Shown: positions 1 through 64,000 of the stretch, piece by piece
Numbering within the stretch: position 1 is the first letter of the stretch
How the letters are laid out: the number at the start of each line of letters is the position of its first letter
DNA from: Bacteroidales bacterium
GTDB lineage: Bacteria; Bacteroidota; Bacteroidia; Bacteroidales; VadinHA17
NCBI GenBank assembly: GCA_021157415.1
Contig: JAGGWN010000001.1
Location: forward strand, 2,679-66,678
Direction of reading: 5' to 3'
Length of the DNA stretch: 64,000 nt
Translations under genes and position numbers: made by a program
Notes under the pieces: generated by a model
What the model was told of the DNA's origin: nothing
The model's database searches: none
The model's input: the letters and a program-made list of their open reading frames with translations, nothing else

Positions 1-111
1 ATCGCTTTCGCGTAGCTTCAGCAGAGCAAAGGATTTACCCGGTACGGCCTGCGGCCTGTGCGCAAAAGAAGATTTTTTCGAGATCTCTATTTCCCAAACC
101 GGGATAAATTT
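1..111 (+). repeat. Dispersed intergenic mosaic element, copy 1 (modules Y+Z; may continue left of the window)
   Basis: Aligns by eye, with a few scattered mismatches, to 11580..11690, and from about position 20 to 47981..48085. Shared strings: TTTCGCG(T/G)AGCTTCAGC(A/G)GAGCAAAGGATTTACCCGGTACGGCCT, GGCCTGTG, AGAAGATTTT, ATCTCTAT, CAAACCGGG. Confidence 0.8.
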
Positions 112-197
112 GTAACTCTGAAAAAAAGGTATCAATTTTGCCGGGTATTGCAGAAGGATATTCACCGATTCAGGATACATGTAACAAAAACCCCGGA

Positions 198-1631
198 ATG
201 ATGAAAAGAACATATTTTCTTTCTTTGTTAACGCTGGCATTTTCTCTGACAATCCCGTCTTTTGCCAGAGACAAGGACAAAGGCTACCGCATAGCGGTGA
301 AGATCTCTCATTTGTCCGAACAGGCCGTTTATCTGGGATATCACTTTGCCGACAAAAATTATGTGGAAGACACCCTTCAACTGGACAGCAAAGGCCGCGG
401 GGTATTCACGGGAGACTCCCTGCCGGGCGGTGTTTATCTGCTGGTAATGCCCAATATGCGCTTTATAGAGTTTCTGGTGGATGAGAACAACCAGCGTTTT
501 ACAATCGAAGCTGATACTACCGATTTTTTCAAGACCCTTAAGTTCATAGGATCCGAAGACAATATGGATTTTCTGCATTTCCAGGAACAGTTGTACCGGC
601 TTAATATGAAGCTCCGTGACCTGCATCAACGGGAGTCTAAAAACAAGAACAATGCCGATTCAATTGCGGTTTTGCAGAAGCAGATCAATGCTGTAAATCA
701 ACAAACAAAAGAACTGAACCGAAAGATAATCCAATCCCATAAAGGCACTTTTCTGGCTCATCTGGTACAGGCTATGACCCCCCCTGATGTTCCTGATTTC
801 AACCTTCCCGAAGACACTCCTGCCAGAGACTCCCTGCTTTGGGTAAAGAGGTACAACTGGCTGCGCGATCATTATTTTGACGGCGTGCACTTCGGGGACG
901 AACGATTGCTACGTACCCCGGTGTTGCAGAGCCGCCTGAATCAGTATTTCAACCGGATCCTGATACAACGGCCCGACTCTCTTATCCCACAGATTGACAA
1001 GATCATTGCCCGTGCGGAGAAAAACAATAAAGTGTATCAATACGTGGTTATCTACCTGATGAACAATTTTCAAAAAAGCACGATCATGGGCCTGGACGAG
1101 GTTTACGTCCATATCGCTGAAAGGTATTACCTCTCCGGGAAAACGCCATGGTCGGACTCCACCTTCCTGGCCGGGCTGAAAGACCGTATCGAGCACATCA
1201 AACCCAACCTCATTGGAAGGAAAGCCCCCGACCTCAGGATGGAAACTCTCGGTGGCGAGTGGGTCGATCTGTGGGAACTGAAATCTCCTTACACCATACT
1301 GTTTTTCTGGGAACCCAACTGTGGATTCTGCAAAAAAACCATCCCTGAATTATGGAGCCTCTATCAGCAATATAAACACAAGGGTCTGACGGTCATGGCT
1401 ATCTATATCTATGATAAAAAAGACGAATGGAAAAAATTCATCGAAGAACATAATTATATGGACGACCATTGGATCAATGCATGGGACCCTCATCAACTTA
1501 CCAACTTCAGGGTCTATTACGATGTGTACAGTACCCCTGTGATCTATGTACTGGATAAAGACAAATATATCGTCGCCAAACGGCTGGATGTGGAGATTCT
1601 GAAACGGTTCCTGGAAGGGAATATAAAATAG
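198..1631 (+). CDS. Secreted thioredoxin-fold thiol:disulfide oxidoreductase (TlpA/ResA-like, AhpC/TSA family)
   Basis: The ORF track starts at TTG 138. The first ATG at 198 gives MMKRTYFLSLLTLAFSLTIPSFA, a signal peptide. The C-terminal domain carries the CxxC redox motif WEPNCGFCKK in a thioredoxin-like context. Confidence 0.8.
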   Translation: MMKRTYFLSLLTLAFSLTIPSFARDKDKGYRIAVKISHLSEQAVYLGYHFADKNYVEDTLQLDSKGRGVFTGDSLPGGVYLLVMPNMRFIEFLVDENNQRFTIEADTTDFFKTLKFIGSEDNMDFLHFQEQLYRLNMKLRDLHQRESKNKNNADSIAVLQKQINAVNQQTKELNRKIIQSHKGTFLAHLVQAMTPPDVPDFNLPEDTPARDSLLWVKRYNWLRDHYFDGVHFGDERLLRTPVLQSRLNQYFNRILIQRPDSLIPQIDKIIARAEKNNKVYQYVVIYLMNNFQKSTIMGLDEVYVHIAERYYLSGKTPWSDSTFLAGLKDRIEHIKPNLIGRKAPDLRMETLGGEWVDLWELKSPYTILFFWEPNCGFCKKTIPELWSLYQQYKHKGLTVMAIYIYDKKDEWKKFIEEHNYMDDHWINAWDPHQLTNFRVYYDVYSTPVIYVLDKDKYIVAKRLDVEILKRFLEGNIK

Positions 1632-1708
1632 TTCTGTGCTCAGCGTTCTGTGTTATAGATTCTGAAAAATTTTGAATACCTTGCTGTCCGGTTTCTGAAA
1701 AACAACTT

Positions 1709-2953
1709 ATGGTCGTCAAGAATAGGTTTAGGACAAAACTTTTGGTTTTTCTGGCCGGTTGTCTGCTCTTTCCCCATGTTTTATCTGCCCAGGGCAGATT
1801 TGTACCGGGATATGTTGTGAATAACACCGGAGACACCGTTTATTGTGAATTACTGAATACGGGTCGGGAAGAATCATCCATGGATTATATTTACAAAGTC
1901 CCTGTAAATGACAGTCTGATCCGGGTAACTCCCTACAATGTCCTGGGATTCGGAACCCATGACGGAAAAAAGTTTATGAGAGCCAAAGCCATTGTGGAAA
2001 CATCCGGTAATCGCATCTACAGTATAGCAGACACAGCCCGGGGGCTGCAGTGGGAAGAGCGGTTTATTTTTCTGCAGTTATTAACGGAAGGGGAATCAGC
2101 TACTCTGTACTATTTCTTCGATGATGGGAAAAACTTTTTTTATTTTCAAATGGATACGACAGCCCTGATCCCGCTTATCTATAAAAAATATTCCATTGAG
2201 CCTACGCCCAATGTTTCCGAAGGATATATCATCAATAACACTTTCAGGGATCAACTGGCATATTATCTTTCCTGCGGAAATTTACCCTCTCAAGCCAGGA
2301 CATTGGATTATTCCACCAGATCTCTCATGGCCTACTTCAGAGCTTATTTTGAGTGTACGGGCGAGTCTTATCACGATTATGTCCGGATTTCCGGAGGCAG
2401 ATTCCACCTGCGCGGCGTGCTTATCAGCGATTACTCTACCCTCAGGATTGAGGACGGGGTAACAGCATATTACAGCTATCCGCCAGGTATGAATTTCGGC
2501 GCCGGGCTGGAAGCCGTGTATGCCTTTGCCTATAACCGGGAAAAGTGGGCTTTGTTTCTGGAGGGAAACTACCATCATTTTACAGCTACAGACGCCAGTT
2601 ACAGTCTTGGGACCACCGTTCCCGAAAGCCGTGTCGTATATAGCAGTATCGAGATTCCGGCAGGGGTTTCCTATTCTCTTATCTTAAACAAGACCAACTG
2701 TTTTTTTCTCAAAGCGGGGATCGCTCCGGAGCTCATCCTGGAAAACGCGTATCTTTCCTTTGATGTCAATAATTCGGCCAACAGGTATTCTCTGACGCCC
2801 ACCACAGGACTCGTTTTCGGAGCCGGGTACCGGTATCGTTTTCTGAGCATCGAAGTCCGGGTCCGGTCGAAGAAAAATATCTCACGCAATATCTATCTTC
2901 ACGAGTCAACCCTCAGGATATATTCCCTGCGGTTGGCTTTTTCTTTTTTCTGA
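1709..2953 (+). CDS. Hypothetical secreted protein, possible outer-membrane beta-barrel
   Basis: Signal peptide MVVKNRFRTKLLVFLAGCLLFPHVLSAQG. The C-terminal half has alternating aromatic and small residues and ends LRLAFSFF (terminal Phe). I recognise no catalytic motif. Confidence 0.5.
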   Translation: MVVKNRFRTKLLVFLAGCLLFPHVLSAQGRFVPGYVVNNTGDTVYCELLNTGREESSMDYIYKVPVNDSLIRVTPYNVLGFGTHDGKKFMRAKAIVETSGNRIYSIADTARGLQWEERFIFLQLLTEGESATLYYFFDDGKNFFYFQMDTTALIPLIYKKYSIEPTPNVSEGYIINNTFRDQLAYYLSCGNLPSQARTLDYSTRSLMAYFRAYFECTGESYHDYVRISGGRFHLRGVLISDYSTLRIEDGVTAYYSYPPGMNFGAGLEAVYAFAYNREKWALFLEGNYHHFTATDASYSLGTTVPESRVVYSSIEIPAGVSYSLILNKTNCFFLKAGIAPELILENAYLSFDVNNSANRYSLTPTTGLVFGAGYRYRFLSIEVRVRSKKNISRNIYLHESTLRIYSLRLAFSFF

Positions 2954-2961
2954 CACCCGAC

Positions 2962-4140
2962 TCACATTTCCAGACCTCTTCGAAGGATCCGGATCAGGTC
3001 GCCGGCGGGCTCTATCCCCACAGAAAGACGTATCATCCCCGGAGCAGGATATTTATCCCCCCAAACGGGTTCGATAGGCAGCAGGATGGTACCGGTATCC
3101 CCCAGGGTCGGCACCAACGGGATGTGGCCGGACACAGCCTCTATAAAGCGGTCGCGCCGTAAACGCTTCTCCTCATCATTTTTTCCCGCCATGTCAAACG
3201 TAACCATGCCTCCGAAACCTCTTTTCCCGAAAAGTTTCACCGCTTCGTCATGGGTGGGATGTGTTTCCAGTCCCGGATACAATACATTTTCCACTTCAGG
3301 ACGCCGGGACAGTTCCCGTGCGACCTTGCCTGCATTGTAGCAGTGCTGCTGTATGCGCAGAGAGAAAGTACGGAGGTAATCCCCCAGGCGGGCCGCATCA
3401 TCCGGCGAGAGCATATGGCCTGTCAGTTTACGATATTGGATCAAATCTTTCATAAAGTCCGGATCATTGCCACAAACCACCCCGGCGGTCAGATTCCCAT
3501 GGCCGGCCAGATACTTTGTGACACTGTGGATCACCACGTCGGCGCCATCTTTCAGAGGTTTCCACAGCCAGGGCGTGGCAAAAGTATTGTCCACAATTAC
3601 GACACTTCCGGCTTCTTTTGCCAGACGGATAATCTCTTTTCCGTCTGCCACAATCAACATGGGGTTGGAAATCGCCTCAAAATATACCACATCCGGGTGC
3701 ACTTCCTCAAGCATGCGTTTAAATGCAGTCATATCATGCCGGTCTCCTCCGGTCACAAACCGCCGTATATCCAGACCGCGGCGTTTTATCAACACCTCAT
3801 CGATAAAAGCATTGGTACCTCCGTAGATCTCGCTGAAAAACAGCCAGGGTCTATCCTCTCCTGCCCACTGAAAAACCGACAAGACCGTATCAATGGCAGC
3901 CATGCCCGATTCGGTCAGCAGAGCCCACTCGGATCCTTCTACTTCAGCCAGTTGCTCTTCTGCAGCTACAACCGTAGGATTCCTGTAACGGGAATAGATA
4001 AAATCATCCGGATGATGTAAAGGATCCAGCTCAGACCGGAAAGCCGCTGCAGCTTTTTCGGCATCCTGCAAATCAAAACCGGCATCACGGTACACCGGAA
4101 CAAAACGGGTATTGACAGGTTCATTTTTCATGGCTTTCAT
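2962..4140 (-). CDS. Cys/Met-metabolism PLP-dependent enzyme (cystathionine gamma-synthase / beta-lyase / methionine gamma-lyase family)
   Basis: Family-typical strings include YSRYRNPT, VVIVDNTFATP and the PLP-lysine motif HSVTKYLAGHG. The track start at 4155 is GTG. The first ATG at 4140 gives MKAMKNEP. Confidence 0.8.
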   Translation of the reverse strand: MKAMKNEPVNTRFVPVYRDAGFDLQDAEKAAAAFRSELDPLHHPDDFIYSRYRNPTVVAAEEQLAEVEGSEWALLTESGMAAIDTVLSVFQWAGEDRPWLFFSEIYGGTNAFIDEVLIKRRGLDIRRFVTGGDRHDMTAFKRMLEEVHPDVVYFEAISNPMLIVADGKEIIRLAKEAGSVVIVDNTFATPWLWKPLKDGADVVIHSVTKYLAGHGNLTAGVVCGNDPDFMKDLIQYRKLTGHMLSPDDAARLGDYLRTFSLRIQQHCYNAGKVARELSRRPEVENVLYPGLETHPTHDEAVKLFGKRGFGGMVTFDMAGKNDEEKRLRRDRFIEAVSGHIPLVPTLGDTGTILLPIEPVWGDKYPAPGMIRLSVGIEPAGDLIRILRRGLEM

Positions 4141-4816
4141 TTTTATTTTATCCACAATGAACTACCCCGGGGCAGAGCCCCGAGGTATCACAAGGAATGA
4201 TTTGTTTCCGACCCAGAGGGTCGGGGAATTAAACCATTTCTTCTCGTCCGCCATAGCGGAACGCGAAGGCGGATTAAAAGTATAAAAATATGTACAAAAA
4301 ATGTCTTTTCAGGGAGGTTAAAAAATGTGTCTTCAGGTTTATGACATATTTCATATCTTCGTAAGCAAGAAGATTATATCTGAAATGTTATTTATCATCA
4401 GGAAAGCGACAAGGATAACCTGAAACTGGTACAAATCGTAAGGGATGAACTCACCCGCATCGAACATGGAGTGCTGGCATAAACGTTTACAGGTTATGCA
4501 AGTGTAGATATGCCAGGGATCTTTCCGGCAGGAGGGCTAATATAGCGGGAGACAGATGGAATAGCAAAGATATCCCCATACTATACACGGCCAGGTCAAT
4601 GGCATTAAGTATCGTATAAATCGCTGTTCACACGCACTTGGGAAAAATGCCCTAAAACTATTGCATAGTAACCCTGTAACTTCCGGATGTTCCGGTTCGG
4701 AAGATCAATCCGTCAACACTTCCGGAAGATCGGAGATTCCTTCCTCCTTCTGCCTCCACACGGAAGCGGGGTGATCATTTCATTGCCAAAGCCAAGGGTT
4801 CAGTATCATAAAAACA

Positions 4817-6181
4817 TTAAGACAAACCTTTTTCCCGTATCATCACAATGGCTTTCTCTGCAGCTTTAACCAATACCGGTTTGGTAGGAGCACTGGTTAA
4901 TAAAGGATGTGTCCCTATCTGATAAGAGATCAACTCATAAACAGTAATATATTTCTGAATAGCCATACTGATAATATTAATGATTTCAGCTGCTGTGGGT
5001 CCTCCCCAGACTTCTCCTCCCAATATTATCCCGTCAGAGGGAGAAAAGACAAGTCGTACTGTTAATGGACGGGCATCAGGCAATGTCCCGGGATGTTTGT
5101 CTACATCTGTAAACTCTGCAGTCATAAAATGGACATTTGCATCTTTACCGGTATTCTCATTTACACCTGCAGATGCCATAGTAAGTCCGTTTATTTGTGT
5201 TGAAAACACAGCAATTGTCCCCAAAAAGTTTTTCTTGATGCGTATTCCGAACATATTGTATCCCAGTACACGGGCTTCCGCTGTAGCAGTTGAAGCCAGC
5301 ATAATATTGTCACTCCTGGCCGTTAAAAATCCTATGGTCTGTGAACAATCCCCCACAGCACAAACATCTTTCACGGAGGTTCGTTCATAACTATCCACTT
5401 TGATTGCCCCCTTATTATTTAATGGCAATCCGGCTTTGGCAGCCAATTCTGTATTAGGTTTATAACCCACGGAAAGAATAACCGCTTCGGCAGGAATTTC
5501 TTCACCTCCTTTGAGTTTTACTTTACTCACTTTTCCATCTTCACCAACAATCTCTTCCACGAGTGAGTCCGTTCTCACCTGCACACCCGTCTTCCTCAGT
5601 TGTTCCGTTGCTATCTTACTTAGTTTTTTTGAAAAAGCTTTGGAAAAACATTGCTCTTCGCTTTCGACTAAAATGATTTCCTTATCCGGATTTGCTGCCA
5701 ACTGTTCAGCTACCTCAGCCCCAATAAAACCGCCTCCGATAATAACAATCCTTTTTATTTCTTTTAATTTATTATATAACTCTTTTATGTATTGATAATT
5801 CTTTTTTATGTAAAAAACATTTTCCAGGTCATATCCTTTGATAAATTCGGCTTTTGCCGGCGTCGAACCGGTAGCAAAAACAAGCTTGTCATATTGATAT
5901 GTCTCACCGGATTTCCCATAAACTTCCTTCTTATTTAACTGGACACCCACCACCGGATCTTGTATGACATATCCTCCCATATCCAGGAAAGGTTTCAATC
6001 CCATAACATTTGCATCAACAGAATCCAGCTTATTAAAAACGTATGGAATACCACAAGGCACCAAACCTTTTTTTGCCTCGGTTAAGATCAACACTGATTT
6101 TTCTGAAAAATATTTTTTTACGGTAACTCCTGTCACAATACCCGCAGGACCTCCTCCAATAATTACAACATCAAATTTCAT
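4817..6181 (-). CDS. FAD-dependent pyridine nucleotide-disulfide oxidoreductase (NADH oxidase / CoA-disulfide reductase-like)
   Basis: N-terminal FAD fold DVVIIGGGPAGI, a second dinucleotide fold RIVIIGGGFIGAEVAEQLA, a single candidate redox Cys in LVPCGIPYVF, and AVGDC near the C-terminal FAD contact. Confidence 0.8.
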   Translation of the reverse strand: MKFDVVIIGGGPAGIVTGVTVKKYFSEKSVLILTEAKKGLVPCGIPYVFNKLDSVDANVMGLKPFLDMGGYVIQDPVVGVQLNKKEVYGKSGETYQYDKLVFATGSTPAKAEFIKGYDLENVFYIKKNYQYIKELYNKLKEIKRIVIIGGGFIGAEVAEQLAANPDKEIILVESEEQCFSKAFSKKLSKIATEQLRKTGVQVRTDSLVEEIVGEDGKVSKVKLKGGEEIPAEAVILSVGYKPNTELAAKAGLPLNNKGAIKVDSYERTSVKDVCAVGDCSQTIGFLTARSDNIMLASTATAEARVLGYNMFGIRIKKNFLGTIAVFSTQINGLTMASAGVNENTGKDANVHFMTAEFTDVDKHPGTLPDARPLTVRLVFSPSDGIILGGEVWGGPTAAEIINIISMAIQKYITVYELISYQIGTHPLLTSAPTKPVLVKAAEKAIVMIREKGLS

Positions 6182-6515
6182 AACACTGATATTTTACAAA
6201 ATAATTTTGAACATTTGTGCAAAATAATACTTTATTAATAATTTATTTTCTGATTTTCATCATATTTTCTGTAAAATAAAAGAAGTGTATTTACTTATCT
6301 GTCTTTTCCCTCCACATTTCCAAAACATTTTTTCTCCCCTGCCTACATGAATCAATCATCCCGTGTCCGACTACCTGCGGATTGTCCATCCCCTGGCGGA
6401 TTTTCCACCTTGTCAAGGTAACAAAAAGGCATCATTAATTTTTTTACAATCACTTTTGTTGGTATATCATTCACGTTTTTGCAAATTTGCATGCCGAAAA
6501 TAAAAACAATGAACC

Positions 6516-6938
6516 ATGAAGATAGCCATAGTCACCCTTGACGGAGAAACAGTCAGCCAGCATTTCGGACGTTCGCGGTATTATAAAATTTATACCCTCG
6601 AAGGAAATGATCCTGTAGATATGGAGATGCGTGAAAGGGGCACCGGTCATTACGCACAGGGTCAGAGCCATGATTACCAGACACACCATGAGCATACTCA
6701 TCAGCAGGGGCAGGGACACGGGTACGGCAGGGAAGCCGACAGCAAGCATGCTTCCATGGCCCGGGAGATTGCCGACTGTGATGTGCTGGTGGCCGGAGGG
6801 ATGGGCCGGGGCGCTTACGAAAGCTTTCGCAACGCCGGCCTGGAAGTGATCCTGACCGACCTGCAGGACATCAACGATGTCGTCAATGCTTATGTAAAAA
6901 GAGATTTGAAAAATCTGGCCGGGGAAAGAACGGATTAG
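6516..6938 (+). CDS. NifB/NifX-type (dinitrogenase FeMo-cofactor biosynthesis-like) domain protein with a His/Gln-rich insert
   Basis: MKIAIVTLDGETVSQHFGRSRYYKIY and DVLVAGGMGRGAYESFRNAGLEV match the small NifX/NifB-C fold. An insert HYAQGQSHDYQTHHEHTHQQGQGHGYG lies between them. Confidence 0.7.
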   Translation: MKIAIVTLDGETVSQHFGRSRYYKIYTLEGNDPVDMEMRERGTGHYAQGQSHDYQTHHEHTHQQGQGHGYGREADSKHASMAREIADCDVLVAGGMGRGAYESFRNAGLEVILTDLQDINDVVNAYVKRDLKNLAGERTD

Positions 6939-6969
6939 GGAAAATGGCCGTTGCATGTTGATCGTTAAA

Positions 6970-7030
6970 CGGCAATCAAACCCAAATGCCGCAATGGTTT
7001 TTTTTCTAAATCTCTATAGCGCAACCCGGG
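6970..7030 (+). repeat. Dispersed intergenic mosaic element, short copy (X hairpin plus the 3' end of Z)
   Basis: CGGCA-ATCAAACCCAAA-TGCCG hairpin followed by AAATCTCTATAGCGCAACCCGGG. Compare 11486..11520 and 11661..11683. Confidence 0.6.
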
Positions 7031-7082
7031 AGAAACATGCTATAACATATCTTAACTTCTTGCACCCTGTACCTTGCACCTT

Positions 7083-7682
7083 TCATTTCGCTTTCCGGGA
7101 AATATAACGGCCCACCAAAAGACTGATCGCAATGACTGCGAACAGCAGAAAGGCAGCAAGGAGTCCCTGGTTTATATCTCCCAGTCTGCTCATTAGTCTT
7201 TTGATCCCGTCGAAGAAAAAGATTCCCATTGGATAAAAGACCGAGATAAACAATGCCATGGAGATGCTCTGTAAAAGCAGAAAGCGATGAACTTTTACCC
7301 GGGCCATTCCGGCGGCCAGCGGCACCAGGATCCTCAGCTTGGGAACGAAGGTCAGTATAAACACGGTTTTTGCCAGATTTTCCGTCATCTGCCGCTGATA
7401 AGTCCCCATCCAGACAGGATATTTTTCACTCAGCCATCCGATCAGCCGGGTACGGTTGCGGGAAAGATAAAACAGGATAATATTCCGTGTGTACAAGGCC
7501 AGAAAAGAAACAATCCCTCCGGCCCAGAGGTTCATCAGACCGCTGTGTGCCAGAGAAGCAATGATGATCAGGGACAATTCATCGGAGATGGGAGAGACAA
7601 AATCAAAAATGATGTAATAGAAGGCGATACCCAGGTAAGTATAACCCGTCACGATGTTGTATAATTCGGTATGTTCAACCAT
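7083..7682 (-). CDS. DedA/VTT (SNARE-associated) family inner-membrane protein
   Basis: About 200 aa with multiple hydrophobic helices. The length and pattern (FVPKLRILVPLAAGMARV) are typical of DedA-family proteins. Confidence 0.6.
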   Translation of the reverse strand: MVEHTELYNIVTGYTYLGIAFYYIIFDFVSPISDELSLIIIASLAHSGLMNLWAGGIVSFLALYTRNIILFYLSRNRTRLIGWLSEKYPVWMGTYQRQMTENLAKTVFILTFVPKLRILVPLAAGMARVKVHRFLLLQSISMALFISVFYPMGIFFFDGIKRLMSRLGDINQGLLAAFLLFAVIAISLLVGRYISRKAK

Positions 7683-7879
7683 TCCGGATCAGTTTTATTC
7701 AGGCTGGATCTTTCTCCCGGCCAACACATACTGGCTGCTCGTCTCCGGCGAAAATACGGCTTTTTTTCTTTTTTCTCAAAAAACATGAAACTTCCGTGCC
7801 ACGGATCCCGACGACGGCTTTTTTTCACCGGAATATTGTATTATTTTTACATCTGCCAATCAACCATATTATATCCGTT

Positions 7880-9238
7880 ATGAATAGTCCGGAATTCCCA
7901 ATCGTCAGAAGATCTTCTTTGATCGTTCTTCTTCTTCTCATGACTGCCTATTCTTACGCCCAGCTCTCCGGGGGTGGTGAAGCCAATCCTTCCCTGCACA
8001 CCAACCAGCAGGCTTTGCAGCGTTGGCAGAATATGCGTTTTGGTATGTTTATTCACTGGGGACCGGTCAGTCTGCGGGGCACCGAAATAGGATGGTCGCG
8101 GGGAACAAAGGTTCCCAAGCATGATTATGACTCGCTGTATAAAGAGTTTAATCCCGTTTTATTCAATGCTGCCGAATGGGTGCGAATAGCGAAGGAAGCA
8201 GGCATGAAATATATGGTGCTGGTCACCAAACATCATGACGGATTCTGCCTGTGGCCATCAGCATACACCGATTATGACATTTCCGCCACCCCTTATGGAA
8301 AAGACATTATGCAACAACTGGCCGATGAATGTAATAAGCAGGGGATCCTTTTCGGCACGTATTACTCGATCCTGGACTGGTGGAATTCCTTATATCCCGG
8401 AAATCACGGGGAACCACCCAAGGACAATACAAAAACGGATATGATCAGATACACCCGTTACCTCTATCACCAGGTGGATGAACTGGTGAACAGATATCAT
8501 ACCAATATCCTTTGGTTTGACGGCCAGTGGGAAAAACCATGGACCCATGAAGCCGGAATGAAGTTGTACACCCACCTGCGGGAGCTGAAGGATAATCTGC
8601 TGATCAATAACCGGGTTGACAAAGGCGGAAACGGAGAAAAAGGAAAAAGCGGAAAATATGCCGGGGATTTTCTCACCCCCGAACAGAAAATCGGCACCTT
8701 CGACCTGGTTAACCCGTGGGAATCGTGCATCACGATAGCCCGGCAATGGGCCTGGAAACCCAATGACAATGTCAAAAGCACGAAAGAGATCATTCACACG
8801 CTGGCACGTACTGCCGGCGGCAACGGCAACCTCCTGTTGAATGTAAGTCCTATGCTGGACGGCCGGATAGAGCGACGACAGCAAAAACGTCTGAAAGAGA
8901 CAGGTGACTGGCTGAAAAAATACGGAGAATCCATATATGGCACCCTCGGAGGGCCTTACATGCCCGGAGATCATATGACCTCCACCCGTAAAAACAACCG
9001 GATCTACCTCCATCTGCTCGAATCACCCGGCAGGCAACTTGTTCTGCCTTCTCCGGGCAAAGCCAAAGTGAAAGAGGTGAGGTTTCTGCAAGGGGGTGCC
9101 CTGAATTATTCCCGGAAAAAGGGAGACCTTGTCATTGAGCTACCGGAAACGCTTCCGGACCCCCTGGACAATGTGATCGTGCTGGAGCTTAACAAACCGG
9201 CCGAAGACATTGCTCCCATCCAAATGGGCAAGAATTAA
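7880..9238 (+). CDS. Alpha-L-fucosidase, GH29
   Basis: GH29 motifs FGMFIHWGPVS, TKHHDGFCLWPS and LWFDGQWE. The ATG at 7880 gives a signal peptide (SLIVLLLLMTAYSYAQ). The track start at 7796 adds an implausible leader. Confidence 0.85.
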   Translation: MNSPEFPIVRRSSLIVLLLLMTAYSYAQLSGGGEANPSLHTNQQALQRWQNMRFGMFIHWGPVSLRGTEIGWSRGTKVPKHDYDSLYKEFNPVLFNAAEWVRIAKEAGMKYMVLVTKHHDGFCLWPSAYTDYDISATPYGKDIMQQLADECNKQGILFGTYYSILDWWNSLYPGNHGEPPKDNTKTDMIRYTRYLYHQVDELVNRYHTNILWFDGQWEKPWTHEAGMKLYTHLRELKDNLLINNRVDKGGNGEKGKSGKYAGDFLTPEQKIGTFDLVNPWESCITIARQWAWKPNDNVKSTKEIIHTLARTAGGNGNLLLNVSPMLDGRIERRQQKRLKETGDWLKKYGESIYGTLGGPYMPGDHMTSTRKNNRIYLHLLESPGRQLVLPSPGKAKVKEVRFLQGGALNYSRKKGDLVIELPETLPDPLDNVIVLELNKPAEDIAPIQMGKN

Positions 9239-9257
9239 AATCAGGGTATGGTTCTTC

Positions 9258-9338
9258 CGTCACTCCATTTCTCAGTCTCTCAGTCTCTACTCTCACTACT
9301 CACTTCTGCCTTCTCATTTCTCATTTCTCATTTCTCCC
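9258..9338. repeat. Short degenerate 8-nt-period array (TCTCAGTC x2, TTCTCATT x3; reverse complement is purine-rich GAGTGA/GAAATGAG)
   Basis: Read directly: GTCACTCCATTTCTCAGTCTCTCAGTCTCTACTCTCACTACTCACTTCTGCCTTCTCATTTCTCATTTCTCATTTCTCCC. The reverse complement contains ATGGAGTGAC, the unit of the large array at 62127..62614. Confidence 0.7.
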
Positions 9339-11239
9339 TTGATTCCTCCCGTAATCCAAACCCCCGGAGCTGGTAGGTTGCCGATGTCCACATAGGAGGT
9401 ATTGAACAAATTGGAAACATCAAGGAACAGTTGCATTTTCCACACATGACAGGAAAAACGAACGTTGGTCAGGAGATAAGGTTTGTAAGGAGTAATTTCT
9501 CCTGACGGATAAGTCTGATAACTGCCGGCCCGGTCACGAAGCACGAACTGCCAGAAAGCTTCAACATGCCCGGGCAAGGTATGTTTCACATCCAGTATCA
9601 CCTGATGATGTAAATAATCCATGGCATATTTCGACAGGTACGTCTCGTGGTGTTTGGATGCGGTGGCAAAAGCCCATGCCAGGCGGACTTCTTCCAGCCA
9701 CAGCCTGTCCCTGCCAGTCATATGCCGTACATTCAAACGTGCCGAAAGCTCAAAACCGGATGTTGTCAGGGAGGTATGGTTCATGGTATGCCACTGTACG
9801 GAATCGGCCTGGCGTACCCAGTCGATCAGGTCTTTTCCTTTCCGGACAAAGACGCCGGCCGATCCCGACCAGGCTTTTCCTCGATGCCGCCCGCCGGCCT
9901 CCAGCGTCAAAGCCTCTTCGGGCTTTAGATGGGGATTGCCCTTATTCACCGGGCTGTGATAATACAGGTCGGTAAATGTAGGATAACGTAGCGACCGGTT
10001 AGCCGCTGTATAAATTCTCCAGTTTGTCCCTATCCGGTAACCCACGTCCAGGCCCCCGTACATTTTCCAGTTGTAGTCGCCGGTACGATTCAGGAGAAAG
10101 CCACCGTTTGCAGCAAAACGACGGATCACCACCTGTTGTTCCACAAAGGCCGAAAGGATGTTCCTGTATTTTCTGTGGTCGTACCACACACCTGCTACCC
10201 CGGGAACAGTCACGGAGTCGGCTGTTTTCTCTCCCAGTACCGTACTCAGGATGTCTTCCCTCCGTAGTTCCAGACCCACATTGGTCCGGCCGAACGATTC
10301 CGGCAGGATCATTTTCATCTCTGTCCCGGCCACACCGGTGCGGTGATAGTTGTGCTTTTTATACCAGGCCGGAGCATCATAACGAAACAACCGGAACTCA
10401 TCATGTGCCCTGCGCCAATACACAGACTGTTGATACCTCACCTTCCGCCCTGTTGTGGTAAAGCGCACAGCTGCCAGAGCGGTACTGAATTTTTCATACT
10501 GATCCGGAAAAGCCGGCGAATAGAAGCCATTAGCTCCAAAGCCTTTGTCCAGCCATCCGGCCAGGACATCCACCGAGGAGCGGGAAGTACGGTATTGACC
10601 TCTGAAAAACAGCCGGGAGATCCCGAAATCGGTATTGTCCCGGTAGCCGTTGGCAGCGGTGTGACCCACATCAATCATGGCCCGGAATTTTCCGGCATGC
10701 AAGCCTCCGCTCGCTCCGGCATGGTAATAGCCATATTGCCCGACGGCCACTTCCGCCCCCACATATGAGGTATCCGGCAATCGAGTGATCAGGTTCACGG
10801 CTCCGGCAAAAGCATCCGGTCCCAGCACACGGGAAGCACCTCCTTTAAGGACTTCCACACGCTTTATGGAGCTCAGGGGCAGGGGCAGATTGAAATTATG
10901 GTGACCGGTTTGCGGATCACTGATTTTTACCCCATCCACCATCACCAACACCTGGTCGAAGGTTCCGCCACGTATGGACACATCCGCCTGTACCCCTACC
11001 GGTCCACGTTGCCGTACATCCACACCGGGCACGTCCATCAACAGCTTATGCAGTGATGACACAGGCATCATCCGGATGGTCCCGGCCGGGATCAACGTCA
11101 TCTGCCGGTTGACATCAGATCGTCTCACAGGCGAACGTTCTGCCGTCACAATCACCTCTTCGAGACGGAGGGTATCCTGCCGGGCCCTGGCCGAAAGTGA
11201 AAAAATCAATACGATCGAAATCAAAAAGTACAGTCTCAT
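9314..11239 (-). CDS. TonB-dependent receptor (small, about 640 aa; substrate unknown)
   Basis: The ATG at 11239 gives the signal peptide MRLYFLISIVLIFSLSARA. Plug-domain strings: EEVIVTAERSP, DVSIRGG, DQVLVMVDGVKISDP. A long beta-barrel region follows. Confidence 0.85.
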   Translation of the reverse strand: MRLYFLISIVLIFSLSARARQDTLRLEEVIVTAERSPVRRSDVNRQMTLIPAGTIRMMPVSSLHKLLMDVPGVDVRQRGPVGVQADVSIRGGTFDQVLVMVDGVKISDPQTGHHNFNLPLPLSSIKRVEVLKGGASRVLGPDAFAGAVNLITRLPDTSYVGAEVAVGQYGYYHAGASGGLHAGKFRAMIDVGHTAANGYRDNTDFGISRLFFRGQYRTSRSSVDVLAGWLDKGFGANGFYSPAFPDQYEKFSTALAAVRFTTTGRKVRYQQSVYWRRAHDEFRLFRYDAPAWYKKHNYHRTGVAGTEMKMILPESFGRTNVGLELRREDILSTVLGEKTADSVTVPGVAGVWYDHRKYRNILSAFVEQQVVIRRFAANGGFLLNRTGDYNWKMYGGLDVGYRIGTNWRIYTAANRSLRYPTFTDLYYHSPVNKGNPHLKPEEALTLEAGGRHRGKAWSGSAGVFVRKGKDLIDWVRQADSVQWHTMNHTSLTTSGFELSARLNVRHMTGRDRLWLEEVRLAWAFATASKHHETYLSKYAMDYLHHQVILDVKHTLPGHVEAFWQFVLRDRAGSYQTYPSGEITPYKPYLLTNVRFSCHVWKMQLFLDVSNLFNTSYVDIGNLPAPGVWITGGIKGEMRNEK

Positions 11240-11332
11240 CGGTTCATGAAATAACCCCGCAAAAATAGGGAAATAATTCCTTTCCCCGTCACCCTGCAAG
11301 GAAACAGGAAATGAACAAACCATCCTATTTTA

Positions 11333-11354
11333 TCTACGTAGGCGCCTACGTAGG
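11333..11354. promoter_or_regulatory. Tandem palindrome TCTACGTAGG-CG-CCTACGTAGG (candidate operator), about 95 bp upstream of the TonB-dependent receptor start
   Basis: CCTACGTAGG is a perfect 10-bp palindrome and two copies are adjacent. The same arrangement, with the same ATTTTA 5' flank, recurs at 46327..46348. Confidence 0.5.
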
Positions 11355-11485
11355 TAACTATATTTTTTGACCCTCATATTCAATTATATGCAAAAAAATA
11401 AAATATTCCAATTTTATCAAAACCCGGTTACATCTTATCTTTTTTCTTTCATCTTTTATCTTATTTATTAATTTTATCCCAAATT

Positions 11486-13736
<2,251 letters not shown>

Positions 13737-13919
13737 CTGTTTGCCACTCATTTCGCAACGGCAAGTTGTGCATTCCTGTCAAGTTCGCGGATGAGATCCA
13801 TAAATTTCGTCAGCATAGCGAACAAAGTCCCAATATTTATCAATTTTTTAGCCAGGAAGAAAAAAGATTTTTACAGGTTGGATAAAAAAGGCATTCTTTT
13901 TTTTATCTTGCAGCCTTGT

Positions 13920-14480
13920 ATGTGCAAGGTGTTGAAAAAGAAAATAGGATACTATCATATCTGGAAAAACCGGCGGCATCAGCGTCGTAAGAAACGGGTT
14001 TTTAACCTGAAAAGTGCCAAATCCATCGGGATATTGTTTGATGCCACCAGGCCAGCAGACTTTGATATGGTCCGTGAATTCTATCAGTATCTTAAAAAAA
14101 CAGGTCATACAGTAAGCGTTGTGGGTTTTGTCAACGACAAAGAAGTCCCGGAGCATTACCTGTTCAAAAAAGATTTTATTCTGTTCACCAAAAAGATGTT
14201 GAATTGGCTGGGCAAGCCTGTCACAGAGGAAGTGGTCCATTTCTCCAGATGTCCGTTTGATATCCTCATCGACCTGACCATGACCGACCATTTTGTCTTC
14301 GATTATATCGCCGGTTCCTCTCCTGCCCGTTTTAAGGTAGGCAGGTACAAGGAAAAACCGGTATATGCGGATATGATGATTCACCTGGAAGAAGACAGCT
14401 CTCTTGAATATTTTATTGAGCTCGTCAGGAATTATCTGGAGACGATCAACCGTCCCGAATTATCTCCTAATATTTTATAA
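13920..14480 (+). CDS. Conserved hypothetical protein (function unknown)
   Basis: Open frame with coding-like composition. The track start at 13791 is preceded by an AT-rich leader. The ATG at 13920 (MCKVLKKK) is my preferred start but is not certain. Confidence 0.45.
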   Translation: MCKVLKKKIGYYHIWKNRRHQRRKKRVFNLKSAKSIGILFDATRPADFDMVREFYQYLKKTGHTVSVVGFVNDKEVPEHYLFKKDFILFTKKMLNWLGKPVTEEVVHFSRCPFDILIDLTMTDHFVFDYIAGSSPARFKVGRYKEKPVYADMMIHLEEDSSLEYFIELVRNYLETINRPELSPNIL

Positions 14481-14491
14481 ATCTTTAGATT

Positions 14492-15370
14492 ATGAAGGAT
14501 CAATTACGTGGGTTGGGGGTTGCTTTGGTAACCCCGTTCAGGCAAGATGCAAGTATAGATTTTCCGGCTTTGGAAAAAGTCCTGGAACATGTTGTGCAAG
14601 GCGGAGTACAGTATCTGGTGATCCTGGGCACTACGGGGGAGGCTGTAACCCTGAGCCAGGAGGAAAAGAAAGCCGTGGTTAATTTCGTCACAGAACATAC
14701 GGAACACAAGCTGCCTGTCATCGTAGGCATCGGAGGAAACAACACCGGGCAGGTAGTTGATCAGATAAAGTCGTTCCCCTTTGGCCGTATCGACGGCATT
14801 CTTTCCGTAGCCCCTTATTACAACAAACCTACCGCCAGAGGCCTTTATGAACATTACCGCACCCTGGCCGCTGCGGCGCCGGTCCCGGTGATTCTGTACA
14901 ATGTTCCCGGACGCACAGGCGTCAACATACCGGCGGAGACCATCCTTGAGCTGGCATATACTTTCGACAACATCGTAGCCGTCAAAGAAGCCTCCGGCAA
15001 CCTGAACCAGGTCATACGCATTGCCAAAGACAAACCGGAAAAATTCCTGATCATCTCAGGCGATGATGCCTTGACCGTTCCCATCATGTCAGTGGGTGGC
15101 GCCGGGGTGATCTCCGTAGCTGCCAATGCCTGGCCGGCGGCGTTCCGGCAAATCACCGATGCAGCCCTGGCCGGCAATTTTCCGGAAGCCGCTGCCGTCC
15201 ACTACCGTTTTGCTACCATGATAGACCTGCTGTTTGCCGATGGCAACCCCGGCGGTATCAAAGCCGTTCTCAGCGAACTGGGACTGATCGGGAACCACCT
15301 GAGGTTACCCCTGGTACCGGTAAGAGAAGAGATCAGGAAGAAAATCAGTAAAGAGGTCAAGAAAATATAA
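14492..15370 (+). CDS. dapA: 4-hydroxy-tetrahydrodipicolinate synthase
   Basis: GVALVTPF, LGTTGE, PYYNKPT and the Schiff-base lysine context VAVKEASGN. 292 aa. Confidence 0.9.
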   Translation: MKDQLRGLGVALVTPFRQDASIDFPALEKVLEHVVQGGVQYLVILGTTGEAVTLSQEEKKAVVNFVTEHTEHKLPVIVGIGGNNTGQVVDQIKSFPFGRIDGILSVAPYYNKPTARGLYEHYRTLAAAAPVPVILYNVPGRTGVNIPAETILELAYTFDNIVAVKEASGNLNQVIRIAKDKPEKFLIISGDDALTVPIMSVGGAGVISVAANAWPAAFRQITDAALAGNFPEAAAVHYRFATMIDLLFADGNPGGIKAVLSELGLIGNHLRLPLVPVREEIRKKISKEVKKI

Positions 15371-15402
15371 AAGCACAGGGCGCGGGGCTCGACGTCTCAG
15401 GC

Positions 15403-18400
15403 TCAAAGATTCATATTCTTCACCTGCACCTTATTCATATCCAGCGGCGGAGCCCCGGGGCGGCCGTGACAGTTTTTATATTTCTTGCCGCTGCCACACG
15501 GACACGGGTCATTCCGTCCGATCTTCTTCCCCACCCGCACTGGCTGGGGACGGGAAGGCTGGCCCTCTCCTGCCGAGGCAGTGTCACTGGGTCCGGAGTA
15601 AGAAGGTGTTTCTGTCTTGGACATATGCATGCGACTCATGTCCAGATGACGCCGCTGACGGGCTTCCTGTACTTCGCTGGCATCCTGGATAGGTATCTGC
15701 CCTTTCATCAAGGTGGCAATGACCGTTTTATTGATCTTGTCGAGCATGTCTTTGAACAGGTTAAATGACTCTAACTTATAGACCAACAGCGGGTCTTTCT
15801 GCTCGTAAGTGGCATTCTGCACCGATTGTTTCAGATCGTCCATCTCTCGCAGATGCTCTTTCCAGGCATCGTCTATGGTAGCCAGAATCACCGTTTTTTC
15901 ATACGAACGTACCAGCTCTTTCCCTTCTGTCTCTGCCGATTTTTTCAAGTTGGTAATAACCTGGTATATCTTGTTTCCATCGGTAATGGGAACCACAATA
16001 TTCTCATAAAGGTGCGATTGTTTTTCATAAACGTCCTTAATCACAGGATAGGCTTGACGGGCGATGCTTTCCTCTTTCCTTCTGTAGGTATCTACCACCA
16101 TTTTATTGAGTGCCTCCACGATCTCACGGGCATCCATTTTCTGGAACTCTTCTTCGCTGACAGGCGATTCTACCGAGAAAGTACGAAGCAATTCGAAGCT
16201 AAACCCTTCGTAGTCGCCGATAGGATGATACGCATCGACGAGGCTCTCTGTCACATCCCACATCATATTGGCAATGTCCACATCCAGGCGTTCACCGAAG
16301 AGGGCATGTTTTCGTTTTTTATAGACCACCTCCCGCTGGGAGTTCATCACGTCGTCATACTCCAGGAGTCTTTTCCGGATCCCGAAGTTGTTTTCTTCCA
16401 CTTTTTTCTGAGCCCTTTCTATGGATTTGGTGATCATAGAATGCTGGATCATCTCTCCTTCTTTCAGGCCCAGCTTATCCATCAGGCCTGCGATTCTGTC
16501 CGAGCCAAACACACGCATCAGGTCATCTTCGAGGGATACAAAGAACTGGGAGGTTCCGGGGTCGCCTTGTCGCCCGGCCCGTCCCCGTAACTGCCGGTCA
16601 ACGCGTCGCGACTCATGTCTTTCGGTACCCACAATGGCAAGGCCTCCGGCCTCCCGCACCTCATCGGTCAGTTTAATATCGGTACCACGACCGGCCATGT
16701 TGGTGGCAATGGTCACCACGCTTTTCCGTCCGGCCTGGGCCACGATCTCGGCCTCCCGCTGGTGTAGCTTAGCATTCAGTACGTTGTGTTTGATCCCTTT
16801 CAGGTTAAGCATGCGGCTGAGCAGTTCCGACACTTCAACCGATGTCGTACCCACCAATACCGGCCGACCTGCTTTCACCAGGGAAACGATCTCGTCAATG
16901 ACCGCATTGTATTTTTCCCGTTTTGTCTTATACACCAGATCTTCATAGTCTTTTCGTATCACCGGCACATTGGTCGGAATCACCACTACATCCAGCTTAT
17001 AGATATTCCAGAACTCGCCGGCTTCAGTCTCGGCCGTTCCGGTCATCCCTGCCAGTTTATGGTACATCCGGAAATAGTTTTGCAGGGTAATGGTAGCGAA
17101 AGTCTGTGTAGCTCCTTCGATCTTCACATTCTCTTTCGATTCAATGGCCTGGTGCAGGCCCTCAGAATAACGTCGGCCTTCCATGATCCGTCCTGTCTGT
17201 TCATCTACGATCTTCACCTTGTTGTCGATGACCACATACTCCACATCACGTTCAAACAAAGCATAGGCTTTGAGCAACTGGTTCATCGTATGCACCCGTT
17301 CCGATTTGATGGCGAAATCCTGCAATAACTGATCTTTGGCTTTCTGTTTTTCCTCCGGACTCTTGCCTGATTTTTCTATTTCGGCCATTTCAGCCCCCAC
17401 ATCCGGCAATACGAAGAAAGAAGGGTCTTTGGTGGTGGAAGAGAGGAGATCAAGCCCCTTATCGGTCAGTTCGATGGTATTGTTTTGTTCGTCAATGATA
17501 AAGTACAGCTCATCGGTAACCTTATACATCTCCTTGCTGTTGTTCTGCATATAGAAATTTTCCGTCTTCAGCATCAGGGATTTATTCCCTTCCTCACTCA
17601 GCAGTTTGATCAAAGGTTTATTCTTAGGCAATCCTTTATGGGCTCTGAGCAACATCATGCCGGCTTTGTCCTTATCGTCTTCTTTCAGGGCCCTTCGGGC
17701 TTCCACCAGGATCTCTTTCACCAGTTTACGCTGGGCATCCACCAGTTTCATCACGTCGGGTTTCAGCTCGTCAAACAGACTGGTATCGCTTTTCTCGGTA
17801 GGCCCCGAGATAATCAGAGGAGTACGTGCATCGTCAATCAGCACCGAGTCCACCTCATCCACAATGGCGTAATGATGTTTCCGCTGGACCAGATCTTCGG
17901 GATTGATCGCCATATTATCACGAAGGTAATCAAATCCGAATTCGTTGTTGGTGCCATAAGTAATATCCGAATTATAGGCATTCCTTCTCTCCGGGCTGTT
18001 GGGTTGATGTTTGTCAATGCAGTCTATAGACAGACCATGGAACTCATAAATCGGGCCCATCCATTCGGCATCCCTTTTGGCCAGATAATCGTTTACCGTA
18101 ACCAGGTGGACCCCTTTTCCCGCCAGGGCATTGAGGAATATGGGCAGGGTAGCCACGAGTGTTTTCCCTTCACCGGTAGCCATCTCCGCAATCTTCCCCT
18201 TATGCAAAACAACCCCCCCGATCAACTGAACATCATAATGAACCATATCCCAGGTGATCTCATTTCCACCGGCCTGCCACCGGTTGTGATAAATGGCCTT
18301 GTCGCCTTTTACATCCACAAAATCCTTGGCTACGGCCAGGTTTCTGTCAAAATCCGTAGCAAGGACTTCAATATTTTCATTTTCCTTGAAACGGCGTGCC

Positions 18401-18759
18401 GTATCCTTAACAATGGCAAATGCCTGGGGGAGTATCTCATCCAGAACCGTTTCAATCTTATTATCCAGTTCTTTTTCCTTTTTGTCAATATCCCGGTAGA
18501 GATCTTCTTTTTCCCTTACCGGCGTTTTATCCGATTCGGCCTTCCGGCGAAGCTGAAGAATTTCTTTTTCCACACTACTGATCTGTTCTCTAACATATTT
18601 TTTCAACGCAGCAGAGCGGGCCCTCAGTTCGTCATGACTGAGTCCCTGTAATTTTTCATATTCCTCTTTTATCTTCGCAAGGATTGGCTGTATTTCTTTG
18701 ATATCATGTTCGGACTTACTGCCGAATATCTTCTTTAAAACCACATTAATTGCACTCAT
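15403..18759 (-). CDS. secA: Preprotein translocase ATPase SecA
   Basis: Walker [46 protein letters not shown] and the C-terminal zinc motif [14 protein letters not shown]. 1118 aa. Confidence 0.97.
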
Positions 18760-18979
18760 CTTCTCTTCTTATATTTAGATATTATAACCTGCAAAGATAA
18801 CGTTTTCCAACGAGAATTTAATATTTTATACACAATCATTCCGCCGTCTTTGCCTCTCTGAACGATAATCCCTGTCATGATCCCAAAATCCGCAATATCA
18901 AAATCAAAATAAAAATGTTTTTCTATATTATCGTTTTTTTATATTTGTACCCTGCTACTTTTTATTTCAAAATATATCC

Positions 18980-21900
18980 ATGAAAAAAGTTGTTCTTCTT
19001 TTGGTGTTAACCATAATCGTTTTTCCCGTTTTCGGTCAACCCTGGTTACGTTATATGTCGCCATCCAAATCGGGCAGCAGGATTGAAGAGTATCAGGCCT
19101 TAAAAAAGGCTTTTAATACTTATATAAAAAATCATAAACGGGCCGAAACGGGCCAAGAGAATGAGAATCAGGATATTTTCGAGCGTTGGGAATGGCTGGT
19201 AGATCAGAGAGTAACCCGGGATCGTTATATACAGTCGGAAATCTTGTGGGATGAGTTACAAAAAAAAATAGAAGCAGGGAAGAACGGGGGATTTCTTGGC
19301 AACTGGCAATTTATAGGGCCTGAGGAGACTCCTACGGATATTAATTCGGGACAACTCGTTGGTTCGGGCAGGGTTGACTGCATTGCTTTTCATCCCACCG
19401 ACTCCAACACTTTCTGGATCGGAGCACCCACCGGGGGTTTATGGAAAACCACCGATAACGGAAAAACGTGGCACCCCCTGACAGACCATATTGCCAGCAT
19501 AGGTATTTCAGACATTGCTTTATATCCGTATCATCCAGACACCCTATTCATTGCCACGGGAGACCGGGATGCCAGGGATCTGTATTCGGCAGGTATCCTG
19601 AAGAGCACCGACGGCGGTCTTACATGGGATACCACGGCGATGAGTTTCTCTCAGCATGATAAAGACAAAATCAACAGGCTGATCATCCGGCCCGACCGGC
19701 CGGATACCATGATCGCAGCCACCAGCAACGGCATTTATTTTATCACCGGCATGGGGGACAGCCTTCAGAAGGTCCAGGCAGGAAACTTCAAAGACCTGGA
19801 ATTCATGCCCGGCAATCCGGATGTGGTGTATGCCGCTATGTACGGCTATGGCAACGCTGCCGTTTATCGTTCAGACAATGCAGGAAAAAGTTTCCACAGA
19901 ATCAGTGACGGGATCACCACCAGTGAGCTTATCCGGATAGACCTGGCGGTCTCGGCGGACAGCCCTAACATGATCATGGCATTGTGTGCGGAAAAAACAA
20001 ACAGCGGTTTGTACGCAATCTACCGTTCCTTTAATAAGGGCGACACATGGACCAAACTCCTCTCCGGCAGCACAAAAAACTTACTGGGCAACTCTTCCAC
20101 GGGCGACGGTGACGACGGCCAGGGCTGGTATGATCTGACCATGGCCATCTCGCCTGACGATTATAAAGTGATATATGTTGGAGGGATCAATGTATGGAAA
20201 ACGTTAAATGGCGGAGGGTCGTGGCATCTCTCATCCTGGGGATACCCGGAAAGCGGAAGTGTTGAGGCGCCGTACATGCACGTTGACCAGCATATCTCTG
20301 CTTTTAACCCTCTTACCGGAGCTCTTTATTTTGGAAATGACGGAGGATTATATCGCACCTACGACCAGGGAGCCACCTGGGAAGATCTCAGCAGCGGACT
20401 GGCAATCCTGCAAATCTACCGCATCGGGTTATCTGCCTCGAAAAGAGCCATGGCCATGATGGGTAGTCAGGACAACAGCAGCATTCTATGGAACGACACT
20501 GCCTGGAATGTGGTACTCGGCGGAGACGGGATGGAATGTATCATAGATTATACGGATAACAACACACTCTATGCTTCTTCCCAGTACGGGAATATCCGCA
20601 GGTCCACAGACGGGGGCCATACTTTCAGCGGAATAAAACCTCCCAACGCCGGCAAAGGTGCCTGGGTAACCCCTTATCTGATGTTCCCTGACGATCACAA
20701 AGCTCTGCTGGCCGGATTTTCGGAGATATACAAATCGGAAGACCAGGGAGAATCCTGGGAGAAACTTACCGATTATATTCAAGACAATCTCAGGGCACTG
20801 GCAGTATCTTCATACAATCCGGATGTAATGTATGCCGCCACCAGAGAGGTTATCTATATTTCGGAAAACGGGGGAAAAACCTGGAACAACATTGTGAATA
20901 ACCTCCCGCAGGAAAGAAACATTACCGGCATTACCATCGCACAGTATGACGCCCGTAAAGTATGGGTTTCCTTATCAAATTATAATAAGAACTCAAAAGT
21001 CTTCATGACCGAAGATGGCGGAGCTCACTGGAGCAATTATTCCGACGGCCTGCCCAATGTACCGGCCAATTGCATCCTGTATCAGAACAACAGTAATTCC
21101 ACCCTTTACGTTGGCACTGATCTGGGAATATATGTCAGGGACAACAGTATGGAGGCCTGGAAAGACTTCAGCGGCAACCTGCCCAATGTTATCGTAAACG
21201 AAATGGAGATCTACTACCCGGACAGCATGCTGCGCGCCGGCACCTATGGCCGGGGATTATGGGAAACAAAAATATTTATCCCCGACACTTTATCCCTGTA
21301 TGCCGAATTCACCGGCGACCGGCTCTCTTCCTGTTTACAAAGTGATTTTACCTTTTACAACAAATATCCCGGCATGCTGGACAGTCTGATCTGGACCTTT
21401 GATCCCGACGGCATACCTCACACCCTGAAAAACAAGGATACCGTCCGGGTCTCTTTTAACACTCCCGGAGATAAAGATATTACGCTGATTGTTTTCTATC
21501 GGGGCCATTCAGATACCCTGACACGGCCTGCTTATGTAAAAGCCGTTTCGTCCATTGACCTGAAAATAACAACCAACTTCAGCCAATATTACTGGCATGG
21601 TAATCCGGCCGATCTGAAAGCCAGCGGCGCCGATAACTATATGTGGATCTCTTCCCCGGGTCAGGACACTTTATACGGCAATGAGATCACCGTTTTCCCC
21701 GACACTAATGTTGTATACACCTTATACGGCCAACAGGGCAGTTGTGCCGATACCGACACTGTCAGCATCACGGTATGGCCGAATGACAATATCCGGTATG
21801 CCCTTCCTCTGAGTTACGGAGATAACGGCCCGTTTTTTAACTATGAAGCCACGGTCGAGGAACATGAACCGGCGCCGCCCGCCGGTGATTGCAATACCGA

Positions 21901-22522
21901 CAGTACGTGGTGTGATGAATTCGGAACCGGCCAGGGATACCTGGCACATTCGGTGTGGTTTTATTTCATTGCGCCTCCCGGGGGCAGAGCATCTATTGAC
22001 TCACGCGGATTTGACAACCAGATTGCTGTTTATGACGCCGCTTCTTCCGACAGTCTCCTGGCCGGGAACTATAACCTGTTGGCTGCCAACGACGACTACC
22101 ACGATCAGGATATGCAATTTGCAGCCGCTACAGAGGCACTAACGGACCTGACTCCCGGAGAAAAATACTGGGTTCAGGTAGATGGTAGCGGAGGGAATAC
22201 CACCGGCACTTTTTATCTTACCCTTTATGACAGTCCCCTGGGCATCGGTAACATCCGTACAAAAAGCGAAGAAAAGGCTTTTGTAGTATTTCCCAACCCC
22301 AACGATGGCGATTTCAACCTTCTGTTTTACCGGGAGATCCCTCCCTCCAGCCGGATAAAAATATTTTCCGGCGAAGGAAAAATGATCTTTTGGCAACCTC
22401 TCCCTGCTGCCGCTGCCGGTCAAACCCTCAGCATACCGGTGACCCTTAAAAACAAAGGGATCTATCTGATACAAGTTATCTTAAAGGATAAAATGTTTGC
22501 AGCCAAGATGATGGTACGTTAA
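18980..22522 (+). CDS. Large secreted BNR/Asp-box (sortilin/VPS10-like beta-propeller) protein with a T9SS C-terminal sorting domain
   Basis: Signal peptide. At least 9 Asp-box repeats (TDNGKTW, STDGGLTW, FNKGDTW, LNGGGSW, YDQGATW, STDGGHTF, SEDQGESW, SENGGKTW, TEDGGAHW). The C-terminal VVFPNPNDGDFNL...GIYLIQV is typical of the Por secretion tail. Confidence 0.8.
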   Translation: MKKVVLLLVLTIIVFPVFGQPWLRYMSPSKSGSRIEEYQALKKAFNTYIKNHKRAETGQENENQDIFERWEWLVDQRVTRDRYIQSEILWDELQKKIEAGKNGGFLGNWQFIGPEETPTDINSGQLVGSGRVDCIAFHPTDSNTFWIGAPTGGLWKTTDNGKTWHPLTDHIASIGISDIALYPYHPDTLFIATGDRDARDLYSAGILKSTDGGLTWDTTAMSFSQHDKDKINRLIIRPDRPDTMIAATSNGIYFITGMGDSLQKVQAGNFKDLEFMPGNPDVVYAAMYGYGNAAVYRSDNAGKSFHRISDGITTSELIRIDLAVSADSPNMIMALCAEKTNSGLYAIYRSFNKGDTWTKLLSGSTKNLLGNSSTGDGDDGQGWYDLTMAISPDDYKVIYVGGINVWKTLNGGGSWHLSSWGYPESGSVEAPYMHVDQHISAFNPLTGALYFGNDGGLYRTYDQGATWEDLSSGLAILQIYRIGLSASKRAMAMMGSQDNSSILWNDTAWNVVLGGDGMECIIDYTDNNTLYASSQYGNIRRSTDGGHTFSGIKPPNAGKGAWVTPYLMFPDDHKALLAGFSEIYKSEDQGESWEKLTDYIQDNLRALAVSSYNPDVMYAATREVIYISENGGKTWNNIVNNLPQERNITGITIAQYDARKVWVSLSNYNKNSKVFMTEDGGAHWSNYSDGLPNVPANCILYQNNSNSTLYVGTDLGIYVRDNSMEAWKDFSGNLPNVIVNEMEIYYPDSMLRAGTYGRGLWETKIFIPDTLSLYAEFTGDRLSSCLQSDFTFYNKYPGMLDSLIWTFDPDGIPHTLKNKDTVRVSFNTPGDKDITLIVFYRGHSDTLTRPAYVKAVSSIDLKITTNFSQYYWHGNPADLKASGADNYMWISSPGQDTLYGNEITVFPDTNVVYTLYGQQGSCADTDTVSITVWPNDNIRYALPLSYGDNGPFFNYEATVEEHEPAPPAGDCNTDSTWCDEFGTGQGYLAHSVWFYFIAPPGGRASIDSRGFDNQIAVYDAASSDSLLAGNYNLLAANDDYHDQDMQFAAATEALTDLTPGEKYWVQVDGSGGNTTGTFYLTLYDSPLGIGNIRTKSEEKAFVVFPNPNDGDFNLLFYREIPPSSRIKIFSGEGKMIFWQPLPAAAAGQTLSIPVTLKNKGIYLIQVILKDKMFAAKMMVR

Positions 22523-22630
22523 TATTTTTCCTATCTTGATTAACTACTTTTTTTTGAAAAAGTCAGATTGCATTTTCTTTTAACGGAAAGATGCAACAAT
22601 GGTTTTTTTTCATCGTCTTTTATCCGGACA

Positions 22631-23194
22631 ATGAGTATGGCAGAACAAAAATATACGAATATTCACCAGGATCTTATTGACCAGTGCAGGCAGGGTAACA
22701 GGCAGGCACAGTTTGAGATATATAAATTATATTACAAGGCCATGTACAATACAAGCTTGCGTATCGTAAACAACACACAGGAAGCCGAAGACATCATGCA
22801 GGAGGCTTTTCTTTCGGCTTTTGAAAAAATAGACCACTACAAGGAAGAAGTAAGCTTCGGAGCCTGGCTGAAAAGAATTGTTGTCAACAGATCCCTGGAC
22901 AGCCTCCGCAAGAAACACTATGAATTCGAAGATATAGAATCCCAGCTTCTTATGCATGCTGCAGCGGAAGAACCGGAAGATGAAGTGCCCTATGATCCCG
23001 GGCTTATCCGGAAAGCCGTAGAACAATTGCCGGCAGGCTACCGCACAATCCTGACCCTGCATCTTTTTGAAGGTTATGATCACGAAGAAATAGCCGGAAT
23101 TTTAGGGATCAGCAATGTCACTTCCCGGTCACAGTATTTCCGGGCACGGCAAAAACTGAAAGAGTTATTAAAAACGAGTATGAGTTATGGATAA
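22631..23194 (+). CDS. ECF-type RNA polymerase sigma-70 factor
   Basis: Region 2 strings YKAMYNTSLRIVNNTQEAEDIMQEAFL and the region 4 HTH YRTILTLHLFEGYDHEEIAGILGISNVTSRSQYFRARQKL. The ATG at 22631 is preferred over the track start. Confidence 0.9.
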   Translation: MSMAEQKYTNIHQDLIDQCRQGNRQAQFEIYKLYYKAMYNTSLRIVNNTQEAEDIMQEAFLSAFEKIDHYKEEVSFGAWLKRIVVNRSLDSLRKKHYEFEDIESQLLMHAAAEEPEDEVPYDPGLIRKAVEQLPAGYRTILTLHLFEGYDHEEIAGILGISNVTSRSQYFRARQKLKELLKTSMSYG

Positions 23195-23732
23195 ACTGAG
23201 CAGATACATACAAACCCACCGGGAAGATTTTGAGTTGGACGCCCCGGAAGGTCACGGTGAACGTTTCCTGAAAAAACTAACTCACCGCCACAGACGATCG
23301 CTCCTCATGAGAGCCCGGCCGGTGCTGAAAATGGCCGGGATAATCCTTTTGTTCATCCTCTCCGGCCTGTGGATACTGGAACATACAAACCTGTTGTCTT
23401 CGTCTGACAAAGATCCTCAGATTGCAGAATTTAGAGAAGCGGAAAATTACTATGCCATACAGGTTAGTCAGAAATACAATCAACTTAAACAGATGAAGTT
23501 TGTCGGAGACACCCTCCAGAAACAAATCATCCTGAAAGAACTCGGGAGCATGGACTCTGTCTATTCTCAGTTACAAAAAGATCTGAAAATGAATCCGGGC
23601 GACGAGCGTATCCTGCAGGCGATGATCGAATATTATCAGACCAAGCTCAATGCATTGAATACCATCATAAATCAACTATCTCAAATTCAGAACCATAATA
23701 AACCAAAGAGCCATGAAAAAACGAATCTTTAA
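23187..23732 (+). CDS. Putative anti-sigma factor (single-pass membrane protein)
   Basis: Its start overlaps the sigma gene by 8 nt. One transmembrane helix (LKMAGIILLFILSGLWIL). Its position after an ECF sigma gene is typical. Confidence 0.6.
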   Translation: MDKLSRYIQTHREDFELDAPEGHGERFLKKLTHRHRRSLLMRARPVLKMAGIILLFILSGLWILEHTNLLSSSDKDPQIAEFREAENYYAIQVSQKYNQLKQMKFVGDTLQKQIILKELGSMDSVYSQLQKDLKMNPGDERILQAMIEYYQTKLNALNTIINQLSQIQNHNKPKSHEKTNL

Positions 23733-24795
23733 TACAGGACTTACCGGTATAATCCTGTTATCAGCAACCTTGTCGGCGTGGGCGCTCCCTCCCGACCAGG
23801 TTGTCAAAAAGTATCACAAGAGCTATCCGGCTACACAAAAAACGGTATTAAGCATCCAGAATAAGTACGGGGATGTTAACCTGGAAAACTGGGAGAAAGA
23901 TTCCATTGCCATAGACGTTACGATTACAGTAGAATATCCGGACCGGGAGAAAGCGCAAAAGTTACTGGGATATCTGAAGGTGGATTTTAACAGCCAGGGA
24001 GACAATATTTCCGCTGTTACGGTTATCGACAATGATTTTTCCCGTTATGGCAGGCATTTCTGGGGTAATGAAAAAAAATTCAGCATTGACTACACAATCC
24101 ATGCCCCCGCCCGGATCAACTACAACCTGCTGAATAAATACGGAGATGCATTTATCAATGCAATAGACGGAAAAGTAAATATAGAGATCCGTTACGGACA
24201 TCTAAAGATCAACAAACTGACACAGGGTAATCATAAGCCCCTGAACAATATTATCCTGGCTTATTCAAAAGGGACTATTGAAGAAGCCAACTGGCTGATG
24301 CTCAATCTCAAATACTCACGTCTTGAAATCAACCATGCCAGTGCTCTTGCCGGCGAAACCAAATACTCCAAACTTTTTACCGGCGATGTCAGTTCCGTCG
24401 TTCTTGAATCGAAATACGACACCTACCGTTTCGGGAAACTGAACAATCTGATCGTAGAAGCTGGTTACGGAGACATAGAAGCCGATGAGGTAAGCAAAAA
24501 GATCATGCTGGATACAAGATACACCGGTGTGGATGTGGATCATGTATCCGCCGGCTTTTCCTCCATTGAGGTGGATAATGAATACGGTCACATCAAACTG
24601 GATATTGATTCGGGAGCCTCCTACCGCCTTACGGGAAGCACTTCCTACTGTGCAATTCATTATCCCGAATCGGACCGGATCAGCCGGATCACAAAAAACA
24701 ATTCTTCGGAAGTTCACGGATTCATAGGGAAAGACCGGAATTCAGTCTCCACGGTAAAGATCAAATCCAGATACGGCACGGTGGATCTGCATTAA
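23713..24795 (+). CDS. Secreted repetitive beta-strand protein (DUF4097 / putative adhesin-like)
   Basis: Signal peptide MKKRIFNTGLTGIILLSATLSAWA. Repeated short (Y/F)G(D/H)(V/I/A)x motifs (YGDVNL, YGDAFI, YGHLKI, YGDIEA, YGHIKL, YGTVDL). It overlaps the upstream gene by 20 nt. Confidence 0.55.
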   Translation: MKKRIFNTGLTGIILLSATLSAWALPPDQVVKKYHKSYPATQKTVLSIQNKYGDVNLENWEKDSIAIDVTITVEYPDREKAQKLLGYLKVDFNSQGDNISAVTVIDNDFSRYGRHFWGNEKKFSIDYTIHAPARINYNLLNKYGDAFINAIDGKVNIEIRYGHLKINKLTQGNHKPLNNIILAYSKGTIEEANWLMLNLKYSRLEINHASALAGETKYSKLFTGDVSSVVLESKYDTYRFGKLNNLIVEAGYGDIEADEVSKKIMLDTRYTGVDVDHVSAGFSSIEVDNEYGHIKLDIDSGASYRLTGSTSYCAIHYPESDRISRITKNNSSEVHGFIGKDRNSVSTVKIKSRYGTVDLH

Positions 24796-24822
24796 AAGTA
24801 ACCTTTTATTCTTATTCTGCAC

Positions 24823-24860
24823 TACCGGAGTATTTTCGAAAACACTCCGGTATTTTTTTT
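24823..24860 (+). terminator. Rho-independent terminator after the sigma/anti-sigma/DUF4097 operon
   Basis: TACCGGAGT-ATTTTCGAAAAC-ACTCCGGTA followed by T8. Confidence 0.75.
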
Positions 24861-24902
24861 AAAAAGTATATTTATACATTATTCTCATATGAAATATTTT
24901 TT

Positions 24903-24956
24903 TAATTTTGTGTACGCTTTGCAGGAAAATCGCGCTATGCGTTCTCCTGCAAAGTG
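24903..24956 (+). promoter_or_regulatory. Candidate Bacteroidota -7 promoter box (TAATTTTG, 24903..24910) followed by a 12-bp leader stem-loop (24915..24956) upstream of susC-like gene
   Basis: TAATTTTG fits the TAnnTTTG consensus. CGCTTTGCAGGA and TCCTGCAAAGTG pair (one G-U) with an 18-nt loop, about 40 nt before the ATG at 24996. Confidence 0.35.
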
Positions 24957-24995
24957 AAAAAGTGTTCTTAATAAATAACCTAAAACTAATGATTT

Positions 24996-27900
24996 ATGGA
25001 CAAAAAATTATTGCTAGTGCTAATGGTGTTTATAGCATTTCTTGGAAGTGCTGTAGCACAGGAGAAAACGATCACGGGGAAAGTGACATCTTCAGAAGAT
25101 GGATCCACGGTTCCCGGTGTGAGCGTTATGGTAAAAGGGACCACCATAGGAACTATCACAGACGTGAATGGGAACTATACACTGAAGGTTCCTGCTGATG
25201 CAAAGGTGCTGGTTTTTTCATTTGTCGGTATGACCACCAAAGAGATTGAGATCGGTAACCAGGGTGTTATCGATGTGGTCATGGAGCCGGCCAATGTAGA
25301 ACTCGACGAAGTAGTTGTGACCTCTCTGGGTATCTCCAGGCAGAAAAAAGCTTTGGGGTATGCCGTTTCCGAATTGAGCGGCGGGGAGATATCCACGGTC
25401 AAAGAAAGTAATGTGGTAAACTCCCTTTCCGGGCGTGTTGCCGGGGTGGTCATCACCAAGTCTCCTTCCGGTCCCGGTGGAGGCACCAGGGTAGTCATCC
25501 GGGGAAACAACTCACTGACGGGTAACAACCAGCCTCTTTATGTAGTGGATGGCGTACCTATTGACAACTCCGGTTTCGGTAGCGCCAACGGTTCGGGAAC
25601 AGCCAACTACCGCCGGGACGATTATGGTACCGGCGTTTCGGACATCAACCCGGACGATATTGAGTCGATCACGGTTCTGAAAGGGCCGAATGCCGCTGCT
25701 TTGTATGGATCGAGAGCTGCCAACGGGGTGATTCTGATCACCACCAAGAAAGGAAAGGCTCAAAAAGGTGTAGGGGTTTCCTTCAACTCCTCCACGACCT
25801 TCGAAAACCCGTTGCTATTGCCCAAATTCCAGAACGAATACGGACAAGGCTCGGATGGGAATACATACACGGATGTTAATGAACTGAAAAACCATGGCGG
25901 CTCCTGGGGTGCCAGGATGGACGGTTCACAACAGATTTACTGGACCGGGGAAACACGCCCCTATGTAGCACAACCGGATAATGTAAAGAATTTCTTCGAA
26001 ACCGGAAGCAATCTGGTCAATACCGTGGCTTTGGAAGGAGGTAGCGACAAATACACACTTCGTTTTTCCTATACAAACAACCACGCCAAATCCATCCTTC
26101 CGAATGCCGGCCTCGACAGAAACAATTTTGATGTCAGGGCCGTAGGCCATGTGTCAAAAAAACTTACAGTTGACGCCAAAGTGACCTATTTTGTTCAGGA
26201 AGCCAATCAACGGCCTTTCCAGGGTACAGAAGGGGTTATGGCCTATCTCTACGACATTCCCAGGAATCTGGATATTAACGATCTGAAAGACTACCAAAAT
26301 CCTGACTATTCGGTCAGAACCTATACCAACGGGACCAATGGGAACCCTTACTGGGTGCAATACCATGACATTAACAAGGATACACGTCACCGTACCATTG
26401 GGTTTGCCAAGGCCACTTATGAATTTACCGACTGGTTATCTGCTTTTGTAAGGATTGGTACCGACTTTGTCTCCCAGAAAATTGAAACCGTCAATCAATA
26501 CGGACACTGGTTTTACAGTACGGGACGCTTCAACTACAGAACATACAACACCAGCGAAACCAATGCTGACTTCCTGTTACTGTTCAATAAGAACCTGGGC
26601 AGTAATTTCAATCTCTCTGCCAATTTCGGAGGAAACCTGCGGACCAACACTTACGAGAACATGGGTATCTATGGTGATGATTTTAAGATCCCCACCAAGG
26701 CCACTACCGCCAGTGCCCGTGAGTTGATCCCCTCCTATACTCCGTTGCGGACAAAAAAGGTGAACTCGTTGTATGGATCGGCGTCTCTGTCCTATGCCAA
26801 TTTTCTATACCTGGATCTAACGGGTAGAAACGACTGGTCTTCCACTTTGCCCAAGGACAACTGGTCATACTTCTATCCTTCGGTTAGTTTATCTGCTTTG
26901 CTGAACAAGTTCATCGATCCGGATGCCAACTTCCTTGATCTTTTGAAAGTCAGGGGCAGCTGGGCCAAGGTAGGTAGCGATACCGGACCTTATCAACTGG
27001 ATATCTATTACAACCTGCAGCAAAACGGATATCTCGGATTGACAACCCTGAGCCGTCCATCCGTGAAGATGAACCCGAATCTAAAGCCCGAGCAGACCAA
27101 ATCACTCGAAGTCGGAGCTGAATTCAGGATGTTCAAAAACAAGATATACGGAGATTTCTCCATATACAATATTACCTCCAATGATCTGATCATGGACGTA
27201 CCTGTTTCCCCCTCTACTGGATACGGTTATTTCCGCAGCAATGTAGGACAGATGACCAACAAAGGATTTGAGGTCATGTTGGGAGGCACGCCGGTTTACA
27301 CCAACGGTTTCTCCTGGGATATTTCGGTTAATTTCTCGCACAACAAAAACACCCTGGATGAGTTGATTGAAGGAGTAGATAACTATATCTTCAGTACCAC
27401 CAATGCAGGAAATGTGGTTGTACAGGCTACGGTAGGCGGTGGTTTCGGAGACATGTACGGCACCGACTGGAAACGTACCGACGACGGTCGTCTGGTAGTG
27501 GATGCCCAGGGACGCCCGCTGGCCACTTCCGACAAGGTTTATCTTGGAAACTATCAACCCGACTGGGTAGGTGGAATCACCAACACGTTGCGTTACAAGG
27601 GTGTCACCCTGAATACCCTGATCGACACCCGTATCGGCGGACAATTGTTCTCAGGCACTGACGCCTCTCTTGATGCTTCCGGTGTGACGGACAGAACCTT
27701 GCAATACAGGGACGGGGTAACACTGGATGCCGTTTACAACTCTGGCACCCCGGACAACCCGGTATGGACAGAGAACACCACCCAGATTACCGGACAACAA
27801 TATTGGGGCGCCGTATCAGGTATCGCTTCCAACTATGTCTATGACCAGACCTATGTCATGCTGCGTGAATTGTCCCTGACATACACCCTGCCCAAGAAGT

Positions 27901-28091
27901 TGTTCGAAAACAATTTCCTGGGTTCCGTTTCGGTGGGATTCATAGCCCGGAACCTCGGATTCCTGTATAAAGAGATTGAGAACTTTGATCCTATCTCCAG
28001 CTACAGTACCAGCAACTATGCACAGGGAATTCTTTACTTCACCCTGCCTACGACAAGAAGCTATGGGTTCAATGTAAACATTAAATTTTAA
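24996..28091 (+). CDS. SusC/RagA-family TonB-linked outer-membrane transporter
   Basis: Signal peptide, carboxypeptidase-regulatory-like N-domain (ITGKVTSSEDGSTVPGVSVMVKGTT), SusC plug strings (VVVTSLGISRQKKALGYAVS, VVIRGNNSLTGNNQPLYVVDGVP, ITVLKGPNAAALYGSRAANGVILITTKKG), terminal Phe. 1031 aa. Confidence 0.95.
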   Translation: MDKKLLLVLMVFIAFLGSAVAQEKTITGKVTSSEDGSTVPGVSVMVKGTTIGTITDVNGNYTLKVPADAKVLVFSFVGMTTKEIEIGNQGVIDVVMEPANVELDEVVVTSLGISRQKKALGYAVSELSGGEISTVKESNVVNSLSGRVAGVVITKSPSGPGGGTRVVIRGNNSLTGNNQPLYVVDGVPIDNSGFGSANGSGTANYRRDDYGTGVSDINPDDIESITVLKGPNAAALYGSRAANGVILITTKKGKAQKGVGVSFNSSTTFENPLLLPKFQNEYGQGSDGNTYTDVNELKNHGGSWGARMDGSQQIYWTGETRPYVAQPDNVKNFFETGSNLVNTVALEGGSDKYTLRFSYTNNHAKSILPNAGLDRNNFDVRAVGHVSKKLTVDAKVTYFVQEANQRPFQGTEGVMAYLYDIPRNLDINDLKDYQNPDYSVRTYTNGTNGNPYWVQYHDINKDTRHRTIGFAKATYEFTDWLSAFVRIGTDFVSQKIETVNQYGHWFYSTGRFNYRTYNTSETNADFLLLFNKNLGSNFNLSANFGGNLRTNTYENMGIYGDDFKIPTKATTASARELIPSYTPLRTKKVNSLYGSASLSYANFLYLDLTGRNDWSSTLPKDNWSYFYPSVSLSALLNKFIDPDANFLDLLKVRGSWAKVGSDTGPYQLDIYYNLQQNGYLGLTTLSRPSVKMNPNLKPEQTKSLEVGAEFRMFKNKIYGDFSIYNITSNDLIMDVPVSPSTGYGYFRSNVGQMTNKGFEVMLGGTPVYTNGFSWDISVNFSHNKNTLDELIEGVDNYIFSTTNAGNVVVQATVGGGFGDMYGTDWKRTDDGRLVVDAQGRPLATSDKVYLGNYQPDWVGGITNTLRYKGVTLNTLIDTRIGGQLFSGTDASLDASGVTDRTLQYRDGVTLDAVYNSGTPDNPVWTENTTQITGQQYWGAVSGIASNYVYDQTYVMLRELSLTYTLPKKLFENNFLGSVSVGFIARNLGFLYKEIENFDPISSYSTSNYAQGILYFTLPTTRSYGFNVNIKF

Positions 28092-28108
28092 CCATTAAAG
28101 GTATAAAA

Positions 28109-29821
28109 ATGAAAACACTTAAATATATTCTAACCATCTTTTTTATTTTCGGGTTAGCTTCCTGTACAAAGGATTTTGTGGAGATTAACAAGAACCCGAA
28201 TGCTGTTTATCCTGACGAAGCAAGTGCGCGGTATTTCATTACCAATCCGGAATACCAGTTGTATGCACCCAATCGTTATCCTTATTGGCGTGCTCACCTG
28301 ATTCATACCGATCGTTATGCCGGCTATTTCACCTTTGGATTTAAAGGCGACTGGTGGTCTGATGAATTGGGTTATCATTATTCTTCCGGATACACTGATG
28401 CTGCCTGGGGATGGCTGGAAGGCTATTTCAGCCAGATTGACAACTTCATGCGTCTGACCGACAAAGGCGGTGATTTTGAAAACCCGCTGATGTATGCGGT
28501 AGGACAGATCATCAAAAGCCTCTATTATCAGACGTTTACGGATGTCTTTGGTGAAGTGCCTTTTTCCGAAGCAGGAAATCCCGACATCCAGCAACCCAAA
28601 TTTGATACGCAGAACGATATCTACCAGGGGCTCATCGCCATGCTTGATGAGGCCATCACTACTATCGGGGATAATCAGCGTACCGGCGACGGCGTGCAGG
28701 ATTTGGGTGAGAATGATGTCATTTTCCATGGAGATCTGCAGAAATGGAAAAAACTGGCCAACACACTGAAGCTGCGCATTGCCATGCGTGCCTACGGAGC
28801 TTCCGGCGCCGACTGGGTGAATGATGCGGTTAACTCCACTTTTACGCTGGGAGCATTCCTCGATGATGAAAGCGACAATGCCCTCTTACCCAAGGACAAT
28901 GAGATATCCCAGTGGGGAAGTGCCTGCTATGGCGACATCTGGTGGAATTTCGGCCTGGGCTCTAACTGGACCATGGGGAAATATCTCATAGACTACATGA
29001 GTAAATACAACGATCCCCGTTTACCCAAGTATGCCCAGCCCGCACCGGGAGGTACGTTTGTCCTGCAACGACCGAAGCAATCGGAAAACGAAGAAGGCTA
29101 CGATAACTTTCCGGCACGGATCAATTTCCTGAGAGGCGTCCTGGAAGATGCTACCGGTGGGGATATAACCTTTACCGACTGGACCGACAGTGTACAGATC
29201 TCCATTCCTGAGAACAAGTATTATATCGGTCAGCCACCACGGTTGAACAGCAAGGTATATCCCTATGTCGTGTATGAATTCTGGTCCACCCCTTCGGAAT
29301 GGGTGATTCAGAAAAAAAACCAGGGCAAGCCCATCTTCCCGGAGATTATCCTTACCACCGGCGAATCTTATTTCCTGCGTGCCGAAGCTGTTGAAAAAGG
29401 ATTGGCTACAGGCAATGCCGAAGAGCTTTTCCAGAATGGAATCCGTTATGCCATGAAGCTTTGGGAAGTCAGCGATGCCGACATTGACGACTATCTCACC
29501 AATGCCTCGTTGGCTCACCTCGACGGGACCCAGGAAGAAAATCTCCAGAAGATCGAGATACAAAAATGGATTGCTCACTACACCGATGGTTTTGAAGGAT
29601 GGGCTGACCTTCGTAAAAACGGTTATCCTGTGGAAATGGCCCAGGGTGTTTCCGACCCGATTATCTTCGGTTTGGGCGACGACAATGGTGTATTGCCACA
29701 ACGTATGCGTTACGGCAATGCTGCTTATAACAATAACGGTGACAACCTGCAGGAGGCCATCTCCCGTCAAGGTCCCGATGTACAAGGAACACCCCTGTGG
29801 TGGGCCAAAACGTCCAAATAA
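28109..29821 (+). CDS. SusD/RagB-family glycan-binding lipoprotein
   Basis: Lipoprotein signal ending GLASC. Lies immediately downstream of SusC (17-nt gap). Size and TPR-like helical composition are typical of SusD. Confidence 0.9.
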   Translation: MKTLKYILTIFFIFGLASCTKDFVEINKNPNAVYPDEASARYFITNPEYQLYAPNRYPYWRAHLIHTDRYAGYFTFGFKGDWWSDELGYHYSSGYTDAAWGWLEGYFSQIDNFMRLTDKGGDFENPLMYAVGQIIKSLYYQTFTDVFGEVPFSEAGNPDIQQPKFDTQNDIYQGLIAMLDEAITTIGDNQRTGDGVQDLGENDVIFHGDLQKWKKLANTLKLRIAMRAYGASGADWVNDAVNSTFTLGAFLDDESDNALLPKDNEISQWGSACYGDIWWNFGLGSNWTMGKYLIDYMSKYNDPRLPKYAQPAPGGTFVLQRPKQSENEEGYDNFPARINFLRGVLEDATGGDITFTDWTDSVQISIPENKYYIGQPPRLNSKVYPYVVYEFWSTPSEWVIQKKNQGKPIFPEIILTTGESYFLRAEAVEKGLATGNAEELFQNGIRYAMKLWEVSDADIDDYLTNASLAHLDGTQEENLQKIEIQKWIAHYTDGFEGWADLRKNGYPVEMAQGVSDPIIFGLGDDNGVLPQRMRYGNAAYNNNGDNLQEAISRQGPDVQGTPLWWAKTSK

Positions 29822-29845
29822 TACTTGATTATTCCTATGTAAAAA

Positions 29846-29877
29846 ACCGTTCATCTTCGGGTGAACGGTTTTTTTTA
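29846..29877 (+). terminator. Rho-independent terminator after the susD-like gene
   Basis: ACCGTTCA-TCTTCGGG-TGAACGGT followed by T8. Confidence 0.8.
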
Positions 29878-29885
29878 TCCAAAAT

Positions 29886-29962
29886 CCGCAATGGAAAAAC
29901 AAAAATGTTTTGCATTGCTCATCGCCTTCGCGTAGCTTCAGCGTAGTAAAGGACTTACCCAA
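29886..29962 (+). repeat. Dispersed intergenic mosaic element, copy with X-like hairpin + Y + start of Z
   Basis: CCGCAATGGAAAAACAAAAATGTTTTGCATTGC hairpin, then TCGCCTTCGCGTAGCTTCAGCGTAGTAAAGGACTTACCC. Compare 1..40 and 11580..11620. Confidence 0.7.
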
Positions 29963-30010
29963 CGAAAACATCCGTTCGGCTTTCCCGTGGTTCCTAATCC
30001 GTCAACCGTT

Positions 30011-31150
30011 TTATTTCAGCAACGTATCGCTGATCACCTTCAGCAAACGCAGCGAGTCGATAAAAGTATCCTGTGACAGTTCCCAGATCATGATCCCTCC
30101 CACATTATGATCCCGTACATAAGATGCTTTTCTGCCCATGGTTATCCGGCCGTTGTAATAGATATCATCCACCTGATCCTGATTGTAAGCTTCCGGATAC
30201 TCCTGCAGGATTGTCCGATAAGTAATTCCTTTCCCGTTGTTGGAAAAATCTCTCCCGTAAAAAGGGACACCCAGAAGGATGTTTTCTGCAGGCCAGCCCC
30301 GGTAATTAATCCAGTAGGCCAGGCCGGTGGCATCTGCTCCGCTACCGTGGCCAATTGCATCTTCGTACGAAGCATGCGGACCGGGGTTGCTCCAGGGACC
30401 ACTAAAATCATAAGCCATCACCTGCAATCCGGTGGCATACTCCGTGATCCCGTCCAGGTAATGCTTCCCTCCCCAGTTGGATGCATACAAGTCCACCGAC
30501 AGTTCAATGCCGAAAGGACTCAGTGTCTCATGCAATTCGGCCAGGAGGGTCACCAGGGCATTGCTCTCTTCAGGCAGCACCGTATTGGTGGCCGCACCGT
30601 TCCAAAACTCCCAGTCAATATCTACTCCGTCCAGACAGTTGGCAAACACATAGTTTTTTATATCCCTGATCAGTCGTTTTCTGCGGGTCTCATTCACTGC
30701 CACATAGGGGAAATTATCCGAATCGGCAGCCCCTCCTATCGACAGGAATACCTCAACCCCATGGGCATGGGCCTCATCAACCAGGACGCCAGTCATATCC
30801 AGGTGGTCTGTCACCAGATGTCCTTCGCGGGAAAGAGAGGCAAAAGCATAATCGATCCGGGTGATCTCATCCCAATGCACGGAAGAAACAGGAAAAATAT
30901 CCTCCGCCCAATAGGGATAAAACCCGACTACTCGTGATGGGGCTTCTTTCGGCGTAAACGGGGACTTACATACCGGTTCCGTCAAATCTTCACGTACCGG
31001 CACCTCGATTTTTTTTTCTTTCGTACAAGATGCCATCCACAAAGCCATCGCTCCGGAAAGCAAAATCAGTCCTGCTAAAGAAGCTATTTTTGCTATAAGT
31101 TTATTCTGAATATTATGCGAAGACTCTTTACAGATATGTCGTGGAAACAT
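30011..31150 (-). CDS. GH18 glycoside hydrolase (chitinase / endo-beta-N-acetylglucosaminidase-like) lipoprotein
   Basis: Catalytic motif LDGVDIDWEFW (DxxDxDxE), lipoprotein-like signal ...LWMASC, and C-terminal GGIMIWELSQD typical of GH18. Confidence 0.85.
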   Translation of the reverse strand: MFPRHICKESSHNIQNKLIAKIASLAGLILLSGAMALWMASCTKEKKIEVPVREDLTEPVCKSPFTPKEAPSRVVGFYPYWAEDIFPVSSVHWDEITRIDYAFASLSREGHLVTDHLDMTGVLVDEAHAHGVEVFLSIGGAADSDNFPYVAVNETRRKRLIRDIKNYVFANCLDGVDIDWEFWNGAATNTVLPEESNALVTLLAELHETLSPFGIELSVDLYASNWGGKHYLDGITEYATGLQVMAYDFSGPWSNPGPHASYEDAIGHGSGADATGLAYWINYRGWPAENILLGVPFYGRDFSNNGKGITYRTILQEYPEAYNQDQVDDIYYNGRITMGRKASYVRDHNVGGIMIWELSQDTFIDSLRLLKVISDTLLK

Positions 31151-31222
31151 TAGTTTTTTTTCAGAAGTTCAGTAAACTACCTCGAAGCAGAACTTTGGGG
31201 AATTGACCCATTTTAAGATTAT

Positions 31223-34200
31223 TTAATTGTTTTCCGTAATCCACAGCGTAACGATCTCCATAGGTTTCAGCACAAGCTCCCCGGAAACTTCTTTCCTTTT
31301 CACTCCCAGCGGATCAGTAACACATATCGTTCTTTGGGCCTGTTTCTCCCGGGAAAGTCTGAGGGGAAGCATTCTCTCCGAAGGGTTAAATAGTCGCATC
31401 AACCATCCGTTATCCAGTGGCTGAACCCAGGTCACCATCAGGTCATTTTCCGGGACCGGCAGCTCCTGCAGGTTTTTCCCGGCCGGTTTTCCGCCGATGG
31501 CCAGCAAGGGCTGTCCGGTCTCCATACCTTGTTTTTTAGCCCGGGAAAGATCAAACTTTTTGTGAGGAATCATAAAATATCTGAAGACCGTTTTTCCTTC
31601 CTGGGCTGCCCGATAATTGGTTCCCCAATAATTATTCATTACATAGGACAGGATATTCTGCCGGGGTTGTTGCACATGCTTCAGCCAGCCAACCAGATTG
31701 GCATCGGTAGTGATTCTGCCCAGTTCCACCATCCCGGCATCGGGTGTAAACCAGGTGATTCCCTTTTCTTTATCCGACACATCCACCCAGTTCTGAACGG
31801 TAAAATAATTACGGCAAGATCCCGGCAACTGATCTTTTTCAGGACGGTATGCCCCCCAGGCAATATCCATCAAAGTCCGTCCTTCCGGAAGATGAAAAGG
31901 AAACGTAAAAAATACCGACTCGGGGAAATAGATCTTTTGCTTATCCACCGTATTGATGATCTCCACCAGGCTGCTTTCCTTGTAGAGACGTATTTCCCGC
32001 ACCAGACCGTTGGTGCCCGCCGCTCCGGAAGAAAGCACTACCGATTGATATACCGGTCCGTCGGCAGCATACAACAATTTTGTAGGGGCCGGTATCTGCG
32101 GATGATCCGGCTTACGGCCCCTTATATAAACAAACCCGTTGAGTCCCTGTCCGTAAAGCGTATCGGAGAGCTCGGCACCTGTTTCTTTCATCTGAAGAGA
32201 TACCATACTTCCGGTCTTACGGTCCACGGTTATTTTCAGGGAATCATTCTCCAGCACCCACGGATTTTTTCGTGCTGCCATTTTCTGTAAAGGTTTCGCT
32301 TTCTCGTAAATCCGGTATGTTTTCCACCCGAAAGCAGGCACCCCCCCGGCAAAAAACACCCGACTCCCGTCCCTGTTTCTCTGACACGGTACCAACCGGC
32401 CATTTTCATCCGTCACTTCGATATATTTTCTGTTGCCTGTTTTCGGCAACGTAACCAGCCCCGATCTTTTCCACGAAAGGGTGTTCAACACCGTGATTCT
32501 ATTCTGTCCTTCTGAAATTTCTCCGGAGAGGGAGTTTTTCAACAGGGTTTTCGTCTGATCGTCGGCTTTGATGGCAAAATTTCTTTTGACAGCCCATTGG
32601 CTCAGCGTAAAGGGACTTTCCGGTTCACTGATACTGTTCCATGACCCCCAGGTATGCTCATCATACAACAGGATATTTTTCCAGGCATTGTAAAAAGACG
32701 CTTCGGGATAGCGATCGGGATGAAACATGCTGAAGAGCGTTGAAGCCTGCACGATCCTGGTAGCATTGGCACGGTTTATCGCCGTTTCGCGGGCTGAAGA
32801 AGAAGCTCCGTCCGACCAGTAAGGAGTCAGGTCTCCGCGCAGCACCGGCAGATCTTTTCCGTATTTTTTCTCAAACGCCCCAAACAGCCGGCTTACGGTG
32901 GTTATTTCCATTTTCGGAGAAACATATTTTTCGTTCCATTTTTTAACCGCTTCCGACAGCAACGAATCCGGCGGTCCGTTATCTGATCCGATATTATAGC
33001 GCAGAGCCACCATATCATAGGGATAGTTTTTGTCTTTCAGTTCTTTCAGATAAGCAAATATTTCTTTCGGACGGAGTGCATTCTCCAGCGAATGGTTTTC
33101 GAGGGCTCCGTGAAACATGGAATATCCCTTTCCATGCACCCAGCAGAGGACCCTGCCTTTGCCCGAAGGGGACTCCCAGTAGAAAGGTTTATCTCCCAAA
33201 TCGGGGATGATATGGCCGATGCGGTCGAAAGTATTGGTTCCTATCGACAAGTAACGCACGCCGTTGTGTGCCAGCACCGGCACCAATCCCCATGTATATC
33301 CCGGCACATCGCTGATCATGGCAGAGATGAGGGGGACACCGATCGAATCGGCCAGGCGCCTTGCCGGCTCCACCAGTCTCATCAGCTCTTCAGGCCGGCA
33401 GAGGCCGGTGAGCTCATTGGCATACAATGCATCCAGCTCAATCCATCCTTTTTTTATGGCGCTGATCATAGCATCCTTTTTTTCTTTTGAAGCATGATGC
33501 AGGTAAGTCTCCATCGGCCACATACCCTCGGTATTCCACCTGAAGCGTGCTTCTTCCGGATAATTAACGGACTCTTTAGCATACCGCAGGGCCCGCTCCA
33601 GATGATTCCACTGTATGCGTTGCACCTCTGCCTGTACCTGGGTATAACCGATATCCACATGAGAATGATGCAGCAGATAGATTGTTTTTTCCCGAACAGG
33701 TTTGATTTCAATATATTCTTCTGCCAGCACCCGGTGATCCTGGCGGATACCAAAAAGCAGTCTCTTCTTCTTTTTAACAACCGGAACATAAAAACGCCAT
33801 GAGTTCAGTCCCGGAGCCATGCTTTTTGCAGAGACCTCTTTCCCCAGTCTTACCTTCACCGTTTCGGTGTCACCCAGGTGTACGAGATCCACGCGTATCA
33901 TATTCATTTTCTTCCCTTCGTGCCAGACCACAGCCTCCTGTCCTTCAATCTCCAGTTTGGGCTGCACCCCATAACGATAGGTCATGTACCACACCCGGCT
34001 CCCCGCTGTTTCTCCCATGATTTTCAGACGCAAAGGAGCTCCTTTCGTGACCAAACCGGCGGGCACGGAAAGGGTCATGTAACCCATCAAATCGCCGTGT
34101 TTATCCACCATCACACTCCGGAATAAGAGTTGAATCCCTTTTTCTCCTTTGACCAGCCATTTTCCCTGCCGCCGGTTTGAAGGATTGCGGAAAGATAAAA

Positions 34201-34537
34201 CAGAGTCACCATTCATAAACAGGTCGAAACGGTGTTGTTCCCCGTTCACATCTATGGCTGCCAGCCAAAGAAAGCGGGCCGTATCGCGGGCAAAGGTTTC
34301 CGGGACAGGCGCCGTCTCCCACTCGATAAACTGATTACGCTCCAGGCTGCGCACCAGCAGAGCATCCCGGGCTTCCGGCTGGGGTGAATGATATCTCAAC
34401 ACCTCTCCGGAAACTCTTTTACCAAATCCTTTGATGTAGGATACTTCTCCCGTATCGGAAAAGGGAACCGTTTTGTTACATCCTGTAAAAAAGAACACCC
34501 CTGACAGGATATATATAAAAAAGGTTTTTCGATACAT
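31223..34537 (-). CDS. Alpha-mannosidase, GH38-like
   Basis: Lipoprotein signal (FFFTGC). N-terminal catalytic-domain motif YLLHHSHVDIGYT (HxHxD metal site of GH38). The 1104-aa size is consistent with bacterial GH38. Confidence 0.7.
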   Translation of the reverse strand: MYRKTFFIYILSGVFFFTGCNKTVPFSDTGEVSYIKGFGKRVSGEVLRYHSPQPEARDALLVRSLERNQFIEWETAPVPETFARDTARFLWLAAIDVNGEQHRFDLFMNGDSVLSFRNPSNRRQGKWLVKGEKGIQLLFRSVMVDKHGDLMGYMTLSVPAGLVTKGAPLRLKIMGETAGSRVWYMTYRYGVQPKLEIEGQEAVVWHEGKKMNMIRVDLVHLGDTETVKVRLGKEVSAKSMAPGLNSWRFYVPVVKKKKRLLFGIRQDHRVLAEEYIEIKPVREKTIYLLHHSHVDIGYTQVQAEVQRIQWNHLERALRYAKESVNYPEEARFRWNTEGMWPMETYLHHASKEKKDAMISAIKKGWIELDALYANELTGLCRPEELMRLVEPARRLADSIGVPLISAMISDVPGYTWGLVPVLAHNGVRYLSIGTNTFDRIGHIIPDLGDKPFYWESPSGKGRVLCWVHGKGYSMFHGALENHSLENALRPKEIFAYLKELKDKNYPYDMVALRYNIGSDNGPPDSLLSEAVKKWNEKYVSPKMEITTVSRLFGAFEKKYGKDLPVLRGDLTPYWSDGASSSARETAINRANATRIVQASTLFSMFHPDRYPEASFYNAWKNILLYDEHTWGSWNSISEPESPFTLSQWAVKRNFAIKADDQTKTLLKNSLSGEISEGQNRITVLNTLSWKRSGLVTLPKTGNRKYIEVTDENGRLVPCQRNRDGSRVFFAGGVPAFGWKTYRIYEKAKPLQKMAARKNPWVLENDSLKITVDRKTGSMVSLQMKETGAELSDTLYGQGLNGFVYIRGRKPDHPQIPAPTKLLYAADGPVYQSVVLSSGAAGTNGLVREIRLYKESSLVEIINTVDKQKIYFPESVFFTFPFHLPEGRTLMDIAWGAYRPEKDQLPGSCRNYFTVQNWVDVSDKEKGITWFTPDAGMVELGRITTDANLVGWLKHVQQPRQNILSYVMNNYWGTNYRAAQEGKTVFRYFMIPHKKFDLSRAKKQGMETGQPLLAIGGKPAGKNLQELPVPENDLMVTWVQPLDNGWLMRLFNPSERMLPLRLSREKQAQRTICVTDPLGVKRKEVSGELVLKPMEIVTLWITENN

Positions 34538-34610
34538 TACTGATTTGTTTTAATAAAAGATAAAGATATCATTTTCATATCCAATCGCCACACCGCTCCG
34601 TTGGGATCTT

Positions 34611-37304
34611 TTATTTAACGATAACCTCGTCACAAAACATCCATGCTTTCTCGCCAGCTCCCGGCGCCCATTCCGGGCATATCCCCATATTCTTCGCCAC
34701 CATCCGCACATAGCGTGCCTGTACCGGTCCGCCCCTCCATCTCACCGTAAGAATCTCGGGCCCCACAGCGGTAGAGAGCGAATCAGGCCGATACTGATAA
34801 ACAAGAGAATAATCTTTGCCGTTCCGAGAGACATAAAAAGTCACTTCACGCGGAAAGAATATCCAAACTTTCGACTGCTGCAGAAAATGCGACTCCAGCG
34901 TGTCTATCTCCCGCAACGAGTCCAGGTCTATCGTTGCCGACAGATCGACATAGTGATACCCCTGCCAGGTAGGATTCTTATAATTGGCCTGTGCCACCCG
35001 GCCGTCCGTAAGGCCTCCGAATCCCCCGGCATCATACCTGGCCGAGAAAAGCTGGTCCAGGTCCGGCATTCTTCCCAGGGCTTTGTGCACGACAACAGAT
35101 TGTCTGCAGATCCCAAGCTGCTCTCCGTAGCGAAATACGGCTGCCACAATATCTGCATCTTTCCGAACTTGGAATGGCTCTGTATATACCTGCGACGCAG
35201 CATCCGGCATTTTCCCCGTCAGATCATACCGGATCACAGCGCTGTCCATGGTAGTATGTAGTGACACTTCCAGATTACGTCCGGGTTGGCCCACCGCGGT
35301 TTCCAAATCTATCACCGGCACCATTGCCAGATCATCAAACCAGGCTGTTCCCCGGGTATCCAGATAGAGGGAAACAGATACTCTTTGCACGGCCTGGGAA
35401 GGATCCTGCGGTGTGATGAACATTTCATATTCCCGCCAGTCCTGTGTCAGGTCGAAGGATTCTTGCGTGCCCGCCGCCGATAATACAAAACGGGGTGTCG
35501 AAGGAGCCGGTTCCGGATGGAAAAGACGATACAAGAATCCTCTTTTCTCCGGTATCACCAGTGCTGGTGCCGCTTTGGCCCAAATGGTAAGGCGGTAGGT
35601 ACGACCGTAATCCAGGTAAGCAGGGAAAAAGGATAATCCGGCACCTTTTCCATCCTGTGGGGTCACCATTCTGACGGAATGATCTCCGGTGTGAGAGACT
35701 CTGGAATCGACAAAATAAGTAGCTCCCCGGTCTTTCCCGGCACGGGCATAGGCTGCTGACGGCACGCCGGGAACCGGCAGGTACTCAAACCCGGGATCCA
35801 CGATCATATTCAGGTGGTCGGTCTCTCCTTTTACCGGCGCCGGTTTCTTCAGCGAGATCTTATACACCCGTGTTCCAAAAGCATCTATCATTCCGGGCAG
35901 TATGTGTTTCTTTATCGCTACATTCCGGTTTTCGAACATCACCTCTGCCTTCCCCGCCTTCAGCGTGTCGGGTAGCACGATGCGCAATGATCCCGGCTGG
36001 TTTACGGTATTGACACATACCAACACCAGGCTACTGTCCCGCCACCATCCTTTTAATCTGACCTCCTTGTTTCCCGACTTCAGGTTCTTCACCTCATCTC
36101 CCCCACAATACCACGGGGTCAGTTCGGCGGTTTCCAAAGCTATCTTTCCACATTCATCCCAGGCAGCCACCGATTTGGGAAACCCATTCAATCCGTTACG
36201 GATAAAATATTGTATCCCCCGGGCCCCGTTGATCAAAGCCAGGTAAGTCATCACCCGCAGCTCGGAGGGGGTAGGTTCTCTTTGCCACACTTCCGCTCCT
36301 CCGAAAGCCTGTGGGACGATCCAGAGAGGTTTTTCCGGATACAAAGCCTTCATTAAAAGTTTGCTGACATTTTCAACCTCAGTCACCGGCCGGTTGGGTA
36401 TGGGATAAGGATCAGCCATCACAATATCCATGGCCCCGGCATAGCGATATGCTTTCTGCGGAGTCATGAAAACCATGGTCACCGGATGATAAGGATCCAG
36501 TTTCTTGATCAGATTATAAGTCTCCACAAGCGGTCCGGGAGGCTTCCCCTGTCCCACCGGTTCATCGGCAATATACCAGGCCAGCAGGGCCGGGTGATCT
36601 TTGAAGGCCATCACTTCATGGATCAAACGTTCTCTTTTCTCTTCTTCCGAGGCCATCATCTTCGACCTCACACCTCCTCCTCCGGCCACACTCAGCAGAT
36701 TATAGTTGACCTTCACCCCCAGCGCGGCACAACGGTCCATATAGGCCTTGCGCTGCCGGAAAGTCTTCTTTTCTATCCTCTGATAAGGAGACATCATGTT
36801 GAACCCCCGCACCGCCTCTTCTTCCGGCAGGGTCGGATACACCGGAGAGTAGGCATAGAAACCGAAAGGGATCAGCGGCAAACCCTGCACAATCAGGTTT
36901 CCCGTCAAACGATCTGTCTTTACTGCGTTCGCTTTGGGTGGCAAAATCTTTACCATGACCACCGTATCCCACACCAGGCTGTCCGGCTCTCCCCTGATCA
37001 CACATTTTACAGGGGTTTCTCCCTGCTGAAAACCGGAAAGGTCCACCGGAATACGATTCATCCCTCCTGTAAGAGGAAAGCGGGACATCCGACTGTCATT
37101 TTCCAAGAAGATCTCTCCTGAAAAAGATTGCTCCGGAGCCATCTTCTCCAGAAAAATAAGAACTTCGCTCTTTTTCTCCGTGGTATAATAATCCTGTCGT
37201 GTCAGGACTTTGATGCCGCCGGCCCGCAAGGACCAACCATTCACCACCACAACACACAACAAAAACCAACTCTTCATCCGGAACGTGTATAATTTCATAA
37301 TCAA
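34611..37304 (-). CDS. Multidomain secreted glycoside-hydrolase-like protein (TIM-barrel-like core + CBM-like + chitobiase/Hex C-terminal-like + discoidin/F5-8-C-like domains)
   Basis: Signal peptide. The core has clan-A-like strings LLAWYIADEP and LWIVPQAFGG. Later segments are NMIVDPGFE...AWFDDLAMV (CBM4/9-like), AVIRYDLTGKMPDAASQVYTEPF, and a C-terminal LTDGR...ARYVRMVAKN (discoidin-like). Family assignment is uncertain. Confidence 0.55.
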   Translation of the reverse strand: MIMKLYTFRMKSWFLLCVVVVNGWSLRAGGIKVLTRQDYYTTEKKSEVLIFLEKMAPEQSFSGEIFLENDSRMSRFPLTGGMNRIPVDLSGFQQGETPVKCVIRGEPDSLVWDTVVMVKILPPKANAVKTDRLTGNLIVQGLPLIPFGFYAYSPVYPTLPEEEAVRGFNMMSPYQRIEKKTFRQRKAYMDRCAALGVKVNYNLLSVAGGGGVRSKMMASEEEKRERLIHEVMAFKDHPALLAWYIADEPVGQGKPPGPLVETYNLIKKLDPYHPVTMVFMTPQKAYRYAGAMDIVMADPYPIPNRPVTEVENVSKLLMKALYPEKPLWIVPQAFGGAEVWQREPTPSELRVMTYLALINGARGIQYFIRNGLNGFPKSVAAWDECGKIALETAELTPWYCGGDEVKNLKSGNKEVRLKGWWRDSSLVLVCVNTVNQPGSLRIVLPDTLKAGKAEVMFENRNVAIKKHILPGMIDAFGTRVYKISLKKPAPVKGETDHLNMIVDPGFEYLPVPGVPSAAYARAGKDRGATYFVDSRVSHTGDHSVRMVTPQDGKGAGLSFFPAYLDYGRTYRLTIWAKAAPALVIPEKRGFLYRLFHPEPAPSTPRFVLSAAGTQESFDLTQDWREYEMFITPQDPSQAVQRVSVSLYLDTRGTAWFDDLAMVPVIDLETAVGQPGRNLEVSLHTTMDSAVIRYDLTGKMPDAASQVYTEPFQVRKDADIVAAVFRYGEQLGICRQSVVVHKALGRMPDLDQLFSARYDAGGFGGLTDGRVAQANYKNPTWQGYHYVDLSATIDLDSLREIDTLESHFLQQSKVWIFFPREVTFYVSRNGKDYSLVYQYRPDSLSTAVGPEILTVRWRGGPVQARYVRMVAKNMGICPEWAPGAGEKAWMFCDEVIVK

Positions 37305-37352
37305 TATTTTTTATCTCACAGTCTCTCTAATCCTCCGGCTCTTTTTTTCTTC

Positions 37353-38492
37353 TCACTTCTCCGTTTTCCAGGTCAACCCATCCTGCCGGATATGCCATAG
37401 CATATTTTCTTTTGTTCCGGGCAGGGTGATTTCATAGAGGTGATCCGTGATCTGTATGTCGGGGAGTGTTTTGTAACTGTCAAACACAGCCGGATTCACC
37501 TGTAACTCTTCCAGAGAAGACGTAAACCTGCCGGTTTTGTTAAAATAGCGTTTTTCTTTGTAGTAGAGATTGCGCAAGGTCCACTTTACCTGTTCGTCTG
37601 CGGGCATCTCAAAAGCAGTGTGATCCGTTCCTGCTATATGGCCGGAAAAAAGCAAAAACCCCCAGGTTTCCGGCGCATGCATATTGATGATCCCCTGGGG
37701 TGACCACACCCAGTTATTTTCAGGCAGTCGTTTGCCGGCAGTATCTTTACGCACCACATACTTTCCTCCACGCACTTCGGTTTCCCACTCAACCCTGGAA
37801 AAATCGATCCTCCAGATATCGCCGGGTACGGGAGGTTTTTGTTTCGGGGCACATTCTCTCAAAATATTTAACGGCATAGCGATCTCGAGGGTCCATTTTT
37901 CATCTTTATCTCCGGGATGGTTGATGGTGCCGTAAATATGGGTAGCCGTTTGCAGCCCGCGGATATCCCATCCGTTTACCGGCGGCCCACCGTCGCGGTA
38001 AGGTTTTATGAGCATCAGGTCCCAATAGGTGGCCAAGGCATTCATCTCATATTCATAATACTGATGCGTATCCCCGTCGGGGTCGATGAACACCTCGAAG
38101 TCGTTATCATAAAAGATAACCGTATCCCGCTGATGCAGGGTAGCCCATATATCGGGCTCCTCCAGTTCTGCGGCAATGTAAAGATGATCATCATCCCACA
38201 GCATTTTTACCCGGGTATGATAACGGGGCGCCGGTTTTAACGATCCCTCGATATCCGTAAAATATTCCGTCCACAGAGCCTCCCCCCATTCCTGCTCATT
38301 TATGATTCCGTCCACCTTGATTTTCTGTGGGGAACGGTAACAGATGTAATGGCGCGGAGCAAAGGGTATCTTCAACCCGAAGAAAGATTTTTCTTTCGGG
38401 GCATTGTTCTTTTCCGTCTCTTCTTTAGGACGATTGCATCCTGAAAACAACAATACGGGAAGCATCAGTATCAGTAAATTTATTTTCTTCAT
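37353..38492 (-). CDS. CBM9-like (carbohydrate-binding family 9 / DOMON-like) lipoprotein
   Basis: Lipoprotein signal LLFSGC. KIKVDGIINEQEWGEALWTEYFTDIEG resembles the CBM9 N-terminal signature. No catalytic motif recognised. Confidence 0.55.
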   Translation of the reverse strand: MKKINLLILMLPVLLFSGCNRPKEETEKNNAPKEKSFFGLKIPFAPRHYICYRSPQKIKVDGIINEQEWGEALWTEYFTDIEGSLKPAPRYHTRVKMLWDDDHLYIAAELEEPDIWATLHQRDTVIFYDNDFEVFIDPDGDTHQYYEYEMNALATYWDLMLIKPYRDGGPPVNGWDIRGLQTATHIYGTINHPGDKDEKWTLEIAMPLNILRECAPKQKPPVPGDIWRIDFSRVEWETEVRGGKYVVRKDTAGKRLPENNWVWSPQGIINMHAPETWGFLLFSGHIAGTDHTAFEMPADEQVKWTLRNLYYKEKRYFNKTGRFTSSLEELQVNPAVFDSYKTLPDIQITDHLYEITLPGTKENMLWHIRQDGLTWKTEK

Positions 38493-38579
38493 GGCTTGTG
38501 ATCCATTATATGATTCGAGTACAATTCAGAGTTAAAAAAGAGGTTCATTCTGCAAATATGCAACACCATAGAATCAGCT

Positions 38580-39659
38580 TCATACCAGGAAATTCTTCCA
38601 ATGTTTTTCCGACATTCCCCGGAAATTAAACAGGCAGACGCCCTGTGCACCTCCTTTCATGGCATAGTCAACTGCTGCGGACATTCTGTCGGGCGTGACG
38701 GCCGGAACAAAAAGTCCGCTGAACAGGGGAAATTTGCCTTTCAATGCCTCTTCCCCTTCTCTGGTTGCCATTTCGAGCCAGTCAATATCCTTTTCATAGA
38801 AATTATGATACATCATAGGGAAAATTTCGTCCAGGTTCCAGTTTGACCAATCCTGGCGCACCAGTTTCCGGGCAATGGTTGGAGTGGGAAATACCGCAGC
38901 GCTCAGTTTCTTCCCATAACTTTCCGTCACCTCTTTCAGATGATTGACAAGCCTTGTGATGCTGTCCCAACGAAACTCCACCCATGCTTTGTTTGACGAG
39001 GGATCCGTAAGATCCAGAGGGTCCACTCCTGCTTGTTCCCTGAATTTTTTCCTGCAGTCATCGCAATAACAAAAATCGAATTGCGGATATTCCTTATCCT
39101 GTACCAGGTTATACTTTTTCCACAATCCTACCGGTAGGATCACATCGGGGAAACGAATATAATCGAGATGCACACCATTCACGTTTTGCATGGAAGCCAG
39201 GCGGGTTACCCGCTCTGTCAAATAATCTTTCACTCCCTGTTTATTTGGGCACAGCCACTTATAATAACCTACATAGGGGGGATGTTCCAAGATCGATTTT
39301 CCTTCGCGCGAGACCACATACCAGTCGGGGTTTCCTTTCACAATATCAGGATCATTCACCATCAAGGATATAATCCACACATGAAACTCCAGACCCAGTT
39401 GCCGGGCTAGGGCCGCCGCCATCTCCACTTTTTTCTCACTTCCCTTAAACAGGATTCCGGCAAATCCTGCTTTTTTCAGAAACTTCAGGTCTTTCTCTAT
39501 CTCTTTATCATCTTTTTTAGCCGAATACCACACCCATGACGGGACCTTCGCCTGATACCCCCGGCAACCGTTCAGGGCCCAGGGCATCAGGGCAGCTCCT
39601 GTTATCCCCAGAGCTCCCAGTCTGAGAAATTCTCTTTTACTGATCTTTTTCATAATCAA
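38580..39659 (-). CDS. Tat-signal glycoside-hydrolase-like family 10 (GHL10/YngK-like TIM barrel) protein
   Basis: Twin-arginine-like leader KKISKREFLRLGALGITGAALMP. GVHLDYIRFPD is typical of GHL10. Cys cluster FCYCDDCRKKF. Confidence 0.6.
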   Translation of the reverse strand: MIMKKISKREFLRLGALGITGAALMPWALNGCRGYQAKVPSWVWYSAKKDDKEIEKDLKFLKKAGFAGILFKGSEKKVEMAAALARQLGLEFHVWIISLMVNDPDIVKGNPDWYVVSREGKSILEHPPYVGYYKWLCPNKQGVKDYLTERVTRLASMQNVNGVHLDYIRFPDVILPVGLWKKYNLVQDKEYPQFDFCYCDDCRKKFREQAGVDPLDLTDPSSNKAWVEFRWDSITRLVNHLKEVTESYGKKLSAAVFPTPTIARKLVRQDWSNWNLDEIFPMMYHNFYEKDIDWLEMATREGEEALKGKFPLFSGLFVPAVTPDRMSAAVDYAMKGGAQGVCLFNFRGMSEKHWKNFLV

Positions 39660-39664
39660 TTTTT

Positions 39665-40825
39665 TTATCTATGAAATTCTTTGTGAATCGGGTTCAATAA
39701 TTCACCGTGACGGTCTCCGGAATATTCCCAGATCATGATCCCACCAAGATCTTTCTTTTTTAAGTAACGTACTTTAGCTTCCAGAGAACGGGGATTCTCA
39801 TAACTCACAAAAATTGCTTCTTTCTCATTCCACAGGTACGGGGCTTTGGCTTTTTTATCCCAGTAAACATGATAATCCGGGATTTTCATCACAGAATCCG
39901 CAATGGTATGATACTGCCAGTGACCTCCTTTTTTTCTGGCTATCTGACAGAGCCCATTGTTCATTTTTTCCACTCCTCTCCACCAGCGACCGTAAAAAGC
40001 CCCGCCAATCACTATTTTCCCAGGAGGAACGCCTGCCTTCTCAAAAAGCCTGACGGACTGACTTACGGAGTTTCCGTATGGTTCACAGGAGGACTCAAAG
40101 AGATTGGAGATATGGCCTGTTCTGTTATCCCATTCTCCGTAATAATCATACGTCATCACATTGATAAAATCCACCACCTGTGTGATATCTTTAATAACCA
40201 CATGATCAAGCCAGTCTTTGGTAGCCCCTGCATCAATGGATAACAGATAATGCTGGTTGTCGCTTCTCAGAAAAGCCATTCTGTTCAGGGCAATACGCAA
40301 ATCTTCCAGTAACAGGGAGAAGTTCAGTTGGTCGTCCGGAAGATAGTGATTGCCCGCACCGATACGACCGGGATATTCCCAGTCTATGTCCACACCGTCA
40401 ACGTTGTACATGGCCACCATCACCACGAGCTGGCTGGCAAACCGTCGTCGCGACGAATCGGTTCGTGCCACATCCGAAAAATATTTAGAGCCATCCCATC
40501 CTCCCACGCGAAGCAATATTTTCAGCTGGGGGTTCTGTTTTTTCAGGGAGGTAAGATAATACAGGTTTCCCTCATCCCGGGGGTTGGCCAGATAAGGGGT
40601 TCCGTCCTGGCGGATCCTCACAAAAGAGTAATTGATATGAGTCAGATAAGAGGCATTGATCCCCATGTCCGGAATGTTTTTCCATCCCGGCACACAGACA
40701 ATCACCTTTGAAGTCTCATGAGGGTTTTTCTCCTTCTGAAACAGGCAGCCGCCGGACAGCAGGAGCACAACCATCAAAATAAATACAGAAAAAACGTTCC
40801 CTCTTTTATTATTTCCAGAAGTCAT
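39665..40825 (-). CDS. GH18 glycoside hydrolase (second copy)
   Basis: Catalytic motif VDGVDIDWEYPG, C-terminal GGIMIWEYSGD, and an N-terminal signal/anchor VFILMVVLLLSGGC. Confidence 0.85.
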   Translation of the reverse strand: MTSGNNKRGNVFSVFILMVVLLLSGGCLFQKEKNPHETSKVIVCVPGWKNIPDMGINASYLTHINYSFVRIRQDGTPYLANPRDEGNLYYLTSLKKQNPQLKILLRVGGWDGSKYFSDVARTDSSRRRFASQLVVMVAMYNVDGVDIDWEYPGRIGAGNHYLPDDQLNFSLLLEDLRIALNRMAFLRSDNQHYLLSIDAGATKDWLDHVVIKDITQVVDFINVMTYDYYGEWDNRTGHISNLFESSCEPYGNSVSQSVRLFEKAGVPPGKIVIGGAFYGRWWRGVEKMNNGLCQIARKKGGHWQYHTIADSVMKIPDYHVYWDKKAKAPYLWNEKEAIFVSYENPRSLEAKVRYLKKKDLGGIMIWEYSGDRHGELLNPIHKEFHR

Positions 40826-40942
40826 TCTCCAAACCTAAAAAAAATATACCTTTTGTTTTCCCGCGACATTTGTCAAAACTACCAAGATCCGGCAGTATTG
40901 CCAAATATTTCCTACATAAAGTACACCCCGCAGCGATGAACC

Positions 40943-42028
40943 TCATTTTTTTTCCCGGATCCTGTTAAAGCGGAGGGCTTTCAACAGCCAGGAAGGCAGG
41001 TTTTTTTCCGGATTTTTCTTTCGTAAATTAATATACCAGCCCAGCTTTTTTATGACCGGAATTTTGTGTGTCTCCACAAATTCGATAAGGGTCCCGTCGG
41101 GGTCTTCCACATACGAAAAATATCCGGCAGCTTCGCCCATGTCAAAGCTATGGTTTTCGTGTGCCCGTTGGCTGTCCACGGTAAAAGGATACCCTTTTTC
41201 TTCGCATTTTTGCCGGAGGGTATCCATGCCGTTAATATCGAAACAAAGATGGATAAAACCAAGGTCGCCCCAATATCTTCCGTGAAATATTTTCTGTGGT
41301 TTCCGGGATTTTGCCTGTACCAACTCCAACTCGCTGGGTCCGAAAACCCGGCTGAAAACACCCAGAGGTCCCGAGCTCTTTTGCAATAACATTCTGCGTA
41401 CCGGTTTATCTCCGCCGGGCAGATAAGAAAAATCCTCAAACACTCCTTCCTGGTCATAAACCACGATGTCATAACCCAGGATATCCCGGTAGAACTCCAG
41501 TGATTTTTCCATATCCGACACGCCAATCACAGCACCATAGGCTGCGCCGGTAGGTTTTTTCTTTTCCCGTCGGAACCATCCTGTCCCGGGCACTATCTGG
41601 AAACAATTTCCAAAAGGATCCTTCATAAAAAAGACATCATTTCCGAGCGGATCTTTCGTTATCGACCCGGGAAGATCCCCGTCCATTTTTTTGAAATGAT
41701 CATAAGCGGCTGCAATGTCACGGCTTTTGATCTTGACGGAAAATATACCCAGATCTCCCAGCATAAGGGGTTTTTCCGGGGGTTTAGGGACACGGTCTTT
41801 GTACTGCCATATCTCAAATCCACCGCCCCCCTGCAGGTTCAATGCCAATGCAGCATGGCGCTTGCGCGGTTTACCTCCGGTATAGGGAAGCATCAGTTCG
41901 GCCGTAGCCTCATCTTCAAAGATCCGCACATCCACCCCGAAGAACCTGCGGTACCAGGCCCAGGCTTCTTTCAGATCCTTAACGCCTATACCCACTTGTT
42001 GTATCCCGCCAAAAATAATTTTTCTCAC
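40943..42028 (-). CDS. VOC (glyoxalase/bleomycin-resistance/dioxygenase) superfamily protein, tandem domains
   Basis: Two repeats of the beta-alpha-beta-beta-beta module pattern (GIGVKDLKEAWAWY..., VIGVSDMEKSLEFYRDILGYD...) and a basic C-terminal tail. Confidence 0.6.
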   Translation of the reverse strand: MRKIIFGGIQQVGIGVKDLKEAWAWYRRFFGVDVRIFEDEATAELMLPYTGGKPRKRHAALALNLQGGGGFEIWQYKDRVPKPPEKPLMLGDLGIFSVKIKSRDIAAAYDHFKKMDGDLPGSITKDPLGNDVFFMKDPFGNCFQIVPGTGWFRREKKKPTGAAYGAVIGVSDMEKSLEFYRDILGYDIVVYDQEGVFEDFSYLPGGDKPVRRMLLQKSSGPLGVFSRVFGPSELELVQAKSRKPQKIFHGRYWGDLGFIHLCFDINGMDTLRQKCEEKGYPFTVDSQRAHENHSFDMGEAAGYFSYVEDPDGTLIEFVETHKIPVIKKLGWYINLRKKNPEKNLPSWLLKALRFNRIREKK

Positions 42029-42048
42029 AATAACTTGTATTTTCTAAA

Positions 42049-42849
42049 TTAAACAGGACTCACTCTACCGGCTATCTTAAAAAACAAGCCGGGAAAATAT
42101 TTTTTAAGGTAAACGGACCAGGAGTCTGCATTTCCTATTATAATTTCTCTCTTTCTCCGGGCCACACCCTTAAGGATCTTACTTACTGCTTTCTCTACCG
42201 ATATCCCTTTGGCCTGGCCAGGATCCATTTTCCCGTATTTCTCTCCCGTAGCCGTCAGGGCATTGATAGAAACATCCGTAACGATATGCCCCGGGATCAA
42301 AAGAGTAACGGCAATATGGCTATTCTTTTCTTCTACCATCAAAGTTTCAAAAAAGCCGTGTAAAGCATGCTTGGAAGCTGCATAGGCCGATCTCATAGGG
42401 AAACCGAACTTCCCGACAATACTGCTGGTAACCACGATATGCCCGCCCCCATTCCGGATCATCCCGGGAAGAACCGCTTTGGTCAGGGCCACCGCACCGA
42501 AATAATTAACATCCATGATTTTCCGGTCCACCTCAAGACCTGTATCCCGCACAAGCCCTCGCTGACTGATACCGGCATTGTTAAAAAGATAATCCAACCG
42601 CGGAATGGTTTTCAGCACTTTCTCAGCAACATTTTTTACCGCTTGTTCGTCCGATACATCCAGAGGGAAGATCAGACAATGATCTTCATCCAGTCCGGAA
42701 ATTTTCTTCACCTCCTCAAGTTTTTCGACATTGCGGGAGGAAAGCACCAGGGAAGCCTCCGCCGAAGCCAGCGCCAAAGCAAGGCCTTTTCCTATACCGG
42801 ACGAAGCACCCGTAATCCAAACCCATTTGCCGGAAAATACATCTTTCAT
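42049..42849 (-). CDS. Short-chain dehydrogenase/reductase (SDR)
   Basis: Cofactor motif ITGASSGIGKGLA, NNAG, and catalytic YAASKHAL. Confidence 0.9.
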   Translation of the reverse strand: MKDVFSGKWVWITGASSGIGKGLALALASAEASLVLSSRNVEKLEEVKKISGLDEDHCLIFPLDVSDEQAVKNVAEKVLKTIPRLDYLFNNAGISQRGLVRDTGLEVDRKIMDVNYFGAVALTKAVLPGMIRNGGGHIVVTSSIVGKFGFPMRSAYAASKHALHGFFETLMVEEKNSHIAVTLLIPGHIVTDVSINALTATGEKYGKMDPGQAKGISVEKAVSKILKGVARRKREIIIGNADSWSVYLKKYFPGLFFKIAGRVSPV

Positions 42850-42910
42850 CTCTTTAAATTAATTTTTTTTTTTTGCTAAATAATAAAATAAAAAAAATTC
42901 GCATCTGTAA

Positions 42911-42938
42911 CCGTCTTGTTTTCACAAGACCGTTTTTT
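42911..42938. terminator. Possible bidirectional terminator between the OLD-like gene and the SDR gene
   Basis: GTCTTG-TTTTCA-CAAGAC stem (6 bp, extendable) with T6 on the + strand. T-rich runs follow on the - strand after an 11-nt spacer. The stem is weak. Confidence 0.3.
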
Positions 42939-42973
42939 CCCCGGCAAAATTAATTATTTTACAGAAAATAAAT

Positions 42974-45310
42974 TCAGGCCTGAAGCCTTTCCACGATCGC
43001 CTGAAAAACATTTTCAATATTCTCCCGTGTTTCTTCATCAAAATCGGTAATTTTCATTTCCTGAATTGATTTCAGAAAATCAGAGGCCAGGAGCGTTCTG
43101 GATAGTTTGTTGTCACGTACAAAATCAGAATTGGATTCCGGAATGCCTATACGCTGATGAAGGACATGTTTCTTAAAGTCCAGGGTCGAAAACAGATCTT
43201 CCACGCCCTGAAACCCATCCATCAGGATTACTTTCTCACGGATTTTATTATCATTATTGCCGTAAACATTTTTTTTCAGATCCTGATAGGTTTTCAAGCC
43301 CTCGGGACTTTCGTCGGTAACAACGATAAAATCCAGTCCCCAACCCATCAACAGGTTCACCAGGGTTTGGACATTGGACACATCTGTGGCGGGCAGGAAG
43401 AATGCTTCGGGCGGATATCCCAGCAAGGCATGGAAAGCACTGAAGTAATAATAATTGGTAAGATCTTCGAGGATAATATTGTTTTTTTTCTGGATAAACT
43501 GTTGTTCCGACAATCGCGAGCCCATGAGGGTATAGATGGGAGACAACGTATCGGCCGAAGCCGAAGTGAGTGACTTGGCGTCAAAGACCACGGTTTCGCT
43601 GTTCTCATCATCATGGATATTGCGCTGTACCGCCAGAAGACGGTAGAGTTTTTTGATATCTATCAGATGCGGGGAATGGGTGGTATAGATCACCTGCACC
43701 TTGTCCTTGATGTGCTCAAAGACTTTCAGCACATCCTCCTGGGCCCGGGCATGAAGGCTCAGTCCCGGCTCGTCGATTAACAACACCTTCCCTTTGAAGT
43801 CCTTACGGGATATCGCTGCTTTTAGCTCCAGATAAAAAGAAAGAAACCAGCGCACGCCCCGGCTGCGTTGTTTGGGATAAAGACGCTCCTGCCGGTCTTT
43901 TACCCAGAACTCCAGGTATGGAAAACCACTCTTGTCAGGATGGGTATTATCATAATGTTCCAGTTCAAAATTGATGGTGATCTTATTGTGACGGCCGATA
44001 CGCTGTTGCCAGAAATCCTGAAAATCCAGGGTCAGGTCGCGATTCAGTTTCTCGATTTTCTGTTTCAGGATACGGCTGTTACTCTCTCTGAAGAATGCTT
44101 CATTCAGACCGGCTACTTCCAAAAAATTACGGGCAGCCTTATATCCTTCGATAGCTGCGTTTCCGTTCAGGATATCGTCCAGGTCGATCCGGTTGGGCAA
44201 CAGGCTGCTGAAATCTTCGAACATCACGAATTCAGGGATGTGCTCCACAATCAGGCTACCCGCTTCAAGGCGTGTATAAAAAGGATTAATATGGGGTTTC
44301 TCCCGTTCTGTTTCTTTTTCAGCGGCTGCGGGTGGAAGGCCTTCCAGTATCTTATAGGCCAGAAGACGGCGTTTGATCGCCCGTTCACGTGTCTGTTCAT
44401 ACTCCTTGAGGAGTTTCATATACCGGTCATTCACCCCATCCATCTCCAGTTGGATAGCACGTCTTTCTTTTTCGGACAATGCATGATCATACAATCGCTG
44501 CAGGTTGGTCAACCTTCCAAAGACTTCGTTTTGTTCTCTTTGTATCTCCTCAAATTCACGCCAGGCTTCCTTACTCATCTCGGCATAACGGGCTTCCCCG
44601 GCCACGGTTTGCACGGCCTTATTCAGTTTCTGTACCTCCTGGCTTTTCTCATTCAGCAGGTTTTTTATCTCATTGACTTTGTTTTTTGCGGCAGCCAACT
44701 GATTCTGGAGTTTCTTTTTCTCCTCGGCATCTTTTTTCCCTTTTACCTTCAACGAACGGCTTATCTCATTCACCGTAGCCTTGGCATCATTCAGTCTGGT
44801 TTCTATCCCGAGTCTTTCGTTTTCCGCCTGTTGAAAAGAGGCAATCACATCTTTCTTTTTCTGTAAAATCCTATTGATGGCCTCTTCTATCCTGTCATTT
44901 TTGGCGATTACCCCCTCATCATGCTTATTAAACAGAGCCACCACTTTTTCTCCGCCCAGCAGGATCCGCGAAGAGAGGTCTTCATTCCATTCCCGTTCCA
45001 GGCTAACGGATTTATCTGTCCGGATCTGTTCTATCACGCCGGCCGGCAGCAACTTCTCTTTCAGGATGTCTGTTATTTCGTTGTCATCATCAACACTGAA
45101 AAGACAGGATACCACAGGCATGCTCAGATCGCTTCGTAAGGTATCTTCTGATATCTTTCCGTCATAAAAGCTGCTTAAGGCTTCGAGAATAGATGTTTTA
45201 CCCGACTCATTCTGTCCGATCAATCCCGTGATATCATCCGAAGAGAGACTGTGCCAACCGGTATCGATGATCGACCTGAAATTTCGTATCCTGAAAGCCA
45301 AAAGTTTCAT
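42974..45310 (-). CDS. OLD-family-like ABC ATPase (AAA_15-type) with a long coiled-coil insert and a C-terminal Toprim-like domain
   Basis: N-terminus MKLLAFRIRNFRSI...GLIGQNESGKTSILEAL (Walker A). A heptad-rich charged segment of about 200 aa (residues about 130-330). Signature-like SRGVRWFLSFYLEL, Walker B/D-loop LLIDEPGLSLH, H-loop YTTHSPHLI. The C-terminal NIILEDLTNYYYF ... DFIVVTDESPEG resembles the Toprim E ... DxD pattern. Confidence 0.75.
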   Translation of the reverse strand: MKLLAFRIRNFRSIIDTGWHSLSSDDITGLIGQNESGKTSILEALSSFYDGKISEDTLRSDLSMPVVSCLFSVDDDNEITDILKEKLLPAGVIEQIRTDKSVSLEREWNEDLSSRILLGGEKVVALFNKHDEGVIAKNDRIEEAINRILQKKKDVIASFQQAENERLGIETRLNDAKATVNEISRSLKVKGKKDAEEKKKLQNQLAAAKNKVNEIKNLLNEKSQEVQKLNKAVQTVAGEARYAEMSKEAWREFEEIQREQNEVFGRLTNLQRLYDHALSEKERRAIQLEMDGVNDRYMKLLKEYEQTRERAIKRRLLAYKILEGLPPAAAEKETEREKPHINPFYTRLEAGSLIVEHIPEFVMFEDFSSLLPNRIDLDDILNGNAAIEGYKAARNFLEVAGLNEAFFRESNSRILKQKIEKLNRDLTLDFQDFWQQRIGRHNKITINFELEHYDNTHPDKSGFPYLEFWVKDRQERLYPKQRSRGVRWFLSFYLELKAAISRKDFKGKVLLIDEPGLSLHARAQEDVLKVFEHIKDKVQVIYTTHSPHLIDIKKLYRLLAVQRNIHDDENSETVVFDAKSLTSASADTLSPIYTLMGSRLSEQQFIQKKNNIILEDLTNYYYFSAFHALLGYPPEAFFLPATDVSNVQTLVNLLMGWGLDFIVVTDESPEGLKTYQDLKKNVYGNNDNKIREKVILMDGFQGVEDLFSTLDFKKHVLHQRIGIPESNSDFVRDNKLSRTLLASDFLKSIQEMKITDFDEETRENIENVFQAIVERLQA

Positions 45311-45372
45311 GCGTCCAATTTACAATTTTTTTCTATGTTTTGTAATCCATTCCTACAATGTGTATCCGGGCA

Positions 45373-46197
45373 TTAAGGGATTTTTATTCCCATCACCAGG
45401 ATATCATCCACCTGGATAAACTCCCCTTTCCATTTCTCGAAAGTCTCCAGCAGGATTTTCTTTTGGGATTTCATGGGTAAACGGGCAATTTTCAGCAGCA
45501 ACGTTCGGAAAGGGTCGAACTTAAATTTTTTCCCTTCGGATCCTCCGAACTGGTCAACATATCCATCCGTAAACAGATAGAGGGTATCATTTTTTTTCAG
45601 TTCCACATACTGATTGGTAAAGGGTTGTTCTTCAATACCGCTCACTCCGATAGGCATACGATCGGGTTTGTATTCTATCACCACCTCCCCGCGGATGATA
45701 TAGATGGGATGGTTGGCGCCCGCATATTGGAGGATCATTTTTTCCTGATCATAAATACAAAGGGATATATCCATCCCGTCCAGGGCTTCGGTGCTGTCGC
45801 CGGTCTGGTGGAGGGCTTTCATGACCATCTCACGCAACAGGTTCAGGATACGATTGGCAGGCAGGTTGTCGTGCATGGTCACGATCTCGTTCAGGAAAGA
45901 AATTCCCAGAATGCTCATTAGCGCACCCGGCACGCCATGTCCCGTACAATCGGCCACAGCAAAATATGCCTTGCGCCCCCGGGACACCATCCAGTAAAAA
46001 TCACCACTTACGATATTCTTCGGAAGATACAATACAAAATTCCGGGGAAACACTTTGTCTATCAGCTTTTTTTGAGGCAATAAGGAAGTCTGTATCAGAC
46101 TGGCATACTGTATGCTTTCTATGATCTCATTCCTCTGGCGGGTGATCTCGTCCCGCTGTCGCTCCATCTCTTCCCGTAACTCTTCTCTTTTTACCAT
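45373..46197 (-). CDS. PP2C-family (SpoIIE-type) serine/threonine phosphatase with only a short coiled-coil N-terminus
   Basis: SIQYASLIQTSLLP, SGDFYW, ADCTGHGVPGALMS, LYLFTDGYVDQFGG. The track start at 46227 is TTG. The ATG at 46197 gives MVKREELREEMERQRDEI. Confidence 0.85.
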   Translation of the reverse strand: MVKREELREEMERQRDEITRQRNEIIESIQYASLIQTSLLPQKKLIDKVFPRNFVLYLPKNIVSGDFYWMVSRGRKAYFAVADCTGHGVPGALMSILGISFLNEIVTMHDNLPANRILNLLREMVMKALHQTGDSTEALDGMDISLCIYDQEKMILQYAGANHPIYIIRGEVVIEYKPDRMPIGVSGIEEQPFTNQYVELKKNDTLYLFTDGYVDQFGGSEGKKFKFDPFRTLLLKIARLPMKSQKKILLETFEKWKGEFIQVDDILVMGIKIP

Positions 46198-46326
46198 AAC
46201 GCTTTTGTTGCAGCGTAAAATTAACAAATAAATAGAATAAAGAAAACAGTCGGAAAGAGGTGTTTAACAGATCTTGACACTTTAGACCATATTATCAACA
46301 CTCTATCTGATCTTTACAATTTTACA

Positions 46327-46348
46327 CCTACGTAGCTCCCTACGTAGG
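46327..46348. promoter_or_regulatory. Tandem palindrome CCTACGTAG-CTC-CCTACGTAGG (candidate operator), 130-150 bp upstream of the PP2C gene
   Basis: Second occurrence of the motif seen at 11333..11354, again preceded by ATTTTA. Confidence 0.5.
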
Positions 46349-46462
46349 CCATCTCAATGCATAACGCAGACCAGGGAATGCCCCGGGTTCTTTTTGACCA
46401 CAGCCTGGATTCAGCCTGGATTGGCAGGTTTCATTTTCCGAAAGGAAGCCACCGGCATGCTA

Positions 46463-47854
46463 TTATCCTTCAACCTTTTTCAACGGGTGTGCCTCGGTAT
46501 TGAATATCACATGCTGAAAGTCTATAAGGTCCTGCGGAGCAAACAACAGGTAGAGGTATTTCAGGGTCTCAGCCAGGAAAAAACTTTCCATATCATCTCC
46601 CCGGGTTTTGTCACGCACATCTTTCAGATACGTGTATCCTGCTTCCGTACGGCAATATTTCTTCAGGCTGCGGAAGTATGTTTTTCCCATCATGAGGTAG
46701 GTTGTATCGCCAGTAATATGATAAAGGTAATAGGCCGATTCGATATTTTCGGGCCGGAGATAATAAGGAGGAGAGATAATTTTCATTTCCTTGTAATCCA
46801 TCTGTTCGGGTTCGATGCCAGCCATGTTCCACATAACAAAGTTGGAATGCTGCAGTTTCACGGCCCGGGTGGTATCGCCGCCCAGTGCGAGTACTGCGGG
46901 GTAGAAAGCTTCCAGTGCACCATAGTGTGTAGAGATACGCTTACCGGTAATCATATCCACACGGCCATACCAAAGCCCCTTGCAGGTAGTATCGGCCACA
47001 TAACGGTTCACCGCATTTATGCCGGTTTTCCACATTTTTTTCAGGAGGGGATCATCAAACAGGAGCCATCCTTTCAGCGTATATTCCAGGTAGGAATCAA
47101 TGCCCCCGCCGATATGGGAGGTCTTGTCTTTCCATTCGCCTGTTTCCACGTCCATGGCGCTACCCACCAGACCCAGAGAAGATCTTCTGGCACTCAGGGC
47201 ACACATGGCTTTTTTAGCTTTCTTGTAATATTTCTCATCGCCGGTAAGTTTCGACAGGGTACCAAACTCCAGCAGGAGTGTTCCGATTTCTGCCGGGTTG
47301 CTCACCGGCTGGCTGACAGCGCCTGTTTTCAGATTTACCATCCGGTAGGGCATGCCCGTACGCGAACGAAAAGCCGGTAATAACCTGTCACCCAAATCCC
47401 TGGCCAGTGTAAGAAAACGCGGGTCTCCGTCCCACTGATAAGCGGACAACAGGCCGCCCAGCAGTCGTATGGTCACCTCAAACACCTGGACATCCATATC
47501 CACATCAAAGTCCAGGCCGGTAAATATCAATTCTTTGGCCTCGTCCGCTTCTTTGGTCAGGCCCATCAGCACCATGGTATCAAATGCATCCACCGGGGTC
47601 ATCATCAGGGACTTGCGATACCAATTCTTCCCTTTTTTAGATAAGGGTTTCAGCGCATCATATCCCCGTGCATACTTCATATAAGCATTCCAGGCATAGA
47701 CAAACTCATTCTTTACCTGCACGGCCATCTTTTTATCGCCTGCCCGATCCATATTCTTATCCGCAGGCATTTTCATCCGGTATCCGGAAACGATACCGGA
47801 AAGCATCAGAAAAGCTAAGGCAGGGAGTGCTTTGTGCAATAATTTTCTCTTCAT
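46463..47854 (-). CDS. GH47 class-I alpha-1,2-mannosidase
   Basis: GH47 strings VDAFDTMVLMGL, VFEVTIRLLGGLLSAY, AEIGTLLLEFGTLSKLTGDEKYY, GGGIDSYLEYTLK, LAETLKYLYLLF. Signal peptide present. Confidence 0.85.
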   Translation of the reverse strand: MKRKLLHKALPALAFLMLSGIVSGYRMKMPADKNMDRAGDKKMAVQVKNEFVYAWNAYMKYARGYDALKPLSKKGKNWYRKSLMMTPVDAFDTMVLMGLTKEADEAKELIFTGLDFDVDMDVQVFEVTIRLLGGLLSAYQWDGDPRFLTLARDLGDRLLPAFRSRTGMPYRMVNLKTGAVSQPVSNPAEIGTLLLEFGTLSKLTGDEKYYKKAKKAMCALSARRSSLGLVGSAMDVETGEWKDKTSHIGGGIDSYLEYTLKGWLLFDDPLLKKMWKTGINAVNRYVADTTCKGLWYGRVDMITGKRISTHYGALEAFYPAVLALGGDTTRAVKLQHSNFVMWNMAGIEPEQMDYKEMKIISPPYYLRPENIESAYYLYHITGDTTYLMMGKTYFRSLKKYCRTEAGYTYLKDVRDKTRGDDMESFFLAETLKYLYLLFAPQDLIDFQHVIFNTEAHPLKKVEG

Positions 47855-47960
47855 GGTTTTCTCAGGTGTTCATGATCTGTGAATGATTTCTACAAACCTA
47901 CATATTTTTTCCCGGGGAAAAATAAGAACGTAAAAGAAAAAATACATTCACCCCGGATTC

Positions 47961-48085
47961 TGCAACAGTAAACCCAAAATGCTTTCTATTGCGAAACGAC
48001 AAAGGATCTACCCCGTACGGCCTGTGGCCTGTGCGCAACAGAACATTTTATCGGAATCCCGATTGTACAAACCGGGGTAAATTTT
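47961..48085 (+). repeat. Dispersed intergenic mosaic element, compact copy (X fused directly to Z)
   Basis: GCAACAGTAA-ACCCAAAATGC-TTTCTATTGC then GAAACGACAAAGGATCTACCCCGTACGGCCTGTGGCCTGTGCGCAACAGAAC...GTACAAACCGGGGTAAATTTT. Confidence 0.8.
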
Positions 48086-48130
48086 AATCAATGTCTGAAA
48101 AAATTTGCAAACTCCCTCAAAAATAATTTA

Positions 48131-48320
48131 CCTTTGTTGCGGCGAAGGTATCCATCGGCATTTTCTGCCGGCGGATAAGAGGGAATCAGGTGAGAAACCT
48201 GGACAGTACCCGCTGCTGTGATCTCCGGAAAGGTTTCCGGGCAATCCGGCCACTGCCTGTTTATTCAGAGGTGGGAAGGCGCCCGGAAATGGAGTAAGTC
48301 AGAAGACCTGCCTTGGCTGC
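48131..48320 (+). promoter_or_regulatory. Cobalamin (adenosylcobalamin-type) riboswitch
   Basis: Conserved core strings are all present and in order: AAGAGGGAATCAGGTGAGAAACCTGG, ACAGTACCCGCTGCTGTGA, GGCCACTG, GGGAAGGC and the B12 box AGTCAGAAGACCTGCC. It lies 45 bp upstream of a TonB-dependent receptor. Confidence 0.9.
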
Positions 48321-48364
48321 GACATTAAGTGAAATGTTCGGGATAAACATGTAACTTAAGTACA

Positions 48365-50332
48365 ATGAAAAAAGCAGGTTTATTTTTTTTGGTTTTTTCT
48401 TTTCTTCTCCCGGCGCAGGTTTTTCATGTCCTGGCTTCCGAGCCTGATACGCTTGTAAACATTGCCGGTGTCAGGGTATATGCCCGGCGTTCGTTATACT
48501 ATCAGGAAGATAAGAAGGTGATCGCCTGTGACTCTGCTTTGGTACTTCCCACAGGGTTGGAGTCGCTTGGGGAAGTACTGCAACGGATGGCCCCGGTCAA
48601 TCTGATGCAGTATGGGGGTGGGGGCTCGCTGGTCTCCCTGTCTTTGCGGGGCAGCAGTTCGGCACAGACCCAGGTTAACTGGAACGGTTTTCCGATCAAC
48701 TCGCTAACCTCGGGCATTGCCGACCTTTCTCAGCTCAGTGCCGGTATGTTCGAAGAGATCCTGCTGATACCCGGTGCTTCCGGATCGCTGTATGGCAGCG
48801 GCACTTTCGGAGGCGTCCTCAACCTGGACAACCGATTTGTCTGGGAAAAAAGATTCGTGACCACCGCCGGTCTTGACGCAGGCAGTTTCGGCACCCGTGG
48901 AGGCACGGTGGTGCTGGAAGGAGGCACGGAAAAAGTCCAAAGTAAATCGGGATTCTTCCTGCAGCAGGCCATCAACGATTTTCCCTACCGCGATGATTAC
49001 AAACCGGGCACGCCGGAAGAGACCTCCCTGCACAACTGTTTTCACTACGCCGGTTTCATTGAGACGGTCTCATTCCGTCTGTCCCATGGGATATCCCTAC
49101 AGGCAGGCTTCTGGTACCAGAAAAAAAGAAAAGAGATTCCGGCAGTCATGGGATCTTATCAGCCTAACTTTCAAGAACAAAGAGACAGCAGCATGCGTGT
49201 TTATCTGATCCTCGGCAAGCGGTGGCAACGCTCAGTGTTGACGCTGCGGGGTGCCTGGTTCCTCGACAACATGTGGTTTACCGACAAGACCTCCATCGAC
49301 GCTCCGGCATACTCGCTGGACTCCCGTTTCCGCACCAATCATTTTATGTCGGATGTATATTACCGTCGTCGGGCAGGAAAGCACTGGACGCTGGACGGCG
49401 GTGTTGCCTCGTCTGCCACCGCCGCCACCGTGACGGCATACGGGAGCACCATTCATGATTACAGCATCGATTTGTTTGCCGGCACCAGGTATCGCCACCA
49501 CCGCTGGACCGGGAGCCTGACGGTACGTCAGAACTTTAACCCTGCCAGCCATCCTTTGCCCCAGGCAGATGCCGGGATCAGATATGCACTCCGTCCCGGC
49601 AGAACGTTCCTGCGTTTCAATGTCTCCACCAAATACCGGCTGCCGACCCTGAACGACAAATACTGGAGCCCGGGCGGCAATCCGGTTTTGCTGCCCGAGC
49701 ACGGATGGGGAATAACCGCAGGCCTGGACCTGCAGACAGACCACTCCGGCACCGGACCCTCCCCGAGGACGCTACGCTGGCAAACCGACCTGTTCTCCAA
49801 TGTACTGAACGATCAGATCAGGTGGATCCCCGGCGAAGGATACTGGCAGCCGGAAAATGTGGACAAAGTATGGACCTACGGGGTGGAAAACAACCTGCAA
49901 GGCACTTGGAAAAAGAAATATCTGACCGTTACCTGCCAACTGAACTACGATTTTACGATCTCAGCGGTTTTGGCAGAAAACGGGCTGAAGCAGGCTCATC
50001 ATCAAAACACTTATATCCCGGTTCATACGGCCTCGGGCATCTTTCGTCTGGATTACAGGTTCCTTTATACAGGCATTTACGAAAGTTTTACCGGAGCCAG
50101 GTTCACTACTCCGGATCATGATCCTTTATACAGGCTGGATCCTTATGCACTCACCGACCTGGTAGCCGGTGGCAGAAAAACCAAAGGTTCCTGGGGGGTT
50201 GACCTGCGCTTCACGATCAGGAACCTCTTCAATACCCACTACCAGGTGATCCGTTCTTATCCTATGCCGGGCAGGGCTTATTTTCTGAAAGCCAGGGTCA
50301 CTTTTAAAACAAACAAATCCCATCACAAATAA
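48365..50332 (+). CDS. btuB: TonB-dependent corrinoid receptor (BtuB-like)
   Basis: Signal peptide, plug strings (VRVYARRS, LSLRGSSSAQTQVNWNGFPINS), barrel, and a position directly behind the cobalamin riboswitch. The barrel-terminal ...ARVTF is followed by 8 extra residues, KTNKSHHK. Confidence 0.8.
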   Translation: MKKAGLFFLVFSFLLPAQVFHVLASEPDTLVNIAGVRVYARRSLYYQEDKKVIACDSALVLPTGLESLGEVLQRMAPVNLMQYGGGGSLVSLSLRGSSSAQTQVNWNGFPINSLTSGIADLSQLSAGMFEEILLIPGASGSLYGSGTFGGVLNLDNRFVWEKRFVTTAGLDAGSFGTRGGTVVLEGGTEKVQSKSGFFLQQAINDFPYRDDYKPGTPEETSLHNCFHYAGFIETVSFRLSHGISLQAGFWYQKKRKEIPAVMGSYQPNFQEQRDSSMRVYLILGKRWQRSVLTLRGAWFLDNMWFTDKTSIDAPAYSLDSRFRTNHFMSDVYYRRRAGKHWTLDGGVASSATAATVTAYGSTIHDYSIDLFAGTRYRHHRWTGSLTVRQNFNPASHPLPQADAGIRYALRPGRTFLRFNVSTKYRLPTLNDKYWSPGGNPVLLPEHGWGITAGLDLQTDHSGTGPSPRTLRWQTDLFSNVLNDQIRWIPGEGYWQPENVDKVWTYGVENNLQGTWKKKYLTVTCQLNYDFTISAVLAENGLKQAHHQNTYIPVHTASGIFRLDYRFLYTGIYESFTGARFTTPDHDPLYRLDPYALTDLVAGGRKTKGSWGVDLRFTIRNLFNTHYQVIRSYPMPGRAYFLKARVTFKTNKSHHK

Positions 50333-50358
50333 TTCATAAACGTTTAAAGCACTTTAAA

Positions 50359-51432
50359 ATGAAAAGAAATCTTTTACTGTTTATTCTGCCGGTCATTGCC
50401 GCCAGTGTCTTTTTTTCTTCCTGCCGGAAAACCACAACGCCCCCCGAGGATGCAGGATTTTTGCATGGAGCCTACATCGTAAATGAGGGGACCTATAACC
50501 ACAACAACGGCTCTATCAGCTATATTGACCCGGATTCCTCCTACATCATCAACAATATTTTCCAGGGGGTCAATGGCCGTCCTCTCGGGGATATTGTACA
50601 GTCATTCACCCCGGCGGGGGACAAAGGTCTCATCGTCGTCAACCATTCTGCCAAGGTGGAAGTGGTGGATCTGAAGACTTTTGTGTCGCTCGGCACCATC
50701 ACGGGATGTGACTATCCGAGATACGCCTTGTATCTCGGTCATGATAAAGCTTATCTGACCAACGGCGCTTTTGCCGGGAAGGTGTATGTTCTGGATCTTC
50801 AAAACCTGAAAATCACAGACTCAATAGCTGTCGGGAACGGCCCCGAGACCATGGTACGTGACGCAGATTTCGTTTATGTGGCCAACAGCGGAGGATGGTC
50901 CGTGGACAGCACGGTAAGTGTTATCGACGTAACTAAAAATGAAGTGGTGAGAACCATACCGACGGGAGATAATCCTATCGCCATGACCTTCGACCATAAC
51001 GGGCATATCTGGGTGTTATGTAAAGGGAAAGTCGTATATGATCAGAACTGGAACATTGTTTCTGAAACGGATTCGAGACTTGAGATGATTTCTCTCCCTT
51101 CTCAGACCGTGGAAAAAAGTTTCGTAATCGGGCAAAAAGGGGATTATTTCAGTCCGGTACGCCTGACCGCGGACAACACGGGGGAGGTGATCTATTTTGT
51201 TGAACATGACGGGATATATGCGATGAATGCGGGGGCCATGGAAATTCCCGGAACGCCATTGGTGCCAGGTAATTTTTACGGCCTGGGGGCCGACCCCCTG
51301 AACGGGTTGATCTATGCATTGGATGCAGGGGATTTTACCGGTCGCGGGCTGCTGAAGCGTTACCGGCCCGACGGCAGTCTGATGGATACGGTTTCGGTAG
51401 GCATAGCCCCCAACGGGATCGTTTTTAACTAG
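50359..51432 (+). CDS. Beta-propeller surface lipoprotein (YncE-like; positional analogue of BtuG)
   Basis: Lipoprotein signal FFSSC. Repeated strand-turn pattern with recurring AYIVNEG / AYLTNG / VYVANSG blade starts. Lies immediately downstream of btuB. Confidence 0.6.
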   Translation: MKRNLLLFILPVIAASVFFSSCRKTTTPPEDAGFLHGAYIVNEGTYNHNNGSISYIDPDSSYIINNIFQGVNGRPLGDIVQSFTPAGDKGLIVVNHSAKVEVVDLKTFVSLGTITGCDYPRYALYLGHDKAYLTNGAFAGKVYVLDLQNLKITDSIAVGNGPETMVRDADFVYVANSGGWSVDSTVSVIDVTKNEVVRTIPTGDNPIAMTFDHNGHIWVLCKGKVVYDQNWNIVSETDSRLEMISLPSQTVEKSFVIGQKGDYFSPVRLTADNTGEVIYFVEHDGIYAMNAGAMEIPGTPLVPGNFYGLGADPLNGLIYALDAGDFTGRGLLKRYRPDGSLMDTVSVGIAPNGIVFN

Positions 51433-51600
51433 GACCTCCCCCGTTTGTCAGGTTGATCTTTTTGTTATGGCAACCTGACAATATGCACTTTTGTGTTTTT
51501 GATCAAACAGAATCATGTTCGTTTCAAAAGAAAACATTATTTTTCGAGCTACGTTGAACAACCTGCAACGACCTTTGTAAAGCAACAAAAAACGATCTGT

Positions 51601-53790
51601 ATGAATATACACAAAAAATCACTTTTTCTGACAGTTTTTCTTTTGCTACTGGGCCTTTACGGTGCCGTGGCCCAGATCAGTCGGGGCGGAACGCCTTATC
51701 CGGCATCACAGCCGGTACATTTCAGGGATTTGACAGGCACTCTTCCCGATCTGGATAAGCTGGCCAACAGGCAGGTTCCGGACAAGCACGTCCCCTTCCG
51801 TTTTGCCGAACCGGTAAAAGTCCGTCTGGGTCCCGGGACCTCGGGGCAGTGGGAAACATCTCAGGACGGCACACGCATATGGCGGCTAGGGATCCGCTAT
51901 AAGCATGCCCGGTCGCTGGGGATTATATTCAACGGTTTCCGGCTGGAAAAAGGAGAAAAAGTTTTTGTCTATGATCCGTCAGGGCACACTGTACTGGGAG
52001 CCTTTACCTCTGACAACAACAAGCCGTGGGGGACACTGGCCCTGGCGCCCCTGCCGGGAGATGAGATGGTGATCGAGTATCAGGTACCTGCAGGCCGGAC
52101 AAGGCATGGTACGCTGTCTGTCGGGCAGGTAAGCGTAGGCTTCAGGGATGTTTTCAGAGCCCCCGACAAATCGAAGGATGATTTTTTCGGCCATTCCGGG
52201 GCATGTAATGTTGATATCAACTGTGACGCCGGAGCTGACTGGCAGGTAGAAAAAAATGCCGTTGTACGTGTTTTTGTCAACAACAACACCTTGTGTACCG
52301 GGGTACTGATGAACACAGCCCTCAACGACGCCACCCCTTATCTTCTGACGGCAGGGCATTGCATAGAAGATTCTTCCGACGCCGCCAATGCCGTTTTTGT
52401 TTTCCAGTATGAAAGTCCGTATTGTCACGGGCCGGACGGATCGGTAGAAAAAAGTATGTCGGGCTCCACCCTGAAGGCCACCACGGGCAACCTGGACTTC
52501 ACCCTGGTACAGTTGACCAAGGTGCCTCCGTTCACCTACAATCCTTATTTTGCCGGGTGGGATAACAGAAACTTTCCCCCCTCCTCTTCCGTCTGTATCC
52601 ATCATCCCGGTGGCGATGTAAAAAAGATCTCCCTAGACCATGACGCTGCTGTTTCTGCCGATTATGATGTTTATGACAAAGACTCTTTCTGGAAAATCCT
52701 GCAATGGGACGCAGGGACCACCGAAGGAGGTTCGTCCGGTGCTCCACTTTTTGATGCAAGCCACAGGGTGGTAGGGACACTCTCGGGCGGAGATGCCCAT
52801 TGTGGCAGTTCCATCAACGATTATTTCCAGAAACTGTCCTATGTATGGAGCACCTACCCCGAAGATACCGGCCAGTTAAAGCACTGGCTTGACCCCAAAG
52901 ATTTTCAGTTTTCTCTCTGGAACGGATACGATCCTTATACCACCGCCCGTAAAAGCTGTGACACGCTTACCAACATTCAGGATGGTGAGCTTCTGAGATT
53001 GTATGCTTACGGAGGGGAAGATTCGGGGTATTGGACCGGACACAATGAAGACCGAACCACAGAATATGCCGAACAATTTGATAACCCCAATACCTTGTAC
53101 ATGTCCGGTATATTTATCAATCCTGCGCTTGTACAATACGACGCTCCTTCTGACAGGGTAACGGTCAAAGTATGGTCGGGTACGCAGCGGCCGGAGTCAC
53201 TGATTGTCTCCAAAGATGTTCCTTTGAGTTTTTTCGTGGATTCCACCTGGAATTTTATAGACTTTGATACGCTGGTGGCAGTCACAGGCAATTTCTTTGC
53301 CGGGTATGAGATTTACTATGACAATCCCAATACGGGGCCTCTAACCGACCAGTTTGCGGTTTTTCAGGCCGAAGCACGCCTTAACTACGGCTACAATACC
53401 GCGTTTTATTTTCAGAACGGTGTCTGGACCACATTCAGCGGCACGCCGCCCGACTACCGCTATACGTCGCTTGCGGTAAGCCCCGTTCTTTGTGAAGAGA
53501 TCCCCAACGTTTCCGTCCCTGAACTGCAGGGAGGAAAGCCCTCACATCCGTTGGATCTGTATCCTAATCCGGCCACAGAAAGAATTAATATATCCATCTC
53601 AGGAAAGCTTCTTCGGGAGGGGACCCTCCGCATACAGGACCTCACGGGAAAAACCGTCCTGGAACAGCATGTCAGGGGAGGCGAGCCGATACACTCCGTG
53701 TCCGTATCATCCCTGAAAAACGGCTTCTACCTTGTCACGCTGGAGACGCAAAAAGACATCTTCTTCCATAAACTCATCTTATCCAGATAA
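51601..53790 (+). CDS. Secreted trypsin-fold (S1, lysyl/glutamyl-endopeptidase-like) serine protease with a T9SS C-terminal sorting domain
   Basis: The ATG at 51601 gives the signal peptide MNIHKKSLFLTVFLLLLGLYGAVAQ. Catalytic triad contexts: LLTAGHC (His), NLDFTLVQL (Asp), TEGGSSGAPLF (Ser). C-terminal LYPNPATERINISI...GFYLVTLE is a Por tail. Confidence 0.8.
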   Translation: MNIHKKSLFLTVFLLLLGLYGAVAQISRGGTPYPASQPVHFRDLTGTLPDLDKLANRQVPDKHVPFRFAEPVKVRLGPGTSGQWETSQDGTRIWRLGIRYKHARSLGIIFNGFRLEKGEKVFVYDPSGHTVLGAFTSDNNKPWGTLALAPLPGDEMVIEYQVPAGRTRHGTLSVGQVSVGFRDVFRAPDKSKDDFFGHSGACNVDINCDAGADWQVEKNAVVRVFVNNNTLCTGVLMNTALNDATPYLLTAGHCIEDSSDAANAVFVFQYESPYCHGPDGSVEKSMSGSTLKATTGNLDFTLVQLTKVPPFTYNPYFAGWDNRNFPPSSSVCIHHPGGDVKKISLDHDAAVSADYDVYDKDSFWKILQWDAGTTEGGSSGAPLFDASHRVVGTLSGGDAHCGSSINDYFQKLSYVWSTYPEDTGQLKHWLDPKDFQFSLWNGYDPYTTARKSCDTLTNIQDGELLRLYAYGGEDSGYWTGHNEDRTTEYAEQFDNPNTLYMSGIFINPALVQYDAPSDRVTVKVWSGTQRPESLIVSKDVPLSFFVDSTWNFIDFDTLVAVTGNFFAGYEIYYDNPNTGPLTDQFAVFQAEARLNYGYNTAFYFQNGVWTTFSGTPPDYRYTSLAVSPVLCEEIPNVSVPELQGGKPSHPLDLYPNPATERINISISGKLLREGTLRIQDLTGKTVLEQHVRGGEPIHSVSVSSLKNGFYLVTLETQKDIFFHKLILSR

Positions 53791-53984
53791 CAATAGAATT
53801 TACCTCATGAAAGACCTTTGTTTTGATTTTTAAACTTTTATCATATGTCCTCTGCCTCTTTCCTCTCCCCGCGGTGGGAGGAGAACATGAGAGGGTAAAA
53901 AAAAACAAATGCCAATCATTGCATTACTTCCTGAATATTAGACACCGATTGTCCGTAAACAACAAGACAACAATATATTATGGT

Positions 53985-55139
53985 ATGAGATTCCGGAGAT
54001 TGATCCCGGTTGTTTTTATCGTTCTGTTTTTCTCTGCAGCAGGCTGCCGCACCTCTGAGACCGGCCATTACCATGAGCCTGCCGGGCTCAGATCTGTCAG
54101 CATCCGCTATGCCCGGGGTTTCAGGATAGATACGGCCGCAGGCTATGTCCGGGCAGATGTGCTGAAACCCTGGCAGGGAAAACAGCTCAGGCAGTTTCGT
54201 TATCTTGTTACTGCGGAGGGAAACAAAAAGGATAAGATGCCCGGAGTACTCAGGATCAGACACTATCCGCAAAGGATCATTTGTACCTCCACCACGCACA
54301 TTGCTTTTCTTGAGCAATTGGATGAACTGGACAAAATCGTAGCCATTTCCGGGAAAACGCTTATCAACAACCCGTATATTCTGAAAAAAACCGGGAAAGG
54401 GGAGATATCAGACATCGGCTATGATAAAAACATGGACTTTGAGCAAATCGTACGGTTACATCCCGATCTGGTTTTTCTTTACGGGATAGGTCCCGAAGTT
54501 ACCACCACCCTGTCACGTCTTTTGTCGTTAAACATTCCGGCGGTCATTGTGGGAGATTATCTGGAGTCTTCCCCGCTGGGCCGGGCCGAATGGATCAAAT
54601 TTATGGCTGCTTTTTTCGGAAAAGAGAAGGAGGCGGTAAGATGGTTTGACTCGCTGGCCATACGCTATGAATCGGCCCGGTTTATCCCGGGGGAAAACCA
54701 TGCGAAGTGGCCGTTGGTGATGACGGGCCTGCCCTGGAATGAGGTATGGTATGTCACCGGTGGCAACGGCATGCTGGCCGCTTTTATCCGCGATGCGGGA
54801 GGACATTATGTATGGAAAGACCTGGAGGGGGCCGATGCAGTACCCATGGAGATTGAACAGGTATATCGCCAGGCGGGGACCTCGGATATCTGGATCAACT
54901 GCGGCACGGCTTCTTCCCTGCAGGACATTCTCCACACCGACGACCGGCTGGGGTTGTTTGCTCCTGTACAAACAGGGCACGTTTATAATAACAACGCCCG
55001 GGTGAACGACCACGGTGGCAATGATTACTGGGAAAGCGGCGTAGTGCATCCCGACCTTATCCTTCAGGATCTGCGGCATATCTTTCATCCCCGTCCCGGC
55101 GACGGTTACCGGCTGTATTATTATCGTCATCTGCAATGA
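53985..55139 (+). CDS. ABC-transporter periplasmic binding lipoprotein (BtuF / FecB-type, class III)
   Basis: The ATG at 53985 gives MRFRRLIPVVFIVLFFSAAGC (lipobox). RIICTSTTHIAFLEQL and PDLVFLYG are typical of the PF01497-type fold. It overlaps the downstream permease gene by 4 nt. Confidence 0.75.
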   Translation: MRFRRLIPVVFIVLFFSAAGCRTSETGHYHEPAGLRSVSIRYARGFRIDTAAGYVRADVLKPWQGKQLRQFRYLVTAEGNKKDKMPGVLRIRHYPQRIICTSTTHIAFLEQLDELDKIVAISGKTLINNPYILKKTGKGEISDIGYDKNMDFEQIVRLHPDLVFLYGIGPEVTTTLSRLLSLNIPAVIVGDYLESSPLGRAEWIKFMAAFFGKEKEAVRWFDSLAIRYESARFIPGENHAKWPLVMTGLPWNEVWYVTGGNGMLAAFIRDAGGHYVWKDLEGADAVPMEIEQVYRQAGTSDIWINCGTASSLQDILHTDDRLGLFAPVQTGHVYNNNARVNDHGGNDYWESGVVHPDLILQDLRHIFHPRPGDGYRLYYYRHLQ

Positions 55140-56194
55140 CCACCCCTATGGCTCAACAAAAAGGAAAGACAACATTTATTCTGTTTCTCCTGCTGATGGG
55201 GTTACTTCTGCTGGTGCTGGCTGTCGTGGATGTTTACACGGGGACAACCCGTATTTCCTTCGCTGAGGTCACCAGGGCCTTGTTACATCCCGGATCTGTA
55301 CAAGACCAGTATGCCACGATACTATACCGTTTCCGTTTACCCCGCACCATCACCGCCATTCTGGCCGGTATTGCCCTGTCGGTAAGTGGTTTGCTGATGC
55401 AGACAGCCTTTCGCAACCCGTTGGCGGGACCTTATGTACTGGGCATCAGTGCCGGCGCCAGTCTGGGCGTAGCCGTGCTGGTGCTGGGTTTTTCTTCTTT
55501 CTTTGCGTTTGGGGCAGGCTCACTGCTGGCCAGCAGCTCTATTGCTCTGGCCGCTATCCTTGGAGCTATCGGCGTGCTATTGCTGATCATGGCTGTCTCC
55601 CTGAAAGTGCGCGACATCATGACCATCCTGATCCTGGGCATAATGTTCGGCAGTGCTGTGACAGCTGTGGTGGCTATCCTGCAATACTTCGGCACTGAGT
55701 CGATGCTGAAAGTTTTTATAGTCTGGACCATGGGCAGCCTGGCCAATGTCACAGGCATACAGATTTGGATTCTGGCCGTTCTGATTGTCACAGGTCTGTT
55801 TCTGACAAGCGTTCTGGTGAAAGACCTGAATATTCTGTTGCAAGGAGAAGATTATGCCCGCAGCCTGGGTATGCGCATACGCCACACCCGTATGTTAATC
55901 TTTCTGGCTACCGGCATCCTGGCCGGCTCGATAACGGCTTTTTGCGGACCCATCGGTTTTGTCGGTATCGTGGTTCCGCATATCGTACGGGTCATGTTGC
56001 GCACCTCCAATATACGGAAAGTCTTTCCCGCCACCATCCTTACCGGAGCTTCTCTTCTCGTGCTGGGGGATATTCTTTCTCATCTGCCAGGACAACAAGG
56101 GGTGCTTCCCATCAATTCGGTCACAGCCATCCTGGGCATCCCCGTGATCATCTGGATGATCCTGCAACGCCGCAAACTCTCCTCATTTATGTAA
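55136..56194 (+). CDS. FecCD-family ABC permease (BtuC-like)
   Basis: About 10 hydrophobic helices. FecCD strings RLPRTITAILAGIALSVSGLLMQ and PIGFVGIVVPHIVR. Confidence 0.9.
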   Translation: MTTPMAQQKGKTTFILFLLLMGLLLLVLAVVDVYTGTTRISFAEVTRALLHPGSVQDQYATILYRFRLPRTITAILAGIALSVSGLLMQTAFRNPLAGPYVLGISAGASLGVAVLVLGFSSFFAFGAGSLLASSSIALAAILGAIGVLLLIMAVSLKVRDIMTILILGIMFGSAVTAVVAILQYFGTESMLKVFIVWTMGSLANVTGIQIWILAVLIVTGLFLTSVLVKDLNILLQGEDYARSLGMRIRHTRMLIFLATGILAGSITAFCGPIGFVGIVVPHIVRVMLRTSNIRKVFPATILTGASLLVLGDILSHLPGQQGVLPINSVTAILGIPVIIWMILQRRKLSSFM

Positions 56195-56198
56195 CCTT

Positions 56199-57206
56199 AT
56201 GATCCAATTACAACAATTAGTTATCGGATACCGGAAGGGACGGACACAACAAAGATTGTCCACAGCGCTGGATTTTACTGCTTCGCCGGGAGAGATGGTT
56301 GCCATCGTCGGGCCCAACGGGGTGGGCAAGAGCACACTGTTGCGTACGATCGTCAGACAACAGGCAGCATTGGCAGGCAGTATAGAGATACAGCAAACAC
56401 GATGGGATGGCTTTTCACAAAAAGAATTTGCCCGCATATGCAGTTTTGTGCCGACAGGACAACCTCCGGTAAGCCAGTTTACGGTGTATGAGGCGGTGGC
56501 CATGGCCCGTTACCCCTATACAGGATGGGGCGGCAAACTGAAACAAGAAGACGGGGAGGCCGTTGAAGAGGCTCTCCGGGCTGTTCACCTGCCAGGCATG
56601 AGAGACCGGCTTTTGGGTGAGCTCTCCGATGGGGAACGGCAGCGCACGCTCATTGCGCGGGCTATCGCCCAGAACACCCCGCTGATACTCCTGGACGAGC
56701 CCACCGCCTTTCTGGATATCCCCAACCGTTATGAAGTATTGCAGATGATGCGCAATATCTCCGAAGAACAACACAAACTGTTTATTTTTTCCTCGCATGA
56801 TATTGAGTTTATCCTGGAGATTGCCGACAAGATTTGGCTATTATACCCTGACAGTGCCCACGAAGGATCGCCGGAAGAGCTGCTCCGCGACCAGGCGCTG
56901 GATCGTTTGTTCAGGAATACGGACATACATTATGATCTGCAGAAAGGTCTTCACATCCCGTTGCGGCAGAGATACCAGACCTCTGTAAGCCTATCCGGGG
57001 ATGCTGCGGAGAGATCCTGGCTGGAAAAAGCACTGCGCCGTTCGGGTTATCCGGTATCTTCTTCAGGAAGATCCTCCATCCGGGTGGAAGTGAAAAAAAA
57101 CAAGTATATTTTAAAGATAAAAAATGAACCTCAGCAGGATTTTCTGTCTATATATTCATTAATTTTATATCTGAAAAACAAGTTGCCGGATGCCGGCAAT
57201 GCATAA
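56199..57206 (+). CDS. ABC transporter ATP-binding protein (BtuD/FecE-like) with an extra C-terminal domain of about 90 aa
   Basis: Walker A GPNGVGKSTLLRT, signature LSDGERQR, Walker B LILLDEPTAFLD, H-loop SSHD. An additional tail follows from about residue 245. Confidence 0.9.
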   Translation: MIQLQQLVIGYRKGRTQQRLSTALDFTASPGEMVAIVGPNGVGKSTLLRTIVRQQAALAGSIEIQQTRWDGFSQKEFARICSFVPTGQPPVSQFTVYEAVAMARYPYTGWGGKLKQEDGEAVEEALRAVHLPGMRDRLLGELSDGERQRTLIARAIAQNTPLILLDEPTAFLDIPNRYEVLQMMRNISEEQHKLFIFSSHDIEFILEIADKIWLLYPDSAHEGSPEELLRDQALDRLFRNTDIHYDLQKGLHIPLRQRYQTSVSLSGDAAERSWLEKALRRSGYPVSSSGRSSIRVEVKKNKYILKIKNEPQQDFLSIYSLILYLKNKLPDAGNA

Positions 57207-57217
57207 AGTTTCTGTTT

Positions 57218-57529
57218 ATGGATGTGGGCAGACACATATGGATGGTTGGTTATCTCGCAGTTGCCATACTTTTTTATCTGGTATGGCCAGTCCCGGAATC
57301 GTCTTATAACAAGCTCCTGACAGGCAAAATCATCAGGTTTGTCCTGCGGTGGTTCCCGGGGACGGCATGGCTATTTCTGGGGGCCTCCGCCCTGTTTCGC
57401 AGCATCCATGTTCTGCCTTATCCCCTCAGACCGGAATGGTTCGGATACACCGGGTTGATTCTTTTCTTCCTCACTGTGGTCGCCCTGGTGTACGACCGGG
57501 CTGTTGCTTCCGGTGCTTTATCCCGGTAA
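57218..57529 (+). CDS. Small hypothetical membrane protein
   Basis: 103 aa with three hydrophobic segments, 11 nt after the ATPase gene. No recognisable motif. Confidence 0.4.
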   Translation: MDVGRHIWMVGYLAVAILFYLVWPVPESSYNKLLTGKIIRFVLRWFPGTAWLFLGASALFRSIHVLPYPLRPEWFGYTGLILFFLTVVALVYDRAVASGALSR

Positions 57530-57571
57530 TCCTAACCCGGACAGGGAGAAATCAAACAAAACAGGAAGAAT

Positions 57572-57640
57572 AAACCCAAATTAAGCAATAGGATTTTTCC
57601 ATTGCGGAATATTTTCGCGTAGCGTCAGCGGGTCAAAGGA
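57572..57640 (+). repeat. Dispersed intergenic mosaic element, copy with X-like + Y modules
   Basis: AAACCCAAATT, GCAATAGGATTTTTCCATTGC, then TTTTCGCGTAGCGTCAGCGGGTCAAAGGA. Confidence 0.6.
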
Positions 57641-57699
57641 AATAGCCCTGACTCATGCATCAGTCCAGCTCTTTCGAGAGTTTCAATGCGTAATTGGGA

Positions 57700-59355
57700 T
57701 TATTTTTGATACAGGAACCGCTTGATTTTATTGGTGGCTGTTTTGATAAAAGGCTCTTTCTGCAACTTGACAGCGTTGATGCGTGAAAACTTGTTCACCT
57801 GGCTGTTGACATAATCCTTCACTTCAATCAGCAGCGATTCGATCTTATCGGTATAAAAATCCGAAGCGCTCTCTTTTAATTCATTGAATTTCTTTTCGAG
57901 AGCTTCAATGTTCACATTCACCAGGGCCACTAATTTTCCTTTTTCTTCGATCACCAGCGATTCATCCACAAACCAGAACTGGTTGATGACCGATTCGATA
58001 TCATCGGGATAGACATTTTCGCCGCCGGAGCCTACGATCACATTTTTCAGACGTCCTTTAATAAAAAGATAACCGTCTTTATCAAAAACGCCCAAGTCTC
58101 CGGTTTTAAACCAGCCGTCAGGGGTAAGTACCTCACGGGTCATCTCCGGTTCTTTATAATAGCCTTTCATCACACTGTCTCCTCTCACCCATATCTCCCC
58201 TTCCCCGGTTTGGGGATCAGGATCGTGGATGATCACCTCAATATCCTCGATGGGATGGCCGGTAGATTGCAGGCGCTGGTTGTGTGTACCGAAACCGGCG
58301 ATCAGCGGAGAGGTTTCTGTCAGGCCGTAACCCACTGAATACGGAAAACGGGCTTCCAGCAGAAACTCTTCAACCGTCTTGTTAATCTTGGCTCCTCCTA
58401 TGCCGAAAAATCCGATCTCACCCCCGAAGGTTTTTATCAGCTTTTTGCCGGCCATACGGTTCAGCATTTTCCGGAATGGGGGCATCTTATACAACGAACT
58501 CATCAGCTTGCTTTTTGTAAAGGCAGGCAAGACTTGCTTCTTATAGATCTTTTCTATGATCAGCGGGACGGTGAGCATCAGGGTGGGTTTCACTTTTTTC
58601 AGTGCGGGCAATAACACAGACGGTGTGGGAGGTTTCTTCAGATAATAGATACATGAGCCCGAGACCACCGGGATCAACATGCCGATGGTGTTTTCGTAGG
58701 TATGGGAAAGCGGGAGGATGGAAAGAAAGCGATCGTCAGGACCGATAGTGTGTATTTTCTTCCCTTTCATGGCATTGAACACAAGGTTCTTATGCGTAAG
58801 CATTACTCCTTTCGACTTTCCCGTAGTTCCTGAGGTGTAGATGATCACCGCCAGGTCGTCTTCTTTCACCTCATACTCTCTTTGCGGCTTTCCTTTTGGG
58901 TCAAATGGGTCAAAATGAAGCAACGGATCATTTCCTGAGACGGGTGAGAAATCCTCCATGGCAAACATATACTGCAAGCTTTCCGGCAGGTCCCTGGCCA
59001 CTTTGTAACGCAGTCCTTTCGAGACAAACAAGGCGCTGGCTTCCGAATGGCTCAGGATATAACTGATTTCATGCGGTGTAAAATCCGGCAACAAAGGGAC
59101 GGCCACAGCGTCCATGGAGGTAATGGCAAAATAGATTACCACCCAGTTGGGCATATTGGTACCGAGCAAAGCGACCTTATCTCCAGGTTGTATGCCTGCT
59201 TTTTCCAGTAAGGCCATCACAGCACGTCTTTCGGCATCTACTTCAGCATAGGTGAGGGGTGTCTCACCCACAAAAGCCAGTGCTTCGTGGGTAGGATAAG
59301 CCGAAGCGGTTCTGCTGAAAACGGCAGGTAATGTCATGATCCCCTTTTCGTCCAT
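57700..59355 (-). CDS. Long-chain-fatty-acid--CoA ligase (AMP-binding enzyme family)
   Basis: AMP-binding motif IIYTSGTTGKSKGVMLTHKN, GYGLTETSP, TGDLG...DGYLFIKGRLKN. Confidence 0.9.
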   Translation of the reverse strand: MDEKGIMTLPAVFSRTASAYPTHEALAFVGETPLTYAEVDAERRAVMALLEKAGIQPGDKVALLGTNMPNWVVIYFAITSMDAVAVPLLPDFTPHEISYILSHSEASALFVSKGLRYKVARDLPESLQYMFAMEDFSPVSGNDPLLHFDPFDPKGKPQREYEVKEDDLAVIIYTSGTTGKSKGVMLTHKNLVFNAMKGKKIHTIGPDDRFLSILPLSHTYENTIGMLIPVVSGSCIYYLKKPPTPSVLLPALKKVKPTLMLTVPLIIEKIYKKQVLPAFTKSKLMSSLYKMPPFRKMLNRMAGKKLIKTFGGEIGFFGIGGAKINKTVEEFLLEARFPYSVGYGLTETSPLIAGFGTHNQRLQSTGHPIEDIEVIIHDPDPQTGEGEIWVRGDSVMKGYYKEPEMTREVLTPDGWFKTGDLGVFDKDGYLFIKGRLKNVIVGSGGENVYPDDIESVINQFWFVDESLVIEEKGKLVALVNVNIEALEKKFNELKESASDFYTDKIESLLIEVKDYVNSQVNKFSRINAVKLQKEPFIKTATNKIKRFLYQK

Positions 59356-59375
59356 ACATACTGATTTAAGATAAA

Positions 59376-59870
59376 TTAAATAAGATTCCGTTTCAGGTCG
59401 ATCATTTTCAGGACAGTCACAGCTGCTTCCACGCCTTTGTTTCCGTGCTTTCCCCCTGCCCGGTCGAGAGCCTGCTGCATATTGGAAGTTGTCAGCACGC
59501 CAAAGATAAAAGGGATATTGTACTTAATATTCAGTTGTGTGATCCCCTGGGTGACTCCCTGACAGATATAGGTAAAATGAGGCGTTTCGCCCTGGATTAC
59601 ACACCCCAGACAGATCACTCCGTCAACATTCGAATACTCAGCCATCCACTGGGCCCCGAGGGTAAGTTCAAAACTCCCCGGGACATGTTCCATCAGTATA
59701 TCTTCTTTCCTGACGCCATCGTTCCGGAGGGTCTTCACCGCTCCTTCGGCCAGCACATCGGTGATGGTATTGTTCCATTCCGACACAACGATGCCTATTT
59801 TCATGCCTTCCCCGGAAGGGATGGCCGTATCATCAAAATCGGACAGGTTCTTTTTTTTCACGGACGTCAT
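59376..59870 (-). CDS. ribH: 6,7-dimethyl-8-ribityllumazine synthase
   Basis: 164 aa. [37 protein letters not shown] are classic RibH strings. Confidence 0.9.
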
Positions 59871-59881
59871 AATACAATCCC

Positions 59882-60601
59882 TTATTTTCCCGAGGCGGCC
59901 AGCTCCTTTGACAGTTCTACGCGGGTGATATATTTTTCAATATTCTGGGCTTCTTTGCTTTCGGGATAATTATCTTTGATCTCTTTATATAGCTCCAGTG
60001 CTTTGTCATAGCGCTTCAGGTTTTCCAGCACCTTCCCGGCTTTCATCAGATAGACCGGCGTTACAAAACCCGCTTTGGATTTTGTGGAAGCTTTCAGATA
60101 AAATTCCAGGGCTTTTTCCTTGTCCCCGAGCTGCATCCATGCATCGCCGGTGGCACCGAGGGCTACCACCGACACCATCAGGTCTTTGCTATGAAACCGT
60201 GAAAGATAATCAATGGCATCTTCATACTGTCCGATCCGCAGATAGGAAACACCGGCATAATATTTTGCCAGATTGGCGGCTTTGGTGATCTTATACTGAT
60301 CAATAATATCCAGGAAACCCAGGTTATTCCCGTCGCCATTGAGTGCCAGATTAAAAGAGTCTTTTTCAAAATAATCTTCCGCCACATACATCTGTGACAA
60401 TGCTTCTTTGTATTTAGGCAGTACGACCATCTTCTTAAAAAATGTAAACCCAACCACGATCACGACAATCACGCCGACGATGATCGTCAGAATTTTTTGG
60501 TTATCCTCGATAAACTGTTCGGTGCGGGTTAAAGCTTCCTCAAAACTTTCTACCTGTTTCTCCGTTTTCTTTATCTTTTTCTTCGTTTCCTTTTTAGCCA
60601 T
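59882..60601 (-). CDS. TPR-repeat membrane-anchored protein (YfgM-like)
   Basis: Lys-rich N-terminus, one transmembrane helix ([19 protein letters not shown]), then TPR-like helices. The ATG at 60601 (MAKKETKKK) is preferred. Confidence 0.6.
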
Positions 60602-60704
60602 CCTTTTGCGATTTAATTTCCGCAAAAGTAATGGTTTTGTTTCTTTTATAAAACGGACTGCCTATATTTTTATATTTTTGTTGCATATGAAGTCCGAAGA
60701 AATC

Positions 60705-61832
60705 ATGAACAATCTGTATCTCAACAAATTATCATTAGTACAATTCAAAAATTATCAGGAGGCTTCTCTGGCGTTTTCCCCGAAGATCAATTGTTTTGTC
60801 GGGGATAATGGAGTCGGGAAGACCAATTTGCTGGATGCGATCCACTATCTATCGCTTACCAAAAGCTTTTTTAACAACATAGATCAACAGAACATCCTCC
60901 ATGGGAAAGATTTTTTTGTGCTTCAGGGGGAGTTTGTAAAAAAAGGGCATTCCGAGAAGGTTTTTTGCAGTGTGAGACAGAACAAGAAAAAGATCTTCAA
61001 GCGCAATAACAAGGATTATGAACGTTTTGCCGATCATATTGGTCTTTTTCCGGTGGTGATGATCTCGCCGGCCGACAGCAGCCTGATTCTGGAAGGCAGC
61101 GAACAGCGGCGACGTTTTATGGATACAGTCATCTCTCTCTACAACAAACAATATCTGCATGCCCTGATACGATACAACCGCGCTCTGTTGCAGCGTAATA
61201 AACTGCTCAAACAGTTCGAGTTCAAAAGGGAAAATTTCTATGACGAGCTGGAGCTGTGGGACACACAACTGGTCGTACCGGGAAACGAGATCTACCAAAA
61301 AAGAAAAGAATTCATTGAAAAGGTCATTCCGGTTTTTCAACAATACTATAATACCATCTCAGAAGAAAAAGAGAAGGTGGGGCTGGAATACCGTTCTCAG
61401 TTGCACGAAAGCAATTTTGAGACGCTGTTGGTTACCAACCGCGACAAGGACCGAGTGATGCAATTTTCGACCGTAGGCGTTCACAAAGACGATCTGATGA
61501 TGTCGCTCAACGATCATCCGTTGAAGAAGACCGGATCGCAGGGTCAGCAGAAAACATTCCTGGTGGCGCTGAAGTTTGCCAAGTTCGGATTTATCCGCGA
61601 CCTTACCCACACCAAACCGATCTTGCTTTTGGATGATATTTTTGATAAATTTGATGCACACAGGGTTTCTCAGATCATCCGTATGGTGGCACAGAATGAA
61701 TTCGGCCAGATCTTCATCACCGATACCCAACTGGAGCATCTGGAAAACATTCTGCAAGAGCTGGATACGGATTACAAGGTTTTCAAGATCAACGAAGAGA
61801 TTAAGACCGTCATACCGGGAGGAGAAACATGA
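60705..61832 (+). CDS. recF: DNA replication/repair protein RecF
   Basis: LYLNKLSLVQFKNY...FVGDNGVGKTNLLDAI (Walker A), signature GSQGQQKT, Walker B ILLLDDIFDKFD. The start could instead be the ATG at 60687. The track start at 60408 is antisense overlap with the TPR gene. Confidence 0.9.
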   Translation: MNNLYLNKLSLVQFKNYQEASLAFSPKINCFVGDNGVGKTNLLDAIHYLSLTKSFFNNIDQQNILHGKDFFVLQGEFVKKGHSEKVFCSVRQNKKKIFKRNNKDYERFADHIGLFPVVMISPADSSLILEGSEQRRRFMDTVISLYNKQYLHALIRYNRALLQRNKLLKQFEFKRENFYDELELWDTQLVVPGNEIYQKRKEFIEKVIPVFQQYYNTISEEKEKVGLEYRSQLHESNFETLLVTNRDKDRVMQFSTVGVHKDDLMMSLNDHPLKKTGSQGQQKTFLVALKFAKFGFIRDLTHTKPILLLDDIFDKFDAHRVSQIIRMVAQNEFGQIFITDTQLEHLENILQELDTDYKVFKINEEIKTVIPGGET

Positions 61833-62119
61833 AACGAACCAACACACAAAGTATCAGAGAAGTGATCCGGCAATATCTGAAAGAGATGCAACTCGACAGG
61901 AAGCTGCAGGAGGTGGCACTGGTAAATGAATGGGAAAACCTGGTGGGTAAGATTATTGCTTCCAAAACCGAACGGATATATATACATCATGAGGTTTTGT
62001 ATGTACATATCCGTTCGTCGGTGGTCAAACACGAGTTGATAATGATCAGTGAGGAACTGAAAGAAGCATTGAATAAAAAAGCGGGGGAAGTACTGGTAAA
62101 GGAGATTATTTTTAAATAA
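61829..62119 (+). CDS. DUF721 (DciA-like) protein
   Basis: 96 aa with an ATGA overlap with recF. The pattern ...WENLVG...ASKTERIYIHHEVLYVHIRSSVVKHEL... is typical of the DUF721 genes that follow recF in Bacteroidota. Confidence 0.7.
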   Translation: MKRTNTQSIREVIRQYLKEMQLDRKLQEVALVNEWENLVGKIIASKTERIYIHHEVLYVHIRSSVVKHELIMISEELKEALNKKAGEVLVKEIIFK

Positions 62120-62126
62120 GGCAGGG

Positions 62127-62614
62127 GATGGAGTGACGGAGGGATGGAGTGATTGGGTGATTGGGGGATTGGGTGACGGGGTGATGGAGTGATGAGGTGA
62201 TGAAGTGACGGAGTGATGGAGTGATGAAGTGACGGAGTGATGGAGTGATTGGGTGATTGGGTGATGGAGTGATGAGGTGATGGAGTGACGGAGTGATGAA
62301 GTGACGGAGTGATGAAGTGACGGAGTGATGGAGTGATTGAGGGATTGGGTGATGGAGTGATGAGGTGATGAAGTGATGAGGTGATGGAGTGACGGGGTGA
62401 TGGAGTGATGGAGTGATGGAGTGATGGAGTGACGGGGTGATGGAGTGATGGGGTGATGGAGTGATGGAGTGACGGAGTGATGGAGTGATGAAGTGACGGA
62501 GTGACGGAGTGATGGAGTGACGGAGGGATGGAATGACAGAGTGATGAAGAGACGAAGTGATGAAGTGACGGAGGGATGGGGTGACGAAGTGACGAAGTGA
62601 CAAAGGGATGAAGC
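62127..62614 (+). repeat. Phase-locked 8-bp purine-rich minisatellite, about 61 units, consensus GA(T/C)(G/T)(G/A)(A/G)GT
   Basis: I parsed every unit from 62127 in steps of 8 and found no insertion or deletion. The commonest units are GATGGAGT, GACGGAGT, GATGAAGT, GATGAGGT and GATTGGGT. Confidence 0.95.
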
Positions 62615-62791
62615 GAAGGAGATACTTACAGGCAGTAAATATTGAGATGGTTGAATAATCATAAGGTTGCCACATGAAAATATACATATTTAAATAAATA
62701 TTTATATATGTATTTAAATATTTATTTCAAATGAAGCAAAAGAAAAATTCCGTTGTTTCATTGACGAAGAAAATCATAGCATTCTATCAAC

Positions 62792-62808
62792 ATGTTAGCC
62801 ATCATTTT
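62792..62808. repeat. Left arm of the 17-bp inverted repeat flanking the mazEF cassette
   Basis: ATGTTAGCCATCATTTT matches the reverse complement of 63431..63447 (ATGTTAGCCATCGTTTT) at 16 of 17 positions. Confidence 0.8.
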
Positions 62809-62871
62809 AAAAACAATTTGCTATTTCACTTATTTGTGATAACTTTGTAATAACACATAAATAATGATGCC

Positions 62872-63117
62872 ATGGAAATATCTGTTATAAAAATCGGGAA
62901 TTCTAAAGGGTTTAGGTTACCGAAAGCCTTATTAGATAAATACAACATAAAAGACAAGGTTGAACTGATCCTTGAAAAAGGTTTTATTGTTTTAAAACCC
63001 ATCTCCACTCCCAGAAAAGGATGGGAAAATGCATTTAAAGAAATGCATAAGAAAGGGGATGACAAACTCTTATTTGATGACATATTTGACGAAGAAAATA
63101 TTGAAGAATGGATTTAA
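62872..63117 (+). CDS. mazE: AbrB/MazE/SpoVT-family antitoxin
   Basis: MEISVIKIGNSKGFRLPKALLDKY is the swapped-hairpin AbrB/MazE signature. 81 aa, overlapping the toxin gene by 10 nt. Confidence 0.8.
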   Translation: MEISVIKIGNSKGFRLPKALLDKYNIKDKVELILEKGFIVLKPISTPRKGWENAFKEMHKKGDDKLLFDDIFDEENIEEWI

Positions 63118-63431
63118 AACAATATCAAATAGTGTTGGTAAACCTGGACCCAACAATTGGGAGTGAGATAAAAAAAACAAGACCTTGCGTTATTGTTTCA
63201 CCTAATGAAATGAATAAATACCTCAGGACAATTATTATTGCCCCAGTGACAACAACTTCACGAAACTATCCAACAAGAGTTAAAGTGAGACATGACAATA
63301 AAAACGGATGGATAGTAATCGATCAGATCAGAACCATTGACAAAAAAAGAATTATTGGAATCCTGGGCAAACTAAATAATAAAGAAGTTAAGGAAGTAAA
63401 AAACATAATAAAAGAGACCTTCGTGGACTAA
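63108..63431 (+). CDS. mazF: MazF/PemK-family endoribonuclease toxin
   Basis: YQIVLVNLDPTIGSEIKKTRPCVIVSPNEMN...IIAPVTT matches the PemK/MazF core. 107 aa. Confidence 0.85.
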   Translation: MDLKQYQIVLVNLDPTIGSEIKKTRPCVIVSPNEMNKYLRTIIIAPVTTTSRNYPTRVKVRHDNKNGWIVIDQIRTIDKKRIIGILGKLNNKEVKEVKNIIKETFVD

Positions 63432-63447
63432 AAACGATGGCTAACAT
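63431..63447. repeat. Right arm of the 17-bp inverted repeat flanking the mazEF cassette
   Basis: AAAACGATGGCTAACAT begins at the last base of the mazF stop codon. Confidence 0.8.
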
Positions 63448-63886
63448 TGCATAAGGTGCATAGCTTCTATTGGGCTCTCCTGGAAAAAGATTTAATTCGA
63501 TTTTTTGTAAATTAGTTGTCAATAAGCCAAACGGAACTACACAACGCTACGCACCTTATGCCCACCGGAATGTAAGATTTTCTTGTCAGGGTAAATCCAA
63601 ATTGTGCAATAGAGCCATTTACAATCGCTCTCTTGCGCATTGGGTTTATATTTTTCTTGGGCAGGAGTAGCCCAGACTTGGATCATTCAGAGAGCAATCC
63701 CGGGAAGTTGGTTTTCAAAATGCAAAAGCACAGACAGAAACCATAGCGGAGGCGTCATGCATGACGTCTCCGCTACCTCACCAGATTTTTTGGTGGTGCA
63801 ATCAACGGGAATTCTTCGGCGGGAAAGCCCCTGGGTTTTGGTATCTCTGTGTTACTGCCTGCCAGGGTCTCCGTCAGCCGGGTCGA

Positions 63887-64000
63887 TCACTCCACCGGTT
63901 CGGCGGCTTCGGTTGTGGCAGGTTGCTTATCGCGGTAGTTCAATACCAAAATCTGGTTTGCTACCACTTCGGTGAAATATTTCTTCCCGCCAGTTTCGTC
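63887..64000 (-). CDS. Partial CDS (C-terminal 37 codons, continues beyond the window), possibly an SSB-like OB-fold protein
   Basis: The minus-strand frame from 64000 reads DETGGKKYFTEVVANQILVLNYRDKQPATTEAAEPVE-stop. K(K/R)Y.TE(V/I)V.......L resembles the last beta-strand of bacterial SSBs. There is no canonical acidic D-D-(I/L)-P-F tip. Confidence 0.3.
   Translation of the reverse strand, partial: DETGGKKYFTEVVANQILVLNYRDKQPATTEAAEPVE

Follow-up and report, generated by a model that had tools for sequence, protein, structure and literature searches.

Partner proteins activate SpoIIE/RsbU-type phosphatases, as described for RsbU and RsbP. A phosphatase of the PP2C type is also part of the TerY-P triad (the vWA protein TerY, a PP2C and a Ser/Thr kinase), which Gao et al. 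reportedly presented in 2020 as an anti-phage system. Another listing places a PP2C within a candidate system (Payne et al. 2024). Every bacterial OLD class that has been characterised serves in defence (PMC10568477, PMC12796447). Class 1 genes (P2 Old; Ts OLD of Thermus scotoductus, PDB 6p74) stand alone in variable contexts, and their products keep E377, D381, D431, D433, S478 and E480; mutation of the metal A site (E377/D431/D433) lowers DNA degradation by Ts OLD 12- to 15-fold (PMC7049728). The class 2 protein GajA is encoded with the GajB helicase in Gabija, whereas PARIS, of class 4, comprises the ABC ATPase AriA and the Toprim protein AriB. The Sulfolobales OLD-family ATPase Cran1, an active archaeal nickase linked to cell-cycle progression, is a conserved protein that a single order passes on vertically and that apparently has no role in defence, its ATPase activity mattering more than its nuclease; the accessible part of the report mentions no partner gene (PMC12796447).

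Here we analyse a pair of genes in a 64,000-nucleotide stretch of Bacteroidales DNA (the window) that encodes a PP2C phosphatase and an OLD-like ATPase. An earlier note had proposed the pair as a defence module and knew of no such pairing. In line with the latter point, the PP2C matched no model of PADLOC-DB v2 and the searchable literature yielded no description of a system of OLD plus PP2C, so that the pairing looks undescribed.

The locus and its two products

The two minus-strand reading frames announced by the earlier note, 62 bp apart, are present, as are the flanking metabolic genes (GH47 upstream, SDR and VOC/glyoxalase downstream). The GC content of the pair (0.45-0.47) equals that of the surroundings.

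42974..45310, minus strand: ATPase gene, ORF for a 778-aa OLD-superfamily protein
45311..45372, minus strand: spacer between PP2C and ATPase genes, 62 bp intergenic
45373..46197, minus strand: PP2C gene, 274 aa, SpoIIE/RsbU/SiaA-type phosphatase without a sensor domain
45373..46227, minus strand: PP2C ORF of the earlier note, with a TTG start
46198..46462, minus strand: upstream intergenic region and presumed promoter, containing the tandem palindrome
46328..46347, minus strand: tandem palindrome CTACGTAGG-N3-CTACGTAGG, reading CCTACGTAGG GAG CTACGTAGG
42913..42930, minus strand: hairpin GTCTTGT-GAAA-ACAAGAC with a 7-bp stem, 44 nt past the stop codon and followed by A/T-rich DNA

Both genes are real, but the TTG start of the phosphatase gene at 46227 would add 10 codons that lack homolog support. 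With lengths of 272-278 aa, the homologs begin to align at the ATG at 46197 (MVKREEL...), which is therefore most likely the true start. No terminator-like site was found on the minus strand of the spacer, and the two genes thus form one operon; in 75 related loci the spacer ranges from 10 to 280 bp. The duplicated palindrome described upstream does exist, and its octamers are non-random (the window holds four copies of CTACGTAG, where 0.18 would be expected). An identical tandem lies at 11334..11353, however, so the palindrome is no particular mark of this operon. Three tandem copies were found upstream of PP2C genes (L001, L008 and L009), and none upstream of the PP2C of the closest relatives (L007, L005 and L019). 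The downstream hairpin, suggested to be weak, is present and is a weak candidate for the operon's terminator: the terminator scanner calls it on the plus strand only, and on the strand of the gene the T-run begins 14 nt past the stem.

The phosphatase consists of an N-terminal linker helix (approximately residues 1-45) and a catalytic domain. It matches Pfam SpoIIE (PF07228, 2.7e-23), the C-terminal half of SiaA (4e-57, at 194 bits against an equivalog cut-off of 700) and PDB 6k4e (1.5e-35), a structure annotated as a putative serine phosphatase that we take to be the SiaA PP2C domain. The catalytic residues are intact, with the metal-binding D66, D83, D140, D211, D264 and D265 invariant in 18 homologs. 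Its closest multidomain relatives, at 53-54% identity, have Y_Y_Y propeller and transmembrane sensor regions attached through the same linker helix, which suggests that the PP2C of the pair has lost the sensor domains of its paralogs and agrees with its earlier description as sensor-less.

By sequence and predicted fold, the 778-aa protein can be assigned to the OLD superfamily, as had been claimed. It comprises an ABC ATPase head with a coiled-coil insert of about 215 aa, a Toprim domain and a helical domain at the C-terminus. Pfam identified AAA_15 (1.3e-27) and also AAA_21. The strongest PADLOC matches were AriA, Old, ATPase-Toprim, PtuA and GajA; AriA ranked best (2.3e-26, limited to residues 413-550 in the C-terminal half of the head), Old reached 1e-19 and the GajA models about 1e-10, via the P-loop regions. 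The best PDB sequence match was Ts OLD (1e-6, including the Toprim region). The AlphaFold2 model (pLDDT 81.8) gave GajA (8u7i, 8x5i) and Ts OLD (6p74) as top Foldseek matches, with 8u7i_A first overall (2.4e-11). A housekeeping SMC/RecN family, named beforehand as a check, was rejected: the SMC_N, RecN and RecF models all scored below their cut-offs.

45194..45217, minus strand: Walker A, GQNESGKT, residues 32-39; present in all 166 of 168 members covering these columns, two being gapped
44291..44950, minus strand: coiled-coil insert in the head, residues 121-340; modelled helices 121-188, 195-275 and 280-322
43751..43783, minus strand: Walker B and catalytic Glu, LLIDEPGLSLH, residues 510-520; D513 and E514 invariant

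A signature-like motif (QRSRGVRWF) and an H-loop (TTHSPH) lie near the Walker B motif. Judged from the alignment, the ATPase motifs are invariant across the 168 PP2C-linked members, gaps aside: D513, E514, S483 and G485 are found in 168/168, and H545 is His in 167 with one gap. The coiled coil has a conserved length, yet it is the most variable sequence of the protein, with a mean pairwise identity of 26% versus 72% in the half of the head that follows.

Conservation and inheritance of the pair

Hundreds of uncultured Bacteroidales species retain both genes of the operon side by side, and all of the roughly 500 carrier genomes are MAGs. Of 77 distinct related loci with upstream sequence, 75 have the PP2C directly upstream on the same strand, and conversely the ATPase lies downstream in all three PP2C homolog loci (3/3). 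Pairing persists at 38% ATPase identity, and the pairwise identities of the two proteins correlate with r = 0.93 (61 loci). The co-conservation for which the earlier note had asked is thus borne out, and it supports a genuine, tightly linked two-gene module. The PP2C and the ATPase are the only genes common to all related loci, no third gene being conserved. No kinase is co-conserved across these loci, none of the neighbourhoods revealed a phospho-substrate or a kinase, the operon holds no STAS substrate or anti-sigma kinase, and across 80 loci there is no conserved helicase.

The pair is inherited vertically, like a housekeeping gene rather than a mobile defence gene, because its flanks are housekeeping genes that are syntenic within clades, it is as conserved as these flanks or more so, and it shows no GC anomaly. 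No defence or mobile genes were seen around it, either in the window or at annotated related loci, and the PP2C-linked form was not found in IMG/VR or in phage or plasmid collections. The context thus lends the reading as a defence module no support. The nearest unpaired relatives lie on a phage contig (L088) and on plasmids, where a recombinase, a Lamassu-like nuclease gene or an IS element is the neighbour, and another adjoins a serine recombinase; stand-alone relatives of about 600 aa resemble class 1 OLD and occur on phage and plasmid DNA. Among the neighbours of the pair, genes of DNA metabolism (SSB, XerD and a DnaQ-GIY-YIG exonuclease) recur across clades, lying on the opposite strand and differing between clades.

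The Toprim domain and its metal site

Pfam did not call a C-terminal Toprim domain in the 778-aa protein. The alignment with 6p74, the secondary-structure topology of the model (b1 611-614, b2 637-640, b3 661-665, b4 694-696) and a fold search with the isolated domain all show one, confirming the earlier claim. The top five matches of that search were class 2 OLD C-terminal regions, full-length Ts OLD/GajA chains and retron Eco2, and the best TM-score was obtained with the C-terminal region of Bp OLD from Burkholderia pseudomallei (6nk8_B, 0.56/0.60).

43151..43630, minus strand: linker and Toprim, residues 561-720, from model topology and domain fold search
43463..43468, minus strand: E615/D616, Toprim residues
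43307..43315, minus strand: DxD position of the Toprim metal site, here D-E-S
43196..43201, minus strand: E704/D705, conserved Toprim residues
42977..43150, minus strand: helical domain at the C-terminus, residues 721-778, similar to that in class 2 OLD C-terminal regions

When the Toprim residues were mapped by alignment onto Ts OLD E377, D381, D431 and D433, N619 stood at D381 and S668 at D433. The canonical E...DxD/E pattern occurs in 89 of the 168 PP2C-linked members (53%), a class dominated by one well-sampled subclade (VED/LDDD, 66 sequences), and windows 614-616 and 665-668 show 47 different combinations. D666 is Asp in 61% of these members (n=168), whereas the same Asp, the first of DxD, is kept in 97% of 99 stand-alone relatives of about 600 aa (Fisher p = 2.6e-12, a statistic that ignores phylogeny). 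Long forms without a PP2C have a canonical Toprim (P0258, P0257), and the erosion is restricted to the PP2C-linked clade. The DxD thus appears not to be under selection in this clade while being conserved in stand-alone relatives, which weakens the case for a nuclease licensed by the phosphatase. In our best model, the nuclease site of this branch is eroding and becoming vestigial. The window's own protein retains E615, D666, E704 and D705, and since about half of the clade has a canonical DxD, its nuclease may still work and be regulated by the PP2C. A cluster of E615, D616, E704, D705, S708, D711 and K713 is conserved, and the Toprim surface is therefore still under selection for something.

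Interpretation and relation to known systems

We favour, with a probability of roughly 0.45, a branch of the OLD superfamily that is linked to a PP2C, has not been described before and is carried as a vertically inherited operon by environmental Bacteroidales/Bacteroidota. In our best model of how it functions, sensing or regulation falls to the ATPase and output to the PP2C, with the nuclease on its way to becoming vestigial; we infer that the two proteins interact physically, which of them controls the other, and what the substrate and trigger are. The 778-aa protein would be an active ABC ATPase, probably dimerising via its long, fast-evolving coiled-coil arm, and would act in trans on the 274-aa PP2C. 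Binding of a ligand, probably nucleic acid or protein, at the head or coiled coil would cause an ATP-dependent conformational change that switches the phosphatase, akin to the activation of RsbU by RsbT. The PP2C might then remove phosphate from Ser/Thr either on a protein encoded elsewhere, a substrate of the partner-switching type, or on the ATPase. The Toprim nuclease, the effector in stand-alone OLD relatives, would have become dispensable, its metal site decaying and the domain probably being kept as a structural or binding module. We propose that the system descends from a defence gene of the OLD type, mobile and stand-alone, that has since been fixed in the chromosome; its trigger may be either infection by phage or stress on DNA or chromosome that arises within the cell.

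An anti-phage role for the pair is possible but doubtful. Such a two-gene (abortive infection) system, in which the OLD-like protein is nuclease effector and sensor while the PP2C licenses or restrains it through dephosphorylation or serves as a second effector, would fit the functions of all characterised bacterial OLD classes (PMC10568477, PMC12796447), the ranking of the PADLOC matches and the sensor-plus-effector architecture of the operon. The phage, plasmid and serine recombinase contexts of the nearest unpaired relatives, a coiled coil that evolves as fast as a pathogen-contacting surface might, and the residues retained in the window's Toprim domain also agree with it. However, a nuclease effector is hard to square with loss of the DxD in approximately 40-47% of members. 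Moreover, no defence or mobile genes adjoin the pair, its neighbours are housekeeping genes syntenic over many species with matching divergence, phage, plasmid and IMG/VR collections lack the PP2C-linked form, the PP2C has no PADLOC match and no kinase completes a phospho-switch.

Vertical, core-like inheritance would also fit an OLD-like protein that has been domesticated for work on the cell's own DNA or chromosome, similar to Cran1, and that is tuned by a PP2C removing a regulatory phosphate added by an unlinked kinase. In this reading, which we consider unlikely, the ATPase/Toprim/coiled-coil protein itself would do the work, for example by bridging or processing DNA. Strong purifying selection, the SMC/Rad50-like coiled-coil ABC head, the acidic and Lys cluster persisting in the Toprim domain and the requirement of Cran1 for ATPase rather than nuclease activity point in this direction, as do SSB, XerD and the DnaQ-GIY-YIG exonuclease near the pair, although the opposite strand of these neighbours and their variation between clades make them weak evidence. 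On the other hand, no kinase is co-conserved, the SMC, RecN and RecF models miss their cut-offs, and the sensor loss of the PP2C and the near-obligate pairing would be left unexplained. That two unrelated genes are merely adjacent and co-transcribed is very improbable. Two loci (species L060 and L066) hold the ATPase without an adjacent PP2C, but adjacency in 75/77 loci while all other neighbours change, together with the reciprocal result, the correlated identities and pairing down to 38% ATPase identity, effectively refutes chance adjacency.

The phosphatases of the RsbT-RsbU, RsbQ-RsbP and SiaABC systems share with the PP2C of the pair the PF07228 subfamily, the N-terminal linker helix and the catalytic Asp residues, which are invariant; here, however, an OLD-like ABC ATPase takes the neighbouring place of a kinase, hydrolase or STAS component, and the equivalog cut-off of SiaA is missed. 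TerY-P is a defence system containing a PP2C, but the phosphatase of the pair matches no PADLOC model, including any TerY-P/PDC phosphatase model in the database, and no kinase or vWA partner occurs at its loci. Cran1 is similar in its OLD-family membership, vertical inheritance and apparent non-defence role; it differs in having no PP2C, and hallmark peptides of the PP2C-linked family were not found in what was accessible of its dataset (PMC12796447).

Class 1 OLD provides the best PDB sequence match and a top fold match of the 778-aa protein, and the stand-alone relatives of the family look like class 1. The PP2C-linked branch departs from it in its near-obligate partner, in a coiled coil of about 215 aa instead of a four-helix dimerisation domain, and in N619 for D381, S668 for D433 and a DxD that is not conserved clade-wide. 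Gabija, likewise a two-gene operon, supplies the top structural match and, with class 2, the resemblance of the C-terminal Toprim and helical region to 6nk8_B, but its partner is a UvrD-like helicase rather than a phosphatase, its GajA profiles score only about 1e-10 here, and inheritance of the present pair is vertical, not patchy. In PARIS, whose AriA is the best PADLOC match, the Toprim is split off as DUF4435, whereas the present pair has it fused, uses a phosphatase as its separate subunit and is not phage- or satellite-borne. The parallel lies in the architecture, an ABC ATPase scaffold or sensor controlling a separate effector subunit that is encoded next to it.

The gene pair and its surroundings

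The two minus-strand genes that the earlier note had placed 62 bp apart, with GH47 upstream and an SDR and a VOC/glyoxalase protein downstream, are found in just this arrangement by the ORF calls, the spacer of 62 bp separating the PP2C and ATPase ORFs. Homologs of the PP2C are 272 to 278 aa long and their alignment starts at the ATG at 46197, so the real gene is most likely shorter than the ORF. The GC content of the operon region is that of its surroundings.

42974..45310, minus strand: OLD-like ATPase gene (ORF, 778 aa)
45373..46227, minus strand: PP2C ORF; by homolog alignment the gene is likely 45373..46197 (274 aa)
46328-46347, upstream of the PP2C operon: tandem palindrome CTACGTAGG-N3-CTACGTAGG(T)
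11334-11353, between the TonB-dependent receptor and LigA genes: second copy of the tandem palindrome CTACGTAGG-N3-CTACGTAGG(T)
42913..42930, 3' of the ATPase gene: hairpin, weak candidate terminator

The duplicated palindrome previously reported upstream of the operon is real, the same tandem recurs at 11334..11353, and the frequency of CTACGTAG octamers in the window (4 observed versus 0.18 expected) is non-random. The second copy lies between two divergently oriented genes, one for a TonB-dependent receptor (9314..11323, minus strand) and one for the NAD-dependent DNA ligase LigA (11715..13736, plus strand). This position of a CTACGTAG tandem upstream of ligA suggested an SOS box and a DNA-damage regulon, an idea that we dropped because there is no match to the published Bacteroidetes motifs GGA-N5-TCC and CTAA-N5-TTAG; it is further weakened by the absence of the tandem upstream of PP2C in the closest orthologous loci. 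Three copies with a 12-bp period precede PP2C in the related loci L001, L008, and L009. The tandem may be an operator bound by a transcription factor, or else a small dispersed repeat. The hairpin noted downstream of the operon is present, but as a terminator it is only a weak candidate, since a consensus terminator scan made no call on the strand of the gene. Elsewhere in the window, a cobalamin riboswitch (RF00174, 102.5 bits; 48129-48329, plus strand) directly precedes the genes for a TonB-dependent receptor (48365..50332) and a DUF5074-like protein, and together these probably form a B12-uptake operon.

When each GTDB species was represented by a single genome, a scan found a relative in 523 species; the best 80 of these 523 relatives were almost all from Bacteroidales or Bacteroidota MAGs, and all carriers are uncultured. 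Full-length homologs (772 to 784 aa, 43 to 95% identical) are numerous. PP2C is found directly upstream on the same strand, 10 to 280 bp away, in 75 of the 77 distinct loci having upstream sequence (the exceptions being L060 and L066), and even an ATPase of only 38% identity still has its PP2C partner. Conversely, the reciprocal look from three PP2C homologs revealed the ATPase downstream in 3/3. The pairwise identities of the two proteins are tightly correlated (r = 0.93 across 61 loci). Upon clustering of the flanking ORFs of 81 distinct related loci and the window, only PP2C and the ATPase were common to all loci, and no kinase, STAS protein, or other gene that might be a third component occurred in more than 18 loci. 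PP2C and the ATPase form a unit. The recurrence that the earlier note had proposed to check is therefore extensive, and chance adjacency of the two genes is effectively excluded.

In L060 (8001-10319) and L066 (4902-7229), a full-length ATPase is found with the upstream PP2C replaced by an abutting divergent gene of unknown function; both ATPases carry the canonical Toprim motif VED...LDDD. In another related locus, L047 (4679-7161), the ATPase downstream of an intact PP2C is broken into two ORFs (307 and 507 aa), reflecting either a frameshift/pseudogene or an assembly error. A second PP2C paralog (40 to 45% identical) lies a few kilobases from the pair in L079 (10768-11537, minus strand) and L005 (9991-10737, plus strand).

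The PP2C protein matches PF07228 (SpoIIE) at 2.7e-23 (83.4 bits versus a cut-off of 25) and the C-terminal half of SiaA at 4e-57; PDB entry 6k4e, which we take to be the SiaA PP2C domain, matches at 1.5e-35. The NCBIfam equivalog model for SiaA, which demands a full-length match including the N-terminal sensor, HAMP, and membrane part, reached 194 bits versus 700, with only profile positions 392-657 matched. The metal-binding Asp residues D66, D83, D140, D211, D264, and D265 are invariant among homologs. In proteins 53 to 54% identical to PP2C, a Y_Y_Y propeller and membrane sensor regions precede the shared linker helix, and PP2C itself is made up solely of this helix and the catalytic domain, so that the label "sensor-less" of the earlier note is accurate.

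An OLD-type ATPase with a relaxed nuclease site

The 778-aa protein is OLD-like and not a housekeeping SMC/RecN protein, the earlier assignment being upheld by PADLOC profiles, alignment to a solved structure, an AlphaFold2 model, and Foldseek. It matches AAA_15 (97.8 bits versus a cut-off of 32.1) and AAA_21, as well as the PADLOC profiles Old, ATPase-Toprim, PtuA, GajA, and AriA, the last over residues 413-550 only. Among solved structures, its best sequence match is to Thermus scotoductus OLD (Ts OLD, PDB 6p74), a class 1 nuclease, with a HMMER alignment that extends through the Toprim region. An N-terminal ABC ATPase is evident from the motifs GQNESGKT (Walker A), LLIDEPG (Walker B and catalytic Glu), QRSRG (signature-like), and THSPH (H-loop), which are invariant in 168 members. 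In the AlphaFold2 model (pLDDT 81.8), the ABC head carries a helical coiled-coil insert of ~215 residues (121-340) and is followed by a Toprim-type domain of four strands with alternating helices and by a helical tail. The predicted insert helices (121-188, 195-275, and 280-322) lie within the head, where they would represent the helical dimerization insert typical of OLD proteins, and are far longer than the insert of Ts OLD. The coiled coil is conserved in length, with a mean identity of 26% versus 72% in the adjacent half of the head. Foldseek ranked GajA, the class 2 OLD protein of Gabija, and Ts OLD first for the whole model, followed by SMC, Rad50, and RecN heads. For the isolated Toprim domain, the top five hits were all Toprim-bearing regions of OLD-family proteins or retron Eco2, at probabilities of 0.93 to 1.0 and E values of only 2e-3 to 5e-2. 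A housekeeping SMC/RecN-type identity, which the earlier note had raised against itself, is ruled out by the fold ranking of the whole model and by family-model scores that all stay under their cut-offs (SMC_N, 35.4 versus 40; RecN, 19.9 versus 408; RecF, 24 versus 172; Rad50, 23.6 versus 700). In an exhaustive profile search, the long form emerged as one branch of a larger family made up mostly of ~570- to 650-aa proteins without the long coiled coil.

Ts OLD coordinates metal A through E377, D431, and D433 and metal B through D381, S478, and E480, and mutation of metal-site residues cripples cleavage (PMC7049728). The catalytic Toprim pattern (Glu plus DxD, and Asp/Ser/Glu) is incomplete in the window protein, which has E615 and D666 but S668 and N619.

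Toprim metal-site residues in the 6p74 alignment (Ts OLD; window protein)
E377; E615
D381; N619
D431; D666
D433; S668

Conservation in 168 distinct PP2C-linked sequences and 99 stand-alone short relatives (position; PP2C-linked; stand-alone)
ATPase motifs; invariant; K38 in 95/99 and D513, E514, and H545 in 99/99 (four positions checked)
Glu 615; 96%; 98%
Asp 666; 61%; 97%
Position 668; Asp in 60%; Asp or Glu in 86%

Relaxation of the nuclease metal site is thus seen in the PP2C-linked clade, whereas the sampled stand-alone relatives do not show it. The canonical E...DxD/E is present in 89/168 PP2C-linked sequences, and their motif windows 614-616 and 665-668 display 47 different combinations; the difference at position 666 gives a phylogenetically uncorrected Fisher P value of 2.6e-12. 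Another cluster of acidic and Lys residues (E704, D705, S708, D711, and K713) is conserved, implying that the Toprim domain is still used for something, and E704, D705, and S708 may be the metal B counterparts. Given that the window protein keeps E615, D666, E704, and D705, this member may possess residual nuclease activity.

The short forms stand alone, in mobile contexts: one lies within a phage contig (L088), one adjoins a serine recombinase, and others reside on Lactococcus, Bacillus, and Hymenobacter plasmids, adjoining a recombinase, IS element, or nuclease gene. Two long forms that resemble the short forms and keep the canonical motif, P0257 and P0258, have no PP2C; PP2C is present next to a degenerate long form that is 38% identical. 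The L088 relative (IMGVR_UViG_3300026272_000019, ~6000-7866; ~615 aa, 37% identical) has a canonical LLEE...LDDD Toprim motif and no long coiled coil, and it is inserted among ORFs of this high-GC phage contig that, judged by eye, appear to be structural genes; it has the look of an OLD-type defence gene carried by a phage. In another locus, L179 (5001-8440), whose context looks non-Bacteroidota, a 780-aa long-form relative (38 to 39% identical, canonical Toprim, no PP2C) is followed 400 bp downstream by a response-regulator receiver gene, which may point to a different partner.

Inheritance and possible modes of action

The neighbors of the pair vary between clades and are syntenic inside clades. 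In all annotated loci they are ordinary housekeeping genes, for instance those for SSB, RlmN, pyruvate kinase, XerD, G6PD, aminoacyl-tRNA synthetases, OmpA-like proteins, peptidases, and SDR, with no defence or mobile genes among them. Likewise, neither PP2C nor any of nine neighboring proteins in the window matched a PADLOC model, a check that the earlier note had advised. In syntenic comparisons, the pair is conserved as much as its flanks or more (83 to 84% versus 63 to 82% identity between the window and the related locus L019). The PP2C-linked form was not found in IMG/VR, phage, and plasmid collections, which contained only shorter relatives, 27 to 38% identical and none with PP2C. Together, the synteny, the flank-like divergence, and the absence from phage and plasmid collections point to vertical inheritance of the pair rather than a mobile defence island, and they argue against the defence module that was originally proposed.

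An empty-site scan of metagenome contigs with the downstream VOC protein identified the pair only in the two closest loci (VOC at least 73% identical); in loci with a VOC of at most 66% identity, the pair was missing from the surrounding 8 kb, as were the alternative backbone genes (Zn-peptidase, XerD, and pyruvate kinase). The SDR and VOC genes (40943-42849, minus strand, in the window; loci L097-L176) are adjacent across many Bacteroidota metagenome contigs, with VOC proteins 53 to 84% identical, and most of these contigs are without the PP2C-ATPase operon.

The locus is therefore an operon of two intact, co-inherited enzymes, one of OLD fold, that appears to descend vertically. As to its mode of action, we favor, at a probability of roughly 0.45, a model in which the ATPase/coiled-coil protein would supply in trans the sensing and regulation that PP2C has lost. 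The output would have passed to PP2C, whose target would be either an unlinked phospho-Ser/Thr protein or the ATPase itself, and the Toprim domain would be kept mainly as a structural or binding module. Such logic resembles that of RsbU-type phosphatases, which are partner activated.

The earlier note envisaged a phosphatase that licenses the nuclease, as in a classical abortive-infection system. While this fits the family pedigree and the mobile relatives, it finds no support in the context, the distribution, or the conservation of the DxD motif, and we consider it unlikely. The vertical inheritance would also fit a cellular DNA or chromosome function like that of Cran1, with PP2C merely a modulator, and a precedent exists in a vertically inherited OLD ATPase that apparently has no defence role (PMC12796447). 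The pair has no linked kinase, however, and we consider such a function somewhat less likely still. Under the preferred model of a PP2C output controlled by the ATPase, the pair might explain how a "sensor-less" RsbU-type phosphatase is controlled.

Relation to known OLD systems

As the earlier note had supposed, no system combining OLD with PP2C/SpoIIE was found in the full-text literature searched or the PADLOC library, although a mention in the ABC ATPase classification of Krishnan et al. (2020) is possible. In the accessible part of the OLD dataset from the Cran1 study (PMC12796447), the hallmark peptides of the PP2C-linked family do not occur. We therefore rate the PP2C-partnered, coiled-coil OLD clade as an apparently new variant within the OLD family, well supported and widespread, with an unexpected signature of effector replacement, of which the pair offers a concrete, testable case. 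More tentatively, it may constitute the first link of OLD-type sensors to Ser/Thr phospho-signaling, with the nuclease effector being replaced and the pair fixed as core genes in a Bacteroidales lineage. To our knowledge, the only role known for OLD-family proteins in bacteria is that of nuclease-based anti-phage effectors. A PP2C-partnered clade spread over ~500 species, its ATPase motifs invariant and its nuclease site in decay, would extend the family by a class whose output chemistry differs and, together with archaeal Cran1, would support the domestication of OLD sensors for cellular roles. Even if the pair is merely a lineage-specific regulator, the automatic annotation of this PP2C-linked family as "OLD endonuclease/defence" would still be corrected.

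The classes of the OLD family are sorted by partner: none, helicase, retron, or split Toprim. The 778-aa protein has the architecture that defines the superfamily, with the catalytic Toprim residues only partly kept. Class 1 proteins stand alone in variable neighborhoods, whereas here PP2C accompanies the ATPase in nearly all loci with clade-wise synteny. Class 2 (Gabija) has an adjacent UvrD/PcrA-like helicase, GajB; here, no helicase occurs among the annotated neighbors, and the 81 distinct related loci show no conserved gene beyond the two. Class 3 is defined by an adjacent reverse transcriptase and ncRNA; no reverse transcriptase is found among the neighbors, Rfam detects no retron ncRNA in the window but only the cobalamin riboswitch, and the NCBIfam model for the retron Eco8 effector scores 43 versus a cut-off of 250 bits. 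In class 4 (PARIS), AriA and the Toprim/DUF4435 protein AriB are separate and adjacent, whereas here a single 778-aa ORF encodes both ATPase and Toprim. The proposed logic of the pair is like the sensor-effector arrangement of AriA-AriB.

Follow-up and report, generated by a model that had tools for sequence, protein, structure and literature searches.

An octanucleotide array behind recF-dciA

The window, by which we mean the whole stretch of 64,000 nucleotides that was analysed, comes from a vent metagenome and carries Bacteroidota-type genes. The features of the locus are the following.

60687..61832, plus strand: recF, 381 aa, with SMC_N/AAA domains, first gene of the recF-dciA pair (gene call transferred from contig L121)
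61829..62119, plus strand: dciA (DUF721), 96 aa, Pfam PF05258
62127..62614, plus strand: octanucleotide tandem array of 61 in-phase units with the consensus GATGGAGT, from TRF, phase walk and pattern count
62127..62230, plus strand: gene-proximal variable zone of the array, about 13 units, from the comparison with the L121 allele
62615..62622, plus strand: degenerate 62nd unit GAAGGAGA, the decayed distal end of the array, from phase walk and allele alignment
61772..62662, minus strand: spurious ORF of 296 aa on the stop-free C-rich strand, no Pfam family
62112..62687, minus strand: spurious HHSITPSL-type ORF of 191 aa on the same stop-free strand, no Pfam family, overlapping the end of dciA
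62682..62725, no strand: AT-only palindrome with 20-nt arms, 90% complementary (fold z=-3.2), kept after dciA in the relative L150
62872-63431: MazE/MazF pair, from domain matches

The dciA gene overlaps the stop codon of recF by 4 nt (ATGA). As originally predicted, the array starts 8 nt past the stop of the DUF721 gene, that is, past the TAA of ORF 61829..62119, whose product matches Pfam DciA/DUF721. TRF reported it as the single dominant array of the 64-kb window (62127-62600, period 8, 59.2 copies, 80% matches, 0% indels, score 507). A phase walk in 8-nt steps from 62127 gave 61 units up to 62614, then GAAGGAGA, then unrelated sequence; the walk confirmed the earlier count of 61 phased units, and neither method showed an indel. 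The number of units is 61 when only those in phase are considered and 62 with the degenerate GAAGGAGA (62 is used in the allele comparisons below); in either case the length is that of short-read metagenome assemblies, in which collapse or shuffling of repeats is possible. The consensus GATGGAGT is a rotation of GGAGTGAT, and the family is named GTGAYGRR here. A two-unit pattern allowing up to 2 mismatches had 59 matches in the window for 1.26 expected, 56 of them inside the array. The locus has the make-up of a long simple sequence repeat or VNTR, namely head-to-tail units of 1-11 nt that run on for longer than chance. The units are contiguous and have no spacers, which sets the array apart from CRISPR arrays with their 23-50-nt repeats and unique spacers. 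An unusual minisatellite at the recF-DUF721 end is supported.

Sixteen unit types occur in the array. All units (61/61) begin with G and A; G stands at position 7 in 60/61 and T at position 8 in 53/61, in line with the invariance and near-invariance claimed for them. Variation at position 3 (T42/C19), position 5 (G44/A17) and position 6 (A46/G15) is by transitions only, where nearly all of it had been claimed to be. Position 4 is G in 52 units, T in 7 and A in 2, the G-to-T transversion being found in 7 units of the amplified type GATTGGGT. The strict pattern GA(T/C)(G/T)(G/A)(A/G)GT, which had been said to fit every 8-mer, holds in 51 of the 61 units and fails in the rest. The 24-bp higher-order structure that had also been proposed proved weak: self-identity was 0.798 at lag 8, slightly higher at lag 16 (0.818), and 0.780 at lag 24. 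The base composition of the plus strand over 62127-62614 is A128 C20 G238 T102 (49% G, 4% C), and the recF-dciA operon upstream has this G-rich strand as its sense strand.

Stop codons number 18, 23 and 26 in the three plus-strand frames across the array and 0 in all three minus-strand frames. The latter are open because the octamer unit has no stop triplets on that strand, and the original explanation of the long HHSITPSL-type ORFs by a stop-free C-rich strand was borne out. Only automatic callers report these ORFs as genes. We rejected a gene for an HHSITPSL-type repeat protein: the open frames are driven by the motif, there is no Pfam family, and the array is missing in the close relative L150.

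Past the array, the AT-only palindrome is followed on its 3' side by a second hairpin reaching about 62762. The palindrome is a candidate terminator, which would put the array within a 3' UTR. A simple pattern scan found no GC-stem terminator between dciA and mazE. The latter starts 258 nt past the array end, and 3' of mazEF lie a GC hairpin and then the end of ssb on the minus strand. A scan of the whole window at Rfam gathering thresholds gave a cobalamin riboswitch as its sole match and nothing at the array. No DnaA-box cluster was found near the array, and a reading of the locus as a replication origin was rejected on that ground.

Gain and loss of whole units between near-identical strains

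The DciA protein was found on four other contigs (L121-L124), all from hydrothermal-vent metagenomes. One of them, L121, covers the whole region, and its flanks differ from the window at 4/3320 positions (about 99.9% identity). Its array has 65 units, compared with 62 in the window. Nine unit-level differences, consisting of insertions and unit swaps, separate the two alleles; all nine fall within the first 13 aligned units, and the 52 remaining aligned units are identical. This polar, gene-proximal variation describes one full-length allele pair from short-read assemblies. Over the first 13-15 units L122 equals L121 and L123 equals the window, while L124 has yet another order. There are two allele groups, each present in two independent assemblies, and four distinct gene-proximal unit orders across the five short-read assemblies, three of whose five contigs terminate within the array. 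Site 62142 carries both G and T within one sample (one run, proximal junction only). Whole-unit change in copy number between close genomes, as expected of a VNTR, was therefore seen in short-read assemblies, and the dciA-adjacent array is hypervariable, gaining and losing whole units between near-identical strains.

The original prediction had taken substitution without slippage as a sign of constraint on phase, through protein binding or translation, and had named hypervariable copy number as the observation that would speak against it. The different unit numbers between nearly identical flanks contradict this argument, and at the level of DNA that hypervariability is what we found. Slippage by whole units preserves phase, so that the lack of 1-nt indels needs no constraint. 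Variant units were themselves amplified, so that few independent point mutations suffice for 16 unit types.

The dciA 3' flank in more distant relatives

In L150 (DciA 93% identical in amino acids, 90% in nucleotides) the sequence is homologous to the window up to 62120, the end of the stop codon, and again from the AT palindrome (62675) and from ssb (63904) on. Forty nucleotides stand there in place of the 554 nt of the window, and both the array and mazEF are missing, which supports the earlier view that the DNA to the right of the array is accessory. In L154 (80%) an (AAGATAA)x4.4 array starts 7 nt past the dciA stop. In L152 (79%) a GC hairpin is followed by (GATTGGTT)x3.2 and (ATGAGAA)x3.9, and in L156 (73%) the flank is purine-rich without a tandem array. 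The unit GATTGG[GT]T is common to the window array and L152. As judged from these alignments, the octamer array at dciA is young and lineage-specific, and the dciA 3' flank has hosted purine-rich 7-8-nt repeats repeatedly, on the sense strand. The presence of a short purine-rich array after dciA in several relatives hints at a locus-level or strand-level cause.

A small relative array within the window

A small relative had been claimed near 9258..9338. It is real and lies next to a gene.

9258..9340, minus strand: small relative array of mixed 7-/8-nt purine-rich units, from TRF and pattern search
9314..11323, minus strand: TonB-dependent receptor ORF, whose last 7 codons (GEMRNEK) and TGA stop come from the small array

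The small array is made up of (ATGAGAA)x3.7, GTGAG-type units, (GACTGAGA)x2.4 and a final AATGGAGTGACGG. The unit ATGAGAA at window positions 9311-9336 is common to L152. Homologues of the TonB-dependent receptor have an equal end point in length and a different tail. Both window arrays, at 62127 and at 9258, follow the stop-adjacent, sense-strand rule described below.

Recurrence of the motif in other genomes

A search of species-representative genomes with a four-unit degenerate GTGAYGRR pattern gave at least 120 loci, whose phyla were sorted by hand from the record titles. Among the matches listed, such arrays occur in at least 10 phyla: Cyanobacteriota (34 loci), Bacteroidota (19), Planctomycetota (15), Gemmatimonadota (13), Proteobacteria (13), Verrucomicrobiota (12), Chloroflexota (5), Acidobacteriota (4), Patescibacteria (2) and Actinomycetota (1 locus), with 2 loci unplaced. 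Several loci can share a genome, with 11 in Longimicrobium and 4 in Calothrix MO_167.B12 among the matches listed. The leading units in this set were GTGATGGG (243), GTGATGGA (224), GTGACGGG (76) and GTGATGAG (76). The 8-kb motif loci, about 0.9 Mb in all, contained 307 non-overlapping period-7/8 arrays among the matches listed, of which 125 were of the target type, 76 were other octamers and 106 were heptamers; this number indicates that the host genomes are generally rich in such repeats. Indels are present in other arrays of the family, for example at 10% in L018 and L092. A scan of metagenomes with the 24-nt block GATGAAGTGACGGAGTGATGGAGT gave 7 loci, all from other organisms, and no more arrays of this genome.

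Viral contigs contained 13 stretches of the target motif, compared with 4, 1, 4 and 3 for four composition-matched permuted octamers. The preference for the GTGAYGRR unit order is moderate and real, about 4-fold in viral contigs, and does not amount to uniqueness.

Slippage as the only cause does not readily account for a unit family that recurs over many phyla and at many loci per genome. Nor is the viral-contig excess over permuted octamers predicted by random seeding followed by slippage.

Comparison of the first and last thirds of 42 other arrays revealed no difference in decay (p=0.65), indicating that the distal decay of the dciA array is not a rule of the class. The G-rich strand of the arrays agreed with the GC skew of the flanks in 56 cases versus 46 overall, which is not significant, and the window is opposite in direction. 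Among loci with |skew|>0.03 the figures were 38 versus 17, suggesting a weak tendency of the G-rich strand to follow the flank skew.

Arrays lie after stop codons on the sense strand

The ORF context of 112 family arrays was determined by masking the arrays, picking ORFs greedily and taking the G-rich strand as reference. Among the matches listed, 59 of the 112 arrays had a co-oriented upstream ORF, and 42 of these began within 25 nt of its stop, which was often the array's own TGA. In the other three neighbour classes the arrays within 25 nt numbered 14/53, 10/49 and 19/49. Arrays abutting a 3' end outnumbered those abutting a 5' end by 61 to 24 (p=7e-5), and 3'-abutting arrays were G-sense in 42 cases versus C-sense in 19 (p=0.004), all among the matches listed. 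The upstream ORFs were real by Pfam in 15 of the 20 tested, with domains running to the C-terminus; the confirmed genes include ffh, secD, frr, pdxJ, eno, rsmH, ftsH and GH115.

The rule extends to skewed arrays of other units. Among the matches listed, 42 non-target arrays combined stops in all three frames of the G-rich strand with an open C-rich strand; in 20 of these the upstream ORF pointed the same way, and in 12 of the 20 the array abuts the stop of that ORF. Stop adjacency did not differ between units that lack GGG (19/58) and those able to form a G4 (16/43) among the matches listed. The positional rule is thus independent of G-quadruplex capacity. Slippage by itself leaves such close contact with stop codons unexplained.

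Relation to described repeat classes

The closest class is that of the G-rich heptamers GGGAATC and GGGGA(C/T)T of Xanthomonas and Nostoc, which are intergenic and nearer to the 5' neighbouring ORF (Rehm et al. 2015, PLoS One, PMC4692102). It was defined by strand-asymmetric G-rich units of 6-9 nt on the coding strand, not more than 50 bp past a stop codon, and its arrays are mostly transcribed and G4-forming (PMC4692102). Their length and sequence vary widely among close relatives, they are not linked to surface or phase-variable genes, they reach a maximum of 26 units with a preference for 4, and their function was left unexplained (PMC4692102). The dciA array has the same position and build: its short G-rich unit is strand-asymmetric and within the 6-9-nt range, it is intergenic and on the coding strand within 50 bp past a stop, and its length varies. 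The variant unit GATTGGGT of the window even equals a rotation of GGGGATT plus one base. However, the units are of 8 instead of 7 nt and number up to 61 instead of 26, and mainly GG runs replace the GGG runs. By fold prediction, no G4 forms from the main unit, and the four or more G-tracts folding into a G4 that mark the heptamer class are lacking. The hosts also differ, Xanthomonas and Nostoc on one side, a Bacteroidota-like vent bacterium on the other, with a family in at least 10 phyla. The layout of a stop-adjacent, G-rich sense repeat has therefore already been described, and the dciA array is an exceptionally long, hypervariable octamer, and otherwise a fairly ordinary member, of this known class.

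Long simple sequence repeats (LSSRs) of prokaryotes have units of 5-11 nt, and polymerase slippage was proposed for them (Mrazek, Guo & Shah 2007, as summarised in PMC4679880). As far as that summary goes, the dciA array resembles them in its short tandem units far beyond chance, its sporadic phylogeny and the non-coding site of units that are not multiples of 3, although the survey stressed heptamers and the present unit has 8 nt. TAACTGA heptamer repeats of Beggiatoaceae, Cyanobacteria and some Bacteroidetes were proposed as sites for a translational regulator (MacGregor 2015, PMC4679880). They too show one short unit in distant phyla that is long in some Bacteroidetes, stop codons within the unit, and orthologous spacers of relatives that usually have no array (PMC4679880). 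Unlike the G-rich dciA array, which follows a stop, they are A/T-rich and mostly lie just upstream of start codons. The STRR heptamers of cyanobacteria, which Mazel and colleagues reportedly described in 1990, are said to form dispersed tandem 7-nt intergenic families that vary and are used as strain fingerprints. STRR sequences are unrelated to ours and belong to heterocystous cyanobacteria, whereas the dciA array has an 8-nt unit and a Bacteroidota-type host, and it falls outside that heptanucleotide class. With contingency loci the array shares a slippage-driven unit number and a unit whose 8 nt shift the reading frame, but it lies outside any supported CDS or promoter and has no evident on/off target. 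A phase-variation contingency locus was rejected, the array being 3' of a stop codon and the ORFs that cross it being antisense artefacts without family match. A literature search on the unit strings, with the full survey of Mrazek et al. 2007 outside its scope, found no paper naming the GTGAYGRR unit.

Origin of the array and alternative explanations

We favour, with a probability of about 0.6, the reading of the array as a near-neutral simple-sequence repeat that is driven by slippage, lies in a 3' untranslated spacer and owes its place to the tolerance of the neighbouring gene. It would be a VNTR of 8-nt units occupying the untranslated spacer behind recF-dciA. Replication slippage or unequal exchange would add or remove whole units, for the most part at the end next to the gene. 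Point mutations, mostly transitions, would create variant units, amplification would follow, and the perfect phase would be a by-product of array evolution and not a constraint. Site and orientation may likewise be set by tolerance. The sense unit provides TGA in all three frames, so that the protein would grow no longer even where an array abuts a gene's final codons or takes their place; the sense RNA would be C-poor, and no promoter would be met on that side. The opposite orientation would give a long low-complexity protein tail or expose a C-rich RNA. A sequence-specific function would not be needed.

Alternatively, the array could be a functional element of the gene's 3' end that insulates transcription in a polar manner, which we regard as unlikely. 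Its G-rich, C-poor sense RNA would resist Rho, and purine RNA on a pyrimidine template could favour R-loops or pausing; the antisense RNA, 488 nt of unstructured sequence with 49% C and 4% G, would be an ideal place for Rho to load and would halt transcription from the accessory DNA or the ssb side before it reaches recF-dciA. The excess of G-sense over C-sense stop-adjacent arrays (42 to 19, p=0.004, among the matches listed) fits this idea. So do a predicted MFE of 0.0 kcal/mol for the antisense RNA and of -71.6 for the sense RNA, about half of the roughly -140 of control stretches, an antisense strand that has, by composition only, the features of a rut site (at least 70-80 nt, C-rich, G-poor, unstructured), the lack of a GC-stem terminator between dciA and mazE in the pattern scan, and a purine-rich sense strand that is kept after dciA in relatives despite a differing unit. 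Transcription of most G-rich heptamer arrays in Xanthomonas points the same way (PMC4692102). An insulator should, however, hardly be missing from a 90%-identical relative (L150) or be unstable in copy number; 61 units far exceed the need of such a role, and the AT-only hairpin after the array, which is the part of the spacer that is conserved, could terminate transcription. To our knowledge, moreover, Cyanobacteria, the richest hosts of the motif, have no Rho. A wider proposal, in which GTGAYGRR octamers and their heptamer cousins form a selected cross-phylum 3'-end element that meets universal machinery, serves as an orientation-dependent insulator or stabiliser and grows in a polar manner, seems to us quite improbable. 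If it were true, convergence in at least 10 phyla would have come about via the RNA polymerase-template hybrid, Rho or the 16S 3' tail, and polar gene-proximal growth would explain both the stop adjacency and the variable proximal end. A functional 3'-end reading of this kind (polar insulator, R-loop, Rho loading) is the only one that would make the finding important.

The remaining explanations are very improbable in our view. The units resemble the complement of the 16S 3' tail (GGAG..TGAT versus GGAGGTGATC) and could act as a ribosome sponge or landing pad, with overlapping mini-ORFs ATG-GAG-TGA, the next ATG sharing its A, on which terminating ribosomes would be held or recycled over the 3' UTR. 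The mean pairing energy of array windows with the anti-SD tail is indeed -10.4 kcal/mol, compared with -4.0 for background, units GATGAGGT and GATGGGGT rank among the best 0.5-0.7% of all octamers, what stays invariant in the unit is its GTGA core (TGA plus GTG), and arrays begin at stop codons. Yet GATGGAGT is only at the 35th percentile among 54 same-composition octamer classes, so that the pairing, and with it the Shine-Dalgarno sponge of the original prediction, reduces to an effect of base composition. The perfectly complementary unit accounts for just 76 of the approximately 760 counted among the eight main types (among the matches listed), and G-rich arrays without GTGA obey the same positional rule; besides, Bacteroidota largely do without SD pairing, and arrays of 2-codon minigenes would be costly. 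That the repeat works as a G-quadruplex, on non-template DNA or RNA, and modulates transcription or stability is just as doubtful. For 8 units of the cyanobacterial variant GGGGTGAT strong G4 formation is predicted (-52.7 kcal/mol), (GGGGUGAU)x8 is strongly G4-prone by prediction, and the heptamers of the closest known class were described as forming G4s (PMC4692102). In the window, by contrast, GG runs prevail, and the two-tetrad potential that had been suggested brings a predicted gain of merely -2.5 kcal/mol over 488 nt (-74.1 in a G4-aware ViennaRNA fold versus -71.6). The lone predicted G4 lies in the GATTGGGT patch, none is predicted for (GGAGUGAU)x8, and arrays without GGG runs keep the positional rule. 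As for a constraint on phase, either by proteins bound in register or by translation of the C-rich strand as an HHSITPSL-type repeat protein, 61 units without an indel and a minus-strand ORF whose ATG and first ~30 codons are shared by both full-length alleles, with a 3-unit difference that is in frame, might be taken to favour it. This too is hardly credible: whole-unit changes account for the phase, other arrays of the family have indels (L018 and L092), L150 lacks the array, and the 8-bp period is not commensurate with the 10.5-bp helical repeat. The minus-strand ORF, for its part, has no Pfam match, overlaps the end of dciA and is open in three frames by motif alone, and a 131-nt indel between strains lies just upstream of its ATG.

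Implications for annotation, assembly and typing

To the stop-adjacent, sense-strand G-rich class, so far heptamers of two genera, the array adds an octamer family found in at least 10 phyla, and the independence of the positional rule from G-quadruplex capacity narrows the possible explanations for that class. Such arrays can take over the final codons of real genes, the TonB-dependent receptor at 9314 being an example, and the present one yields spurious ORFs of 190-300 aa on its C-rich strand. It also breaks short-read contigs, three of five of which end inside it. As a marker, it offers high resolution for strain typing in this vent population.

Short arrays at the dciA 3' flank and elsewhere

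Orthologous dciA 3' flanks were compared in two relatives, L152 and L154 (79% and 80% identity). Each carries a short purine-rich array, and these are different arrays at an equivalent site:

L152 3375-3438, short purine-rich array, dciA 3' flank
L154 3299-3329, short purine-rich array, dciA 3' flank

Unit types are shared across loci and genomes, GATTGGTT at the dciA flank of L152 being the counterpart of GATTGGGT in the window. The ATGAGAA unit of the L152 dciA 3' flank was also detected at window 9311-9336. In sequencing runs X2 and X4, a contig aligned at window 62143-62176 contained a 34-nt stretch of the GATTGGGT type. The flanks of this stretch (TTGAATAGACG... and TTAACTGATAATC...) are unrelated to the array locus, so these samples also contain, at a different locus, a short relative of the array.

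In several genomes bearing arrays of the GTGAYGRR family, the G-rich array is followed by the reverse complement of its unit, either directly or at most about 100 nt further on:

L006 3425-3547, G-rich array, then inverted unit
L092 5837-6020, same arrangement
L034 4191-4346, same arrangement
L022 3970-4217, same arrangement

Such long inverted arrays could form extended hairpins or cruciforms.

On the C-rich strand of the array in L121, a near-identical allele of the dciA locus from a vent metagenome, an automatic gene caller placed a 199-aa protein (3284-3883, minus strand). Such artefactual entries of the HHSITPSL type are to be expected in protein databases.

The region between dciA and ssb

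Three elements were located downstream of the array:

window 62675-62735 (L150 3333-3390; L152 4478-4533), AT-only palindromic element with a ATATTTAAATAAATATTTA core
window about 62736-63903, MazE/MazF module (AbrB-like antitoxin, PemK toxin) with flanks
window 63746-63773 (L150 about 3395-3425), GC palindrome with 14-bp arms (GCGGAGGCGTCATG/CATGACGTCTCCGC), downstream of the minus-strand ssb

The MazE/MazF module and its flanks are missing from L150, a relative of 90% identity in which dciA, the AT palindrome, a GC hairpin and ssb are all adjacent. The module with its flanks is a strain-specific insertion. The GC palindrome is conserved in L150 and is likely the ssb terminator. The AT-only palindrome, present in one copy in the window, is conserved among the relatives (L150, L152), its position in L152 being different, after the next gene; it may correspond to a terminator or to a small dispersed palindromic element. 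Within the AT-rich spacer, 131 nt (window 62688-62818) are exchanged for 10 nt in the otherwise near-identical L121 allele.

Other elements of the window

Two further features were listed:

window 9314-9340, minus strand, heptamer array (ATGAGAA)x3.7, 3' end of a TonB-dependent receptor gene
window 48129-48329, plus strand, cobalamin riboswitch (Rfam RF00174, 102.5 bits)

The final seven codons of the receptor (GEMRNEK) and its TGA stop come from the heptamer array. Homologues end at an equal length with a different tail, often with F as last residue, so the array has apparently replaced the receptor's final beta-strand residues. The riboswitch is the sole Rfam gathering-level match within the window. 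DnaA-box-like 9-mers (TTATCCACA, at most one mismatch) number 39 in the whole window against 17 expected, and four of them lie within 630 nt (3525-4156), including the only perfect TTATCCACA box of the window.
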